A stretch of DNA of 64,000 nucleotides from an uncultured Chloroflexia bacterium (GCA_963728205.1 CAVSIV010000006.1:960001-1024000), one strand, 5' to 3'; shown: positions 1-64,000, counted from the stretch's first letter. Notes: generated by a model not told the origin, from the letters alone. Made by a program: numbers and translations.

Positions 1-153
1 CACCGCGAGCCACGGGAGCACGCGGCGGCCGATGCGGAGCTCGTCGCGAAACGCGTCTGCCGCCACGACGATGGCGGCGGTGAGCGCGAGAATGATCTCC
101 GGCAGGAGCAGCTCGTACTGGAAGTTCAGCGAGTTGCCCAGGGCGTCCGTCAC
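1..153 (-). CDS. nuoN: NADH-quinone oxidoreductase subunit N, 5' end (runs off window)
   Basis: GTG start with GAGGAG RBS; MTDALGNSLNFQYELLLPEIILALTAAIVVAAD has the NuoN N-terminal LLPE motif; follows nuoM. Confidence 0.85.
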   Translation of the reverse strand, partial: MTDALGNSLNFQYELLLPEIILALTAAIVVAADAFRDELRIGRRVLPWLAV

Positions 154-202
154 CGCGCGTCTCCTCTGATCTGTGCCGTCATCGCGCCTCGCTCGCCTGC
201 AC

Positions 203-1693
203 CTACAGGTGGATGCCGGGGATCGACTGGATGATGGTCGGCGAGATGCGATCGATCCACAGCGCCGGCCACAGGCCGAGCAGCAGGATGGTGCCGGCGA
301 GCACGGTGGCCCCGGCGCGCTCCGTCCACGTGATCTCGGACAGCCCGCTCCAGTTCGGGTTCAACTCCCCGAAGAACGCGGTCGAGAACATGCGCAGCAG
401 GTAGGTCGCCGTGATGGCAGCCGTCATCACCGCCAGTCCGCCGACCACCGGGTACGCGCGGAACGCTCCGATGAAGATGTGGAGCTCGGCAACGAACCCA
501 GACAGTCCGGGCAACCCGAGCGACGCCAGTCCCGCGAGCACGAAGAAGATCGCCCAGATCGGCATTTGCCGCGCCATGCCCGAGAAGTGCGGGATCTCGC
601 GGTCATGCGACTGGTCGTACATGCCACCGATCAGCAGGAAGAAGAGGGCCGTCATCACCCCGTGCGCGAACATCTGCAGCACGGCGCCGTTCCACCCGAT
701 CACGTTCAGCGTGCCGAGTCCCAGGAACACGTATCCCATGTGCGAGACGGACGAGAAGCCGGTCATCAGCTTGAGGTCCGTCTGCCGCAGCGCCGAGATC
801 GCACCGTAGAGCGCCGCCGTCACGCCGACGAAGATCAGGCCGGGCGCCCAGAACGCCGCACCCTGCGGCATCATCTGGAACCCCAGCCGGATGATGCCGA
901 AGGCGCCGAGCTTCATCAGTACGCCTGCATGCAGCATCGACACCGCGGTCGGGGCCGCCGCGTGGCCGTCCGGCGACCACGAGTGGAACGGGAACATGCC
1001 GCCCAGCGTGCCGCACCCCACGGCGATGAACGGGAAGAAGATCTTCTGGAACGTGGGATCGAAGTGCGCGCCGAAGTAGCGCGTCATGTCGAACGTCCCG
1101 GCGCCGAGCTGCGTGAACATCGCGAAGATCGCCGTGAAGATGAGGATGGAGCCGGCGACCAGCATCATCATCAGCTTCATCGCGCCGTACTCCTTGCGGG
1201 TGGACCCCCACACCGCGATCAGGAGGTACATCGGCAGCAGCGCCGTCTCGTAGAGGAAGAACCAGAAGAAGAGGTCGAGCATCACGAAGGTGCCGTACAC
1301 GCCGGCGACCAGGATGTAGAGGAGGATGAAGAAGTCTTTCATCCGGTCCTGGATCTTCCAGGACACCCACGTCCCCGCGAGGATCACGATGCCGGTGAGC
1401 AGCACCATGATCGCCGAGATGCCGTCCACGCCGACCTTCAGCTGCATGCCCTTCGGGCCGAGCAGGCCGACGTTCTCCATCCACGTGAAGGCCAGCACGC
1501 CCTGGAACTGCTCGCCGTGGAACGAGTACTTCGCGAAGACGTAGACCGAGAGCGCGAACATGGCGAGGCTCGCGAGCGCCGTGATCCCGATGATCGCGGC
1601 GCGCTCGCGCGACGGCGTGACCATCAGCAGCAGCCCCGTCGCCAGCGGGATGAGGAAGAGCGCTATCAGGACGTAGCCGTCGGACTGGGTCAT
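203..1693 (-). CDS. nuoM: NADH-quinone oxidoreductase subunit M
   Basis: 496-aa polytopic membrane protein; FPFHSWSPDGHAAAPT, MKLGAFG and SSVSHMG motifs. Confidence 0.95.
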   Translation of the reverse strand: MTQSDGYVLIALFLIPLATGLLLMVTPSRERAAIIGITALASLAMFALSVYVFAKYSFHGEQFQGVLAFTWMENVGLLGPKGMQLKVGVDGISAIMVLLTGIVILAGTWVSWKIQDRMKDFFILLYILVAGVYGTFVMLDLFFWFFLYETALLPMYLLIAVWGSTRKEYGAMKLMMMLVAGSILIFTAIFAMFTQLGAGTFDMTRYFGAHFDPTFQKIFFPFIAVGCGTLGGMFPFHSWSPDGHAAAPTAVSMLHAGVLMKLGAFGIIRLGFQMMPQGAAFWAPGLIFVGVTAALYGAISALRQTDLKLMTGFSSVSHMGYVFLGLGTLNVIGWNGAVLQMFAHGVMTALFFLLIGGMYDQSHDREIPHFSGMARQMPIWAIFFVLAGLASLGLPGLSGFVAELHIFIGAFRAYPVVGGLAVMTAAITATYLLRMFSTAFFGELNPNWSGLSEITWTERAGATVLAGTILLLGLWPALWIDRISPTIIQSIPGIHL

Positions 1694-1714
1694 CGCTCCC
1701 TCTCGTCGCTCTCG

Positions 1715-3622
1715 TTACACCCGGCTGAAGGCAAGCAGGACCAGCGCGGTCATGCCCACCCCCATCGCAAGCGCGTAGTTCGGGATGCGTCCCGTCTGTA
1801 GGAACTTCAACCGGTAGCCGAAGTACCCGAGCGTCTGCGCACCGCCGTCGACGCCGGTCTCGTTCACCACGTGCTTGTCGAACCACGCCACCACCGCGGC
1901 CAGGCCGAGCACGACGCGGTTGATCAGCGACTGGTACAGGTCGTCCATGTAGTACCGCCGCACCAGCAGCTGGTACAGCTCCGGCGCCCACTGCCGCGCC
2001 CGCACTGCCCGCTCGCCGGTGCCCCACCAGTACGCGAAGGCAATGCCGATCGACGCGAGCGCCACCGTCGTCGCCGCACCCGCGAGCACCCAGTCGAGAT
2101 GGAACGCCTCGGGCGCCTCGAGGAACACCAGCTGTCCGATACCGCCGGCGAAGCCCAGCGCCCGCCCCACCTGGTCGATGGCGAAGAAGCCGGCCACCGT
2201 CGACAGCGTCGCGAGCAGGATCAGCGGCCCCGTCATCACCGGCGGCGACTCGTGCGCGTGCTCGTACGCGTGCTGGTTCTTCGGCTGGCCCCAGAACGTG
2301 AGCAGGATCAGGCGCGTCGTGTAGAGCGCCGTCAGCGCCGCGGCGAACGCCAGCAGGATGTACACCACCAGCGGACCGCCGTGCAGCGTGGCGTTGAGAA
2401 TCTCGTCCTTCGACCAGAACCCCGCGAAGATCGGCACCCCGGACAGCGCCAGTCCCGCGATGACGAAGGTCGTGGTCGTGATCGGCAGCTTCTTCCGCAG
2501 CCCGCCGAGCTGGTCCACGGTCTGGTGCTCCGTCGCGTGGATCACCGAACCTGAGCCGAGGAACAGCAGCGACTTGAAGAACGCGTGCGCGAGGAGGTGG
2601 AACATCGCTGCCCCTACCGCCCCGACGCCCAGCGCGACGAACATGAATCCCAGCTGCGACACGGTCGAATACGCCAGCACGCGCTTGATGTCGGCCTCGA
2701 CGACCGCCATCGACGCCGCGAGCAGCGCGGTAATGAGACCGATGTACATGACGACGTCGCGCGCGACCAGCGCGTGCGCGTAGGCCGGCGAGAAGCGCGC
2801 GACCAGGTACACGCCGGCGACCACCATCGTCGCGGCATGGATCAGGGCGCTGACCGGCGTCGGGCCTTCCATCGCGTCGGGCAGCCACACGTGCAGCGGG
2901 AACTGCGCCGACTTGCCGGCAGCGCCGGCGAACAGGAACAACAACGACACCGTGAGATACGTCTGCCCGACCGCGCCGCTCTCGACGGCGTGGAGGATCT
3001 GCTGGATGTCGAACGTCCCCGTCGCGCGCCACAGCAGGATGATGCCGATCAGGAGGCCGACGTCGCCGATGCGGGTCGTAATGAACGCCTTCTTCGCGGC
3101 CTCGGCCGCGGATTGGCGCTCCCAGTAGAAGCCGATCAGCAGGTAGGACGCGATGCCCACGCCCTCCCACGCGAGGTAGAGCTGAATGAGGTTGCCGGCG
3201 ATCACCAGGGTGAGCATCGCCGCCGTGAAGAAGGCCAGCATCGAGAAGTACCAGCCGTACCGCGGCTCACCGTGCATGTAGCCGACGGAGTAGATCATCA
3301 CCATCAGCGCCACGATCGAGACGACGGAGATCATGACCATCGTGATCGCGTCGACGTAGGTGCTGAACTGGATCGTGAAGAAGTTCGTGCCGATCGTGAT
3401 CCAGTCGAACGAGAAGACGTTGTTCCCGTTCGGGCTGAAGTGGCCGCCCGCGAACGAGCGCTGGAAGTCGATCAGCACGATCGCCGCGATGACGACGACC
3501 GCGAGCATGCCGAGGATCGCCAGCCAGTCACCCCGCCGCGGGATCATGCGGTTGAAGAGCGCGACCACGACGAAGACGGCGGCCAGGATCGCCGGGAGCA
3601 ACCAGACCTGCTCCATGCCCAT
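1715..3622 (-). CDS. nuoL: NADH-quinone oxidoreductase subunit L
   Basis: GKSAQFPLHVWLPDAMEGPTPVSALIHAATMVVAGVYL; GFWSKDEIL. Confidence 0.97.
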   Translation of the reverse strand: MGMEQVWLLPAILAAVFVVVALFNRMIPRRGDWLAILGMLAVVVIAAIVLIDFQRSFAGGHFSPNGNNVFSFDWITIGTNFFTIQFSTYVDAITMVMISVVSIVALMVMIYSVGYMHGEPRYGWYFSMLAFFTAAMLTLVIAGNLIQLYLAWEGVGIASYLLIGFYWERQSAAEAAKKAFITTRIGDVGLLIGIILLWRATGTFDIQQILHAVESGAVGQTYLTVSLLFLFAGAAGKSAQFPLHVWLPDAMEGPTPVSALIHAATMVVAGVYLVARFSPAYAHALVARDVVMYIGLITALLAASMAVVEADIKRVLAYSTVSQLGFMFVALGVGAVGAAMFHLLAHAFFKSLLFLGSGSVIHATEHQTVDQLGGLRKKLPITTTTFVIAGLALSGVPIFAGFWSKDEILNATLHGGPLVVYILLAFAAALTALYTTRLILLTFWGQPKNQHAYEHAHESPPVMTGPLILLATLSTVAGFFAIDQVGRALGFAGGIGQLVFLEAPEAFHLDWVLAGAATTVALASIGIAFAYWWGTGERAVRARQWAPELYQLLVRRYYMDDLYQSLINRVVLGLAAVVAWFDKHVVNETGVDGGAQTLGYFGYRLKFLQTGRIPNYALAMGVGMTALVLLAFSRV

Positions 3623-3762
3623 GTGGCCGCTCCCCTTCGCCTTCCGCCCGACGACCCGCCGCGCGGTCGCCCCGTTCGCACCGGTGCGGCCGGCAATGCC
3701 GGCCGCGTATCCCGCCTGCTAGCTCACACGCGCCGCGGCGTGAACGCCGCGCGCCGGTCGAC

Positions 3763-4071
3763 TTACCACTTGAGCTCGTCGACCTCGTCGACGTTCACGG
3801 TCCGCCGCTCGCGGAAGATCCGCAGCACGATGCCGAGCGCCAGGCCGACCTCTGCCGCGGCAACGGTGATCACGAACAGCGCGAAGATCGCGCCGCTGAA
3901 CCCCTTCGGGTCGAGATACGTCGCGAACGTGACGAAGTTGATGGAGGCGCCGGCGAGCATCAACTCGACGGCGATGAGGATGAGGATGGCGCTGCGGCGC
4001 GCGAGCACGCCGTAGAAGCCGATCGCGAACAGCACCGCGGAGAGCAGCAGGAAGTCCTGCATCGGGATCAT
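3763..4071 (-). CDS. nuoK: NADH-quinone oxidoreductase subunit K
   Basis: 102 aa MIPMQDFLLLS...AVELML...VAAAEVGLALGI; start overlaps nuoJ stop (TGATG). Confidence 0.95.
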   Translation of the reverse strand: MIPMQDFLLLSAVLFAIGFYGVLARRSAILILIAVELMLAGASINFVTFATYLDPKGFSGAIFALFVITVAAAEVGLALGIVLRIFRERRTVNVDEVDELKW

Positions 4072-4694
4072 CAGCGCGCCCCTTCGCCCTGCGCCGGCTG
4101 GCCCGTCGGCACCATCTCGTCCTCGTCGCGCGCGCGCCGCGCGTTGACGAAGGCGCCGGTCAGCGCGATGTCGAGCAGCACGGCCACGAGGATGATCGGC
4201 ACGAGGAAGTCCCGGAAGAGACGCGTCCCGAAGGCCTGGAACGCGACGATGTTCGCGACGTGGCTGCCCCACGTTGCGTCGAGCACGCCGGCGACGAAGA
4301 CGCCCCCGATGAGCAGCGCGATCCCGAACGCGAACGGCTTCTGCGAGCCGTCGGTGACGACCGGGTCGTCCTGGGCGTTGGTGAGCATGAGACCGAAGAG
4401 GAGCAGGATCACGACCCCGCCGCCGTAGACGAGCACCTGCACCAGCGCGATGAACTCGTTCGCGAGGAGCAGATAGATGCCGGCCACGCCGAGCAGCGTG
4501 GCGACGAGCGCGAGCGCCGCGTGCACGAGGTTGCGCATCGAGACGGCCGCGACGGCGCCGAGCACCACGACGGCCGCGTCCATCCAGAACACGAGCTCGG
4601 CAGCGGAGATGCGGCTCGCCAGGAGCAGCACCACCAGCACCGCAACGATCGGCAGGCCGACCAGCGCGGCAATCACCGTGCCCTGGACGATCAC
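4071..4694 (-). CDS. nuoJ: NADH-quinone oxidoreductase subunit J
   Basis: RNLVHAAL...AEF-like NEFIALVQVLVYGGGVVILLLFGLMLT; GTG start approximate; extra N-terminal hydrophobic helix. Confidence 0.9.
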   Translation of the reverse strand: MIVQGTVIAALVGLPIVAVLVVLLLASRISAAELVFWMDAAVVVLGAVAAVSMRNLVHAALALVATLLGVAGIYLLLANEFIALVQVLVYGGGVVILLLFGLMLTNAQDDPVVTDGSQKPFAFGIALLIGGVFVAGVLDATWGSHVANIVAFQAFGTRLFRDFLVPIILVAVLLDIALTGAFVNARRARDEDEMVPTGQPAQGEGAR

Positions 4695-4849
4695 GCGGTC
4701 GAACTGCGACGGGAGCGGAAGTCGGTCGAGCAAGCGGTCCCTCTGTCCCCCCGGTGACCGGTTCCCCCGCGGGAGCCCGGCTCGTCCTCGTCCGGCGCTA
4801 GTCTGACCGGCTGCGCGCAGTGCGCAACCCCCGGCCACCCTCTCGCGCG

Positions 4850-5320
4850 CTAGTCCGCGACCCATTCCTTGATGTCGCCCGCGCGACTCTGCGATAGCAG
4901 CTGCTGCAGGTCGAACACGAGATCCGTGCGGTCGTACACCGAGAGCTCGTGCCCCTGCCACGTGTTGTTCATCGCAATCGCGTCGAAATTGCACACCTCG
5001 ACGCAGACGTTGCAGCGCATGCAGCGCGCGTAATCGATCCAGAACTTGTCGATGATCTTGCGGCGGCTCGAGGTCCCGCCCATCGACTTGTGGTTGGGGT
5101 TGTCCTTCATCAGGACGGTCATGCACTCCACCGGGCAGGCGCGCTCGCAGGCGTGGCAGCCCGTGCAGAACGGCTCGTCGATGCCGTGGTCCCAGAGCAG
5201 CAACGGGAACGCGCGGTCGCGTTCCGGCAGTGCGCGGTGTCGCTCCGGGTATTCACGGGTGACCGGTCGACGCGCAAACGTCGACAGGGTCGTGAGCATG
5301 CTCTTCGCGATCCCTCTCAC
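4850..5320 (-). CDS. nuoI: NADH-quinone oxidoreductase subunit I (2x[4Fe-4S])
   Basis: CTGCHACERACP and CMRCNVCVEVCN motifs; VTREYP; GTG start overlaps nuoH stop. Confidence 0.93.
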   Translation of the reverse strand: MRGIAKSMLTTLSTFARRPVTREYPERHRALPERDRAFPLLLWDHGIDEPFCTGCHACERACPVECMTVLMKDNPNHKSMGGTSSRRKIIDKFWIDYARCMRCNVCVEVCNFDAIAMNNTWQGHELSVYDRTDLVFDLQQLLSQSRAGDIKEWVAD

Positions 5321-6438
5321 GGGGCAGCCTCGCTTCCTGCCAGCACCGCCGCCGGGCGGGAGCGCGGGCGGCGCACGGACAGGTCGGTCACACGGAACAG
5401 CACAGCGAGCCCGATCAGCCCGGTGATGAGCAGCAGGATGTCCGGCCACCCGTACACGAGCACCGCGCCGTTCACGAGGACCTGCGCCAGCATCAGCGGC
5501 AGCAGCACCTTCCACGAGAACGCCATCAACTGGTCGATGCGCAGGCGCGGCACCGACGCGCGGACCCAGAAGACCAGGAAGATCAGGCCGCCCGTCTTCG
5601 CGCTGATCAGGATCAGCTGCCACCACCGGCCGACGCGCTCGCCCAGCGGCCACGCATAGCCACCGAGAAACACCGACGCGCCGATCAGGCACAGGATGAA
5701 CAGGGCCGCGTACTCGGCGAGGAAGAACATCGACCACCGGATGCCCGAGTACTCGATGAACGGTCCGCCCACGACCTCCGACTCGCCGACCGGGATGTCG
5801 AAGGGCGGACGGTTCAACTCCGCGAGCGCCGCGATGATGAAAATCAGGAACGCCATCGGCTCCCAGACCACGAACGGCACGCGGCCCTGCGCCAGCACGA
5901 TGGTGTTGAGGTTCAGCGAGTTCGCGACCATCGCCACGGCCAGCAGCGACAGCACGAGCGGCAGCTCGTACGAGATGCCCTGGGCGGCGGCGCGCATGCC
6001 GCCGATCATCGCGTAGCGGTTGTCGGAGCCCCAGCCCGCCATCACCCAGCCCACGATGTTCACGGATGACACCGCGAGGAAGTAGAGCAGCCCGAGGTCA
6101 AGCAGCCGGATGTGCCAGCCGACCATGTACGGCAGGACGATGAAGCCGAGGAAGATCGGCACGAACACCGCGAACGGCGCCAGCTCGAACGACCAGGGGT
6201 CGGCGGAGTCCGGTCGCAGGTCTTCCTTGCCGACGAGCTTCAGCGCGTCGGCCAGCGACTGCAGCATGCCGAGCGGGCCTGTGCGCGTCGGACCGAGTCG
6301 CATCTGGAAGCGCGCGAGGATCTTGCGCTCGAGGTAGATCAGCGCCATCACCGTCACGGTCATGAACCCGACGGTGAGCGCCACGCGGATGAGGCCGTCC
6401 CACCACGCGTTGCTGAGCCCGAAGATGCCGCTCGTCAT
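5317..6438 (-). CDS. nuoH: NADH-quinone oxidoreductase subunit H
   Basis: ERKILARFQMRLGPTRTGP, AELNRPPFDIPVGESE, PRLRIDQLM; ATGA overlap with nuoD. Confidence 0.96.
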   Translation of the reverse strand: MTSGIFGLSNAWWDGLIRVALTVGFMTVTVMALIYLERKILARFQMRLGPTRTGPLGMLQSLADALKLVGKEDLRPDSADPWSFELAPFAVFVPIFLGFIVLPYMVGWHIRLLDLGLLYFLAVSSVNIVGWVMAGWGSDNRYAMIGGMRAAAQGISYELPLVLSLLAVAMVANSLNLNTIVLAQGRVPFVVWEPMAFLIFIIAALAELNRPPFDIPVGESEVVGGPFIEYSGIRWSMFFLAEYAALFILCLIGASVFLGGYAWPLGERVGRWWQLILISAKTGGLIFLVFWVRASVPRLRIDQLMAFSWKVLLPLMLAQVLVNGAVLVYGWPDILLLITGLIGLAVLFRVTDLSVRRPRSRPAAVLAGSEAAP

Positions 6439-7565
6439 CGGTCGCACTCCCCGAGCACGATGTCCAGGGAGCCGAGGATGATGACCGCGTCGGCCACGTA
6501 TTGGCCCACCGTCATGTCCCGCAGCGCCTGCAGGTTGGAGAGGCACGCCGACCGGATCTTCAGCCGGTACGGCCGGTTGCCACCCTTGCTCACCAGGTAG
6601 ATGCCGTACTCGCCCCGCGGCGCCTCGGTGCGGATGTACACCTCGCCCGGCGGCGTGCGCAGCATGCGCGGCATCTTCTCGGGCTGAATCAGCCCGGGCT
6701 CCAGCCGCTCGAGGCACTGCTCGACGATGCGGATCGACTGCCGTATCTCCTCGACGCGGATGATGAAGCGGTCGTACACGTCGCCGTTCGACCCGACCGG
6801 GACCTCGAAGTCGACCTGGTCGTAGTAGAGGTACGGCTCGGTCTTGCGCACGTCGAGCGGGATCCCCGAGGCGCGCAGCGCCGGTCCGCTCATGCCGAAG
6901 TCGATCGCGTCCTCGACCGCTATCGTGCCGATGCCCTTCGTGCGGGCGATGAACACCTCGTTCTCGGTGAGCAGGCCGTCGATGTCCTTGACGCCCTGCT
7001 TCACCTGCGCGAGCACCTCGCGCACGCGGGCCACGAAGTTGTCCGTGACCTCCCAGGCCAGGCCGCCCGGCCGGAAGTACGCGTACATCATGCGGTCGCC
7101 GGCGATCTCCTCGAAGAGGTCCTGCACGGTCTCGCGCTGGATGAACGAATAGGTGAACGCGGTGCCGAACACGCCGACGTCCGTGCCGAAGGCGCCGGTG
7201 AACATGAAGTGGCTCGAGATGCGGTTCAGCTCGCACAGGATCATGCGGATCCACTGCGCGCGCTCCGGGACCTCGATCTCCATGAGCTTCTCGACGGCCA
7301 TCACGTAGGACAGCTCGGCGTTGAAGTTCGCCAGGTATTCGGTGCGGTCCATGAACCCGAGGCCCTGCCGGAAGTCCATCGTCTCGCAGAGCTTCTCGGC
7401 GCCGCGATGCAGGTAGCCGATGTACGGCACGACCTCGCGCACCACCTCGCTGTCGACGGTCAGCACCATGCGGAACACGCCGTGGGTCGACGGGTGTTGG
7501 GGCCCCATGTTGATCATGAGGTCCTGGGTCTCGAACTCCTGCTCGTGGATCTGCGGTGCGACCAC
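6435..7565 (-). CDS. nuoD: NADH-quinone oxidoreductase subunit D
   Basis: NMGPQHPSTHGVFR, GYLHRGAEK, C-terminal GSLDIVLGECDR; no NiFe CxxC motifs. Confidence 0.96.
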   Translation of the reverse strand: MVAPQIHEQEFETQDLMINMGPQHPSTHGVFRMVLTVDSEVVREVVPYIGYLHRGAEKLCETMDFRQGLGFMDRTEYLANFNAELSYVMAVEKLMEIEVPERAQWIRMILCELNRISSHFMFTGAFGTDVGVFGTAFTYSFIQRETVQDLFEEIAGDRMMYAYFRPGGLAWEVTDNFVARVREVLAQVKQGVKDIDGLLTENEVFIARTKGIGTIAVEDAIDFGMSGPALRASGIPLDVRKTEPYLYYDQVDFEVPVGSNGDVYDRFIIRVEEIRQSIRIVEQCLERLEPGLIQPEKMPRMLRTPPGEVYIRTEAPRGEYGIYLVSKGGNRPYRLKIRSACLSNLQALRDMTVGQYVADAVIILGSLDIVLGECDR

Positions 7566-8098
7566 TATTCCCCCGCCTCGGTGTAGCCCATGCCCTCGCC
7601 CTGCAGGACCTCGATCTCCGCGAGCGGATGGTCCTTGCGCAGCGGGAACGTGTCGGTCATGTCCTCCGGCATGAGGAGATTGCGCGGGTCCGGGTGCCCC
7701 TCGAAGCGCACGCCGAACATCTCCATCACCTCGCGCTCGAGCCAGTTCGCGGCGCGCCAGACCACGGTCGCCGTGTCCACCGTGAGGTCGTCGTTCGGCA
7801 GCGTCGTCTTCACCGTGAGGTTGTGGTTCGTCGTCGTCGAGTACAGGTGGTACACGACGTCGATGCCATCTTCCTCGTTGTCGACGGCGGTCAGGCAACG
7901 CAGGTAGTCGAAGCGGAGGCCGTCGGCGCCCTTCAGTCGACGCAGCGCGGCGACGACCTCGTCGCGCGGCACGTGCGCGATTAGGTCGAGCGCGCCGCGC
8001 TCGGGCGTCACGTCGACGCCGGCCAGCGCGGCGTCGACCGCGGGCCAGATCGTGTCGTCGAGCGAGGGGGCGGCTGGCTGCGAGTCTTCAGTCGTCAC
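7565..8098 (-). CDS. nuoC: NADH-quinone oxidoreductase subunit C
   Basis: [29 protein letters not shown]...FPLRKD. Confidence 0.95.
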
Positions 8099-8736
8099 GC
8101 GCGGCCCGTGGCCTTCCGCTCCTCCATGATCATGCCCTGGAGAGCGAGGAAGGCATCGATCAGCGCTTCCGGCCGCGGCGGGCACCCGGGTACGTAGACG
8201 TCCACCGGGATCACTTTGTCGACGCCCTGCAACACGCGGTCGTACCGCGTGTACGGGCCGCCGTTCGTCGCACACGCCCCCATCGAGATCACCCACTTGG
8301 GGTTGGGCATCTGCTCGTAGAGGAGCTTCACCGCCGGCGCCATCTTCTTGGTGACGGTGCCGGCCACGATCATCACGTCGGACTGCCGCGGCGACGGCCA
8401 CGGCACGATGCCGAAGCGGTCGAGGTCGTAGTGCGACATATAGGTCGCGATCATCTCGATGGCGCAACAGGCGAGCCCGAAGGTCATCGGCCAGAGCGAC
8501 GACTTGCGCGCCGCGGCCAGCACGAGGTCGGCCGGCACCTGCATCACGCCCGGCAGGATCTGCTTGTAGAGCGCCTGGCCGGGGTGCACCTCGACCGGTG
8601 TGAGGCGCGGCGCTTCCGCCGGGTGCTCGCCCGGGATCTCGGGGACGGCCGGCTCGGCGGGCGCCGGCGGCGCGACCGGGGCGGGCGTCGTGACGGGCGC
8701 GGGTTCGGTGGTGACGTCGGTGGGCGTTATCGCCAT
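8095..8736 (-). CDS. nuoB: NADH-quinone oxidoreductase subunit B
   Basis: [30 protein letters not shown]; Pro-rich N-terminal extension. Confidence 0.96.
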
Positions 8737-9107
8737 TGCAGGGCCCCCTTCTTCCAGGCGTATCCGAGGCCCGCGGCGAGAATCAGGATGAACACGACCA
8801 TCGCCCAGTACGCCATCGCGCCGATCCCCACGAAGGACAGCGCCCACGGGAAGATGAAGACGGCTTCGACGTCGAAGATGATGAAGAGGATCGCGTACAG
8901 GTAGAACCGCATCCCGATGTTCGTGCTGGCACGCCGAATCGGCAGCATGCCGCACTCGTAGGTCGTGCCCTTCTCGCGCTCCTTCGAGAACGGAGCGAGC
9001 AGCCGCGACCCGACCAGGGCCGAGATGACGAGCACGAATCCAATACAGGTAGCGATCAGGACCGGCAGGTAGTTGCTGTAGAGCTGGCTGATCTGCTGAG
9101 GTTCCAC
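8727..9107 (-). CDS. nuoA: NADH-quinone oxidoreductase subunit A
   Basis: [30 protein letters not shown]; AGGAG RBS. Confidence 0.96.
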
Positions 9108-9198
9108 CAGTCTCCTGCTCTCACCGCGGTGCGGTTTGGCAAGTGATCCGAGGCACGATCAGGCGTCGCGCGGGACGCGCACCGGGCAGTTCGGCCTG

Positions 9199-9227
9199 AC
9201 CGTAGCAACGGTCCATTTCAGTGTCAA
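9199..9227 (-). promoter_or_regulatory. sigma70-type promoter of nuo operon
   Basis: TTGACA-N17-TACGGT with extended -10 TG. Confidence 0.65.
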
Positions 9228-9300
9228 CGAACGGCGAATCGGCCTGAACAGTACCGCGCCGCGCGCCTACGCGAACCTGAGTGCGCGCGCGGCGCCGGCG

Positions 9301-11979
9301 TTACCCCAGCTCCACGAGGCTCGCGCGCAGCCCGTCGAGCCGCCCCCGCGCCGTCGCGAGCCGCTCCTCCTCCTTCGCCACGACCGCGGCCGGCGCCTTC
9401 GCGCGGAACTGCTCGTTCCCGAGCTTCCGCTGCTGGCGCTCCACCTCGCCCTCGGCCTCGGCGATCTGCTTCCGCAGCCGCTCGCGCTCGACGTCGAGGT
9501 CGAACAGCCCGGCCATCGGCAGCACGACGCTGCCGACATCGAGCACGCTCGTCACGACCCCCTCGCTCGGCGTCTCGTCCGCCGACGCCACCACGTGCAG
9601 CGGACGTGCGCGCGCCAGCTGCTCGATCGCCGTCGCGAGCGCGGCCGCCGTGCCCGCGGCTTCGCCGCCCACCACGTACGCCTCCACCCATCGTCCCGCG
9701 TCGACGCGCTTCTCGGCGCGCACGTTGCGGATCGCGCGCACGAAGTCCTGCACCGCCGCCAGCTGGCGCTCCGCCTCCTCGTCCCGCACGCCTGCGCCGG
9801 GCCGCGGGTAGCGCGCCACGATCAGCGCGGTCGCACCCTCCGGATCCGGGTGCACCACCGTGAGCCGCTGCCAGATCTCCTCGGTGACGAAGGGGAGGAA
9901 CGGGTGCAGCAGCCGCAGGATCTGGTCGAGCACGTGCGCCAGCACGGGCAGCGGCGTGCGGTCCCCGGCGCGCACGCGCACCTTCGCCAGCTCGATGTAC
10001 CAGTCCGCGAACTCGTCCCAGAAGAAGTCGCGCGCCTGGCGCAGCGCCTCGGCCAGCTCGAACTTGCCGAGCAGCGCGTCGACGTCGCCGACCACACGCT
10101 CCAGCCGCGAGAGGATCCACCGGTCCTCGATCGCGCCTGTCTTGGCCGGTAACGACAGGTCATCGCCGTCCTCGACCATCATGATCGCGAACCGCGAGGC
10201 GTTCCACAGCTTGTTCGCCAGGTTGCGGCCCGCCTCGAGCCGGTCGTCGGTGAGACGCTGGTCGTTGCCCGGCGACGTCCCGGAGACGAGCGCGTAGCGC
10301 AGCGCGTCGGTGCCGAAGCGCTCCACGAGCGACAGCGGGTCGACGACGTTGCCCTTCGACTTCGACATCTTCTGGCCGTCGGGGGCGCGCACCAGGCCGT
10401 GCAGGTAGACGTGCTCGAACGGCACGACGCCGTTCATGTTGTAGAGCGACAGCATGATCATCCGGGCCACCCAGAAGAAGATGATGTCGTAGCCGGTCTC
10501 CATCACCTGCGTCGGGTAGTAACGGCGCAGCCACGCCGTCTCGTCCGGCCACCCCAGCGTCGAGTGCGGCCACAGCCCCGACGAGAACCACGTGTCGAGC
10601 GTGTCCTCGTCCTGCCGCAGCCCCTCGGCGCCGCAGTGCGCGCACGCCGTCGGGTCTTCGATCGCGACCGTGATCTCGTCGCAGGCGTCGCAGTACCAGA
10701 CCGGGATGCGGTGTCCCCACCAGATCTGGCGGCTGATGCACCAGTCGCGGATGTGCTCCATCCACTGCATGTACGTGCGCTCGAAGCGCTGCGGCACGAA
10801 CTGGATGCGGCCGTCGCGCACGGCCTCGATCGCCGGCCGCGCCAGCGCGTCGGTCTTCACCCACCACTGCAGCGAGATGATCGGCTCGACGATCGTGCCC
10901 GACCGCTGGCAGTGGCCGACCGAGTGCGTGTACGGCTCGACGCGCTCCAGGAGGCCGCGTGCCTCGAGGTCCGCGACGATCTTCGTGCGCGCCTCGAAGC
11001 GCGGCAGACCGCCGTACGGCTCCGCGGCGTCGTTCAGCGTCCCGTCGAGGTTCATGATGCTGATGATCGGCAGCCCGTGACGCTCGCCGATCTCGAAGTC
11101 GGTGGGGTCGTGGCCGGGCGTCACCTTCAGCGCCCCCGAGCCCGCCGCGATGTCGACCGCCGCGTCCGGGATGATCGGGATGGACCGACCGTTCGTGGGC
11201 ACGGCCACGCGCTTGCCGATCATGCCCGCGTAGCGCGGATCCTCCGGGTTCACGGCCACGGCCGTGTCGGCGGGGATCGTCTCCGGGCGCGTCGTCGCGA
11301 TCACGATGTGCTCGGCCGTCTCGTCACCGGCGTCGTCGAGCACCGGGTAGCGCACGTGCCAGAACGAGCCGGGCTCGTCGTCGTACTCGACCTCGAGGTC
11401 GCTGAGCGCCGTGCGGCAGTCGATGCACCAGTTGATCAGCCGCTCCCCGCGGTAGATCAGGCCGTCGTCGTAGAGGTGCTTGAAGGTCGTGCGCACGGAC
11501 CGTTCGCGGTGCGCGTCCATCGTGAACGCCTCGGCGCTCCAGTCCGCCGACGCGCCGAGCCGGCGGTGCTGCTGCGCGATGCGCGAACGCGACCGCCCGA
11601 CGAACTGCCATACGCGCTCGAGGAACGCGTCGCGGCCGATCTCGTGGCGCGTCAGCCCCTCGCGCGCGAGGTCGCGCTCGACGAGCGCGTTCACCGCGAT
11701 CGCGGCGTGGTCGACGCCCGGCAGCCACAGCGTGTCGTCGCCGCGCATGCGGTGCCAGCGCGTCAGCGCGTCCTCGATCGACACCGTGAGCCCGTGTCCG
11801 AGGTGCAGTTCACCGGTGAGGTTCGGCGGCGGCATGATGATGGTGAACGTCGGCCCGGAGCCGCTCGGCTTGAAGAAGCCGCTCTGCTCCCACCACTCGT
11901 AGAGGTGCTCCTCGACGTCGCGCGGCGTGTACGCCGTCGTCATCTCGCGCGGATCGATGTCGGCTTCGGGGGCGGTCAT
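9301..11979 (-). CDS. valS: valine--tRNA ligase
   Basis: PPPNLTGELHLGH, DWCISRQIWWGHRIP, KMSKSKGN, C-terminal coiled coil; start could be 12000, 11979 or 11943. Confidence 0.97.
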   Translation of the reverse strand: MTAPEADIDPREMTTAYTPRDVEEHLYEWWEQSGFFKPSGSGPTFTIIMPPPNLTGELHLGHGLTVSIEDALTRWHRMRGDDTLWLPGVDHAAIAVNALVERDLAREGLTRHEIGRDAFLERVWQFVGRSRSRIAQQHRRLGASADWSAEAFTMDAHRERSVRTTFKHLYDDGLIYRGERLINWCIDCRTALSDLEVEYDDEPGSFWHVRYPVLDDAGDETAEHIVIATTRPETIPADTAVAVNPEDPRYAGMIGKRVAVPTNGRSIPIIPDAAVDIAAGSGALKVTPGHDPTDFEIGERHGLPIISIMNLDGTLNDAAEPYGGLPRFEARTKIVADLEARGLLERVEPYTHSVGHCQRSGTIVEPIISLQWWVKTDALARPAIEAVRDGRIQFVPQRFERTYMQWMEHIRDWCISRQIWWGHRIPVWYCDACDEITVAIEDPTACAHCGAEGLRQDEDTLDTWFSSGLWPHSTLGWPDETAWLRRYYPTQVMETGYDIIFFWVARMIMLSLYNMNGVVPFEHVYLHGLVRAPDGQKMSKSKGNVVDPLSLVERFGTDALRYALVSGTSPGNDQRLTDDRLEAGRNLANKLWNASRFAIMMVEDGDDLSLPAKTGAIEDRWILSRLERVVGDVDALLGKFELAEALRQARDFFWDEFADWYIELAKVRVRAGDRTPLPVLAHVLDQILRLLHPFLPFVTEEIWQRLTVVHPDPEGATALIVARYPRPGAGVRDEEAERQLAAVQDFVRAIRNVRAEKRVDAGRWVEAYVVGGEAAGTAAALATAIEQLARARPLHVVASADETPSEGVVTSVLDVGSVVLPMAGLFDLDVERERLRKQIAEAEGEVERQQRKLGNEQFRAKAPAAVVAKEEERLATARGRLDGLRASLVELG

Positions 11980-12056
11980 CGGCGGCCTCGTGTCGTGCAT
12001 GTCGCATGGTGGCGCGCGGCGGCGGAGCGGTGTCGTGCCCCGCCGACGCGGGACAC

Positions 12057-12082
12057 GAAAACGCCCCGCTGAGCGGGGCGTT
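12057..12082 (-). terminator. attenuator/terminator hairpin in valS leader
   Basis: AACGCCCCGC-TCA-GCGGGGCGTT with the 3' end reading GCGUUUUC. Confidence 0.75.
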
Positions 12083-12132
12083 CGCGGCAGCGTTGAGTCG
12101 TCGTCCCGCGGGGGGGCGCGTCCTCGCTGCCG

Positions 12133-12165
12133 CTACCGTACTACGACGCGTGCGCTGATTCGCAT
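12133..12165 (-). CDS. Val-rich leader peptide MRISARVVVR
   Basis: ATG CGA ATC AGC GCA CGC GTC GTA GTA CGG TAG; three tandem Val codons between a promoter and a terminator upstream of valS. Confidence 0.75.
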   Translation of the reverse strand: MRISARVVVR

Positions 12166-12174
12166 CAGACGGCG

Positions 12175-12213
12175 ATCGTAGACGGGGCGATCCGGCGGGT
12201 CAACGCGACGCCT
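12175..12213 (-). promoter_or_regulatory. sigma70 promoter of valS leader
   Basis: TTGACC-N17-TACGAT, 9 nt before leader ATG. Confidence 0.7.
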
Positions 12214-12224
12214 CGGTGCGTCGT

Positions 12225-12704
12225 CTAGAACGGCAGCATGCGACGCAGGCGGCCGGGCCGGCTCGCGCGCGTCGCGCGCTCGCGCGCGCGCTTCGCGCCG
12301 CGCTCGATCTCGCGCCGGCTCGGCATCACGTGCTCGACGCGGTCGCGCAGCGCGTCGACGTCGACGCCCTCCAGCGACGAGGCTGCCTCGGCCGCCGCCG
12401 CCAGCTGCCGGCGCATCGCCTCGGCCGCGCGCTCGCGCCGCGACGGGCGCCGTCGCGACCGCGCGAAGAGCCAGCCGGCGATGCCGAGCGCGAGCAGCGC
12501 GGCGCCGCCGACGATCCACTTCATCGACGATCCGCGGCTGCCGGCGTCCTCCGCATCCCAGGTGTACGCGGAGGTTGGCTGCCCGTACGGCGGCTGGGCG
12601 CCCGGCTCACGCTCGTGCATCGCCAGGGCCTCGTCCGCCTGCGGCCCCTCGCCGGCCGCGTCCTCGTTCGGGACCGTGGGGCGGGATATGAACTGGTCGA
12701 CCAT
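12225..12704 (-). CDS. hypothetical single-pass membrane protein
   Basis: GGAGGT RBS before MVDQFISRP; one hydrophobic helix WIVGGAALLALGIAGWLF followed by a basic stretch. Confidence 0.65.
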   Translation of the reverse strand: MVDQFISRPTVPNEDAAGEGPQADEALAMHEREPGAQPPYGQPTSAYTWDAEDAGSRGSSMKWIVGGAALLALGIAGWLFARSRRRPSRRERAAEAMRRQLAAAAEAASSLEGVDVDALRDRVEHVMPSRREIERGAKRARERATRASRPGRLRRMLPF

Positions 12705-12865
12705 CGGGACCTCCCTTCGGCGAAACCGACTTCCAACGTACCACCCGCGCGTTCGCCCTCCGCGCGGAGTCGGTTCACCGCAGGCCGGGCAGGCCGTAGG
12801 CTCCGGCCTGCTCCGCACGGGCGGTCGCCCGGGCCGGACGGCAGCGCGAGCGAGGGGGAACGCAC

Positions 12866-13393
12866 ATGCTGACCAGGGGACTCGGCTACCCGGCGGTCAT
12901 CGTCCGCAACATGGAGGAGTCCCTCGACTTCTACCGCAAGCTCGGGCTGCAGTTCCTCTACCTCGAACCCAACCGCGACGACCCGGAATCGGTGCAGGCG
13001 CTCCTCGGCGCCGGCAACGGCACGTTCCTCCTGCTCATCGGCCCGGTCGATCCGAACCTCAAGCTCGCCGACGCGTCGCTCGGCGTCGGCTCGATGCAGT
13101 ACCTCACGTTCCAGGTGGACGGCGGCGCGATGGACCGCATGTTCGACGAGATGTCGCGCGCCGGTCTGCATGGCTCCGAGCAGATCGAGCGCGGCTACGA
13201 GCGGCTCGTGTTCATGGAGGATCCGAACGGCACGCTGATCCTGCTCACGGCCTGGGTGACCGAACCGCCGGCGGGCATGGACCGCGCGCGCATCCTCGCG
13301 CGCGCCGCCGCGTTCCGCGACGCCGACGGCACGCCGTTCGTCGAGGACTCCCACGTACGGCGCGCGATCGCGGAGCTGCAGGCGACGAGCTGA
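12866..13393 (+). CDS. VOC/glyoxalase family protein
   Basis: VRNMEESLDFYRKLGL...VFMEDPNGTLILL VOC signature; RBS. Confidence 0.85.
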   Translation: MLTRGLGYPAVIVRNMEESLDFYRKLGLQFLYLEPNRDDPESVQALLGAGNGTFLLLIGPVDPNLKLADASLGVGSMQYLTFQVDGGAMDRMFDEMSRAGLHGSEQIERGYERLVFMEDPNGTLILLTAWVTEPPAGMDRARILARAAAFRDADGTPFVEDSHVRRAIAELQATS

Positions 13394-13406
13394 GGAGCGC
13401 GCCCGG

Positions 13407-13766
13407 TCAGAAAGCGAACTTCACGGCCTGGCCGGCATCGAGCATCACCTGCGCGAAGTCCCGGCCATCGGGCAGGGTGATCGACCCGTCGAACCGGCCG
13501 CCGTACTTGTCCCATCCGTGACTCACTACCCGCACCCGCGCGCCGACCGGCAGCAGGTTCTGCGCGAACGCGAGCGACGCTCTGCCTGCCTTCGTGCGCA
13601 GCTCCGGCGCGTTGATGCCGAACACGCGGCATGCCAGGCGTGGGCGGTTATCGAGGTCGTGGCTCGAGATCAGGTGATCGAACCCGAGGTCGATCGACAG
13701 GTAGACGGTGTCGCCGTCGTGCACGAGATCGACACGCGCGGGGAATGGACCGAAGGTTTGCGGCAT
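13407..13766 (-). CDS. thermonuclease (SNase) family protein
   Basis: VHDGDT, RVFGINAPE, DKYGGRF motifs. Confidence 0.85.
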   Translation of the reverse strand: MPQTFGPFPARVDLVHDGDTVYLSIDLGFDHLISSHDLDNRPRLACRVFGINAPELRTKAGRASLAFAQNLLPVGARVRVVSHGWDKYGGRFDGSITLPDGRDFAQVMLDAGQAVKFAF

Positions 13767-13906
13767 CGAGGGTTCGCCGTTTCGCTGCGCTCCGGCCCTC
13801 GCCCTGTTCGCGCGGCATTATGCCACGCGCCCGCTCGGGGCCCCCTCGTGCCCGCGGCGGGCGCGCTCCTCGGATCGGACCTCACGCCCGGGCGGCGCGC
13901 GGCGGC

Positions 13907-15091
13907 CTAGCCCCCGATGCTCGCGCAGGCGTCGGTGCTCATCGCCACCGAATTCCCCACCACTGCCCAGTGGCCGTCGCGCGAGAAGAAGCCGGGCGCG
14001 GGCAGCACCGTCGTGTACTGCAGCGTCGACGGGTCGAGGACCGCGCGCGCCGCGCCGAGGTTGCCGCCGAGCGCGAGGCCCGGCACGCCCGCCGGCGACG
14101 GCGCCAGCGCCGTGGTGAGCGCGTCGAGCGTGCCGGCGGCGGGATCGTAGAGCAGCACGCGCGCCGCCGCGTCGGCGCACGCCGCGCGGTCGCCGATCGC
14201 GATGCGGCCGTCGTCGAGCGCGACCACGGGCGGCATGGCGCGCGGCGGCGCGTGCACGGTTGCCACGAAGATGGCGGCCGTCGCACCCGCGTCGATCCGG
14301 TAGACGTTGGCCGTCCCGCTCGAGTTGCGCAGCACCGCGAGCACCGACGGCCGGCCGTCGATCGCGAACACGAGCGACGCGTCGAACGCCAGTGCGGGAC
14401 TGCCTTCGTCGGGCACGAGCTGCCACGTGTAGAGCAGCGGGGCCTTCTTGCTGGCCGCGCCGCGCGCGAGCACGAAACCCGCGGGGTAGTGGGTGCGCAT
14501 CGCGTCGGTCGCGGGCTCGTCCGCCGCGGCCTTGCCCGTGGCGAGGCTGACGTCGTGCTGCGCGAGCTTGCCGGCGGCGAGTGTCGCCAGCCGCAGCGTG
14601 CCGCCGGGGCCGAAGCTCGCGGCCGCGGCGTCGCCGTACGACGTGCGACGCATCGTCGCGAGGTCGAGCACCCACACCTGGGAGTTCGCGACCTTGTTCG
14701 TCCCGGCGTCCGGGCCAACCTGCCACGTGAGGTGGGTGCCGTCGCTGCTGAACGGCATGCCAAAGCCGATCGCGCCGTCGCCGAGGTTCGTGGCCTTTCC
14801 GGTGCGCAGGTCGTAGAGCATCACCGAGTGGCCGTCCCACGCCGGGAACGTCGACGCCGGCGGCGCGGCCAGCGCGCGCGTGGTCGCGACGGTCGTGTCG
14901 GCGGGTTGGATCGAGAGGCCGGTCACGTCCTCCACCGGGCCGCTGTAGGCAGGCGCGTCCTGCGCGAGCGCGTACGGGGTCGGCGTTCCCGGGCCCGCAA
15001 GCGTGGCCGTGGCGGATGGTCGGCCGGAGCCGCATGCGGCAAGCAGGACCACGAGGGCAGCGGCCGGTGCCGCGAGGATGATTCGTCGCAT
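13907..15091 (-). CDS. hypothetical lipoprotein (possible beta-propeller)
   Basis: MRRIILAAPAAALVVLLAAC lipobox; beta-rich repeats with SSDG/SRDG turns. Confidence 0.7.
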   Translation of the reverse strand: MRRIILAAPAAALVVLLAACGSGRPSATATLAGPGTPTPYALAQDAPAYSGPVEDVTGLSIQPADTTVATTRALAAPPASTFPAWDGHSVMLYDLRTGKATNLGDGAIGFGMPFSSDGTHLTWQVGPDAGTNKVANSQVWVLDLATMRRTSYGDAAAASFGPGGTLRLATLAAGKLAQHDVSLATGKAAADEPATDAMRTHYPAGFVLARGAASKKAPLLYTWQLVPDEGSPALAFDASLVFAIDGRPSVLAVLRNSSGTANVYRIDAGATAAIFVATVHAPPRAMPPVVALDDGRIAIGDRAACADAAARVLLYDPAAGTLDALTTALAPSPAGVPGLALGGNLGAARAVLDPSTLQYTTVLPAPGFFSRDGHWAVVGNSVAMSTDACASIGG

Positions 15092-15277
15092 CGCAGGTTC
15101 CGTTCGGGCGCGCGCACGTGCGCCGGCTCGTGGGACGCGAGTGATCATCGACGCGCCGGACGCGCGCCTTCAGGGCGTCGGCGAATCGGCAGCTGCGCAC
15201 GGGGCGTACGAACCGGAAAGCGGACCGATCGCCGCCCATCTGCCGTCGCCCGCTAGTCTGGGCGAGGAGGCGCGCAC

Positions 15278-15799
15278 ATGCCCGACGCGAGGCTCCGCGT
15301 CGTCCGCGGCGACATCACGCGACAGCACGTCGACGCGATCGTCAACGCCGCGAATCGGTCGCTGCTGGGCGGGGGCGGCGTGGACGGTGCGATCCACCGA
15401 GCGGCCGGTCCCGAGCTGCTGGCGGAGTGCCGCCGGGTCGGCGGCTGCCCCACGGGCGAGGTGCGCGTGACCGCGGGCTACCGCCTGCCTGCCCGCTGGG
15501 TGATCCACGCCGTAGGCCCGGTGTGGTCGGGCGGCCGCGCCGGCGAGGACGCGCTGCTCGCCTCGTGCTACCGCAAGGCGCTGGAGGCGGCGGCGGCGGT
15601 CGGCGCACGCAGCGTCGCGTTCCCGTCGATCAGCACGGGCATCTACGGCTTCCCGCTCGACCGCGCCGCGCCGATCGCGGTGCGCGAGGTGCGCGCGTTC
15701 ATGGAGGGCGACCCCGGCGACGCGATCGACCGCGTGGTGTTCGTCTGCTTCGACGCGCGTACCGAAGAGGCGTACCGCGCCCTCGTCACCCCCGAGTAA
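15278..15799 (+). CDS. macro-domain O-acetyl-ADP-ribose deacetylase (YmdB-like)
   Basis: [42 protein letters not shown]; GAGGAGG RBS. Confidence 0.93.
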
Positions 15800-16051
15800 G
15801 TCGCCAGTGGCGGCAGACCACCCCGCAGTCGTCCGCGCGCCGCCAGACGCAGCGTCCGACCCTGCCGCTGCCCGAGCGCCCACACCGTCGTCCAGCCGCC
15901 TCTGCCCGAGCGCGCGCCGACGGATCGCGTGCCCGGCGCCACCCGATACGCGAGGAGGAGAACAGAGCGCGGCGAAACACAGCCGCGCGCTCGACCGGCC
16001 GTGGACAGACGGGACTCGCAGCGGCCCGCGTCGAGCCCGCGACACCCCGCG

Positions 16052-17227
16052 CTACCCGCGCGGCAAGCCGAGTCCGCGCTGCGCGATGATGTTGCGCTGG
16101 ATTTCCGACGTGCCGGCCGCGATCGTGCTGCTCACCGCGTTCATGTAGGCACGCGCGAACGCGCCGCCGAGCTTCGCGTGCGGCGACCCCGGCACCACCT
16201 GGCCGTCGAGGCCGAGCAGGTGCATCCCCGTACCCGCGATGCGCTGCGACAGCTCGGAGCCGTACAGCTTCGAGACGCTCGCCTCGTGGTTCGGGATCAC
16301 GCCCTGCGACTGCAGGTACGGGATGCGATACGCGACGTTGAAGCCCACTTGAAGTTCGATCCAGCGGTCGGCCAGCTCGAAGCGCGCGCTCGGGTTGCGC
16401 TCGAGCAGCGACGCGTCGCCCTTCGCCGCACCCACCAGCCGCTCGATGTTCCGCTTGCCGGCGGCGTACGCACCCACCCCCGAGCGCTCGAAGTCGAGCG
16501 CCGTCGCGACCTGGTACCAGCCGCGGTTCTCCGTGCCGACGAGGTTCTCCGCCGGGATGCGGACGTCCTCGAAGTAGACCTCGTTGAAGTTGTGCTCGCC
16601 GGCGAGGTTGGGCAGCGGGCGCACGCTGATGCCCGGCGCGTCCATCGGCACGACGAAGGTCGAGATCCCGCGGTGCTTCGGCGCGTTGGGGTCGGTGCGG
16701 GCGGCGAGCCAGCCCATGTTCGCGGTGTGCCCGCCGGAGGTCCAGATCTTCTGGCCGTTGATCACGTACTCGTCGCCGTCGCGCACGGCGCGCGTCTGCA
16801 GCGCCGCGAGGTCCGACCCGGCGCCCGGCTCGGAGTAAAGCGTGCACCAGATGTCGTCGCCGTTGGTGATGCGCGGGAGGTACTGCTCCTTCTGCTCGTC
16901 GTTGCCGTAGAGCATGATCGCCGGGCCGACCCACGCCACGCCCATCCCGCCGCCGCCCGGCATCGCCGAGTAGCTCGTCTCCTCGTTGTAGATGAGCTGC
17001 TGCATGTGGCCCGCGTCGAGCCCGCCGAACTCCTTCGGCCACGCCATCGCCAGCCACTGGCGGTCGGCGAGTGCCTTCGTCACGCGACGCGCCATCTCCG
17101 AGCGCTCATCGGTCTCGACGTCGCCCACGAACGAGCGGTCGGCCCAGTCGGCCGGCAGCTGCGCGTCCAGGAACCGGCGCACCTCGGCGCGGAATCGCTC
17201 TTCATCGGCGTTGAACTGGAAGTCCAT
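16052..17227 (-). CDS. acyl-CoA dehydrogenase family protein
   Basis: WCTLYSEPGAGSDLA, NGQKIWTS, TIAAGTSEIQRNII. Confidence 0.93.
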   Translation of the reverse strand: MDFQFNADEERFRAEVRRFLDAQLPADWADRSFVGDVETDERSEMARRVTKALADRQWLAMAWPKEFGGLDAGHMQQLIYNEETSYSAMPGGGGMGVAWVGPAIMLYGNDEQKEQYLPRITNGDDIWCTLYSEPGAGSDLAALQTRAVRDGDEYVINGQKIWTSGGHTANMGWLAARTDPNAPKHRGISTFVVPMDAPGISVRPLPNLAGEHNFNEVYFEDVRIPAENLVGTENRGWYQVATALDFERSGVGAYAAGKRNIERLVGAAKGDASLLERNPSARFELADRWIELQVGFNVAYRIPYLQSQGVIPNHEASVSKLYGSELSQRIAGTGMHLLGLDGQVVPGSPHAKLGGAFARAYMNAVSSTIAAGTSEIQRNIIAQRGLGLPRG

Positions 17228-17403
17228 CGCGGGCTCCTCGGGCTGCACACGGGAAAGACGTCGGCCGGGCACGCGGACCCGGCGAGACGGGCGAACCGGG
17301 GCGAATCTGATGGTCGCGCGAGGAGTGCCGCGTGGCCCCGCGCCCCCTGGTGGGGTGGATGGTACCATCCGGGCCGGTGAACAGAACTGCGCGGGGGCCC
17401 CAG

Positions 17404-18348
<945 letters not shown>

Positions 18349-18548
18349 CGAGCCCCGGCGAACGGCTCCGCGTCGGCGGGATGAGCAACCGCACCACCGA
18401 GCCGCGCCACCTCCCCCGCTCCCCACCCTCCGCGCGCACCCCACCCTCCGCGCGCTGACCCCCGCGAGCGGGTAGCCGCCGCCTCTCCGCTCGTTACACT
18501 GGTGCGACGGGGTTTTCCCCCCACCCACCCCCGTGAAACGGACATCAC

Positions 18549-21150
<2,602 letters not shown>

Positions 21151-21240
21151 CGACGTGCTGACGCGCTCCGCGTCCGGGCGAGCCGCCGGCAGGCTCCGGC
21201 GGCTCTCTCCATGCCCCGAGCGCCCGGCCGGGGCCCGCCG

Positions 21241-21784
21241 ATGATGAACTTCAACCTGCCGCCCGAGATTCTGGCTCGTCACGGGCGTGCCCGGCGCCGG
21301 CAAGAGCACCGTCGCGCGCGCCCTCGCAGCGCGCTTCGAGCGCGCCGCGCACGTCGAGGGCGAGGCGCTCTGGCGCCAGATCGTCAGCGGCGCCGCGTGG
21401 CCCGAGCGCGAGCTCGGGGGCGACTCCGAGCGCCAGTACGAGCTCTCGATTCGCAACCAGTGCCTGCTCGCGCGGTCCTACGCCGAGGCAGGGTTCCTGC
21501 CGGTGATGGACTTCGTCGTCGTCACGCGCTTCCACCTCGACGCTTACCGGCATTACCTGGCCGGCGGCGCGCTCCGCCTCGCCGTGCTCGCCCCGCGCGC
21601 CGAGGTCGTGACCGCGCGCGACGCGGCCCGCGCGAAGCCCGTCGGCGACCGCTTCGCGCACCTCGACGCGACCCTCCGCGCAGAGCTCGCGGGCCTGGGA
21701 GCCTGGGTCGACTCCAGCGACCTCGACGTGGCGGCAACGGTCGACGCGATCCTCGAACGGCGCAAGCAGGCGCTGCTGAAGTAG
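21241..21784 (+). CDS. P-loop kinase/AAA family protein (+1 frameshift near 21269)
   Basis: WLVTGVPGAGKSTVA Walker A; ATG at 21241 joins the frame if one T is removed. Confidence 0.7.
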
Positions 21785-21806
21785 TCCCCCGGTACAATGT
21801 CCATCT

Positions 21807-22589
21807 ATGCCTCCAGTGACCGCCGAACCCCGCGTGCAGTCGCGACGCCTGCGCATCCCGCGCGAAGGTCCGCTCGACCCGGAGCAAGCGGTCGCCGCAT
21901 TGCGCCGCGCGATCGAGCAGGGCGAGGACTGGTACCTCGCGTTGCTCACCGTGATCGGCCGCTGGAGCGCACCGACCGAGGAGGTCGACCGCGTTCCCTA
22001 CCGCTACCTGATCGCCGGCGAGGCATTTGACTGGCTGCTGCTCGCCCAGCGCCTGCTGTCGGAGGTCACGGACCTGGTCTCGCTGCGCGAGGTCGAGCGC
22101 CTGCTCGTCTTCGGCATCGCGCCGGACGGCGGCGATGAGGAAACGTTCGAGCAGGCGATCGGCGCGGCGAAGTACCGCGCGCACCTCAACTTCCAGTACG
22201 GCGTCGTCGTCGAGGAGCTGCTGCTCCTCACGGTCGAGCAGGAGCTGCAGAAGGCGGGCCGGCTCGTCGGGGCCGGGCAGCCGCAGCCGGACGTGCTCGC
22301 GTACGAGCATGTCTACGGGAAGACGCTCGAGGAGCTACAGGTTCTCTACTTCAGCGAGACGGACTGCACGCTCGGCGAGACCGTGAGCCAGCAGGAGCTG
22401 CAGGCATTCACGTACTGGTGCTCGAAGTACCGTGTCCGCGCCGGCGAGCCGGCGCGCGTGGCCTCGGACACGCGCAAGGCGGTCGCGCTGATGTCGCGGC
22501 TGGAGCGCGGACGCGCGCGGCTCGGCGGCCTCACGCCGGAGCGGCGCGTCGACCTGCGCGTGCGCCGCACCCGGCGCCGGCGCCGCTAG
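21807..22589 (+). CDS. hypothetical protein
   Basis: 260-aa ORF with coding-like codon bias; TACAAT -10 element 8 nt upstream. Confidence 0.75.
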   Translation: MPPVTAEPRVQSRRLRIPREGPLDPEQAVAALRRAIEQGEDWYLALLTVIGRWSAPTEEVDRVPYRYLIAGEAFDWLLLAQRLLSEVTDLVSLREVERLLVFGIAPDGGDEETFEQAIGAAKYRAHLNFQYGVVVEELLLLTVEQELQKAGRLVGAGQPQPDVLAYEHVYGKTLEELQVLYFSETDCTLGETVSQQELQAFTYWCSKYRVRAGEPARVASDTRKAVALMSRLERGRARLGGLTPERRVDLRVRRTRRRRR

Positions 22590-22691
22590 CCGCTCCCGCC
22601 GGTCGTCGCGCCGCGCGGATGCCCCTCCCGCCCTCATACGCTACGATCGGCTGGCCTCGCGGCCGCCTCCGGGCCGGTGCGCGACCGGCGA

Positions 22692-22766
22692 GCCGGTGTA
22701 GCTCAGTGGTAGAGCAGCTGTTTCGTAAACAGCAGGTCGAGGGTTCGAGTCCCCCCGCCGGCTCCA
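22692..22766 (+). tRNA. tRNA-Thr(CGT)
   Basis: GCCGGTG...AGCTCAGTGGTAGAGC, anticodon arm GCTGT-TTCGTAA-ACAGC, GGTTCGAGTCC, encoded CCA. Confidence 0.96.
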
Positions 22767-22840
22767 GCATCACCTCGCTCCGCCATCACCCCCTCGCGCC
22801 GCCGACCGGGTCGGCCCCGCCCTGCTGAACGGGAATCTCG

Positions 22841-23594
22841 ATGAGCAAGCTCCGCCGCCGCATCCGCAACCTCGGCCGGACCGCGAACGCGGGCATCGGC
22901 TTCGCCGCGATGCGCCACGCCGAACCGGTGCGCCAGCTGCTTGTCGTCGCCGATGTCGCGTCGGCGGACGCCGCGGCCGCGGTGGAGGCCGGCGCCGACG
23001 TGCTGCTCGCCGGGCCCGACCGCCTCGCCAACGCGGTGGCGGCGGCGGGCGACCGACCCGTCGGCGTCCGACTCGACGCCGCGGGCGTCGAGGCCGTCCG
23101 CGCGGCCGAGGAGGCCGGCGCAGACTTCTTCATCTTCGACGACGCCCAGACGCCAGCCGCTGCCCTGCTCTCCGGCGGCGACGACCGCCGTGCCGAGATC
23201 GGTCGCGTGCTCCGGCTCGAGTCCGGCGCGAACGACGAGCGGCTGCGTACGCTCGCCGCCCTCGGGCTCGACGCGCTGCTCGTGCCCGACGCCCGCCCCG
23301 GCATGTCGGTCCGCGATCAGCTCGCCCTGCGGCGCGTCGCCAATCTCCGCCGGCGCCGTGCTGATGGCCGTCGTCGACGCCGCTCCCACCGCCGAGACGC
23401 TCGAGGTCTGGCGCGACGCCGGTACCCGGCTCGTCGTCGTGCCCGGCGACGCCGCTACCGTCCGGAGCGCAGCAGATGCCGTCGCGGCGGTACCTGCGCC
23501 CCGCCGCGCGCGCGACACGGACCGCTCGACCCCGCTGGTGCCGGTGCTCGGCGGTCACCAGCACGACCCCGACGAGGTCGAGGAGCCCTTCTAG
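22841..23594 (+). CDS. hypothetical TIM-barrel-like protein (+1 frameshift near 23347)
   Basis: AVEAGADVLL and AEEAGADFFIF beta-alpha repeats; continues as AGAVLMAVVD after removing one C. Confidence 0.6.
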
Positions 23595-23741
23595 CCGACG
23601 GCGGGCGGATCCGCCATTTGGCGAGTGCACGTCCCATTGCCCGCGACACCAACCCTTACGTAAGATGCACATGACGAGCGTGCGCCAGGTGTCGCGTTTC
23701 GTTGACTGCCCGCTTCGGGCGTCTCTAGGATTCGAACTGAG

Positions 23742-24221
23742 ATGACCGAAACGACGCCGGAGAAGGGTGCCCGCTATCAGATCGGCGAAGTCGCCGAGAA
23801 GACGGGCGTTACCCAGCGCACCCTTCGCTTCTACGAAGAAAAGGGCCTGCTCAAGCCCCCCGAGCGCATGGACGGCGGCTTCCGGCTCTACTCCGACAGC
23901 GACGTCAAGCGCATCGAATTCATCAAGCGCCTGCAGGATCTGCTCGGGTTCACGCTCTCCGAGATCAAGGAGATGGTCGAGGCCGAGGAGCTGCGGCAGC
24001 AGATCGTCGACACCTTCCGGCCGGACCGTGAGCTCCCCGCGCGCAAGCAGCGCACGGAGCAGATCATCAACGCGATCGAGCAGCAGCTCTCGGTGGTGGA
24101 CCGCAAGGTCGAGCAGCTTACCGAGATGCAGCAGGAGCTGCGCGAGCGCCTCACGAACCTCAACCGCCGTCGCCAGCAGATCGAGGAAGCGATGGAGCAG
24201 GGCATCGCGCTCGAAAGCTAG
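23742..24221 (+). CDS. MerR family transcriptional regulator
   Basis: YQIGEVAEKTGVTQRTLRFYEEKGLL...GFRLY, coiled coil; no Cys metal ligands. Confidence 0.93.
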   Translation: MTETTPEKGARYQIGEVAEKTGVTQRTLRFYEEKGLLKPPERMDGGFRLYSDSDVKRIEFIKRLQDLLGFTLSEIKEMVEAEELRQQIVDTFRPDRELPARKQRTEQIINAIEQQLSVVDRKVEQLTEMQQELRERLTNLNRRRQQIEEAMEQGIALES

Positions 24222-24250
24222 CGCGCCCGCGTCCCACGCGTTTCCGCCGC

Positions 24251-24712
24251 TTAGGTGCCCCCGGCAATCTCGCGCACGAGCTTGAGCGCGCCCTGCGGGT
24301 GGGCGTTCATGTCGCGCTGATCGTCCACGACGCCGCGCAGCATGCCGTCCGCGTCGAACACGAACGTCGCGCGCATTGCCGTCGGCGCCCCCTCGCGCCC
24401 CACGCCGAACGCCGCGATCGTCGCGTAGGTCGGCCAGTCGGACAGCACCGGGAACGTCAGCGCGTTCTGCTCGGCGAACGCGCCGAGCGATGCGAACGTG
24501 TCCGCGCTGATGCCCGCCACGCGGGCCCCGAGAGACTCCAGCTGGTCGCTGACCTCCTGGAATCCCCGCATCTCGGTGGTTCAGCCGCCGGTGAAGGCCA
24601 TCGGGAAGAAGGCGAGGACGGCAGGCGCGCCGGCGAACGCGTCCTGGGTGACCTCCTCGCGCTTCGCGTTGCGGAGCGTGAATGCGGGCATGCGCTCGCC
24701 GGCCTGCAACAT
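24251..24712 (-). CDS. selenocysteine-containing peroxiredoxin (AhpC/TSA family)
   Basis: MLQAGERMPAFTL...FFPMAFTGG-UGA-TTEMRGF...GISAD...FPVLSD...RATFVFD; in-frame TGA at 24581-24583 at the peroxidatic Cys position; GGAGG RBS. Confidence 0.85.
24531..24567 (-). promoter_or_regulatory. putative bacterial SECIS hairpin
   Basis: GGGGAUUCCAG-GA-GGUC-AGC-GACC-AG-CUGGAGUCUCU starting 13 nt after UGA. Confidence 0.65.
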
Positions 24713-24737
24713 CGCGTACCTCCCTGTGCGGCCTGAC

Positions 24738-24986
24738 TCAGTGACCGCCGGCGTGCGGCTGGTCGGGCTTCTGGAAGTCCCAGTCGAGGTGGCGTTCGCG
24801 GCGGTAGAGGTATCCGACCGTCGCGACGACAAACAGCCCGACGACGGCCAGGCCGGTCACGAGCATCACGACGTGCCAGTCGGTGGCCGAGGGAAGCGCC
24901 CGGTCCTGCGCCTCCTGCGCGGCGGCGATGACCGGCACGGCCGCCGCGACGAGCCCCACCAGCAGCCCACGCACCAGCTTGCTCAT
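24738..24986 (-). CDS. small membrane protein
   Basis: signal-like N-terminus plus one TM helix (VVMLVTGLAVVGLFVVATVGYLYRR); GGAGG RBS. Confidence 0.65.
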   Translation of the reverse strand: MSKLVRGLLVGLVAAAVPVIAAAQEAQDRALPSATDWHVVMLVTGLAVVGLFVVATVGYLYRRERHLDWDFQKPDQPHAGGH

Positions 24987-25183
24987 CGCCAACCCTCCGC
25001 TCGACGCGCTTCCGCGCGCGCAGTCTACCCCGGGAGTGTCGTACGCGGGACCGCCGCCAGCCGAGCCCGCAAACCTGTGGGCGTGCCGTCAGCGGCGACG
25101 ACCGCGCGTCTCAGGTGTCCTCCTGCCGCCAGCGAGCGCGGACGGACGCACCCGCGGGTTGGCACACGTCATAAGATCCATCC

Positions 25184-27388
25184 ATGCGCCGACCCGTGTT
25201 CGCCGTCGTCGCTGTTTGCGCTTTCGCCGCTGTGCTCATCGCCTTCTCTCCGCCCCTGTCGCACCCGACCGAGGCGCCGCCGCCGGTTGTCGCCGGGGCG
25301 CCGGTCAGAACCACGTCGACCACCACGGCGGTCTCGTCCGGGACGGCACCGCCAGCGGCCACGGCCACCCCGCCTCTCCCGACCGCAGTCGTACGCGCCG
25401 CGCCGGAATTGCTCACCACCGCACTGCACGCCACCATCACCGCTGCGAGCCACGCGCTCGACGCGGCGTCGCGGGACGACCGGGTCCTGTACGCGGCGGG
25501 GCTTCGCGCTCGCGACGCCGGGTCGTACGCGTACGCGGTCGACGCCTGGCGCACCGTGGTCGGGCGCGGCGGGCCGCTCGCGCCCGTTGCCAGCCTGCGG
25601 ATGGCCCAGGCACTCGTCTCGGCCGGGCGCCGCGAAGAGGCGGCCACCGCGTTCGCAGCCACGGTCGCGCGCGCCGACCTCCCGGCCGCGCTCGTGACCG
25701 CCGCCCGCTCCGACGCCGCGGACAACGCCGCCGCGCTCAACGACACGCCGGCGGCGCTCGAGCTGCTGCACGCGATCCGCGACGACGAGGACGCAAGCAC
25801 CTACGACCGCGCGGCCGCGGCCTGGCAGGCCGCGCAACTCCGACGCGACGCCGCCGACCCCGCATGGACCGACGACGCCGCAGCAGCGATCGTGCTGCAG
25901 CCGGCGTCGAGCGCCGCGCAGCGCGCGCTCGACGCGCTGGACTCGCTGCGGACGCTCGTCGCCAGCACCGGCGGCTCCGCCGCCGTTCCGCCACTGACCG
26001 CCGCCTACGTCCGCTACCGCGCCTATGCGAACGACGACGCCACGACGCGCTATCGCGCCGTCGTCGACGAGCCGTCCAGCGACCACGACGCCGCCATCGC
26101 CTGGTTCTACCTCGGGGCGCTCGCCGAGCGCTCCGACTCCCCGGAGACCGCGCTCGCTGACTACGCGAAGTCGGTTTCCGCCGACCCGGCCGGCTCGCTC
26201 GCCGACGACGCCCGCTACTGGCGCGCGCGCATCTACGACGAACGAGGCGACGTCGGCGCTGCCGTCGCCGAGTACGACCGCCTGGTGAGCGACTTTCCGG
26301 AGTCGGCCTTCGCGCCGGACGCGCGGATGGGAGCAGCGCTGCTGCTCGCGCTCCACGGGAACGCCGCCGACGCGCTCTCGCGGCTTGACGCGATCGCCCA
26401 CGTCGCGGGCGCCGACGCGGCGGCCGCCGCTCGCTGGTCGGAGGTCTTCCGCGCCGAGTACGAGCTTCCAGCGAACCCGTCGGTCGACCCGAAGGCGATC
26501 GACCCCACAGCGCTCCCGTCGCTCATCGACGCGCACTCGGCCGAGCCGCTCCCGCCGGCCGCACTCACGGAGGAGCCCATCCTCCCGCGCAACGACGCAG
26601 CCGTGGACCCGTGGATGCGCGCGACGTTCGGGCCGCCGCCCGCGGACCCCGCCGCTGTGCTCAGCGATCCCGACTACGTGCTGGGGCGGCTACTCGTCGG
26701 CGTCGGCGAGACGAGCGTCGGTCGGGCGCTCCTGCGCGGGGTTGTCGCCGGCCATCGCGACAACGCCTACGCGCTGCTCACGCTCGCGCGCACGGCGCGG
26801 GACCTCGACCTCCCTGACATCGAGCTGAATGCCGCCACACGACTTCTGTCGTCGCTCTCGACCAATCAGAGACTCTCGACGCCAAGATCGGTGCTCGCGC
26901 TCGCATATCCGGCTCCGTATCTCGCTGATGCAACGACGTCCGCGCGAACGGCGCATCTGCCCACGTTGCTGCTGCTCGCGCTCGTGCGCCAGGAGTCGGC
27001 GTTCGATCCGTCTGCCGGCTCGATCGCCGGAGCGGTCGGCCTGACGCAGGTCACGCCCGGCACGGGCGAGCAGATCGCGAAGGCGCTGGGGGCGACATGG
27101 ACCCCCGCGATGCTCCTGGACCCGTCGACGTCGCTCGAGTTCGGCGCGTACTACCTGGCCGCGCAGCTCGATGCATTCGACGGCAACGTGTTCGCGGCGC
27201 TCGCGGCGTACAACGGCGGCCCCGGCAATGCGGCCCGCTGGGAGGCCTCAGCCCCGTTCTCCGGCGCGGACGGCTATCTGCTCGCCGTCGACTACAGTGA
27301 GACCGACGCGTACTTGAACCGCGTTCTGGAAAACTACGCGTGGTACCGCTACATCTACGCCGGGACCAACGCACCATCGCTGCGCTAG
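25184..27388 (+). CDS. soluble lytic transglycosylase (Slt70-like, TPR + SLT domain)
   Basis: signal/anchor, TPR-like helices, RQESAF, GAVGLTQV, ALAAYNGGPG, ETDAY. Confidence 0.9.
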   Translation: MRRPVFAVVAVCAFAAVLIAFSPPLSHPTEAPPPVVAGAPVRTTSTTTAVSSGTAPPAATATPPLPTAVVRAAPELLTTALHATITAASHALDAASRDDRVLYAAGLRARDAGSYAYAVDAWRTVVGRGGPLAPVASLRMAQALVSAGRREEAATAFAATVARADLPAALVTAARSDAADNAAALNDTPAALELLHAIRDDEDASTYDRAAAAWQAAQLRRDAADPAWTDDAAAAIVLQPASSAAQRALDALDSLRTLVASTGGSAAVPPLTAAYVRYRAYANDDATTRYRAVVDEPSSDHDAAIAWFYLGALAERSDSPETALADYAKSVSADPAGSLADDARYWRARIYDERGDVGAAVAEYDRLVSDFPESAFAPDARMGAALLLALHGNAADALSRLDAIAHVAGADAAAAARWSEVFRAEYELPANPSVDPKAIDPTALPSLIDAHSAEPLPPAALTEEPILPRNDAAVDPWMRATFGPPPADPAAVLSDPDYVLGRLLVGVGETSVGRALLRGVVAGHRDNAYALLTLARTARDLDLPDIELNAATRLLSSLSTNQRLSTPRSVLALAYPAPYLADATTSARTAHLPTLLLLALVRQESAFDPSAGSIAGAVGLTQVTPGTGEQIAKALGATWTPAMLLDPSTSLEFGAYYLAAQLDAFDGNVFAALAAYNGGPGNAARWEASAPFSGADGYLLAVDYSETDAYLNRVLENYAWYRYIYAGTNAPSLR

Positions 27389-27431
27389 CGCGAACGCGCT
27401 TCGGCCGGGCGACCGCGCAGAGGACGGGCGC

Positions 27432-28554
27432 GTGACGCGTCGATCCCGCATCTGGAGCGCGGTGACCGTTGCGGCCTTCGCGGTGGGGTCGCTCATCACC
27501 CTCACGTCACGCGAGAGCGCTCCCACGTCAGCATCCGGATGCTGCGCGACCGGGACATATGGCACGAGCGGCCAAGCGTTCGCGGCGGCGCAGCATCCGG
27601 CGTCGGCGGCCGTTACGTCGAACGCGGGGCCGGTCCCGTCGCTCCGGATCGCGCCGCCGGCAATCAGTGCTGCGTCGGCCGTCGTGATGGACGTCGGGAC
27701 GGGTGCCATCCTCTACACGCTTCACCCCGATCGACCGATGCCGCCGGCAAGCCTGACGAAGATCGCGACCGCACTGGTCGCAATCGACAGTGGCCGCCTG
27801 AACGACTGGGTGACCGTGCGGCCGGACATCGACTCGCTCGCGTCGGACAGCAGCCTGATGGGGCTGCAGCCGGGTGACCGGTTCCGGCTGTCGGATCTGC
27901 TCTACGGGTTAATGTTGCCGTCGGGGAACGACGCGGCGGTCGCGATTGCGGACGCCGTCGCCGGCTCGCAGACCGGCTTCGTGGCGCGGATGAACGCACT
28001 CGCTCGGCGCCTGGGGCTCCGGGAGACGGTGTTCGCGGACAGCCATGGTCTGGGGGCCGAGGGGATCGCCGGCCGATACGGGAGCGGCGCGCGCAGCGCG
28101 TGGGCGCATCGCATGCGCGATCCGGACGGCATCGCGGGCGTGGCGCCGTCGCCCCCGCACGTCTCGTCGGCGCGCGACATCGCGCTGCTCGCGCGGGCGG
28201 CGCTGGCGCGACCGGAGATTGCGATGATCGCCGACACCCGCACCTGGGTGGCGCACGGCTCGCGCGACATCGAGATGTGGAACACGAACTCGCTGCTCTG
28301 GGACTACCCGGGCGCGAACGGTCTCAAGACCGGCTACACCGAGGAGGCCGGGCGCACGCTGGCGGCGACGGTGACGCGAGGGGGACACCGAGCTGATCGT
28401 CGTGCTGCTCGACGCGCCGCACCGCGATAGCGACGCGACGGCGCTGCTGAACTGGGCGTTCGGCACGTTCTGCTGGACGGGGACCTGCGCACCTGCGAAG
28501 GTGGAACGGGCACCCGCGGGCGGCCCAAGCGCCGCGGTGATGTCGTCTCCCTGA
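27432..28554 (+). CDS. D-alanyl-D-alanine carboxypeptidase S11 (+1 frameshift near 28388)
   Basis: PASLTK (SxxK), SGNDAA (SxN), KTGYT; continues ELIVVLLD...LLNWAF in the next frame. Confidence 0.88.
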
Positions 28555-28641
28555 GTGCACCCGGCCCAGCCCCGGTGTTGATTGCTCGGACCGCAGTGCG
28601 TCTCTATACTCAGACGCCCAATCACGATCGGAGAGCGTGTC

Positions 28642-28779
28642 GTGCCGAAGCGGACGTGGCAACCCAAGCGGATTCCTCGCAAGCGCACGCACGGATTTCG
28701 CGCTCGCATGTCGACGAAGGGCGGGCGTGACGTGCTCGCTCGGCGCCGCGCGCGCGGGCGGAAGCGTCTCTCCGTCTAG
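28642..28779 (+). CDS. rpmH: 50S ribosomal protein L34
   Basis: [42 protein letters not shown]; TTGCTC-N17-TATACT promoter upstream. Confidence 0.97.
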
Positions 28780-28791
28780 TTCCCACCCACG

Positions 28792-29160
28792 GTGACGCCC
28801 CCGGGGCGCGACGAGACGGGGCGCCGGGCGGAACGGCTCAGGCGCAGCCAGGACTTCAGGACGGTCATGCGGTACGGTCGGCGTGCGCGCCACCGTCTGC
28901 TACACGTTGCCGTTCACTGCAATCACCTCCCGCAGAGCCGGTTCGGCTTCGCGGTGGGCAAGCGGGTCGGGAAGGCCGTCGCGAGGAACCGGGTGAAGCG
29001 GCGGCTGAGAGCAATCATGCGAGAGCTTCCCGTGCGCGCCGGCTTCGACGTCGTATCCATCGCGCAGGAATCGGCCGCATCCGCAAGCTACGACGAGCTG
29101 CGGAGCGCTGCAGTCGAATGTCTGCGGCGCACGAAGACCCTTGAGCGCGAGAACACATGA
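28792..29160 (+). CDS. rnpA: ribonuclease P protein component
   Basis: [32 protein letters not shown]. Confidence 0.95.
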
Positions 29161-29411
29161 GACGTTTCGTCCTGTTCCTCCTGCGCGCATACCAGGCCGG
29201 CGTCTCGCCGACCCTCGGCGCGCGCTGTCGGTACGAACCCAGCTGCTCCCGGTACGCGTACGGGGCGATCGAGCGCTTCGGCGTGATTCGGGGTAGCTGG
29301 ATGGGCATCCGACGCCTCGTGCGTTGTCGGCCGGGGGTTGCTGGCGGCTACGACCCCGTTCCGCCAGTCGCAAGCGCCGTCCCCGACCAAGGCACGCGCC
29401 ATGCCGCATAG
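29157..29411 (+). CDS. yidD: membrane protein insertion efficiency factor
   Basis: [11 protein letters not shown]...RRLVRCRP...GGYDPVP. Confidence 0.95.
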
Positions 29412-30555
29412 CCCGGTGTTTCACGTGAAACACGTCGCGGACGCGCCTGCCGGCGCCCGGCACCGCGCGCGATGGGCCTTCGTCCTCGGGCTGCTCGGCC
29501 TGCTCGCGGTGCTGACGACCGCCTGTGAGCGCGTCGCCGCCCCCGAAGGGTGGGCCGCGCCACTGAACCAGGGGTCCGAGTACTACGCCCAGCTCGACAA
29601 GGGTGTGCTCTGGCAGTTCCAGATCGACGGGACGAACGTGAAGCGCGGCTGGCGCTACCCGGCCGCCGACGCGAAGTCCAAGTTCGACGCGATCTACGCC
29701 ACGCCGATCCTCCAGGACGGCGTGATTTACGTGGCAGCGCATAAGGGCCAGGTCGTCGCCCTCGACGTGACCTCAGGTCAGCCGCTGCCGGCCTGGGGCG
29801 GCGCCCCCGTTGACCTGAAGCAGGACATCGTCGCGACCCCGGTTCTCGCCGGGAAGCGGCTCATCCTCGCCACCGAGAACGGCGACCTGTACTCCATCAA
29901 CACCGCGAATGGCCAGGCGACGCGCCTGCTCAAGGGCGACGGTCGCATCTGGTCCGGGCTCGCGCGCAACGGGAGCACCGTCTTCCTCGGGAACCTGGAC
30001 GACCGCCGCGTGCGCGCCGTCAACATCGACTCGGGCGACATCGAGTGGGCGCAGTCGATCGCGGGCGCATCCATCGCGAACCTGGTGCTCGACGACCGTC
30101 TCCTGCTCGTCGGCTCGCTTGACCGCTCGCTGCACGCGCTCGACGTCAACGCCAACGGTACCCAGGCATGGAGTTTCACCGGCGACGGCTGGTTCGCCGC
30201 CCAGTCCACCTTTGACAGCGGCGCGATCTATGCCGCGACGCTCAAGGGCTCGGTATACGCGCTCGACCCATCGAACGGCTCTCAGCGCTGGTCGCTTCAC
30301 CGCGACGGCGAGTCCTTCCGCTCCCGCCCGGTCGTGATCGGACATACTCTCGTGATCACGAGCCGCGATGGCACGATCTTCGGCATCAACACCGCCGACG
30401 GCAGCGAACTCTGGCATCACGCGCTGCTCAACCAGCACGTCGACGCGGACCCGCTGGTCGTCGGCTCCGACGTCATCATCATCACCACGAGCGGCCAGCT
30501 CGATCGCGTCAATGCCGCCACCGGCGACACCCAGACCCTTGGCGCCGCGAGCTAG
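29401..30555 (+). CDS. PQQ-repeat beta-propeller lipoprotein (BamB-like fold)
   Basis: lipobox LTTAC; repeats [42 protein letters not shown]; start uncertain. Confidence 0.85.
29417..29432. promoter_or_regulatory. parS: parS centromere site
   Basis: perfect palindrome TGTTTCACGTGAAACA, about 4 kb from parAB. Confidence 0.9.
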
Positions 30556-30576
30556 CGCAAAGAACGGCCCCCGCTG

Positions 30577-31566
30577 ATGCCCATCGGCCTCGTCTACCGC
30601 ACCGTCCTCGAGACACCGCTCATCAACGTGATGGTCGCGCTCAGCGCGATCTCGTTCGGATCCTTCGGACTCGCCATCCTGATCTTCACCGTGTTCTCGC
30701 GCGCGGTGCTCTTCCCCCTCACCGTTCGCTCGCTGCACTCGATGCGCCACATGCAGGAGATCCAGCCGCGCCTGCAGGAGGTGCAGAAAAAGTACTCGGA
30801 TCCGCGACGGCGCTCCGAGGAGACGATGAAGCTCTACAAGGAGGCGGGGATCAACCCGATCGGCTGCCTCGGGCCGCAGCTGATCCAGTTCCCGGTCTTC
30901 ATCGCCCTCTACCAGGTCATCCGGCTCACCGTCGCGACGACCCCGGAGAGCGTGCTGAACCTGTCGCACCGCCTCTACGACTACCCGTTCATTCAAAACG
31001 CCATCCCGCTGAGCACGAAGTTCCTGGTGCTCGACCTGCGTGCCAACGGAGGGATCTTCCTCACCGCCATCGTCTTCGCCGCCATGTGGCTGCAGCAGCG
31101 CATCTCCGTCGGTCGCACCCCCTCGACGGCGGCGCAGAGCAACGCTCAGCAGCAGCAGCAGATGCAGACGATGATGCAGTGGATGATGCCGGCGCTGTTC
31201 TCCTGGTTCGTGCTGGTCGCGCCGGCCGGACTGGGCCTCTACTGGGCCGCCAGCACCATCATCGGCATCGTCCTGCAGTGGATCTTCGTGGGCCCGGGTG
31301 ATTTCACCTGGGGCTCGCTCATCCCCGCGGTCGCGCGCGAGCGCCTCGGCATGGGCCCGCACACGCCACGACGTCCACGTCCGGCGCCCCAGATTGCGAA
31401 TGGGCGCGATTCCAACCAGCAGTCCGAGGGGGATTCCGAAGCGAGGGATCACGATGAGGGTAGCGGAGACCAGCGGGAAGACGGTCGACGAAGCGGTAAC
31501 GCGCGCGCTCGGCCAACTCGGCCTGCGTCGCGATCAGGTCGACGTCGACGTCATCCGCGAGGGTAG
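30577..31566 (+). CDS. yidC: membrane protein insertase YidC (short form)
   Basis: FGLAILIFTVFSRAVLFPL, MKLYKEAGINPIGCLGP.IQFPVF, PAGLGLYW. Confidence 0.94.
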   Translation: MPIGLVYRTVLETPLINVMVALSAISFGSFGLAILIFTVFSRAVLFPLTVRSLHSMRHMQEIQPRLQEVQKKYSDPRRRSEETMKLYKEAGINPIGCLGPQLIQFPVFIALYQVIRLTVATTPESVLNLSHRLYDYPFIQNAIPLSTKFLVLDLRANGGIFLTAIVFAAMWLQQRISVGRTPSTAAQSNAQQQQQMQTMMQWMMPALFSWFVLVAPAGLGLYWAASTIIGIVLQWIFVGPGDFTWGSLIPAVARERLGMGPHTPRRPRPAPQIANGRDSNQQSEGDSEARDHDEGSGDQREDGRRSGNARARPTRPASRSGRRRRHPRG

Positions 31567-32434
31567 CAAGGGTTTCCTCGGTATCGGCGCCGAGGAAGCG
31601 ATCGTTCGCGTCACCGCGAAGGACTCGGTGGTCACCACCGCGACGCAGCCTCGCCGGCCGCCGCGTCCGCCGCGCGCCGACGACGGCGGCGAACGTGCGG
31701 CCGAGGCGACCGGCCAGCGCCGCCGCGGTCGGCGTGGCGGACGCGGGCGGCGCCGTGGCGGGGAAGGCGAGGATGGGGGCGGGGCGGCGCCGCCCTCGGG
31801 CGGCGGGCGCGGTGGCCAGGGGCGGCGGGACGACCGGGCGCCGAGCGCGCCGCGGGCCCGCGGCGTCACCGTCGCACCGGGCGACGAGGTCACCATCCCC
31901 GGCGTCCCGGACGAACTGCCGTCCGCGCCAAACCCCGAACCCGCCGACCAGCTCGACCTGGCCGGGAGCACACTGCGCGACATCCTGACGCTGCTCGGCC
32001 TCGCCGACACGGAAATCACCGCGCGCGACCCGGAGACCGCCGGCGACGGTGAAGGCCTGATCGCACAGGTGTTCGACATCTACGGCGAGGGCGACGAGGC
32101 CGCCGACGAGCTCGGCGTGTTGATCGGCCGCCGCGGCGAAACCCTGCTCAACCTGCAGTACCTGCTGAACACCATCGTCTCGCGGCGCGAGAAGGACGGT
32201 CCGATCTACGGGATCGACATCGAGGGATACCGCCGCCGTCGCGAACAGCAACTGATCGACATGGCGAAGGAGATCGCCGAGGAGGTGCGCGCGACGGGCG
32301 ACGTGATCACGCTCGAGCCGATGCCGGCCGCCGAGCGACGCATCATCCACATCACCCTCGCGGATGAGGAAGGCGTACGCACAGAGAGCGTCGGCAGCGG
32401 GGAGCATCGCCAGGTCGAGATCCTGCCGGCATGA
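31454..32434 (+). CDS. jag: RNA-binding protein Jag/EloR/KhpB
   Basis: SGKTVDEAV, KGFLGIG, LIGRRGETL (KH), PMPAAERRIIH (R3H). Confidence 0.93.
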   Translation: MRVAETSGKTVDEAVTRALGQLGLRRDQVDVDVIREGSKGFLGIGAEEAIVRVTAKDSVVTTATQPRRPPRPPRADDGGERAAEATGQRRRGRRGGRGRRRGGEGEDGGGAAPPSGGGRGGQGRRDDRAPSAPRARGVTVAPGDEVTIPGVPDELPSAPNPEPADQLDLAGSTLRDILTLLGLADTEITARDPETAGDGEGLIAQVFDIYGEGDEAADELGVLIGRRGETLLNLQYLLNTIVSRREKDGPIYGIDIEGYRRRREQQLIDMAKEIAEEVRATGDVITLEPMPAAERRIIHITLADEEGVRTESVGSGEHRQVEILPA

Positions 32435-32469
32435 CCACCCGCAGCACCCGTCAGCGCCGCTGAGCCGCC

Positions 32470-33339
32470 ATGATGGCTGCGGGACAGTCGGTGCTGATCG
32501 TCGGTCCGGTCACGTGGGACCGCGTCGACGGCCGCGACATCGCCGGCGGGACCGTGTCGTACGCTGCGCGGGTCGCGACCGCCATGGGCGTGCGCGCGCA
32601 CATCCTGACGACGGCGGACGCGACGGCCGACCTGAGCGCGCTGGAGGGGCACACCGTGCATCTCGTCCCGGCGAGCCGGACGCTGACCCTGGAGCATCGG
32701 TTCGACGAGACCGGGCGCCGCCACCAGCGCGTGATCGCCCGCCCCGGTCACACCCTGACCGCCGACGACCTGCCGGCCGGTTGGCCGTCCCCCGACGTCC
32801 TCGTGCTCGCTCCCCTGCTCGATGACAGTCTCGAACCACGTGGCTTCGACGCCCTGCCGTTCCGAGATTGCGCGCTGACTGGACAGGGGCTGTTGCGCCA
32901 GGTCGGTGCTTCCGGAGCAATCAGCGACGCTCGCGAGCCAACGACCGCACTCGATCACGCTATTACTGCGCGTACATCTCTCTTTCTCTCGGAAGAAGAG
33001 GTGCGTGCGTGGCCTCACGGGGCGCTCGAGGCGCTGGCGGCGCGCGCCCGGCGCGTGGTCCTGACGCGCGGCATGCACGGCGCCGAGATCATCGCATGTG
33101 GTCAGCGTCGGAGCGTCCCGCCCGTTCCGGCGCAGCCGGTCGACACGACCGGCGCGGGCGACGTGTTCGCGACCGCCTTTATACTCGCCATCGGCGAGGG
33201 GGAGGCGACCGCCGGTCGCCTCGCCGCCGCGTTTGCCGCGGCGGCCGTCGAAGTGTGGGGCGCGGGTCCGCTCCCCGCCCGGGCCACGATCGAAGAGCGC
33301 CTCGAACCGCGCCTGGGGGACACGCCGTGGCGGTCGTGA
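32470..33339 (+). CDS. PfkB family carbohydrate kinase
   Basis: GGTVSYAA, VDTTGAGDVFA. Confidence 0.88.
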   Translation: MMAAGQSVLIVGPVTWDRVDGRDIAGGTVSYAARVATAMGVRAHILTTADATADLSALEGHTVHLVPASRTLTLEHRFDETGRRHQRVIARPGHTLTADDLPAGWPSPDVLVLAPLLDDSLEPRGFDALPFRDCALTGQGLLRQVGASGAISDAREPTTALDHAITARTSLFLSEEEVRAWPHGALEALAARARRVVLTRGMHGAEIIACGQRRSVPPVPAQPVDTTGAGDVFATAFILAIGEGEATAGRLAAAFAAAAVEVWGAGPLPARATIEERLEPRLGDTPWRS

Positions 33340-34112
33340 TCGCGCTCGCGAACCAGAAGGGCGGGGTCGGGAAGACGACCACCGCCGTCTCGCTGGCGGC
33401 GGCGCTCGCCGACCGCGGTCAGCGCGTCCTGCTGCTCGACGCCGACCCACAGGCCAACGCCACGTCCGCGCTGGGCAGCGACCCAGTCGAGGGCGCGCTC
33501 TACGCCGCGCTCGTCGGCGACGGCAGCCTCGAACCCTCAATCCAGGCCACCGGCACGCCCGGCCTCTTCGTGATCCCCGCGACCACCAGCCTCGCCGGCG
33601 CGGAGGTGGAGCTCGTCGGCGTGATGGCCCGCGAGTTCCGCATGAAGCGCGCGATCGAGCCGCTGCGGCCGCGCTTCGACATCATCCTTGTCGATTGCCC
33701 GCCGTCGCTCGGACTGCTCACCGTGAACGCGCTCGCGGCAGCCGACGAGGTGATCGTCCCGGTGCAGTGCGAGTACTTCGCCCTCGAGGGCCTCGGGCAT
33801 CTGGCGCACACCATCGACCTGGTGCGGCGCAACCTGAACACCGGCCTCCGGCTGCGCGGCGTGCTGCTCACGATGTTCGACGCGCGCACCAACCTGTCGC
33901 GCGACGTCGAGGCGGAGGTGCGCCGCCACTTCGAGAACACCTTCCGCGTCGTGATCCCGCGGTCCGTCCGGCTCTCGGAAGCCCCGAGCCACGGCGAGCC
34001 GATTCAGCGCTACGACCCGCTCTCCGCCGGCGCGCGCGCCTACGACGACCTCGCCGACGAACTGCTCGCGCAGCTGCGCGCCGCCGTGCCGGGAGGTACG
34101 CATGGGACGTAG
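33327..34112 (+). CDS. parA: chromosome partitioning ATPase ParA/Soj
   Basis: ANQKGGVGKTTT, DADPQANAT, DCPPSLGLLT, PVQCEYFALEG. Confidence 0.96.
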   Translation: MAVVIALANQKGGVGKTTTAVSLAAALADRGQRVLLLDADPQANATSALGSDPVEGALYAALVGDGSLEPSIQATGTPGLFVIPATTSLAGAEVELVGVMAREFRMKRAIEPLRPRFDIILVDCPPSLGLLTVNALAAADEVIVPVQCEYFALEGLGHLAHTIDLVRRNLNTGLRLRGVLLTMFDARTNLSRDVEAEVRRHFENTFRVVIPRSVRLSEAPSHGEPIQRYDPLSAGARAYDDLADELLAQLRAAVPGGTHGT

Positions 34113-35049
34113 ATCGACTACCGGGCGCGGACTGGGCCGCGGCCTCGGCGCGCTCATCCCCGGCTCCGACGAGCCGGCCCCCACCGCGGACGCGCGCATC
34201 CCGACGAGCGACGTGCCGATCGACCTCGTCGTCGCGAATCCCCAGCAGCCGCGCACGGCCTTCAACCCCGAGCAGCTGACGGAACTCACTGAGTCGATCC
34301 GCGAGCACGGCATCATCCAGCCGCTGCTCGTGTCCGAGCAGGTCGACGCCGACGGGCAGACCGTCTACCAGCTGATCGCCGGCGAGCGGCGGCTGCGGGC
34401 CGCTCGTGCGGCCGGCCTCGAACGAGTCCCCGTGACCGTGCGCCAGACGACGCCACAGGAGCTGCTCGAGCTGGCGATCGTCGAGAACGTGCAGCGCGCG
34501 GACCTGAGCCCACTGGAAGAGGCGCTCGCCTACCAGCGACTGATGGACGAGTTCGCGCTCAACCAGCGCGAGGTCGGCGAGCGCGTCGGCAAGTCGCGCA
34601 CGGCCGTCGCGAACACGCTGCGGCTGATCGAGCTCCCGTCCGCGCTGCGCGACGCCCTGGCCGCCGGCGAGCTCTCCGAGGGACACGCGCGGGCGCTGCT
34701 CGGCCTGCCCACGGAAGCGGCACGGCTCGACGCCTGGCAGCGCGTGCGCGATGGCAAGCTCAACGTGCGCCAGACCGAGCGCCTCGTGCGCCAGTGGCGC
34801 GACGGCGGCGCGGACGACTCCGCACCCGCGGCGGCCGCCGACCCGACCGCCCCTTCCCCGTCCCCCGGTGCCGGTTCCGGCACCGCTGCGACGCTCGACG
34901 GCGTCGAGCAGGCCCTTCAGCGCTCGCTCGGGACGCGCGTGCAACTGAAGCGCTCGGGCACCGGACGCGGTACGGTCACCATCCACTTCTACAGCGACGA
35001 AGAGCTGGACGGGCTGCTCGAGCGGCTGCTCGACGGCGCCGAGCTCTAA
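34102..35049 (+). CDS. parB: chromosome partitioning protein ParB/Spo0J
   Basis: GLGRGLGALI, NPQQPR, IAGERRLRAA, ENVQRADLSPLEEA, KSRTAVANTLRL. Confidence 0.96.
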   Translation: MGRRSTTGRGLGRGLGALIPGSDEPAPTADARIPTSDVPIDLVVANPQQPRTAFNPEQLTELTESIREHGIIQPLLVSEQVDADGQTVYQLIAGERRLRAARAAGLERVPVTVRQTTPQELLELAIVENVQRADLSPLEEALAYQRLMDEFALNQREVGERVGKSRTAVANTLRLIELPSALRDALAAGELSEGHARALLGLPTEAARLDAWQRVRDGKLNVRQTERLVRQWRDGGADDSAPAAAADPTAPSPSPGAGSGTAATLDGVEQALQRSLGTRVQLKRSGTGRGTVTIHFYSDEELDGLLERLLDGAEL

Positions 35050-35085
35050 ACGGCACGACGCGGGCACGACGGACGGGACGACGGC

Positions 35086-35541
35086 ATGAGCGTGGCGGAA
35101 CGGCTGGCCGAGCAGGGGATCGCGCTCCCGAGCCCGTCGGCGCTCGCGCTCTACCGGCCGGCGGTGCGCACCGGCAACCTCGTCTTCGTGTCCGGTCAGG
35201 TCGCGATGCGCGGCGGTGCCATCCTCCATCCCGGCCGCCTCGGCGAGGCGGTCAGCGTCGAGCAGGGCCGCGAGGCGGCTCGCGTCTGCACGATCAACGC
35301 GCTCGGCGCCGCGAACGCGCTCCTCGGCTCGCTCGAGGGCGTGCGCGTGGTGCGCGCCGTCGGCTACGTTGCGTGTGCCCCGACGTTCACGGAGCACCCG
35401 CAGGTCGTGAACGGCGCCAGCGAGCTGCTGCGTGACCTGCTCGGCGAGGAGCGCGGTGTCGGCGCGCGGCTGGCGCTGGGCGTCGCCTCGCTGCCGCTCG
35501 ATTCCCCGGTGGAGCTGGAGCTGATCCTGGAGACGGACTGA
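35086..35541 (+). CDS. RidA/YjgF family protein
   Basis: AVRTGNLVFVSGQ, VNGASELL, ARLALGVASLPLDSPVELE. Confidence 0.9.
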   Translation: MSVAERLAEQGIALPSPSALALYRPAVRTGNLVFVSGQVAMRGGAILHPGRLGEAVSVEQGREAARVCTINALGAANALLGSLEGVRVVRAVGYVACAPTFTEHPQVVNGASELLRDLLGEERGVGARLALGVASLPLDSPVELELILETD

Positions 35542-35544
35542 CCC

Positions 35545-36039
35545 ATGGCACGCATCGACTTCGTCACCGGCGCCCCGCTGCGCTACATGCCGCTCGTGGA
35601 CGACCTGGCGACGATCTCCGACGGCGTCGAGGCCGTGCTCAAGCGCCACCCGGGCGCGGACCTGCGCCACGCGCCGGCCGGCGGCGGGTGGTCGGGCGCA
35701 CGCGTGCTCGCACACATGTTCAGCTACGCCCGCCACAACGGCGGCTTCATCCGCCAGGTCGCCTGGATGACCGACCCGACGCGGCAGCCATGGGACGAGG
35801 AGGCCGAGGTGCAGGCCGAGGGCTGGCTCCAGCTCGACGCCGCGCGCTACGTCTCCGAGCTCGACGCGCTGCTCGCGCCAACCGTGGAGCTGCTCTCGAC
35901 GACGCCCGACGCGTCATGGGGGCGCCCCGGGGTGCACCCGCAGAACGGTCGCCGCTCGCTGCGCCAGCTCGTGCGGGCGCATATCGACCACATGCGCGAG
36001 CACACCGCCCAGCTGGACGCGACGCTCTCGGCGTCGTAG
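35545..36039 (+). CDS. DinB family protein
   Basis: GGWSGARVLAHM...HIDHMREH His pattern. Confidence 0.75.
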   Translation: MARIDFVTGAPLRYMPLVDDLATISDGVEAVLKRHPGADLRHAPAGGGWSGARVLAHMFSYARHNGGFIRQVAWMTDPTRQPWDEEAEVQAEGWLQLDAARYVSELDALLAPTVELLSTTPDASWGRPGVHPQNGRRSLRQLVRAHIDHMREHTAQLDATLSAS

Positions 36040-36043
36040 CGCG

Positions 36044-36949
36044 CTAGTCCGCGACGAGGCGCAGCTTCTCGGGGTTGCGCAACACGAACACCTGCACGAG
36101 CTCCCCCGCCGGGTCGAACGCGAACACGAACAGCGCAACCAGTCGACCGCCGCGATAGGCGCGCAGCGCCGGCTGGCCGTTGTACTCCGCGGCGTCGACG
36201 CGGTCGACGGTCTCTTTCGCGGCGAAGCCGCTGAGGAGCCGCGAGACGCGATCCCTCCCGGACACCGGTCGCGTCGCCGCGACGGCGCGACCGCCGCCGT
36301 CCGACACCAGCACGACGTCCGCGGCGAGCAGATCGAGCAGGGGCTGCAGGTTGCCCTCCTCCGCCGCGGCGACGAAGCGCTGCATCGCCCGGCGACCGTG
36401 CTCGTCCGCCGGGTGCGCCGGGCGCAGCCCCTCCGCCGTGCGCGCCTCGTCGACGCGCCGGCGGGCGCGCCGCAGCGCCTGCCGCGACGCGACCGCCGTG
36501 CGGCCGATCACGCGCCCGATCTCCTCGTGGCCGTAGTCGAACGCGTCGTGCAGCACGAGCACGGCACGTTCGACCGGGTTCAGCCGCTCCAGCAGCCAGA
36601 GAAAGGCAATCGACGCGCTCTGCTGACGCGCCAGCCACTCCGCCGGCTCGTCGTCCCGGAGCCGGTGCGTGGGCACCGGCTCCGGGAGCCACGGACCGAC
36701 GTATGCCTCGCGCCGCGCGTGCGCCGAGCGCAGGACGTCGAGAGCGAGCCGCGTCACCACGGTCACCAGGTACGGCCGCGGCGACTCGACCTCCTCCGGG
36801 GCAACGCGGCTGAACCGGATCCACGCATCCTGCAGCACGTCCTCGGCGTCCTGCGCGCTCCCGAGCAGCCGGTACGCGACGCCGAAGAGATGAGCGCGGT
36901 GCCGCTCGAAGATCGCCGTCGCGTCGTCCATCGCCCGCTCCGCGCTCAC
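36044..36949 (-). CDS. sigJ: ECF41/SigJ-type RNA polymerase sigma factor
   Basis: YVGPWLPEP, SDGGG, NPEKL motifs with SnoaL-like C-terminal extension; start at 36949 or 36931. Confidence 0.92.
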   Translation of the reverse strand: MSAERAMDDATAIFERHRAHLFGVAYRLLGSAQDAEDVLQDAWIRFSRVAPEEVESPRPYLVTVVTRLALDVLRSAHARREAYVGPWLPEPVPTHRLRDDEPAEWLARQQSASIAFLWLLERLNPVERAVLVLHDAFDYGHEEIGRVIGRTAVASRQALRRARRRVDEARTAEGLRPAHPADEHGRRAMQRFVAAAEEGNLQPLLDLLAADVVLVSDGGGRAVAATRPVSGRDRVSRLLSGFAAKETVDRVDAAEYNGQPALRAYRGGRLVALFVFAFDPAGELVQVFVLRNPEKLRLVAD

Positions 36950-36966
36950 GGCCCCGGCCCCGTCTG

Positions 36967-38265
36967 TCACGCCGTGCCGATGGGCGCCGCGGCGCGCACA
37001 TAGGCGAGCGCGCCGTCCGCCGCCGCCATCGCGCTCTCGAGCGCGCCCTCGGCAAGCAGGCGCGCGCTGCGCACCCAGTCCCCCGCGAGGAATACGCCGG
37101 CCACCGCTGGCGCGTCGACCGCCGGGCGGCCCGGCAGGCCGCCGCGCGCGGCGAGCGGGAGCGACTCCATCACCGTCATCCCGGGGAAGAAGCGCGCCTC
37201 CACGAGGACATCGCGCCAGCCCGGCGCGACGACGTCGGCAAACGCCTCGAGGCTCGCGCGCACCGCGGCGGGATCGATTGTCTCCCCCGCGCGCAGGTAG
37301 CGCGCGACGACCACCGACGCGCCGCCGCCGGGCGCGAGGCGTGCCCACTGCGAGTGCTCGGAGTAGTAGAGCGGGCGGTCGATTCCGAGCCCGAACGCGT
37401 GCGCACCCGCCGGCCGGCACGAGAGCGCGAGGTCCAGCCACGACGCCTCGACCGGCACGGCGTCCGCGGCCGCCGTCGCGACCAGCGCGTCATCGGGGAG
37501 CAGCTCGCGGGCGACGCCGGGCGCGACCGCGAGCACGACGGCGTCGGCGTCCACCACCTCGCCGCCGGCGAGGCGCACGCCGCGCACACGCGCGTCGTGG
37601 AGCACGGCAGCCACGCGCGCGCCGCCGCGGATCTCCGCGCCCGCCGCCTCCGCGGCGACGCGCAGGCCGTCGACAATCTCGCCCCAGCCTCCGTCGGGGT
37701 ACATCACGCCGCCCGCGCTCACCTGCCCCACGAACGCGCCGGCGGAGAGCTGTGCGGGCGCGTCGGCGTAGGTCGCGAGCCGCGCGGTAGCCTCGACGAG
37801 GCGCCGCACGCGCGGGGCCTGCACGTGCTCGTCCAGCCACTCCGCAAGCGACACGCCGGCGAGCGCCGCGGCGTCGGCCCCGCGCAGCGCCGTGAACGCG
37901 CGCGCCGCGGCGAGCTTCTCGCCCGGCCCGAGGAGCCGCGTCATGGCGAGCGAGCGCCCGTCGAGCGGCAGCCGGTGCAGCGCGTCGCCATCGACGGCGA
38001 GGTAGCCGGACGGCACGCCACCGGTCACCCGCACGCCAAGGTCCTCGAGCAACGCCCGCGCGCCGGCGTACAGCGCGTGCGGGCCGAGGTTGAAGCGGTA
38101 TCCGGCCTGCTCCCGCGTGAGCGCGCGCCCGCCCGGTTCGCGAGCGCGCTCGAGGACCGTCACGCGGGCGCCGCCGCGCGCCAGCCGCGTCGCCGCCGCG
38201 AGCCCGGCGATGCCGCCGCCGACGACCGCGACGCGTTGCCGGTCCGCTCCGTGATGGTTCTGCAT
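36967..38265 (-). CDS. FAD-dependent oxidoreductase (phytoene dehydrogenase-like)
   Basis: VVGGGIAGL, GGRA, FNLGPHAL, VFLAGDW. Confidence 0.88.
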   Translation of the reverse strand: MQNHHGADRQRVAVVGGGIAGLAAATRLARGGARVTVLERAREPGGRALTREQAGYRFNLGPHALYAGARALLEDLGVRVTGGVPSGYLAVDGDALHRLPLDGRSLAMTRLLGPGEKLAAARAFTALRGADAAALAGVSLAEWLDEHVQAPRVRRLVEATARLATYADAPAQLSAGAFVGQVSAGGVMYPDGGWGEIVDGLRVAAEAAGAEIRGGARVAAVLHDARVRGVRLAGGEVVDADAVVLAVAPGVARELLPDDALVATAAADAVPVEASWLDLALSCRPAGAHAFGLGIDRPLYYSEHSQWARLAPGGGASVVVARYLRAGETIDPAAVRASLEAFADVVAPGWRDVLVEARFFPGMTVMESLPLAARGGLPGRPAVDAPAVAGVFLAGDWVRSARLLAEGALESAMAAADGALAYVRAAAPIGTA

Positions 38266-38311
38266 GATGGCGTCCCTTCTCCGCGCCCCCCGCGGGGCGT
38301 CACACAATGGA

Positions 38312-38338
38312 GACGGGATGGCGCGCGAAAACGTGACA
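38312..38338 (-). promoter_or_regulatory. ECF41 target promoter
   Basis: TGTCACG-N16-CGTC matches ECF41 consensus TGTCACA-N16-CGTC. Confidence 0.75.
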
Positions 38339-38378
38339 ACCACGCAGGCGCGGCGAGCGGGGCGCGCGGCGACGAGCG

Positions 38379-39230
38379 CTACCCCACTTCAATCGGCAGT
38401 TCCGGCCGGCGCGACCACTCCGCCCAGGAGCCGTCGTAGTTGCGGGCGAGCTTCCAGCCGAGCAGCTCGTACATCGCGAACCACGACGCTGCCGAGCGGA
38501 TGCCGCCCCCGCAGTAGGGGAAGACGGGGCGTGTCCCGTCGATGCCGGCCGCGGCGTAGAGCGAGCGCAGCTGCTCGGGCGAGCGGAAGCGACCGTCGTC
38601 GTCGACGAGCAGCTCCCAGTTGAGGTGCGTCGCACGTGGGATGCGGCCGGCGCGCGGCGCGGGGTGCGACCCCGGGGACGCGCCCGTCCACTCGTCGTCG
38701 GTGCGGCAGTCGAGCACGCGCTCCCCGTGCCCGCCCTGCGCCACCGCGAGCACCTCCTCCGCCGTCGCGATGACCGACGGGTCGGGGTCGCCGACGCCGC
38801 ACGTGACGGGCGTGATCGCCGGCTCGGTTGTCGTCGTCGGCAGGCCGGCGCGCGCGAGCGCCTCCAGGGAGCGATCGGCCATGTGCATCCGCGGCCAGCC
38901 GTAGTAGCGCAGCACCCAGTAGCCGCGCGACGGCCACATCGACTTCGTCGAGGCGACGAAGACGACGCGTTTCGACTCGTCGATGCCCAGCCGGCCGAGG
39001 GTCGCCGCGAGCTCCGGGCCAAGCGGAACGAGCGCGCGGATCCCGCCGCGCTCGACGGTGAAGTCGTCGTAGCCGTGCGCGAAGACGGCGCCGGGCAGGT
39101 GGCCGCGCTCGTACTCCGCGCGATCCCCGGCGACGTGGACGATGGCGAGGTCGGGGTCGTCGAGATGCGCGCGCAGCCACTCCGGATCGACGAGCGGCCC
39201 CGGATCGGCGGGCGAAATATCGGGCGTCAT
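38379..39230 (-). CDS. sulfurtransferase (two-domain rhodanese)
   Basis: YERGHLPGA, GRIPRA, YCGGGIRS, YDGSWAEW. Confidence 0.93.
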   Translation of the reverse strand: MTPDISPADPGPLVDPEWLRAHLDDPDLAIVHVAGDRAEYERGHLPGAVFAHGYDDFTVERGGIRALVPLGPELAATLGRLGIDESKRVVFVASTKSMWPSRGYWVLRYYGWPRMHMADRSLEALARAGLPTTTTEPAITPVTCGVGDPDPSVIATAEEVLAVAQGGHGERVLDCRTDDEWTGASPGSHPAPRAGRIPRATHLNWELLVDDDGRFRSPEQLRSLYAAAGIDGTRPVFPYCGGGIRSAASWFAMYELLGWKLARNYDGSWAEWSRRPELPIEVG

Positions 39231-39320
39231 GGTGTCCCTCAGCGTCTCGCGCCGTCGAGCGGCGCACGGCGATCGGTGGGCGCGCGCAGCGTAGCGCAGG
39301 CCGGCGCGGCGGCGGGGACG

Positions 39321-40463
39321 CTACTCTCCGCCGCCGGCGTCGGGCGCACCGCCCTGGTCGCCGGCGGCACCGCCGGCGCCGCGACGGCGGCGGCCTCCGC
39401 GGCGGCCGCGGCGGCGGCGGCGGCGCGGCTGGTCGTCGTCCGGCGACTCATCCGCCGGCTCAAGATCCGCTTCCGCGGGGCCCGCGACGCCGGCCGGCGG
39501 CACCTCGGGTCGCGCCGCCGGGTCGGGCCGGCGGCGCGCAGGCGGACGCTCGGTCACGGGCTCCAGCGTCGCGATCGTCGACTCCCGGATGCGCCGGTCC
39601 TTCTCGCGCCGCGGCTGCTCGACCGTCGCCTCGAGCTCCTCGGGGCGCACGGCCGTGCCGTACTGCCCGCGCAGCTCCTCGACCGTCATTTCGACGACCT
39701 CTCCGGTCTCGTCGAAGCGCAGGCGCATCGTCTGCTTGAGCGTGTTCAGCGAGAGCACCTTCGCGCGGCCCACGGGCGTCGTCACGCGCTTGCCGACCTT
39801 CGGCAGGTCGCCGCGCAGCTCGCGGTACGCCTCTACCTCGAACGAGAGGCAGCAGAGGAGGCGCCCGCAGACCCCCGAGATCTTCGTCGGGTTCGGAGAG
39901 AGGTCCTGGTCCTTCGCCATCTTGATCGAGATCTGGGGGAACGACGTCATCCAGCTCGAGCAGCACAGCGCACGACCGCACTGTCCGATGCCGCCGACGG
40001 CCTTCGCGCGGTCGCGGTCGCCGACCTGCTCGACCACGAGGTTGCGCACGCCGAGCTCCTCGGCGAAGTGGCGACGGAACCAGTCGTGCTCGACGCGGTC
40101 ACCCGCCGTGTAGGTGAGCTCGCCGAACTCCCCCGCCAGGTCATAGGTCACGGTCGCGACGCGGAGGCGGGGGTCGGAGCGCGTCGCGAGCGCCTGCGCG
40201 CGGCCGATGTCCTCCTGCGCCTGCCGCTTGCGCGCGCGCCAGGCGTCGACGTCGTCCTCGGTCGCGATGCGGTCGACGACTCGCAGCGGGCCCTCGAGCG
40301 TCGCGGAGAGCACCTGGTCGGGCGTGAGCACGACCCAGCCGAGACGCTCGCCGCAATCGGTGCGGACGACGACGTAGTCGCCGATGCCGAGCGCGAGCGC
40401 GCCCGGGCCGCAGTACGTGATGGGGCCGGCTTCGATGAAGCGCACCCCGACAACCTGGTCCAT
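39321..40463 (-). CDS. ricT: PSP1-domain protein RicT/YaaT
   Basis: VVGVRF, GGIGQCGRALCCSSW, KISGVCGRLLCCLSFE. Confidence 0.88.
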   Translation of the reverse strand: MDQVVGVRFIEAGPITYCGPGALALGIGDYVVVRTDCGERLGWVVLTPDQVLSATLEGPLRVVDRIATEDDVDAWRARKRQAQEDIGRAQALATRSDPRLRVATVTYDLAGEFGELTYTAGDRVEHDWFRRHFAEELGVRNLVVEQVGDRDRAKAVGGIGQCGRALCCSSWMTSFPQISIKMAKDQDLSPNPTKISGVCGRLLCCLSFEVEAYRELRGDLPKVGKRVTTPVGRAKVLSLNTLKQTMRLRFDETGEVVEMTVEELRGQYGTAVRPEELEATVEQPRREKDRRIRESTIATLEPVTERPPARRRPDPAARPEVPPAGVAGPAEADLEPADESPDDDQPRRRRRRGRRGGRRRRGAGGAAGDQGGAPDAGGGE

Positions 40464-40489
40464 CTGATCCCCGCGAGGCGCCGCCGGCG

Positions 40490-41582
40490 TCAGTGCGCCG
40501 CCGGAGTCGCCGGCTCGCGGGCCCCCTTCCCGGTGCGCAGCGGGAGGTCGAGCATCATCACCTCGACCGTCAGCTGCGGGTTCGTGTTCTGCAGCAGGTG
40601 CTCGCGCGCCCGCTGCACGGCCTGGAGCGCGCGCAGCGCCTCCGCCGGCGTGAATGCGTCGGCCGCCGCCGCCTCCGCGACGTGCGGCGCAGGCGCGACA
40701 CCCGCCGCGACGAGCAGCGCGTCGCGCCACCATTCGCGCCAGAGGTCGAGCGTGGCGAGGACGGCCTCGCGCTCGCGCGACCAGCGGCCGGAGAGCGTCT
40801 CGGCGTAGTCGAAGCGCTCGTTGCGGCCGGCGGTGGTCAGCCGGGCGATGTCGACGGTGACCGTCTCGCGCAGCACCTCGACCGCGGGATCGGCGTGCAT
40901 GCGCATCGCGAGGCCGTAGCGGCCGTGGGCCAGGCGCGCGAGGTCCGCGCCGCGCTCCGGCTCGATGCCGGCCGCGGCCAGCGCGGCCGCGGAGATCGGC
41001 GACGGGCGCGGGCCGCAGCACCAGCTCCTGGCAACGTGAGCGAACGGTGGGCAGGAGCGCGTCGATGTCGGTCGCGAGCAGCACGATCAGCACCGACGGC
41101 GGCGGCTCCTCGAGCGTCTTCAGCAGCGCGTGCGCCGCCTCGATCTGCAGGTCGTCGGCGACGTCGACGACGAAGATGCGGCGGCGCGCGGAGAACGGCG
41201 CCAGCGCGGCCACGCGCTCGAGGCGGCGCACCTGGCAGATGCGGATGCGCGTCGAGCGGTCGTTCGCGTGGTCGTGCCCGCTCTCGTCGCAGACGCCGCC
41301 GATCGCGATGCGCTCGATGTCGGGCGCGTCGCCGGCCTCCACCTGCCGGCAGGCGCGGCAAGCGCCGCACGGCGCCGGCTCACCGGCGGGGCCATCCACG
41401 GGCTCGGCGCAGCTGAGCGTCTGCGCGAGCCGCCGCGCGAGCGTCGCCTTGCCGACGCCAGGGGGGCCCGCGAACAGGTAGGAATGGGCGAGGTGGCCCG
41501 TCGCGATCGCGTGTTGCAGCACCGCGACCGCGTGGTCGGCGCCGAAGACACCCCAGGCGTTCGCGGACGTGGCCGCGGTCAC
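40490..41582 (-). CDS. holB: DNA polymerase III delta' subunit (+1 frameshift near 40991)
   Basis: HSYLFAGPPGVGKAT, PCGACRAC, LLKTLEEPP, LLPTVRSRCQ; C-terminal NTNPQLTVEVMMLDL in another frame. Confidence 0.9.
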
Positions 41583-41884
41583 GAGGCGCCGTCCTCGCTG
41601 CTGCGCGCGCGCAGCAGCGCGCCGGGCCGCGCGGGGCGGGCGTCGGAACGCGACGGAAGCGGAGGCGGCGCCGGCACGGCGGCCGCGATGTCAATCACAG
41701 GTCAACCCCGCACAGGCGGGTGCAACGTCGTTCAGTGCGCCGCCGTGGCGGCGCGACGCATTCGTCCGGGCCCGCCCCGCGCGAGCACCCCTGGGTCGCG
41801 GGGCGAGGTGGTGCCGATTATGGCACAGCACCGCCCCGCACTGAAGGCGGGGCGGTGCCGGGATTCGCTGCGACCGGCCGCGGG

Positions 41885-42274
41885 CTATCCCGGGTTCAGG
41901 CTGACCGCCGCCGGGAACTCGCGCGCTTGCGTCGATGCCGGGGGCGCCGGCTGGCGCGTCGCCATGCGACGGTAGCGCTGCAGGTCGTCGTTCGCGGCGA
42001 TGCGGCGGCGGCGCGGCGTGGAGCCCGGCGGCGGATCGATGCGCGCGCGGAACTGGCGCACCAGCTCGTCCAGGTACTCGGTCGTCAACTGCACGCGCAC
42101 CGGGCCGGCGTCGGTCGGCGCGAGCACGATGCGCACCGCGCGGCCGTCGCCGCTGAAGGACATCTCACCGCCGCCGGCATCGCGGTACGTCAGGCCGTGC
42201 CGCGCGCCGAAGAACTCGTGCACCTCGCGCACCACCGACGCCATCGGCAGTCGCGTCTCGAAGCTGACGTCCAC
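41885..42274 (-). CDS. hypothetical protein
   Basis: 129-aa ORF with GGGAGAG RBS downstream of zinc-ribbon gene. Confidence 0.55.
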   Translation of the reverse strand: MDVSFETRLPMASVVREVHEFFGARHGLTYRDAGGGEMSFSGDGRAVRIVLAPTDAGPVRVQLTTEYLDELVRQFRARIDPPPGSTPRRRRIAANDDLQRYRRMATRQPAPPASTQAREFPAAVSLNPG

Positions 42275-42322
42275 CGCGCTCTCCCTCGCTCCGCTCGACC
42301 GGTCCCGCGCAGCAGCGTGCCG

Positions 42323-42778
42323 CTAGCCGGCGTCGCCGTCCACCGTCGCGCGCTCCACGAGCGAGGCCTCGCGCTCGGCGACCTGCGCGGCCGACGCCGC
42401 GATGCGCGCCGCTGCGGCCTCGGCCTCGGCAGTTTCGCGCTCCTCCTGCTTCGACCGGACGTCGTTGTAGCAGTTCGAGCAGTAGACCGGCCAATCGCCG
42501 CGCGGCACGAACGGCACCTCGGTGGTGTTGCCGCACTGCGCACAGGTCGCGACGTGCAGCTGGCGCGGCGTGCGGCCGCCCCACGAGACGTAGACGCCGA
42601 AGTGCGGCGACTCCTCGCGGTCCTCGGGGCGCAGCATCTTGCGGCTCTGGCGACACGACGGGCAGCGCACCGGGTCGTGCTGCAGTCCCTTCGTCGCGTA
42701 GAACTCCTGCTCGCCGGCCGTGAAGACGAACGAGGCGCCGCAGTCGCGGCACGTCAGCTCGCGGTCGTTGAATGCCAT
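42323..42778 (-). CDS. zinc-ribbon domain protein (CxxC-x17-CxxC family)
   Basis: LTCRDCG..FVFTAGEQEFY..KG..PVRCPSCR and ATCAQCG...VPFVPRGDWPVYCSNCY; GGAGGAG RBS. Confidence 0.9.
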   Translation of the reverse strand: MAFNDRELTCRDCGASFVFTAGEQEFYATKGLQHDPVRCPSCRQSRKMLRPEDREESPHFGVYVSWGGRTPRQLHVATCAQCGNTTEVPFVPRGDWPVYCSNCYNDVRSKQEERETAEAEAAAARIAASAAQVAEREASLVERATVDGDAG

Positions 42779-42889
42779 GCGTACCTCTCCTCCGTCCGCC
42801 CGAACCAACGGGCGGCACGCGTCAGCCGGGCGCGGCTGCGCCCGGGCGGTGTGTGCTCCCTTGTGTCGGTTGGGGGCCTACCCAGTATA

Positions 42890-44779
42890 TCAGGAGCCGC
42901 CGCCGAGGCGACCGAGCACCGACTCGATCACCTCGCGGTTCACGACCCAGCTCGCGGCCGCGTAGCTCACTACGCCGGCCAGCCCGCCGAGCACCACGAT
43001 GGCGAGCGCGCCGAGCGTCGAGCCGGCGTCGAGCCCGCGCGCGCCGAGCACGAGCCGCACGACGACGAGCACCTCGGCCATCACGGCGGTCGCGACCACG
43101 GTGCGGCTCATCGAGCGCCACACGCCGCGTGCGCCGAAGTGGCCGATGCGCTCGCGCAGCACGTAGGCGAGCATCGAGCACTCGAAGATCGCCGCGACCG
43201 AGGTGGCGCCGGCGAGCCCGCGCAGGCCCAGCGGCCGCACGAGCACGGCGCTCAGCACGAGGTTGAGCGCCATCGCCATCACCGACAGCTGCACGGGCGT
43301 CTTCGTGTCGGACAGCGCATAGAAGCCGCGGCTCAGGATCTCGATCCCGCTGTGCGCGGCGATGGCGATGGCGAACACCGTGAGCGCCTCGGTCACCAGC
43401 GCGGTCGACTCCGCGTCGAACGCGCCGTGCTGGAAGAGCAGTCGCACCGCCGGCTGCGCGAGCACGACGAGGCCGACCGACGCCGGCACGGCGAGGAAGA
43501 GGATCACGCGCAGCGCCGACGCGAGCGACTCGCGCAGCGGTCCCATCTGACCCGCGGCCGCCTGGCGGGAGAGCGTGGGGAAGGCCGCCGTCGAGATCGC
43601 CATGCCGACCACGCCGACCGGCATCATCATCACGAGGAACGCGAAGTTGATCGCGCTGATCGCGGCGTCCGAGATGAACGATGCGAAGAAAATCAGCACG
43701 AGGAAGTTGGCCTGTGTCGCGGCGAGCCCGATGACGCGCGGCCCCATCAGCCGCATGACGTCGCGCACGGCGCGCGAGCGGACCCCGAGCGAGCCGGTCC
43801 AGCGCATGCCGAGCAGGAACACGACCGGCACCTGCACCACGAGGTGCAGCGCGGAGCCGATCACGACGCCCCAGGCGAGCCCCCACACGCCGAGCGGCCC
43901 GCTCAGCAGCACCGCGCCGACGATGATCGACAGGTTGTAGAAGACCGGCGCGAGCGCCGGCGCGACGAAGTGCTGTCGCGCATTCAGGATGCCGGTCATC
44001 AGCCCGGAGATACCGAAGAACATCGGCGAGAGGAGCATGAAGCGAGTGAGCTTCACCGCGAGCGCGGTGAGCTCCGGCTGGCGGCCGGTCCCGTCGCCGA
44101 GCCCCGGGGCGAGCAGCGGGACGAGATGTGGCGCGAGCACGAACGCGACCAGCGCGAGGACGCCGGTGGCGATGCTGAGGAGGTTCAGGACGCTGGACGC
44201 GAGCCGCCACGCCCCCTCGTCGCCGCGCTCCAGCGAGACGCGGCTGAACACGGGGATGAATGCCGCGGAGACGGTGCCGCCGGCCAGCAGCTGGAAGACG
44301 AGGTCCGGCAGGCGGAAGGCGACGAAGTAGGCGGCGAGGTCCGGCTGCGTGCCGAACGCGTTCGCGATCGCGACCGAGCGGACGAGCCCCAGCAGGCGCG
44401 AGAGGATGAACCCGGCGGCGACGATGCCGGCGGCGCTCATCACGGTGCGGGTCTGCCACCCGCCGCGCGCCGCGTTGCCGAAGCGCAGGAAGCGCCCGAA
44501 GCCGGTCGCCGGCTCCCCGTCCTCCTCGCCGTCCGCACGCAGAGCGACCGCGCGTGTCACCCGCCCCGACGCCGGCCGTCCGGGCGGCCGGCGTCGGGGC
44601 GCCGGCGCGCGCTCCGCATCGTCGTCCGCGCAATCGCGCGGCACGAGCCACTCGTCGTCGTCGGGGTCGAAGAGCCCGGGGGGACGGCCGTCGCGCAGCA
44701 CGACGCGTCGCGCGGACGTCGCGTCGTCGTCGCGTCCGAAGAGGCGGCGCCAGAAGCCGCCGCGCCCGCGGTCAGCCAT
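42890..44779 (-). CDS. murJ: lipid II flippase MurJ
   Basis: ILSRLLGLVR, AFRLPD, SAAFIPVF, GFYALSDTKTP; start uncertain (long charged N-terminal extension). Confidence 0.93.
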   Translation of the reverse strand: MADRGRGGFWRRLFGRDDDATSARRVVLRDGRPPGLFDPDDDEWLVPRDCADDDAERAPAPRRRPPGRPASGRVTRAVALRADGEEDGEPATGFGRFLRFGNAARGGWQTRTVMSAAGIVAAGFILSRLLGLVRSVAIANAFGTQPDLAAYFVAFRLPDLVFQLLAGGTVSAAFIPVFSRVSLERGDEGAWRLASSVLNLLSIATGVLALVAFVLAPHLVPLLAPGLGDGTGRQPELTALAVKLTRFMLLSPMFFGISGLMTGILNARQHFVAPALAPVFYNLSIIVGAVLLSGPLGVWGLAWGVVIGSALHLVVQVPVVFLLGMRWTGSLGVRSRAVRDVMRLMGPRVIGLAATQANFLVLIFFASFISDAAISAINFAFLVMMMPVGVVGMAISTAAFPTLSRQAAAGQMGPLRESLASALRVILFLAVPASVGLVVLAQPAVRLLFQHGAFDAESTALVTEALTVFAIAIAAHSGIEILSRGFYALSDTKTPVQLSVMAMALNLVLSAVLVRPLGLRGLAGATSVAAIFECSMLAYVLRERIGHFGARGVWRSMSRTVVATAVMAEVLVVVRLVLGARGLDAGSTLGALAIVVLGGLAGVVSYAAASWVVNREVIESVLGRLGGGS

Positions 44780-44845
44780 GCGCCGCGACCCCGTCCGCCA
44801 CTCGGGCCGGCCGGCGCCGGAGCCGCGGGTGCCCGACGACGTCGT

Positions 44846-45607
44846 TCAGTTGCCGCTCCCCTTCGACACGAACAGGGTGACCACGTCATTCTCTCGCACG
44901 GTCGTACCCGGCGCGGGCGTCTGATCGAACACGACGCCGGCGGCCACCGACCCGTTGGTCGCGTCGATCGTGACGGGTTTCAGCTTCAGCTGCGTGATCA
45001 CGGCAACCGCCGAGTCGCCGTCGACGCCGGTGAAATCGGGAACCGTGCCGGGCGCGTAGGCCGGCACGGTCGCCGCGCCCGCAGCGCCGCGCGCGGACAC
45101 GGTCGCGGTGGGTGAAGACGGCGGTGCGCCGCCACCCCCGCCGCGCAGCCGCGGCGCCACGACGAGCAGCGTCAGCACGACGACCAGCACGGCCGCGCCC
45201 GCCGCGGCGATCGCGAGCGGCCGCGTCAGCGTGGGAAGCTCGACGCGCGGCGCAGTGCCGCCGGGACGGCGGAGCCCCGGCAGCGGCTCGAGGCCCAGCG
45301 GACGCGGGAGATCGTGCGGCACGGCGGCGGCGGCCGCGGCGGGATCGAGCCCGAGGTAGCGCGCGTACGACCGCATGAAGCCGCGCGCGTAGATCGGCGC
45401 GGGGAGCGACTCCCAGTCCTCGCGCTCCAGCGCTTCCAGGTAGAGCGGGTTGATGCGGATGTCGCGCTCGACGTCCTCCAGCGATAGTCCGCGCTCCCGG
45501 CGGCGAGCGGCGAGCTGGTCGCCGATCGCCGGACCGGCGTCCTCCGGGCGGCCGTCGTCGGGGGCCGGCGTTCGCGTTTCGCCCCGCAGGCGGCGCCACA
45601 CGGTCAT
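44846..45607 (-). CDS. RodZ-like HTH membrane protein with C-terminal PASTA domain
   Basis: GDQLAARRRERGLSLEDV...YLEALE...YARGFMRSYARYLGLD, TM helix, VPDFTG...VVFDQTPAPG...VTLFVSKG. Confidence 0.85.
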   Translation of the reverse strand: MTVWRRLRGETRTPAPDDGRPEDAGPAIGDQLAARRRERGLSLEDVERDIRINPLYLEALEREDWESLPAPIYARGFMRSYARYLGLDPAAAAAAVPHDLPRPLGLEPLPGLRRPGGTAPRVELPTLTRPLAIAAAGAAVLVVVLTLLVVAPRLRGGGGGAPPSSPTATVSARGAAGAATVPAYAPGTVPDFTGVDGDSAVAVITQLKLKPVTIDATNGSVAAGVVFDQTPAPGTTVRENDVVTLFVSKGSGN

Positions 45608-45668
45608 CGCAAACGCCGCCGGGCCGCGCGCACCGGGCGGCGCGTCGTGTGGGCCCCTCACGCGAGAG

Positions 45669-46718
45669 TCACGATCCCTGGTCGACACCGGGGAACGCGA
45701 CGAGCGACTTCAGGCCGTCCATCTCGAGCCGCGAGGTGTAGGCCTCCGGCGAGTGCTCGATGTCGTAGCGGTTCGTCACGACCTCGTCGATGTGCGGCAC
45801 CGAGCGCAGCAGCGCGAGCGTGCGCCGGTACTGGTCACTCGTGGCGTTCTGCGATCCGCTGAGGACGATCTCGCCGTAGTGGATCGTGTTCGGGTCGAAG
45901 GGCACGGACTGGTCGGGGGGGAAGCCCGCGAAGAGGTTGACCACCCCCTGCTTGCGCACGAGCTCGATCGCCCCGGGCACGAGCGCGGCGATGCCGACCG
46001 AGAGCACCACGGCGTCGGCGCCGTAACCCCCGCTGGCCGACCGCACGGCGCCGAGCACGTCGTCGCTGCCGGGATCGAGGACCAGGTCCGCGCCCCAGCG
46101 CCGGGCGATCTCGCGCCGCGCAGCGACGGGCTCGCTCACGATGATCGGGCCGGCGCCGAGCGCGCGCGCCATGATCAGGTGGAGCAGCCCCATCGGTCCC
46201 GCGCCGACAATCGCGAGCGAGGCGCCCGCGCCGACGGCGCAGAGCTCGAGCGAGTTGAGCACGCACGCGGAGGGCTCGGTGATCGCGGCCACGTCCAGCG
46301 GCAGGGCTGCGGGCACGGGGTAGACGTGGCCGAGCGAGACGATCGCGGCCGGCACGCGCAGCCACTCGGCGAAGCCGCCGTCGAGGTCGTAGCCGAGCGT
46401 CTGGCGATGCAGGCAGCGGTTGCGACGGCCGAGCTGGCAGAAGCGGCACTGGCCGCACGCGACGATCGGGCAGAGCACGACGCGGTCACCCGCGGCGACG
46501 CCGGTCACGCCTTCGCCGACCGTGTGCACGACCCCGGCAATCTCGTGGCCGGGAATCACCCCGGCGGCGGCGTGCTTCTCGCCGCGGAAGACGCGGATGT
46601 CGGAGGCGCAGAGCGCGGTGGCGGCGACGTGCAGGAGGATCTCGCCGGGGCCGGCGGACGGCTGCGGACGGTCTTCGACCGTGACCCGGCGGGGCTCGTG
46701 GAAGATGGTGGCGCGCAT
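45669..46718 (-). CDS. zinc-dependent alcohol/sugar dehydrogenase (MDR family)
   Basis: CASD, GHEIAG, CGQCRFC..G..NRC, GAGPMG. Confidence 0.92.
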   Translation of the reverse strand: MRATIFHEPRRVTVEDRPQPSAGPGEILLHVAATALCASDIRVFRGEKHAAAGVIPGHEIAGVVHTVGEGVTGVAAGDRVVLCPIVACGQCRFCQLGRRNRCLHRQTLGYDLDGGFAEWLRVPAAIVSLGHVYPVPAALPLDVAAITEPSACVLNSLELCAVGAGASLAIVGAGPMGLLHLIMARALGAGPIIVSEPVAARREIARRWGADLVLDPGSDDVLGAVRSASGGYGADAVVLSVGIAALVPGAIELVRKQGVVNLFAGFPPDQSVPFDPNTIHYGEIVLSGSQNATSDQYRRTLALLRSVPHIDEVVTNRYDIEHSPEAYTSRLEMDGLKSLVAFPGVDQGS

Positions 46719-46802
46719 GACCGAGGCCTCACATCGTGGCTGCGCGCAGTATGGCAGGACGGGCGCGGGCGCCGCCAGCGCGCCCGCGGCGTGCGAGGGC
46801 GG

Positions 46803-47072
46803 CTAGGCGGCGGCCTGCTTCGCCTTCAGCTGCTGCGCGAGGCGCGACTTCCGCCGGGCGGCGGCGTTCGGGTGAATGATCTTGCGCCGGGCGGCGCGGT
46901 CGAGCGCCGACTGCGCGGCGCGCACGAGCTCCAGCGCGTCGGCGTCGCCCGCCTGGATGGCGGCGCGCGCGGCCCGCACGGTGCGCGCGGCGCGCGTGCG
47001 GTACGGCTTGTTGCGCTCGGCGTGCGCCTCGTTCTGGCGGATGCGCTTGATCGCGGACTTGCTGTGAGCCAT
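46803..47072 (-). CDS. rpsT: 30S ribosomal protein S20
   Basis: MAHSKSAIKRIRQN...IIHPNAAARRKSRL. Confidence 0.96.
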   Translation of the reverse strand: MAHSKSAIKRIRQNEAHAERNKPYRTRAARTVRAARAAIQAGDADALELVRAAQSALDRAARRKIIHPNAAARRKSRLAQQLKAKQAAA

Positions 47073-47130
47073 CGGTCGGTTACCCCCTGCAGTCAGACGG
47101 AAATGGTACGGGGGGCGCCGGACAGCGTCT

Positions 47131-47331
47131 ATGCATGCGGTATCGTCGAGGCATGTTCTCGCCGAGCCGAGCGACCCCGACCTCCATGTCGACCCGGCGG
47201 GCTTCGCGGCAGCGAGCGCGGCCGACGCGAGGGCGATGCGACGGCTGCTCCAGGACTTCGCGTGCCTTGCCTCGCTGCCGTGGCGGGCCGCCCGCGCGGT
47301 GTGGCGCGCCGTCGCGGCGCGCGTCCGCTGA
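47131..47331 (+). CDS. possible small hypothetical protein
   Basis: fills the rpsT-rimO gap, amphipathic C-terminus; no clear RBS. Confidence 0.3.
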   Translation: MHAVSSRHVLAEPSDPDLHVDPAGFAAASAADARAMRRLLQDFACLASLPWRAARAVWRAVAARVR

Positions 47332-47387
47332 GAACGTCCGCTCACGACGTGTTGACGGCCACACGGCCCGCGCGCAGCCTGATCTGA

Positions 47388-48681
47388 ATGCGCTACCACC
47401 TCGTCACCCTCGGCTGCGCGAAGAACACCGTCGACTCCATGCGCCTCGAGCAGGCCCTGCGCGCCGGTCGCCACGTCGCGGTCGCGACGCCCGACGACGC
47501 CGACCTGCTGCTCGTGAACACCTGCGGCTTCATCGACGCCGCGAAGGACGAGTCGCTGGAGACGGTGCGCGCGCTCGACGCCTCCCGGCGGCCTGATCAG
47601 CAGCTCTACGTCGTCGGCTGCCTGACGCAGATCGCGGCCGACGAGGTCCGCGCGGCGGTCCCGACGGTGGACGCGACGTTCGGCGCCGAGCAGTGGGACG
47701 CGATCGCGGCGCAGCTCGGCCCGGCGACGGCGCACTTCGACATCCCCGACCGCGCGCTGCCGCAGTTCGGGCAGCCGAGCGCGTACCTGAAGATCTCGGA
47801 CGGCTGCGACCGGCCATGCACCTTCTGCGTGATCCCCGGCATCAAGGGGCGCATGCATTCGGACGCCACCTCGCGCCTCGTCGGCGAGGCGCGCATGTAC
47901 GCGGCCGCGGGCGCGAAGGAGCTGGTGCTCGTCGCACAGGATTCCACGGCGTACGGCGAGGATCGCGGCGAGCGCGACGGCCTCGCGCGGCTGCTCGAGG
48001 AGCTCGCCGAGGCCGTGCCGGGCGTGCCGTGGATCCGCCTGATGTACGCGTACCCGGGCCGCGTCAGCCGCACGCTCGCGGAGACGATGGCGCGGCTGCC
48101 GAACGTCGTCCCGTACCTGGACATGCCCCTACAGCACGGCTCAAACGCGGTGCTGCGCCGCATGAAGCGGCCGAGCCTGCGCGTCACCCGCGAGAGCCTC
48201 GACGCCATCCGCACGGCCATGCCGGACGTGGTGCTGCGCACGACGTTCATCGTGGGCTTCCCCGGCGAGACCGACGCGGAGTTCGAGGAGCTGATCGACT
48301 TCGTCGAGCGCGAGCGATTCGACCACGTCGGCGCGTTCACGTACTCGCCGCAGCCGGGCACGCCGGCCGGGACGATGGACGGCCAGGTGCCGGAGGACGT
48401 GAAGCAGGAGCGCTACGGCGCGCTGATGGAGCTCGCGCAGGAGATCTCGCTGGAGCGGAACCGCGCGATGGTCGGTCGCGAGGTCGACGTCCTGGTCGAG
48501 TCTGCGGAGCCCGCCGAGTCGCAGGCAGGCGGGCCCATCGTGGTCGGGCCGCACCTATCGCGACGCTCCTGAGGTCGACGGCATGGCGCTGCTCAAGGGC
48601 GAGTTCCCGGCCGGGACGATGACGCGCGCGCGGATCGCCGGCGCACTGCCGTACGACCTGCTCTGCGACCCGGTGTCGTAG
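47388..48681 (+). CDS. rimO: ribosomal protein S12 methylthiotransferase (+1 frameshift near 48547)
   Basis: TLGCAKNTVDS, NTCGFI, CDRPCTFC radical-SAM motif; TRAM end GRTYRDAPEVDG...YDL in the next frame. Confidence 0.92.
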
Positions 48682-48694
48682 AGCAGGTCGTACG
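48650..48694. repeat. 20-bp inverted repeat over rimO stop
   Basis: CGTACGACCTGCTCTGCGAC-ccggt-GTCGTAGAGCAGGTCGTACG (one G-U pair). Confidence 0.85.
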
Positions 48695-48902
48695 CACGGC
48701 ATCCTGGATAATGTTGACTGATTTAGTCACCTTTGATATCCTCGCGGCAGATCACGGTCCAGATCTCGAGGCTGCGCGCGATTGAGCGAGCCTCGGCGAA
48801 TCGGGCAGCCGAAGCGGCGTCACACGTCCTCCTGACCCCGGGTAGACCCCGATCTTTTCGCCAGGCCAGATTGTGACGGACCACGCTTAACTTGGATTTT
48901 AC

Positions 48903-48951
48903 GTGATTGTGAACACAATCACTTGCAATCCCCGGCCACCCGGCCGATACT
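48903..48951 (+). promoter_or_regulatory. palindromic operator plus sigma70 promoter
   Basis: GTGATTGTG-AA-CACAATCAC directly upstream of TTGCAA-N17-GATACT; includes CRP/FNR-like TGTGA-N6-TCACT. Confidence 0.65.
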
Positions 48952-49020
48952 CAACACAGTTCAGCGAGCGGTTCGTGGTCAAGGGCAGAGGCCCGGGCTA
49001 CGAAGAGAAGGAGCCCCAAC

Positions 49021-49149
49021 GTGAAGACCCAGGAGTACTACAGCCAGATCGTGACCCGCGGCCGCCGCGGCTCGCCGACCTTCCAGGAGGCCGAGCGCGA
49101 CCTGAAGTCCGCGGTCCAGACGCAAATCATCGGTTTCATGGGCTTCTAG
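49021..49149 (+). CDS. unannotated 42-aa small protein
   Basis: AAGGAG RBS, GTG start, MKTQEYYSQIVTRGRRGSPTFQEAERDLKSAVQTQIIGFMGF, strong GC3 bias, own terminator. Confidence 0.75.
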   Translation: MKTQEYYSQIVTRGRRGSPTFQEAERDLKSAVQTQIIGFMGF

Positions 49150-49193
49150 GCCCGACACAGCACGCAACGCGGCCCCCGCGGCCGCCTGCAATC

Positions 49194-49231
49194 AGGACGC
49201 GCCCGTCCCCTCCGGGCGCGTCCTTCTTTTT
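49194..49231 (+). terminator. intrinsic terminator
   Basis: AGGACGCGCCCG-N7-CGGGCGCGTCCT-TCTTTTT. Confidence 0.88.
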
Positions 49232-49280
49232 GCCCGCGCGGGCCCGTCGCTGCCCGGGTGCCCTGTCTCAAGGCCGGCAG

Positions 49281-49583
49281 CTATTCGACGTCCAGGTCCA
49301 TCTCGTCGACCTCTGTACCCACCACCTCCGCACGCCCGAGAAGCTCGCGGTCGACAAACCGCTGCACCTCGTCGACGGCGTGCCGCGCCGTCGCGCGGTC
49401 GCCGGAGACGACCGCGAAGCCGATGCGCGCAGCCTGCGGGCGGTCGAGCAGCCCCACCTCCGCTGCCGATACGGACATGCGTCCGCGCAGCCGCTCGACG
49501 AGCGACTTCACGATGGCGCGCTTCTCCTTGAGCGTCTGCGCAGCGGGGATGTGCAAGGTCAGTAGAACGCTGACCGTCGTCAT
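49281..49583 (-). CDS. DUF503 family protein
   Basis: LHIPAAQTLKEKRAIVKSLVERLR..MSVSAAEVG. Confidence 0.85.
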   Translation of the reverse strand: MTTVSVLLTLHIPAAQTLKEKRAIVKSLVERLRGRMSVSAAEVGLLDRPQAARIGFAVVSGDRATARHAVDEVQRFVDRELLGRAEVVGTEVDEMDLDVE

Positions 49584-49643
49584 GCCGTCGCGTTCGCGCC
49601 GGGTCACCGGGAACCCGCCGGAGCCGCGGAACCCGGGCGCCGG

Positions 49644-50711
49644 CTACGCGCCGGGGTCACGCTCGTCCGTCGCGTCCTCCTCGGTCGGCGGTTCCCCGGC
49701 GGCGGGGCGCCGTGACAGGATCGCGCCCGCCGTCTGCGAGAGCGCCTCCAGCTCCTCCGCCGGCGACGGCGCGGCCTCCATCGCCTCCACGTCGTCGTCG
49801 GTCTCGACTTCCGCGCCCGGCGCCGCGGCGCCTTCGGCATCGCCGGCCTCGCCGGCGCCGCCGGCATCGGCAACTGGCAATCCGAGCTGGGCGCCCGCCT
49901 CCTCGGCCGGCAGCTCGATGTCGGCCGGCAGCGGCGGGAGGTCATTCGGGCGCTCCAGCCCGAAGTGCTGCAGGAAGCGCTGCGTCGTCACCCAGAGCAC
50001 GGGGCGCCCCGGCCCCTCCGCTCGACCACCGTCGGCGACGAGGCCGCGGGCGCGCAGCGTGGCGATCGCGGCATCCGACGAGACGCCACGGATGAGCTCG
50101 ATCGTCCCGCGCGTGACGGGCTGCCGATACGCGACGATCGCCAGCGTCTCGAGCGCCGCGGTCGAGAGCCGCCGCGTCGCCTCGAGTCCCAGGAAGTACT
50201 CGACGTACGCCGCCGCCTCGGGCGCCGTCACCAGCTGCGCACCGTCGGGGCCGCGCTGCAGTCGCACGCCGCGCTCCGCGTCGCGCAACTGCTCCGCGAG
50301 CGCGTCGAGCGCGGCGTCGAGCCGGCGGCGCGTGATGCCGAGCGCCCGGCTCAACGCGCTCTCCTCGACGGCGCCGTCCGACACGAACAGCAGCGCTTCG
50401 AGGCGCGCCGGCAGATCGGCCTCGTCGGGCGTGGGGGGCGCGTCGCTCTCCCGGGCGGGACTCTCGTCGTCGTCGGGCGCCCCGGCAGCCGTCGGGGTGC
50501 TCTCGGCGTCGATCGCGTCCTCGGCAGCGGCCGCGCCTGCGCCTGCGGGGCCGGCCTCCCCGGCATCCCCGCGCGCGGTGTCGCCCCCGGCCTCCGCCAC
50601 CGGTGGCTGCGTCGCGTCGGTCGCCGCCGCCTCGTCCGGCCGGTCAGCCGGCGATGTCTCGATGTCGTCGGCCGCCGTCGTCCGGTCGTCCGCGGGGTGC
50701 TCCGAAGTCAT
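49644..50711 (-). CDS. scpB: SMC-Scp complex subunit ScpB
   Basis: LEALLFVS, LSTAALETLAIVAYRQPVTR, GPGRP..TTQRFLQHFGL; acidic disordered termini. Confidence 0.92.
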   Translation of the reverse strand: MTSEHPADDRTTAADDIETSPADRPDEAAATDATQPPVAEAGGDTARGDAGEAGPAGAGAAAAEDAIDAESTPTAAGAPDDDESPARESDAPPTPDEADLPARLEALLFVSDGAVEESALSRALGITRRRLDAALDALAEQLRDAERGVRLQRGPDGAQLVTAPEAAAYVEYFLGLEATRRLSTAALETLAIVAYRQPVTRGTIELIRGVSSDAAIATLRARGLVADGGRAEGPGRPVLWVTTQRFLQHFGLERPNDLPPLPADIELPAEEAGAQLGLPVADAGGAGEAGDAEGAAAPGAEVETDDDVEAMEAAPSPAEELEALSQTAGAILSRRPAAGEPPTEEDATDERDPGA

Positions 50712-51414
50712 GCGCGCGTCCCGCCCTCAGGTCCAGCTCGTCGTATCGCAGATCGAAGCGTGGCGGCCCCGCGAGGTCGAGCCCCAGCCGCCGGTACACG
50801 AGTTCCTCGACGGCATGGGTCGCGGCATCAATCGTGTCCTCGAGCCGCGCGTCCGGCGTCACGTCGAGCCGGGCGCTCACCCATACACCGCGACGATGCC
50901 GGTTCTCGACCTCCACGCTCGCCGCGACCAGGTCGGGCCGCTCAAGCAGCATCGCCTGCAAGCAGTCCTCGACCTCGCCAATCGCGATCCTGCCACGGCC
51001 GCCCGCCAGACGCACCGGTCGACGCGGCGCGGTCGCGCGCGCCCATGCCACGACGAACGCCAGCGCTGCACCGGCCGCCAGCACCACCGTGAGCGCCGCG
51101 CGCCCCGACCCGTCATCGCGGCTGCGCAGCCACGCGACCGCCGACGCCGCGGCGGCGAGCGCCGGCACGGACGCCGCCCACGTCACCGCCAGCGCGGCGG
51201 CGACCAACGCCGTCACGAGGAGCGGCCCGCGGAGCGCACCGGGCAGGGCTCGACGCCGGGCGGCCCCACGCGCGGCCGGCCGCGACGACAGGTCGCGCGG
51301 CCACGCCGGGACGGCCGCAAGCTCCGAGGCGTCGAACGCGGACGGCGAGAGCGCCGAGAGAGGCGCGTCGGCGGGTGCGGACGCGCGACGGTGGAAGACC
51401 GACGGTGTGGTCAT
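50644..51414 (-). CDS. membrane protein, AmaP/Asp23-anchor-like
   Basis: two TM helices followed by an Asp23-like soluble domain; family call tentative. Confidence 0.55.
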   Translation of the reverse strand: MTTPSVFHRRASAPADAPLSALSPSAFDASELAAVPAWPRDLSSRPAARGAARRRALPGALRGPLLVTALVAAALAVTWAASVPALAAAASAVAWLRSRDDGSGRAALTVVLAAGAALAFVVAWARATAPRRPVRLAGGRGRIAIGEVEDCLQAMLLERPDLVAASVEVENRHRRGVWVSARLDVTPDARLEDTIDAATHAVEELVYRRLGLDLAGPPRFDLRYDELDLRAGRAHDFGAPRGRPDDGGRRHRDIAG

Positions 51415-51563
51415 GCGCGGCTCCAGGGCCCAGCACGATGGCTCGCGGCCACCTCGCCACCCCGCCCTGGCGCGGTCGCGCGCTCGCGCGCGCGACGACC
51501 GTACGATGCCGCGCGACGGCCGCGTTGTCCAGCGTCGGCGGCCGAGCGGCGGCAGGAGGGAGC

Positions 51564-52124
51564 ATGCGGCTGTTCATCGCCCTCGACGTGCCGACGGCGT
51601 GGCGGAGCGCCGCGGCCGACGCGACGGCTGCGCTCGCGCGCTCGGCGCCGGACGTGCTGCGTGCCGTGGACCCGCACCTGATGCACCTCACGCTGCGATT
51701 CCTCGGCGAGGTCGATCCCGACGCCGTGCAGGCGCTCGGCGCGGCGCTCGACGCGCGCGTCCCTCCGGTCGACGTCACCCTGCGCCTGGGCGCCGCCGGG
51801 ACGTTCGGTCCGCCGGCTCGCGCCTCCGTCGCGTGGCTCGGCATCGGCGGCGACCGCGACGGGCTGGCGGCGCTGGCAAGGCGCGTCGAGGAGGCGGTCG
51901 TCGCCGCCGGCCTGCCCGCGGACGACCGGCCGTATCGACCCCACCTCACGCTCGCGCGCGTCGACCGGCGCGCCGTGGCGGCCGACCGGCGTGCCGTCGC
52001 CGCGGCGGCGGCCGCGCTGTCCGCGCCGGATGTCGAGCCGTTCCGGGCGCGCGAGGTCGTGCTGGTGCACTCGCGCCCGGGCGGGCCGCGGCCGCGCTAC
52101 ACGACGCTCTCGCGGCACGGCTGA
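51564..52124 (+). CDS. thpR: RNA 2',3'-cyclic phosphodiesterase
   Basis: MRLFIAL, HLTLRFLG and PHLTLAR 2H motifs; AGGAGG RBS. Confidence 0.92.
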   Translation: MRLFIALDVPTAWRSAAADATAALARSAPDVLRAVDPHLMHLTLRFLGEVDPDAVQALGAALDARVPPVDVTLRLGAAGTFGPPARASVAWLGIGGDRDGLAALARRVEEAVVAAGLPADDRPYRPHLTLARVDRRAVAADRRAVAAAAAALSAPDVEPFRAREVVLVHSRPGGPRPRYTTLSRHG

Positions 52125-52166
52125 GCAGACGCGAATCGCACCCTGTGCGCTCGGCGATTTCGGCGA

Positions 52167-52273
52167 TTGACGCGCTCGTTCGGCAGGTCTACCGTCGAGC
52201 GCAGAGGAGCTCCGCCATGGACCACCTCAGCCCGGATACGCATTGAAGACGCCGCGGACGACCGCGGCGTCTT
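52167..52273 (+). promoter_or_regulatory. promoter, uORF (MDHLSPDTH) and hairpin leader
   Basis: TTGACG-N17-TACCGT; AGAGGAG RBS; ATG 52217 to TGA 52246; 12-bp stem AAGACGCCGCGG/CCGCGGCGTCTT. Confidence 0.55.
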
Positions 52274-52335
52274 GCGTTGTGCCCGAGTTGCGACCTGTGG
52301 AATTCCCGGGGGCGGGGCAGGGGAGAGAGGGCTGA

Positions 52336-52608
52336 ATGCACTCAGGGATGATCGGAAAGATCGAGAAGGCGCACCGCTACGCAGAGGAGCGCGAGCGTTT
52401 CCACATCCAGGATCTCTCGGTCACCGTTCATGGCAACAATGACGATCACGCCGTAACCCTGCATGACGGCCGCTGGCGCTGCGCCTGTGACTTCTTCGTA
52501 CACAACGGCGCGTGCGCCCACACGATGGCGCTCGAAGAGGTCCTCGACGGCATGCTGCCGGCGTCGGCCCGCGAGCTGCCCGAACCGCGGCTCGTCGAAG
52601 CGTCGTAA
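52336..52608 (+). CDS. small SWIM-like zinc-finger protein
   Basis: GMIGKIEKAHRYAEE...WRCACDFF...CAHTMALE (CxC...CxH). Confidence 0.8.
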   Translation: MHSGMIGKIEKAHRYAEERERFHIQDLSVTVHGNNDDHAVTLHDGRWRCACDFFVHNGACAHTMALEEVLDGMLPASARELPEPRLVEAS

Positions 52609-52713
52609 CCGCCCCGACGCGCGGCCATGACTGCAACGCCCGGCCGGGTGCGCGGCACCTGCGCCGGGCGTTCGCGCCAGCGCCCGCCGGGCGGCGCGCC
52701 GGGCTCCAGCCGG

Positions 52714-53973
52714 CTAGCCCTCGAAGCGGCGGAAGATGAGCACGGCGTTCTGCCCGCCGAATCCGAACGAGTTCTTCATCACGGTGCGGACGTCCGCCTG
52801 CCGCGAGACGTTCGGCACGTAGTCGAGGTCGCACTCGGGGCCGGGCTCGTCGAGGTTCCGCGTCGGTGCGATCTGCCCCGTGAGGATCGTCTGCGCCGCC
52901 GCTACGGCCTCGACGCCGCCGGAGCCGCCGAGCAGGTGTCCGACCTGCGACTTCAACGCGGAGACCGGCACGTCGTACGCGCGCTCGCCGAGCACGCTCT
53001 TCAGCGCGCGCGTCTCGGCGATGTCGCCGACCTCAGTGGCCGTCGCGTGCGCGGAGACGTAGTCGATCTCGTCGGGCGCGACGCCGGCGCTGTCGAGGGC
53101 GGCGCGCATCGCGCGGGCGGCGCCCTCGCCCGCGTCGGACGGCGCGACGAGGTACGAGGCGTCGGCGCTCACGCCGTAGCCGAGCACCTCGACGAGCGGC
53201 GTCGCGCCGCGCCCGCGGGCGTGCTCGAGCGACTCGAGCAGCAGCACGCCGGCACCCTCCGCCGGCGCGAAGCCGTCGCGCCGCGCATCGAACGGCCGCG
53301 ACGCGTGCTCGGGATCGTCGTTCCAGCCGGTGGTGAGCGCCCGCATGCTCGAGAAGCCGGCGAGGCCGAGCTCGCAGATGCCGGCCTCCGTGCCGCCCGC
53401 GAGCATGACGTCGGCCGCGCCGCGGCGGATCACCTCAACGGCGTCGCCGATCGCCTGCGTGCCGGCGGCGCACGCCGTGGTGACGGTGTTCGTGTAGCCG
53501 AGCAGGCCGAGCTGGATCGTGGTGTTCGCGGCCGCCATGTTCGGCAGCATCTTCGCGATGTAGAGCGGGTCGACCTTCATCCCGCCCCGGGCGATCAGCG
53601 TGCGCATCGCCTCGTCGGTATTGGGGAAGCCGCCGCCGCCGTTGCCCAGGATCACGCCGATGCGGGTGCGGTCGATCCCGCCGAGGTCGGCGAGGCCGCC
53701 CTGCTGGAGCGCCTGCTTCGAGGCCCCCACCGCGAACTGCGAGAACCGCGCCATGCGCCGCGCGTCCTTGCGGTCGAGGTACAGCGTCGGATCCCAGTCG
53801 CGGACCTCGCCGCCGACCTGGCAGGGGTACGGCTCGGGGTCGACGAGCGTGAGCCGCGCGAGGCCGGAGCGCCCGGCGACGGCGGCCTCCCAGAAGTCGC
53901 GCACGCAGTTGCCGAGGGGCGTGATCGCGCCCATCCCGGTCACCACGACGCGTCGTCGAGCCTCCGCCGCCAT
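52714..53973 (-). CDS. fabF: beta-ketoacyl-ACP synthase II
   Basis: RRVVVTGMG, TACAAG, HATAT, GHLLG, NSFGFGGQN. Confidence 0.95.
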   Translation of the reverse strand: MAAEARRRVVVTGMGAITPLGNCVRDFWEAAVAGRSGLARLTLVDPEPYPCQVGGEVRDWDPTLYLDRKDARRMARFSQFAVGASKQALQQGGLADLGGIDRTRIGVILGNGGGGFPNTDEAMRTLIARGGMKVDPLYIAKMLPNMAAANTTIQLGLLGYTNTVTTACAAGTQAIGDAVEVIRRGAADVMLAGGTEAGICELGLAGFSSMRALTTGWNDDPEHASRPFDARRDGFAPAEGAGVLLLESLEHARGRGATPLVEVLGYGVSADASYLVAPSDAGEGAARAMRAALDSAGVAPDEIDYVSAHATATEVGDIAETRALKSVLGERAYDVPVSALKSQVGHLLGGSGGVEAVAAAQTILTGQIAPTRNLDEPGPECDLDYVPNVSRQADVRTVMKNSFGFGGQNAVLIFRRFEG

Positions 53974-54092
53974 CGCTGCTCTCGCTCCACCGGTGCGCGG
54001 CATGCGCCGATGCCGCTCGGCGTGACCTGGCCGCTCTCGTGTCGGGGTTCGCCGTCGCCGCGCGCCAGGAGGCGGCCCGCGGTCGCACCATC

Positions 54093-55451
54093 CTACCGTA
54101 GGCCGAACGCGCGGTCGCCGGTGATGCCGAGCAGCGCCTCGCGCGCCTCGGCGACGGTGTAGAGGGAGCCGGCCACGACGATCGCGCTACGGTCGCCGGC
54201 CAGCGCCGCCGCGCGCTCGAGCGCGGCCGGCACGTCGGGCGCGCGCTGCACGATCGCGCCGGTCTGCTGCACGGCGCGCGCGAGCACGGCGACGTCGGCC
54301 GCGCGCTCGGACTGCGGCGCCGTCACGATCACCTCGTCCTCGTCGCCGATCAGCGCGGAGACCGTGGCGTCGACCTCCTTGCCGGAGAGCATGCCGAGCA
54401 CGACGACGCGCCGCCGCGGGACGCCCGCGGCATCGAGCGCCTCGCGCAGGCGGCGCGCGGAGAGCGGCGTGTGCGCGCCGTCGAGGATCGTGAGCGGCCG
54501 CTGGCGCACGACCTCGAAGCGCCCGGGGCAGCGCACGCCGGCGAGGCCCTCGTGCACCGCGGCCTCCGGCAGCTCGTCGCCCTGCGCGGCCAGCGCAAGC
54601 TCCGCGGCGCGCACGGCCGTGGCGGCGTTCTCGGACTGGTGCGCGCCGACGACCGGCAGCTTCAGCTTGCGATACGTGCGCAGCGGCGTGCGGAGCGTGA
54701 GCTCCTGGCCGTCGAGCCGCATCGACTCGCGCCGCATCGCACACTCCTCGGCGACGACGTGCACGCGCGCGCCCATCTCCGCCGCGCGGCTCCGCACGAC
54801 GTCGAGCGCCGACGCGCGCAGCGGCGACACGACGACGTCGCACGGGCCGGTGATGATGCCGGCCTTCTCGGCGGCGATCTTCGGGATCGTGTCGCCGAGG
54901 ATCGCCGTGTGCTCGAAGTCGATCGGTGTGATCGCGGCGACGACCTTCTCGCGCACCGCGTTCGTCGTGTCGAGCCGCCCGCCGAGACCGACCTCGAGCA
55001 CCTGCCAGTCGCACGCGGCGTCGGCGCCGGCGAGCCAGCCCATCACGGTCACGACCTCGAAGAGCGACCAGCCGTCGGTCGCGGGGTCGTCCATCACGCG
55101 CGCGGCGAGCGCGGCGAAGTCCGCGTAGCCGACGGACGCGCCGTCGACCGCGATCCGCTCCCGCTTCTGGTGGAGATCGGGCGAGGTGAGCAGCAGGGTG
55201 TGCGCGCCGTGAGCGCGCAGGATCGCCTCGGTCATCGCCGCGACGGAGAACTTGCCCTTCGAGCCGGCGACGTGGACCGTCGGCCGTTCGTCCGGGCGGT
55301 CGTGCGCGTCGAGCCACGTGCGCACGTGATCGACGCCCCAGCGCTGCGCCTGCGCGGGCACGCCCGTGCGCTCGTAGCCGCCGTGCGCCATCAGGCGGCG
55401 CGCGGCCGCGACATACGCGGCGAGGTCGGCGTCGGACGGCGCGACGGTCAC
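54093..55451 (-). CDS. folC: folylpolyglutamate synthase/dihydrofolate synthase
   Basis: VHVAGSKGK, TSPDL, LEVGLGGRLDTTN, IAAEKAGII, PGRFE, LDGAH, GSLY. Confidence 0.9.
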   Translation of the reverse strand: MTVAPSDADLAAYVAAARRLMAHGGYERTGVPAQAQRWGVDHVRTWLDAHDRPDERPTVHVAGSKGKFSVAAMTEAILRAHGAHTLLLTSPDLHQKRERIAVDGASVGYADFAALAARVMDDPATDGWSLFEVVTVMGWLAGADAACDWQVLEVGLGGRLDTTNAVREKVVAAITPIDFEHTAILGDTIPKIAAEKAGIITGPCDVVVSPLRASALDVVRSRAAEMGARVHVVAEECAMRRESMRLDGQELTLRTPLRTYRKLKLPVVGAHQSENAATAVRAAELALAAQGDELPEAAVHEGLAGVRCPGRFEVVRQRPLTILDGAHTPLSARRLREALDAAGVPRRRVVVLGMLSGKEVDATVSALIGDEDEVIVTAPQSERAADVAVLARAVQQTGAIVQRAPDVPAALERAAALAGDRSAIVVAGSLYTVAEAREALLGITGDRAFGLR

Positions 55452-55513
55452 GCGCGGGAGTGTACGGCCGCCGCCCGCTGGAGGGCGTTCCGCGCATCCC
55501 GTAGCCTCTTGGC

Positions 55514-56303
55514 ATGTCCGACGCGTCCGCGCACGCCGCCCCCCGCTGGTCCCGCGCCGGCGACGATCCCGCGTCGCCAATCGCGCCGCTCGACGGCGCC
55601 GTGATCGGCCGCGACATCCGGCTCGTCGTGGAGCAAGGGCCGCGCAACGGCGTCGGCGCGCGCTACTTCCGCGCGTTCCTCGAGGCCGACACGCTGGGCC
55701 GCACGGCGGCTCCCATCCTGCAGGGGCTCGCCAACCGCGGCGCGCAGCCGGGGTTCAACTGGGTCGAGGTCACGTCATATGACGGCGCGCCGGTGCTGGA
55801 GGACGGACGCGAGATCGACGATCCCCGAAGCCGTGGACGTGCAGATCGTGCGCGCGGTGGCGGCGCTCGTGCCGCCGGGCGGGCACCTCATGATCGAGTA
55901 CGACTCGCCGGCCCGCCGCCACACCGCGCAGGCACTCGCCGCGCGCGTGCCACCGGTCGCGACGCCGCTCGGCGCGAAGATGTTCGCCGCCGGGTGCGGC
56001 GTCGCCTTCCGGGACTGGTACATCCCCGAGGGTGGCCGCGAGGGCCCGCGCAAGCTGCAGGGGTTCCGCGCACTCGACGCGGAGCACGAGCGCCGGCGCG
56101 GCGAGGAGATGCTCCGCGAACTCGACGCGTTCATGCCGCGTTCGAAGGACCTCGACTGGCACCTCCAGGGCACGGTGCGCGAGCTCGCGCAGGCGGCGAT
56201 CGCCGCGCTGCACCATCGGCTGGGGCTACCCGAGGGTCCGCTCGCGCCGCCGGGCGCGTCGGACGAGCGGGACGCGCGCAACGGGACCCCGCCGATGTCG
56301 TGA
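55514..56303 (+). CDS. DUF1122-like protein (+1 frameshift near 55818)
   Basis: PPGGHLMIEY, PPVATPLG, FRDWYIPEGGREGPRKLQG; N-terminal half in a different frame. Confidence 0.7.
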
Positions 56304-56540
56304 GCGCGGCAGCGGGGCCCCGCCGCGCCGGGTTTGACCCGTCTTGAAGCGCGCGAATAGCATGCACGCGGGCTGACGCGCGTCACCGCAGCTTCCAGAC
56401 GCCACGTGTCGATGTTCGCCGCGTGACGCCGCAGACGCGCGACCACCGCCCCTGCCCGGGACTGATCACCTTGCGCCTGAGCGACGCGACGAGCGGCAAC
56501 GTGCCGCCGTGCTCGCGGGCGAAGAGATGGAGAGATAGCG

Positions 56541-57635
56541 ATGCCGCGAACGTTGAGCGTGATCAAGGCGGACATCGGTGGCTTCGTCGGCCACTCCGCG
56601 ATGCATCCCGACATCCTGGAGCACGGCCGCACCGAACTCGCGAAGGCCGTCGGGAGCGGGCTCCTGATCGACGCGCAGGCGCACTACTGCGGCGACGACC
56701 TCTTCCTGATCATGTCGCACGACCATGGTCAGGACAATGAGCGGGTGCACCACCTGGCGTGGGACATCTTCACCTCCGGCACCGACATCGCGAAGAAGCT
56801 GCACCTCTACGGCGCGGGGCAGGACCTGCTCGTCGACGCCTTCTCGGGCAACATCAAGGGCGCGGGGCCGGGCTCCGCGGAGCTCGAGTACGAGGAGCGC
56901 CCCTCCGAGCCGATCATCGTCTTCATGGCCGACAAGACGTCGGCCGGCGCGTTCAACCTGCCCTTCTACAAGATGTTCGCCGACCCCTTCAACACGGCGG
57001 GCCTGGTGATCGCCGAGCCGCTGCACAGCGGGTTCTCGTTCGAGGTCCACGACGTGAAGGAGCACAAGAAGATCGTGCTCAACACGCCGGAGGAGATGTA
57101 CGACCTGCTCGTCTTCATCGGCTCGCCGGCACGCTACGCGATCAAGCGCGTGATGAACCGCCAGACCGGCGAGGTCGCCGGCGTGTCCTCCACCGACAAG
57201 CTCTCTCTGATCGCGGGGCGCTACGTCGGCAAGGACGACCCGGCGGCGATCGTGCGCTGCCAGGGCGGCTTCCCGGCCGTCGGCGAGGTGCTCGAGCCGT
57301 TCACGCACGCGTGGATCGTCGAGGGCTTCATGCGCGGGTCGCACTACGGCCCGCTGATGCCGGTGGCGCAGGGCGACGCGCACCCCGCGCGCTTCGACGG
57401 CCCGCCGCGCATCGTCGCGCTCGGCTTCCAGTTGGCCGAGGGCAAGCTCGTCGGCCCGCGCGACCTCTTCGACGACCCGTCGTTCGACAACGTGCGCGCG
57501 GAGGCCAACCAGGTCGCGGATCACCTGCGCAAGCACGGCCCGTTCGAGCCGCACCGCCTGCCGCTCGACGAGATGGAGTACACGACGATGCCGGCCGTGG
57601 CCTCCAAGCTCAGCAGCCGCTGGGCGGAGCTCTAG
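56541..57635 (+). CDS. fbp: fructose-1,6-bisphosphate aldolase/phosphatase (class V FBPase)
   Basis: SVIKADIGG..GH, GDD, LYGAGQDLL.DAFSGN, YVGKDDP, GFMRGSH.GP, MEYTT. Confidence 0.95.
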   Translation: MPRTLSVIKADIGGFVGHSAMHPDILEHGRTELAKAVGSGLLIDAQAHYCGDDLFLIMSHDHGQDNERVHHLAWDIFTSGTDIAKKLHLYGAGQDLLVDAFSGNIKGAGPGSAELEYEERPSEPIIVFMADKTSAGAFNLPFYKMFADPFNTAGLVIAEPLHSGFSFEVHDVKEHKKIVLNTPEEMYDLLVFIGSPARYAIKRVMNRQTGEVAGVSSTDKLSLIAGRYVGKDDPAAIVRCQGGFPAVGEVLEPFTHAWIVEGFMRGSHYGPLMPVAQGDAHPARFDGPPRIVALGFQLAEGKLVGPRDLFDDPSFDNVRAEANQVADHLRKHGPFEPHRLPLDEMEYTTMPAVASKLSSRWAEL

Positions 57636-57672
57636 TCCGCCCCGCGGGGGCGCGATCGACGGCACGGGCGAC

Positions 57673-58467
57673 ATGCCGGCGACGCCGCGGCGGCCACCGC
57701 GCAAGCGCGTCGGCGTGGCGGCGAGCGCCTCGCCGACGGACGGCGATGGACGCCCCGACGTCGCGCTGATCGCCGACCTGCGAGCACGCCTCGCCGCCGG
57801 CGCGGACCCGACACGCGCGCCTGCGATGCAGGCATACATGAAGTCCACGATGCCGTACTGGGGCGTCCCCGCTCCGGAGCAGCGCCGCATCTTTCGGGCG
57901 GTGTTCGCGGCGCACCCGCTCCCGAACGCGGCCGCATGGCGCGCGACGCTGCGCACGCTGTGGCGCGACGCGGCGAAACGCGAGGAGCGCTACGCGGCGA
58001 TCGAGCTCGCGGGCCTGCGCCGCTACCGCGACTTCGAGGATCTCGAGACGCTGCCGCTCTACGAGGAGTGGATCGTGACGGGCGCGTGGTGGGACTACGT
58101 CGACGCCATCGCGTCCCACCGCCTCGGCGTGCTGCTCCGCCGGGAACCCGCGACGATGGGGCGCACGATGCGCGAGTGGGCGCGCGACCCGCACCTCTGG
58201 AAGCGTCGCGCCGCGATCCTGTGCCAGCTCGGCTTTCGCGGCGACACCGACCTTGCCTTGCTCGACGACTGCATCGAGCCGAACCTCGCCGATCGCGAGT
58301 TCTTCATGCGCAAGGCCATAGGATGGGCGCTGCGGGCCTACGCGTGGGCCGACCCGGACGCCGTCGTCCGCTACGTGACGGAGCGGCGTGACCGGCTGAG
58401 CCCGCTGAGCAAGCGCGAGGCCCTGAAGCACATCCTCAAGTCGGGCCGGATCACGGCCATCCCGTGA
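57673..58467 (+). CDS. DNA alkylation repair protein (AlkD-like)
   Basis: MQAYMKS, AWWDYVD, WKRRAAI, EFFMRKAIGWALRAY, LSKREALK. Confidence 0.88.
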   Translation: MPATPRRPPRKRVGVAASASPTDGDGRPDVALIADLRARLAAGADPTRAPAMQAYMKSTMPYWGVPAPEQRRIFRAVFAAHPLPNAAAWRATLRTLWRDAAKREERYAAIELAGLRRYRDFEDLETLPLYEEWIVTGAWWDYVDAIASHRLGVLLRREPATMGRTMREWARDPHLWKRRAAILCQLGFRGDTDLALLDDCIEPNLADREFFMRKAIGWALRAYAWADPDAVVRYVTERRDRLSPLSKREALKHILKSGRITAIP

Positions 58468-58503
58468 CGCGCCGCACCCGACGATACGAAAGCGAGTCCC
58501 ACG

Positions 58504-59104
58504 ATGAGCCGCCCCCGCCTGGTCCTTGCGACGAGCAACGCCGGCAAGGTCCGCGAGATGCGCCGAGCTGCTCGCCGACAGCGGGTGGGACGCCGTGACC
58601 ATCGCCGAGCTCGGCATCCCCGCGCCGACCGTGGTGGAGACCGCGCGCTCGTACGTCGAGAACGCCGTGGCGAAGGCGGTGGCGTACTGCGAGGCGACGG
58701 CGCTGCCGGCGCTCGCCGACGACTCCGGCATCGAGGTGGACGCGCTCGACGGCCGCCCGGGGCCGCTGTCGGCGCGCTACGGAGGCCCGCGCGCCGACGA
58801 CGCCGCGCGCTGGCAGCACCTGCTCGCGGAGCTCGACGGCGTCCCTCCCGGCCGCCGCGGCGCACGCTTCCGCTGCGTCGTCGCGCTGGCGCTGCCGGGC
58901 AACGCGCCAATCGTGCGCGAGGGCACGCTCGAGGGGCGTATCGCGCCGGCCGCGCGCGGCGAGGGCGGCTTCGGCTACGACCCGGTCTTCGCGCTGCCGG
59001 ACGGCCGCACGCTCGCCGAGATCGGCGCCGAGAAGCAGTCGCTCAGCCACCGCGCGCGCGCCGTGAGCGCCATCGCGGACGTCCTGCGACGCCGCGCGCA
59101 CTGA
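58504..59104 (+). CDS. rdgB: non-canonical purine NTP pyrophosphatase (+1 frameshift near 58563)
   Basis: [11 protein letters not shown] then [35 protein letters not shown]. Confidence 0.92.
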
Positions 59105-59171
59105 CGCACGTCCTGCAGCCGATGCGCCCGCGCGTGCAACACGGGCGGCGAATCCGCGTACACTGTCGGGC

Positions 59172-60203
59172 ATGCCACACCCGGACTTCGACGACGACGC
59201 GCCGCCGCGCGACCGGCTCGGCCGGCCGATGCAGGACCTGCGCATCTCGGTTACGGACCGCTGCAACTTCCGCTGCCAGTACTGCATGCCGCGCGAGGTC
59301 TTCGGCCCCGACTTCGCGTTCCTCCCGCGCTCCGAGATCCTCACCTTCGAGGAGATCACGCGCCTCGCCGCGATCTTCCGCGACCTCGGCGTGCGCAAGG
59401 TCCGCCTCACCGGCGGTGAGCCGACGCTGCGCGCGCAGCTCCCGACGCTCGTGCGCATGCTCAAGGACCTCGGCGGGCTCGAGGTCACGCTGACGACGAA
59501 CGGCACGATGCTGCGGACGCTCGCCGCGCCGCTCGCCGAGGCCGGTCTCGACCGCGTGACCGTGTCGCTCGACTCGCTCGACGACGCGACGTTCCGTCGC
59601 ATGAACGACATGGACTTCCCGGTCGCGCTCGTGCTCGAGGGCATCGACGCGGCATCCGCCGCCGGGCTCGCGCCGCTGAAGGTGAACGCCGTCGTGCGGC
59701 GCGGCGTCAACGACGACACGCTGCTCGACCTCGCGCGCCACTTCCGCGGCACCGGCCACATCCTGCGCTTCATCGAGTTCATGGACGTCGGCACCACGAA
59801 CGGCTGGCGCCTCGACGAGGTCGTGCCCGCGGCCGAGCTCGCCGCGCGGATCGATTCCGCGTTTCCGCTCGAGCCCCTCGACCCGAACTACGCGGGCGAG
59901 GTCGCGCAGCGTTACCGCTACCGCGACGGCGCCGGCGAGATCGGCTTCATCACGTCGGTGACGCAGCCGTTCTGCGCGACGTGCACGCGCGCCCGGCTCT
60001 CCGCCGACGGCCGCCTCTACACCTGCCTCTTCGCCGCCGGCGGCACCGACCTGCGCGACACGATGCGCGCCGGAGCCGACGACGCGGCCCTGCGCGCGCG
60101 CATCGCCGGCGTCTGGGAGCGGCGCACGGACCGCTACTCCGAGCTGCGCTCGGACGCCACCATCGACCTGCCGCGTGTCGAGATGTCGTACATCGGTGGC
60201 TAG
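59172..60203 (+). CDS. moaA: GTP 3',8-cyclase
   Basis: [28 protein letters not shown]...CLF, C-terminal MSYIGG. Confidence 0.97.
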
Positions 60204-60705
60204 CGGCGACGCGCTCCGCGGCGGCCTCTCGCACCTCGACGCCGAGGGGCGTGCGCACATGGTGGACGTCTCCGCGAAGGACGTGACGGCGCGCGAGGCG
60301 ACGGCGCGCGGCCGCGTCACGATGCGCGCCGAGACGCTCGCGTTGATCGTCGATGGCCGCATCCCGAAGGGCGACGTCTTCGCCACGGCGCGGATCGCCG
60401 GGATCATGGCGGCGAAGCGCACGCACGAGCTCATCCCGCTGTGCCACCCGCTGCCGCTGAGCGGCATCCGCGTCGAACTCGCACCCTCCCCCGACGCGGA
60501 CGGCGGACCGGCGGCCGTCGCCATCGAGGCGACGGTACGCACGACGGCGCAGACCGGCGTCGAGATGGAGGCGCTGACCGCGGTCTCGGTCGCGGCCCTG
60601 ACGATCTACGACATGTGCAAGGCCGTCGAGCGGACCATGCGCATCGGCGAGATCCGCCTCGTCGCGAAGTCGGGCGGGAAGTCCGGCGAGTTCCGCGGCG
60701 AGTAG
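60196..60705 (+). CDS. moaC: cyclic pyranopterin monophosphate synthase
   Basis: [31 protein letters not shown]. Confidence 0.96.
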
Positions 60706-60757
60706 CGAGCGCGCGCCGGCCGCCGTCGTCAGGCGGGCGCGCCGGGCGCGCGCGAGC

Positions 60758-61138
60758 TCACGACGTCGCCGCCTCGAGGTGCGCCACGAGCGCGCGCACC
60801 GCGCGCCAGGCGTATGGCACGTAGTCGGCCGGCGGCAGGTCGAGCGCGACGGCCGTTTCGTTGCGCGACGCGACGTGATCGCCCCCGCGCGCCAGCTCGT
60901 CCTCGTCGAGCCCGATTTGCAGTTCGTGGAGCCTGCCGTCATCCATCACGATCACGCAGCCGTAGGGGCTGCCCTCGGGCGGGTCGACCTCGATCCCGTA
61001 CGTGAACATCGACCCCGGAAAGACCGGAAACGGGTCGATCTGCTTCGCGAGGCGCTCGATCAGCTCGCGCAGCTGCGTGGCCGCGCGCTCCACGACGGCG
61101 TCCGCGAACGCGCGGTGCTGGAGCGGGTCGTCCGCCAT
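60758..61138 (-). CDS. hypothetical protein
   Basis: 126-aa ORF with AAGGA RBS and coding-like codon usage. Confidence 0.65.
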   Translation of the reverse strand: MADDPLQHRAFADAVVERAATQLRELIERLAKQIDPFPVFPGSMFTYGIEVDPPEGSPYGCVIVMDDGRLHELQIGLDEDELARGGDHVASRNETAVALDLPPADYVPYAWRAVRALVAHLEAATS

Positions 61139-61229
61139 CCGTCGGTCCTTCTCTACGCTTCACCGCGTAATCCGCCGGTCCCGGCGCGCGGGTTATGATA
61201 AGTGGACGGCTGACCGGAGTGCCCACCGC

Positions 61230-61856
61230 ATGCAAGCCACGCGCCAGCAGATCCTCGATTTCCTTCGTGCCGAGGGCGAGGGAAGCGTGCGCGATCTCGC
61301 CGACCACCTGGGGCTGACGTCGACCGGTGTGCGCCAGCACCTGACGGTGCTCGAGCGCGAGGGATTCGTGGTCAGCCGCGAGCTGCGCGGCAAGGTCGGG
61401 CGGCCGGCGCTCTCGTACTCGCTCACGAACGACGGTGAAGCGCTGTTCCCGAAGTCGTACGACAGGCTCGCGAGCGCGCTGCTCGTCGCGGCCCGCTCGA
61501 CGCTCGACGCGGACACCTTCGCCACCCTGCTGCGTCGCGCCGCCGGCCCGCTGGCCGCGCCCCACCTCGAGCAGCTCACCGTGCTGCCGCCGGCGGAGCG
61601 CATGGACGCGGCGTGCGAGGTGCTGCGGCAGTCGGACCTGGTGGTCGACTGGGAGCGCGATGCGCAGGGCAACTTCCTGCTGCATGAGCGCACGTGCCCG
61701 TACCTCGAGGTCGCTCGCGACGACCCCGCCGCGTGCATGATCGACGTCGCGTTCATCGAGCAGCTCACGGGCATGCATGCCGAGCTGACGTGCTGCCAGA
61801 TGCACGGCGGCAACGACTGCACCTATCGGATGCGCCCGGACGTCGCGTCCGCCTGA
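61230..61856 (+). CDS. SufR-like winged-HTH regulator with Cys-rich C-terminal domain
   Basis: TRQQIL...VRQHLTVLEREG...GRP; CPY-x10-C...CC...C. Confidence 0.85.
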   Translation: MQATRQQILDFLRAEGEGSVRDLADHLGLTSTGVRQHLTVLEREGFVVSRELRGKVGRPALSYSLTNDGEALFPKSYDRLASALLVAARSTLDADTFATLLRRAAGPLAAPHLEQLTVLPPAERMDAACEVLRQSDLVVDWERDAQGNFLLHERTCPYLEVARDDPAACMIDVAFIEQLTGMHAELTCCQMHGGNDCTYRMRPDVASA

Positions 61857-62102
61857 CCGACCGGCCGTCTGCTTCCCGCCCCTCACACCACCGCCTACAC
61901 TGGCGCCCGGCGGGGTGAGGGGATGCCGTGACGCGCCCTGATCGCCCCACGATCACCCGGCCCGACCCGGGCGCGCCGCGCGACGGCGTCACGCCGGCGT
62001 CGCCCGCGGGCACGGCTCCCGGCCACGCCTCGATCCGCAGCAGTGGGACCGGTCGATGATGACGACCCGGCGGCCGCGCATCGCGCCGCGCGCGAGAGGC
62101 CT

Positions 62103-64000
62103 GTGAGCACCTGGGTCGGTCGCTACGCCATGGTCGCCGGGCAGGCCGAGGAACACGGCCCCTGGCTCGTCGACCGCGTGCGCACGCGGGACGAGGAGAC
62201 CGTGCGCGTGCTCGTGGTGGCCGAGCCCGTCGACGCGCGCTCGAGCGAGTTCTGCGCCGAGGTGGCCGAGGCGGTGGCGGCGCTGTTCGGGCGCGAGACG
62301 CTTTCGATCACCGGCGGGTTGCAGCGCGCGCTCCAGCAGGCGCACGCGAACCTCGCGGAATGGAACCGGCGCTCGCTGCGCGAGCACCGCGTAGCGGTGG
62401 GCATCACCTGCGTGGCGATCCGCGAGGGCGTGGCGACCGTGGGGCAGGTCGGCCCCGGCGTCGCGTACACGTTCGGGCCCGAGGGCCTGCGGCGCCTGTC
62501 GACCGAGAACACGCCGGCGATGCACCCGCTCGGCGGCGAAGAGTCGATCCAGCCGCAGTTCACGGCCGTGCCGCTGCAGGACCGCGAGCTGCTGCTCCTG
62601 ACGAGCGGCGTGGAGGACGCGGTGCCGCCGCCGGCGATCGGGACGGCGCTGGCGGCCGGGCCGGAGCGCGCGCTCCCGGAGCTGTTCGTGCGCACGCGCG
62701 GCGTGGCCGACATGTCGGCCGTCCTGGTCGCCGAGCTCGACTACGACGAGCAGCCGGCGCCGCCGCCGCTCGTGCCGGCGGAGGACAGCGTCGAGGGGCG
62801 GCGCGTCGTGCTGGACGCGGGTCCCCCGGACGACGAACCGACGCCGGACCGGCGCCGCGCGGTGGTCGCGCTGCCGACGGTGCGGCGCCCGCCGCGCACG
62901 GTGGGGCGGCGCACGCCCGGGGGCGGCGGCAGCCCGCCGTGGCGCACGATCGGGCTCGCGGCGGCGGCCGTGATCGTGCTCGCCGCACTCGCGTGGGCGA
63001 TCCTGCCCGGCCTGCTGCGGCAGGACCGCGCGGCGAAGCTCGACCAGGTGCTCACGTCCGGCAACGCCGCGCTCGCGACGGCGAGCAGCGCGACGGACCC
63101 CTCGCGGCGGCGCGACGCGCTGAACACGGCGCTCAGCGACGCGGAGAGCGCGCGCGGCATCGCGCCCGACGACCCTCGCGTCGCGCAGCTCGAGGCGCAG
63201 GCGCGGTCGGCGCTCGCGGTCCTCGACGCGGTCGTCGACGTGAAGGACCTGCGCAGCGTTGTGACGTTCAGCGGGAAGATCACGGCGCCACTGCGGCCGG
63301 CCGCGCTCGCGAGCGGCGGCGGCTGGCTGTGGATGCTCGACGCGGAGAAGGGGCGTGTGTTCCGCATCGACCCGGCCGGCACGGGCGACCCGGTCGAGGT
63401 CTACCGCAGCGGCCAGGACTACGGCGGCACGCAGGCGCGCGACGTGATCGCGCTGACGTGGGAGCCCTCGGCGAAGCGGCTGCTCGTGTTCGACGTCGGG
63501 CGCACGCTGTGGGGCGTCGACCCGACCGGCGGGACCCCGCAGCCGGTCCCGCTGCGCGGGGCCGCCGAGCTGCGCACGCCCACGGCGATGACGGCGTACG
63601 CGGGGAACCTCTACATCCTGGACCCCGGAGCCGGCGAGGTGTGGCGCTACCTCCCGGCCGCGGACGGCTTCGACTCCGAGCGCGCGGGCCTGCTCGGCGG
63701 CATCGACCTCTCGCAGTCGACGGCGCTCGCGGTCGACGGCGACGTCTACGTGCTCGCCGGCGGCAAGCTGCGCGCGTTCCGCGGCGGCAAGGAGCTGGCG
63801 CCGCTGCTCGCCGGCATCGACAAGCCGCCCGACGCTCCCGTGGGCATGGTCGAGGACACGACGCGCGGCCTGATCTACGTCGCGGATCGGGCGCAGCAGC
63901 GCATCGTCGTCGGCGATCACAACGGACCGTTCGTGCGCCAGTTCCGCAACCCGGCGTTCTTCGACCTCAAGGGCGTCGCGGTCTCCGACGACGGCTCCAC
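62103..64000 (+). CDS. membrane protein: PP2C-like N-domain, TM helix, NHL-type beta-propeller (runs off window)
   Basis: open frame to window end; TGGLQRALQQAHANL, GITCVAI, RELLLLTSG; TM IGLAAAAVIVLAALAWAIL; NLYILDP, VDGDVYVL, IYVADRAQQRIVV; start uncertain. Confidence 0.7.
   Translation, partial: MSTWVGRYAMVAGQAEEHGPWLVDRVRTRDEETVRVLVVAEPVDARSSEFCAEVAEAVAALFGRETLSITGGLQRALQQAHANLAEWNRRSLREHRVAVGITCVAIREGVATVGQVGPGVAYTFGPEGLRRLSTENTPAMHPLGGEESIQPQFTAVPLQDRELLLLTSGVEDAVPPPAIGTALAAGPERALPELFVRTRGVADMSAVLVAELDYDEQPAPPPLVPAEDSVEGRRVVLDAGPPDDEPTPDRRRAVVALPTVRRPPRTVGRRTPGGGGSPPWRTIGLAAAAVIVLAALAWAILPGLLRQDRAAKLDQVLTSGNAALATASSATDPSRRRDALNTALSDAESARGIAPDDPRVAQLEAQARSALAVLDAVVDVKDLRSVVTFSGKITAPLRPAALASGGGWLWMLDAEKGRVFRIDPAGTGDPVEVYRSGQDYGGTQARDVIALTWEPSAKRLLVFDVGRTLWGVDPTGGTPQPVPLRGAAELRTPTAMTAYAGNLYILDPGAGEVWRYLPAADGFDSERAGLLGGIDLSQSTALAVDGDVYVLAGGKLRAFRGGKELAPLLAGIDKPPDAPVGMVEDTTRGLIYVADRAQQRIVVGDHNGPFVRQFRNPAFFDLKGVAVSDDGS

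Follow-up and report, generated by a model that had tools for sequence, protein, structure and literature searches.

The region upstream of valS

The window (the whole 64,000-nucleotide stretch of DNA that was analysed) carries valS, the gene for valine--tRNA ligase (ValRS), on its minus strand. Read in that direction, valS is preceded by a promoter, a near-leaderless open reading frame of 10 codons (uORF), a 9-bp helix (P1) and an intrinsic terminator (Table 1). An initial annotation of this DNA had named these elements, together with a set of Val codons in the uORF and an internal segment, GCGGGACG, and on reading the minus strand all of them, valS included, were found base for base and correctly placed. 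The uORF (ATG CGA ATC AGC GCA CGC GTC GTA GTA CGG TAG) is called near-leaderless as its ATG lies 9 nt past the -10 hexamer. It is also the last part of a 128-codon ORF in the same frame (12133..12519), but this longer frame was rejected on its GC3 of 0.63; the gene upstream (12225..12818) has a GC3 of 0.90, and from this difference we take the uORF to stand alone.

Table 1. Features of the valS leader and their positions in the window.
Feature	Position	Strand	Basis or remark
-35 hexamer TTGACC	12203-12198	-	sequence and promoter consensus scan
-10 hexamer TACGAT	12180-12175	-	17-nt spacer from -35; promoter consensus scan
uORF, 10 codons plus TAG, MRISARVVVR	12165-12133	-	ATG 12165-12163, stop 12135-12133
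Val codons GTC GTA GTA, candidate regulatory codons	12147-12139	-	sequence
P1 5' arm GCGGCAGCG	12133-12125	-	first base is the G of the uORF stop codon
P2, variable inner hairpin enclosed by P1, 32 nt	12124-12093	-	folding and relatives
GCGGGACG, internal segment of the initial annotation, within the P1 interior	12109-12102	-	sequence
P1 3' arm CGCTGCCGC	12092-12084	-	pairs with GCGGCAGCG, 9 bp
Spacer GAA between P1 and terminator, 3 nt	12083-12081	-	sequence
Intrinsic terminator: core CGCCCCGC (12080-12073), loop TCA, GCGGGGCG (12069-12062), TTTT (12061-12058)	12080-12058	-	sequence, scan and fold
Terminator stem lengthened to 10 bp by AA/TT pairs: AACGCCCCGC with GCGGGGCGTT	12082-12073 with 12069-12060	-	
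valS, valine--tRNA ligase	9301..11979	-	NCBIfam 1118.9 bits (cut-off 704)

The predicted fold of the 126-nt leader (-63.6 kcal/mol, z -2.8, with 2 of 200 shuffles equally stable) has both P1 and the terminator formed, and the terminator was also found by a consensus scan. Scanning of positions 9000-15000 for promoter consensus sequences returned one sigma-70-like site, the leader promoter (mean of 0.3 in shuffled sequence), and no second promoter-like site. Given this result and the short distance from terminator to valS in relatives (median 49 nt, range 25-181 nt), a separate valS promoter is unlikely, and the leader promoter would be the sole promoter-proximal route into the gene.

The valS frame is open from 12000, and the start common to relatives is the ATG at 11979-11977, with a GAGG (11989-11986) 6 nt upstream of it. 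Sequestration of the Shine-Dalgarno sequence, or other translational control of valS, was considered and set aside in view of the 25-181 nt that separate terminator and gene in relatives. A hairpin at 12057-12034 was not seen by eye at the matching place in two upstream regions of the same genus (L002 and L003). As to ValRS itself, the closest named record among the matches listed is a Dehalococcoidia MAG with 69% identity, which supports Chloroflexota, the phylum assumed in the initial annotation, and the 80 matches listed are almost entirely from Firmicutes. Of the metatranscriptome runs, one contained 5% of the sampled words; within 11400-12800 its three contigs from a relative, 90-95% alike, match a part of valS (11428-11793) and are silent on the leader.

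When 11700-12500 was scanned against Rfam with E values up to 10, ten weak matches were obtained (best E 0.37) and no T-box was among them, as had been anticipated in the initial annotation. The top match, asX2, scored 19.3 bits against a gathering score of 70, and no Rfam cis-regulatory leader matched this interval with a score at or near its gathering value. A search of the whole genome with the T-box model (RF00230) gave two sub-threshold matches elsewhere and none at valS.

Occurrence among relatives and the parallel at ilvB

The valS loci of 40 relatives were collected using ValRS. All 17 of the closest relatives (69-84% ValRS identity) have the same layout, in which a -10 hexamer is followed 6-11 nt later by a start codon, a short ORF ending in a Val run, a stop codon, a helix, a hairpin (GCCCCGC/GCGGGGC) and a T run; a TTGAC-like -35 is present in most of the upstream regions of relatives that were inspected. 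A covariance model, R1, was built from the 17 aligned leaders with P1 and the terminator as its structure. It has a single match in its own genome, at the valS leader (E 3.9e-17), and at E<=0.01 it recovered matches in 77 of 99 genomes of the Dehalococcoidia family, representing 17 of 21 genera, and in 43 of the 48 family genomes that are at least 90% complete; the order-level search consisted of the same 99 genomes. Three of the four genera that lack a match have small genomes (0.7-1.9 Mb) with few first-look candidates, and the other is genus g5. In an even sample of the class R1 matched 7 of 151 genomes, all in this family; among the 144 genomes that represent 62 further families it had no match. 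Weak matches to the terminator portion only occur elsewhere in related genomes, by eye after coding-looking sequence.

For the comparisons that follow, 74 leaders (73 distinct) were re-aligned to R1. They were picked as strong matches, so the counts describe the element rather than its frequency, and the evidence is weaker than they suggest, since the genomes are related and hence not independent. In all 74 loci valS lies downstream on the same strand. Judged from these sequences, the layout of the leader is far beyond chance. A genome-wide scan for the layout itself (TANNNT, a start, an ORF of 5-35 codons, a perfect GC hairpin and a T run) returned two matches, the valS leader and C6:1452424; it missed the ilvB leader described below because the hairpins of the latter are imperfect.

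The signals for expression of the uORF are kept closely. In 72 of the 74 leaders TANNNT is followed, after a gap of 4-12 nt, by ATG or GTG and a 7-30-codon ORF containing Val codons; the remaining two have CACCAT or CACGAT in this place, and by eye an ORF with a Val run as well. Among 63 distinct leaders the -10 hexamer is TACCAT in 36, TACGAT in 14 and another TANNNT in 13, and the gap between it and the start is 6-9 nt in 58 of the 63 distinct uORFs, making these leaderless or nearly so. In a test that presupposed no reading frame, 68 of the 73 distinct leaders had a candidate start that shares the frame of the Val run, against about one third expected by chance (candidate starts per leader, 1.05). 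The N-terminal sequence and the length of the uORF vary among relatives, with start-to-run distances that change in steps of 3, and the Val run alone is kept. From these sequence patterns we infer that the uORF is translated.

Codon choice within the run is strongly biased. GTA makes up 205 of the 226 Val codons (91%) in the 63 distinct uORFs, the longest Val run is at least three codons in 50 of them, and the stop is TAG in 55; some subfamilies have the run broken as GTA-GCN-GTA, or use GTC or GTG. The rarity of GTA, noted earlier from the window, extends to the genome: at 72.5% G+C, GTA accounts for 792 of 55,685 Val codons (1.4%), counted in 1,406 long high-GC3 ORFs. One tRNA-Val(TAC) gene is present, alongside GAC and CAC genes. 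The last Val codon is 4-7 nt from P1 in 73 of 73 leaders, and 6-33 nt from the stop, which may fall before P1, inside P1 or in the inner loop.

A Val-codon uORF with a covarying stem, for which the initial annotation had proposed looking in related genomes, is kept in the 17 of 21 genera given above, and P1 does covary. In the 74-leader alignment, 11 of its pairs changed on both sides and the observed values were reached in 0 of 500 shuffles; one pair, for example, occurs as A-U (21 sequences), G-C (20) and G-U (5). Paired cells amount to 87%, compared with 40-55% when the 3' partners are slid. The alignment was fitted to R1 and the genomes are kin, so these figures lean towards the structure; the compensations in P1 are plain in the raw listing of leaders too. 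The base of P1 is almost always GCGGC/GCCGC, its interior of 17-40 nt is variable in sequence, and in 73 of 73 leaders P1 is separated from the terminator by 1-4 nt. P2 is more stable than its shuffled versions, with a mean z of -2.32 and values below -1.64 in 54 of 73 leaders. The three constraints on Val-to-P1 spacing, P1-to-terminator spacing and P1 base sequence argue that P1 is a working part of the leader.

The terminator stem is nearly invariant, with three sequences carrying a compensated CGCCCCGG/CCGGGGCG, and at least four T are found within 8 nt past the stem in 72 of 73 leaders; the T runs are short and interrupted. The hairpin motif occurs 16 times in this genome, with both strands counted, and its conservation at valS may reflect a general terminator preference.

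T-boxes were found at valS further away in the class. Among 12 more distant loci, taken from 8 other families of the class and from AT-rich or divergent members of this family, three have an Rfam T-box match immediately before valS (79-87 bits, E 1e-15 to 2e-17); the remaining 9 have neither a T-box nor a Val-codon leader. T-box-like leaders occur at other genes here: a 44-bit match, below cut-off, lies before an anthranilate synthase gene (named by eye from its translation), and a GGGTGGTACCGCGG motif with a terminator, seen by eye and not scored by Rfam, lies before ileS. This agrees with the three T-boxes of Dehalococcoides (ileS, trpE and a trpB-like gene) given in the relevant passage of PMC2494555. 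The proposal of the initial annotation, that a leader attenuator stands in place of a T-box, is thus upheld as to the Val-codon ORF and terminator, the absence of a T-box here and the presence of T-boxes at 3 of 12 distant loci; it did not hold for the antiterminator, as described in the next section. The contrast it drew with the T-box-controlled valS of Firmicutes is fair, with the addition that attenuators of pheST, leuS and trpS2 are already in print, on the account given in PMC1262725.

Two weaker R1 matches in one genus are the leader of ilvB. In the present genome and in 15 of 15 family loci, a leaderless ORF with a Leu/Val run at its end stands before ilvB; the ORF here ends in ...GLDLLVLVLT, with Val encoded by GTA. 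The run is followed by a single codon and TAG; a long helix begins at the stop, and a second hairpin lies a short spacer further on. T-boxes precede ilvB in 2 of 3 class-level relatives scanned (104.7 and 92.4 bits). As judged from sequence, two genes of the order share one leader design, in which the putative regulatory codons follow the regulated gene, and this match of codons to gene in both leaders is the strongest argument that the codons act as the sensor.

Pairing of the terminator and positions of the ribosome

Four computational tests recovered no antiterminator that shares bases with the terminator, nor any other partner for the terminator 5' arm that is conserved or pairs better than chance. 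The antiterminator of the initial annotation consisted of GCGGGACG paired with the terminator 5' arm. This pairing is present in the window, but it is not conserved and its strength is at the level of shuffled sequence; it is a chance-level feature of this single sequence. Over the 73 leaders, searched from the Val codons through the P1 3' arm, the best duplex for the terminator 5' arm has -11.5 kcal/mol, versus -11.6 in dinucleotide shuffles (mean z 0.03, 1 of 73 below -1.64), and the terminator stem itself averages -17.2 kcal/mol. Before the shuffle control, the 5' arm of P1 came out most often as the best partner for the terminator 5' arm. This candidate (7 bp plus a bulge, about -12.6 kcal/mol) was rejected because shuffled arms do equally well (-9.65 vs -9.7).

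Folding with the ribosome-covered bases masked, which had also been suggested as a check, left the terminator in place in most leaders: the minimum-energy folds retain it in 16 of 17 leaders when the last Val codon is occupied and in 14 of 17 when the ribosome is at the stop. At the stage before the 3' arm exists, the terminator 5' arm is paired with a probability of 0.39, 0.46 and 0.56 in three ribosome states, showing no switch. Consensus folds of four subfamilies (7, 8, 16 and 6 sequences, 37 leaders, with the 36 leaders of smaller clusters left out) show no pairing of the terminator 5' arm, whatever the ribosome state. P1 has no bases in common with the terminator, and the two coexist in the predicted folds of the free RNA.

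The response of P1 to a translating ribosome was modelled in the 73 leaders as the fraction of the P1 3' arm that is paired with the 5' arm when ribosome-covered bases are blocked. With the A site on the first Val codon and a reach of 9 nt, this fraction is 0.83, with all 73 leaders above 0.5; on the last Val codon it is 0.72 at the same reach (above 0.5 in 72 of 73) and 0.35 at a reach of 12 nt (4 of 73). With the A site on the stop codon, pairing falls to 0.00-0.02 at reaches of 9-12 nt, and no leader exceeds 0.5 (0 of 73). In this model, P1 is a ribosome-sensitive helix.

Candidate mechanisms and related leaders

We consider it probable that the valS leader is a ribosome-mediated transcription attenuator that senses valine. 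The transcript would start on the uORF start codon or no more than about 3 nt from it, and its short ORF would be translated by a ribosome. With Val-tRNA(UAC) plentiful, the ribosome would clear the rare GTA codons and reach the TAG, where its mRNA channel would cover the P1 5' arm; with P1 blocked in this way the terminator 3 nt downstream would fold, and transcription would end before valS. Where charged tRNA-Val is short, through little valine or little ValRS activity, the ribosome would stall on the Val codons, 4-7 nt upstream of P1, P1 would form and more polymerases would read through into valS.

That stalling raises read-through is an expectation of this scheme, and how P1 would act on the terminator is our preferred guess within it. 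Closing of the lowest terminator pairs has to take place deep within the RNA exit channel. A GC-rich P1 placed 1-4 nt from the base of the terminator may hinder the closing of these pairs inside RNA polymerase, in which case the two elements would overlap functionally or spatially and not in sequence, and P1 may have to melt for the terminator to close. The computed folds give no support to such an effect on termination, as P1 and the terminator coexist in them. The sign of the effect is argued from biological logic, and it should be read together with the model value for a 12-nt reach at the last Val codon (0.35), by which much of P1 would already be open. The ilvB leader would be sensible only if stalling leads to read-through, and for this reason our reading of the geometry follows the model for M. 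tuberculosis ilvB1; on that reading, an intact P1 would correspond to read-through and a P1 held open to termination.

The opposite role for P1 appears unlikely to us, although it explains one observation better than the preferred scheme. P1 stacked on the terminator would here be needed for efficient termination, and a ribosome parked on the last Val codons, reaching 0-5 nt into P1, would loosen its base and allow read-through; after normal translation the ribosome would leave fast and P1 would re-form. Contact between ribosome and P1 predicts a fixed distance between the two, and the Val-to-P1 spacing is indeed held at 4-7 nt (73 of 73) despite a stop that wanders over 6-33 nt, though such constancy could also be inherited from a common ancestor. 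The drop in P1 pairing to 0.35 under a ribosome on the last Val codon (12-nt reach), the 1-4 nt spacer to the terminator and the short, interrupted T runs all fit this arrangement, which, in line with what was found, needs no antiterminator. However, a ribosome at the stop removes P1 fully and would need to leave the RNA before polymerase arrives at the terminator, and we know of no precedent for an upstream helix that is required for intrinsic termination.

Two further explanations dispense with sensing by translation, and we regard both as very improbable. The leader could be constitutive, fixing the level of valS, stabilising the 5' end of its mRNA or yielding a small RNA upon termination, with no sensing of an amino acid. 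The antiterminator missing from four tests speaks for this, as does Streptomyces coelicolor, where mutating candidate leader codons of ilvB was without effect (as given in PMC1262725), a result from which it follows that a leader ORF with a terminator is not always a classical attenuator. A constitutive leader would, however, leave unexplained the use of the rarest Val codon in 91% of cases, the match between codons and gene at valS and ilvB and the fixed spacings of P1 to the Val codons and to the terminator. Slightly less probable still is that GUAGUAGUA acts as an RNA motif, bound by a protein or by tRNA in the manner of a T-box specifier, the ORF being incidental. Conservation of the run in its nucleotides (GTA at 205 of 226 Val positions) would agree with such a motif, and GUA is the codon read by tRNA-Val(UAC). 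It is difficult to reconcile with a start, Val run and stop that keep one frame through start-to-run distances varying in steps of 3, with the subfamilies that have GTA-GCN-GTA, GTC or GTG, or with the mixed Leu and Val codons at the same position in ilvB leaders; in addition, there is no T-box sequence and no Rfam T-box at E up to 10.

Among the features of classical attenuators, a leader ORF with its start, tandem cognate codons and a terminator are present in the valS leader as read from its sequence, and an antiterminator sharing bases with the terminator is absent. In the pheM leader, the antiterminator and terminator hairpins overlap. Escherichia coli pheST resembles the present case in that its synthetase genes follow a terminator and a leader peptide in which cognate codons stand in tandem; the valS leader differs in amino acid, gene and phylum, in its leaderless start and in that no overlapping antiterminator was found. 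It is pheST that PMC1262725 names as the gamma-proteobacterial example of a synthetase attenuator. Attenuators of leuS and trpS2 in Streptomyces were predicted by Seliverstov et al. (2005; PMC1262725). These share with valS a high G+C content, a synthetase gene, a leader ORF with cognate codons and a terminator, but by their description in that paper, on which our comparison is based, they are classical, with antiterminator hairpins, and they belong to Actinobacteria and to genes other than valS.

The attenuator of M. tuberculosis ilvB1, as portrayed in the pertinent parts of PMC13236596, has a translated uORF with branched-chain amino acid codons (regulatory codons LVVI, including GUA) and a Rho-independent terminator, and mutation to Ala abolished induction. 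A ribosome at its stop masks a helix that forms on stalling, similar to P1 as modelled here. In contrast to valS, ilvB1 belongs to a biosynthetic operon and has a predicted anti-terminator that is mutually exclusive with the terminator (PMC13236596). Leaderless short ORFs with runs of codons for one amino acid are also found in mycobacteria, where polycysteine ORFs are described as attenuators of downstream genes (Canestrari et al., 2020, 10.1101/834739; PMC13402693; PMC13236596). On the account in PMC13236596, these differ from the valS uORF in that they work by translation attenuation, respond to cysteine at biosynthetic genes and have no intrinsic terminator. The T-box (RF00230) performs the same task, sensing tRNA charging and controlling a terminator before valS, but does so through pairing of RNA with tRNA, whereas the proposed valS leader would use a translating ribosome and shows no T-box sequence or Rfam match.

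Full-text searches of the literature found no leader-peptide attenuator of valS and none in Chloroflexota, although supplementary lists of predictions could contain one; the view in the initial annotation that a valS case had not been described as far as known is in accord with this result. The valS element most likely acts like a leader-peptide attenuator but without the overlapping antiterminator of the classical family.

In Gram-positive lineages and Chloroflexota, T-boxes are the textbook regulators of synthetase genes. In this order a ribosome sensor has probably taken the place of the RNA-tRNA sensor at valS, and also at ilvB, which would make a clean natural case of regulatory turnover in which input and output stay the same. 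R1 is specific for the element, which could be registered as a cis-regulatory family. The nearly exclusive use of the genome's rarest Val codon, served by one tRNA gene, would be a sharp example of codon choice tuned for sensing. The fixed geometry of the leader without an overlapping antiterminator raises the question of whether a helix that merely abuts a terminator is able to control it, and this may bear on the puzzle of the actinobacterial ilvB leaders, of which it is said in the passage concerned that "other attenuator elements are missing" (PMC1262725). As a tentative extension, which we think rather doubtful, an antiterminator-free design could operate at both valS and ilvB of this Dehalococcoidia order, in which an abutting, ribosome-gated GC-rich helix decides termination sterically or by stacking at the RNA exit channel, and not through competing base pairs, having replaced ancestral T-boxes at both genes.

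Surroundings of the valS leader

Directly 3' of the T run of the valS terminator lies a second hairpin of 10 bp (see table), whose arms are similar to those of the terminator. By eye, this hairpin was not seen at the corresponding position in two loci of the same genus (L002 and L003). The weak microRNA-like Rfam matches obtained in a scan of 11700-12500 at E up to 10 stem from it. Upstream of the leader, gene content varies between relatives; in the source genome the position is occupied by a gene whose product, 197 residues long, contains a single hydrophobic stretch, has a tail rich in Arg and Ala, and gave no NCBIfam match at E<=1e-5.

A different valS upstream region was observed at one locus of genus g5 (L018, genome G007), where the Val leader is absent and a long leaderless ORF opens behind the TTGACC/TACCAT promoter. 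As judged by eye, this ORF reaches the valS start and overlaps it as ATGA, an arrangement which suggests that translational coupling replaces attenuation at this locus.

Features in the window and in contigs C1 and C6 of the source genome
Feature	Location	Strand	Description
Second hairpin	window 12057-12034	minus	10 bp; CGTGTCCCGC-GTCG-GCGGGGCACG
Gene upstream of valS leader	window 12225-12818	minus	197-residue protein
ilvB leader (L203)	C6 ~1501900-1502150, outside window	minus	leaderless ORF MTRTHILTGATSQTAILRGLDLLVLVLT
Short-ORF candidate	C6:1452424, outside window	plus	34-codon ORF MQRTTCATPFALARTADAHGRIVVSSDPGAEAPA
T-box match (L112)	C1:283660-283934	plus	44.1 bits, E 2.8e-8
ileS-like gene leader (L220)	C6 ~1038330-1038420	plus	GGGTGGTACCGCGG motif, then GC hairpin and T run

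The ilvB leader ORF and leader stop codons

The source genome also carries a leaderless leader ORF at ilvB, in which Val is encoded by GTA and the stop codon is TAG. Beyond the ORF come a long helix that begins at its stop codon, 3 nt of spacer and then the second hairpin, GCCCGCGTGCCGGGC. This layout of leaderless ORF, helix, spacer and second hairpin was present in all 15 family loci (15/15), including those of AT-rich genera in which the valS leader is missing. The loop of the second hairpin is conserved among the family loci, and in several genomes the hairpin has no T run.

TAG terminates 55 of the 63 distinct valS uORFs of relatives and, by eye, every one of the 15 ilvB leader ORFs (L196-L210). 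Stop codon usage in the long ORFs of the source genome is 640 TAG, 643 TGA and 123 TAA. Helix P1 opens with the G of TAG in many leaders; TAG is also retained in leaders where the stop sits within the helix.

A genome-wide layout scan for a -10 element, a near-leaderless short ORF and a T run preceded by a perfect GC hairpin returned the 34-codon ORF on C6 as its sole match besides the valS leader.

T-box-like leaders in the source genome and its class

The T-box match on C1, which falls below the 93-bit cut-off, directly precedes a gene identified by eye from its translation as anthranilate synthase component I (TrpE-like). The motif and hairpin of the ileS-like leader look like a T-box core; an Rfam scan of this leader at E up to 5 gave no T-box match.

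Among class-level relatives from other families, Rfam T-boxes were found upstream of valS (79-87 bits; L025, L026 and L027) and upstream of ilvB (104.7 and 92.4 bits; L212 and L213). In the order of the source genome, a leader peptide therefore appears to have taken the place of the T-box at both valS and ilvB.
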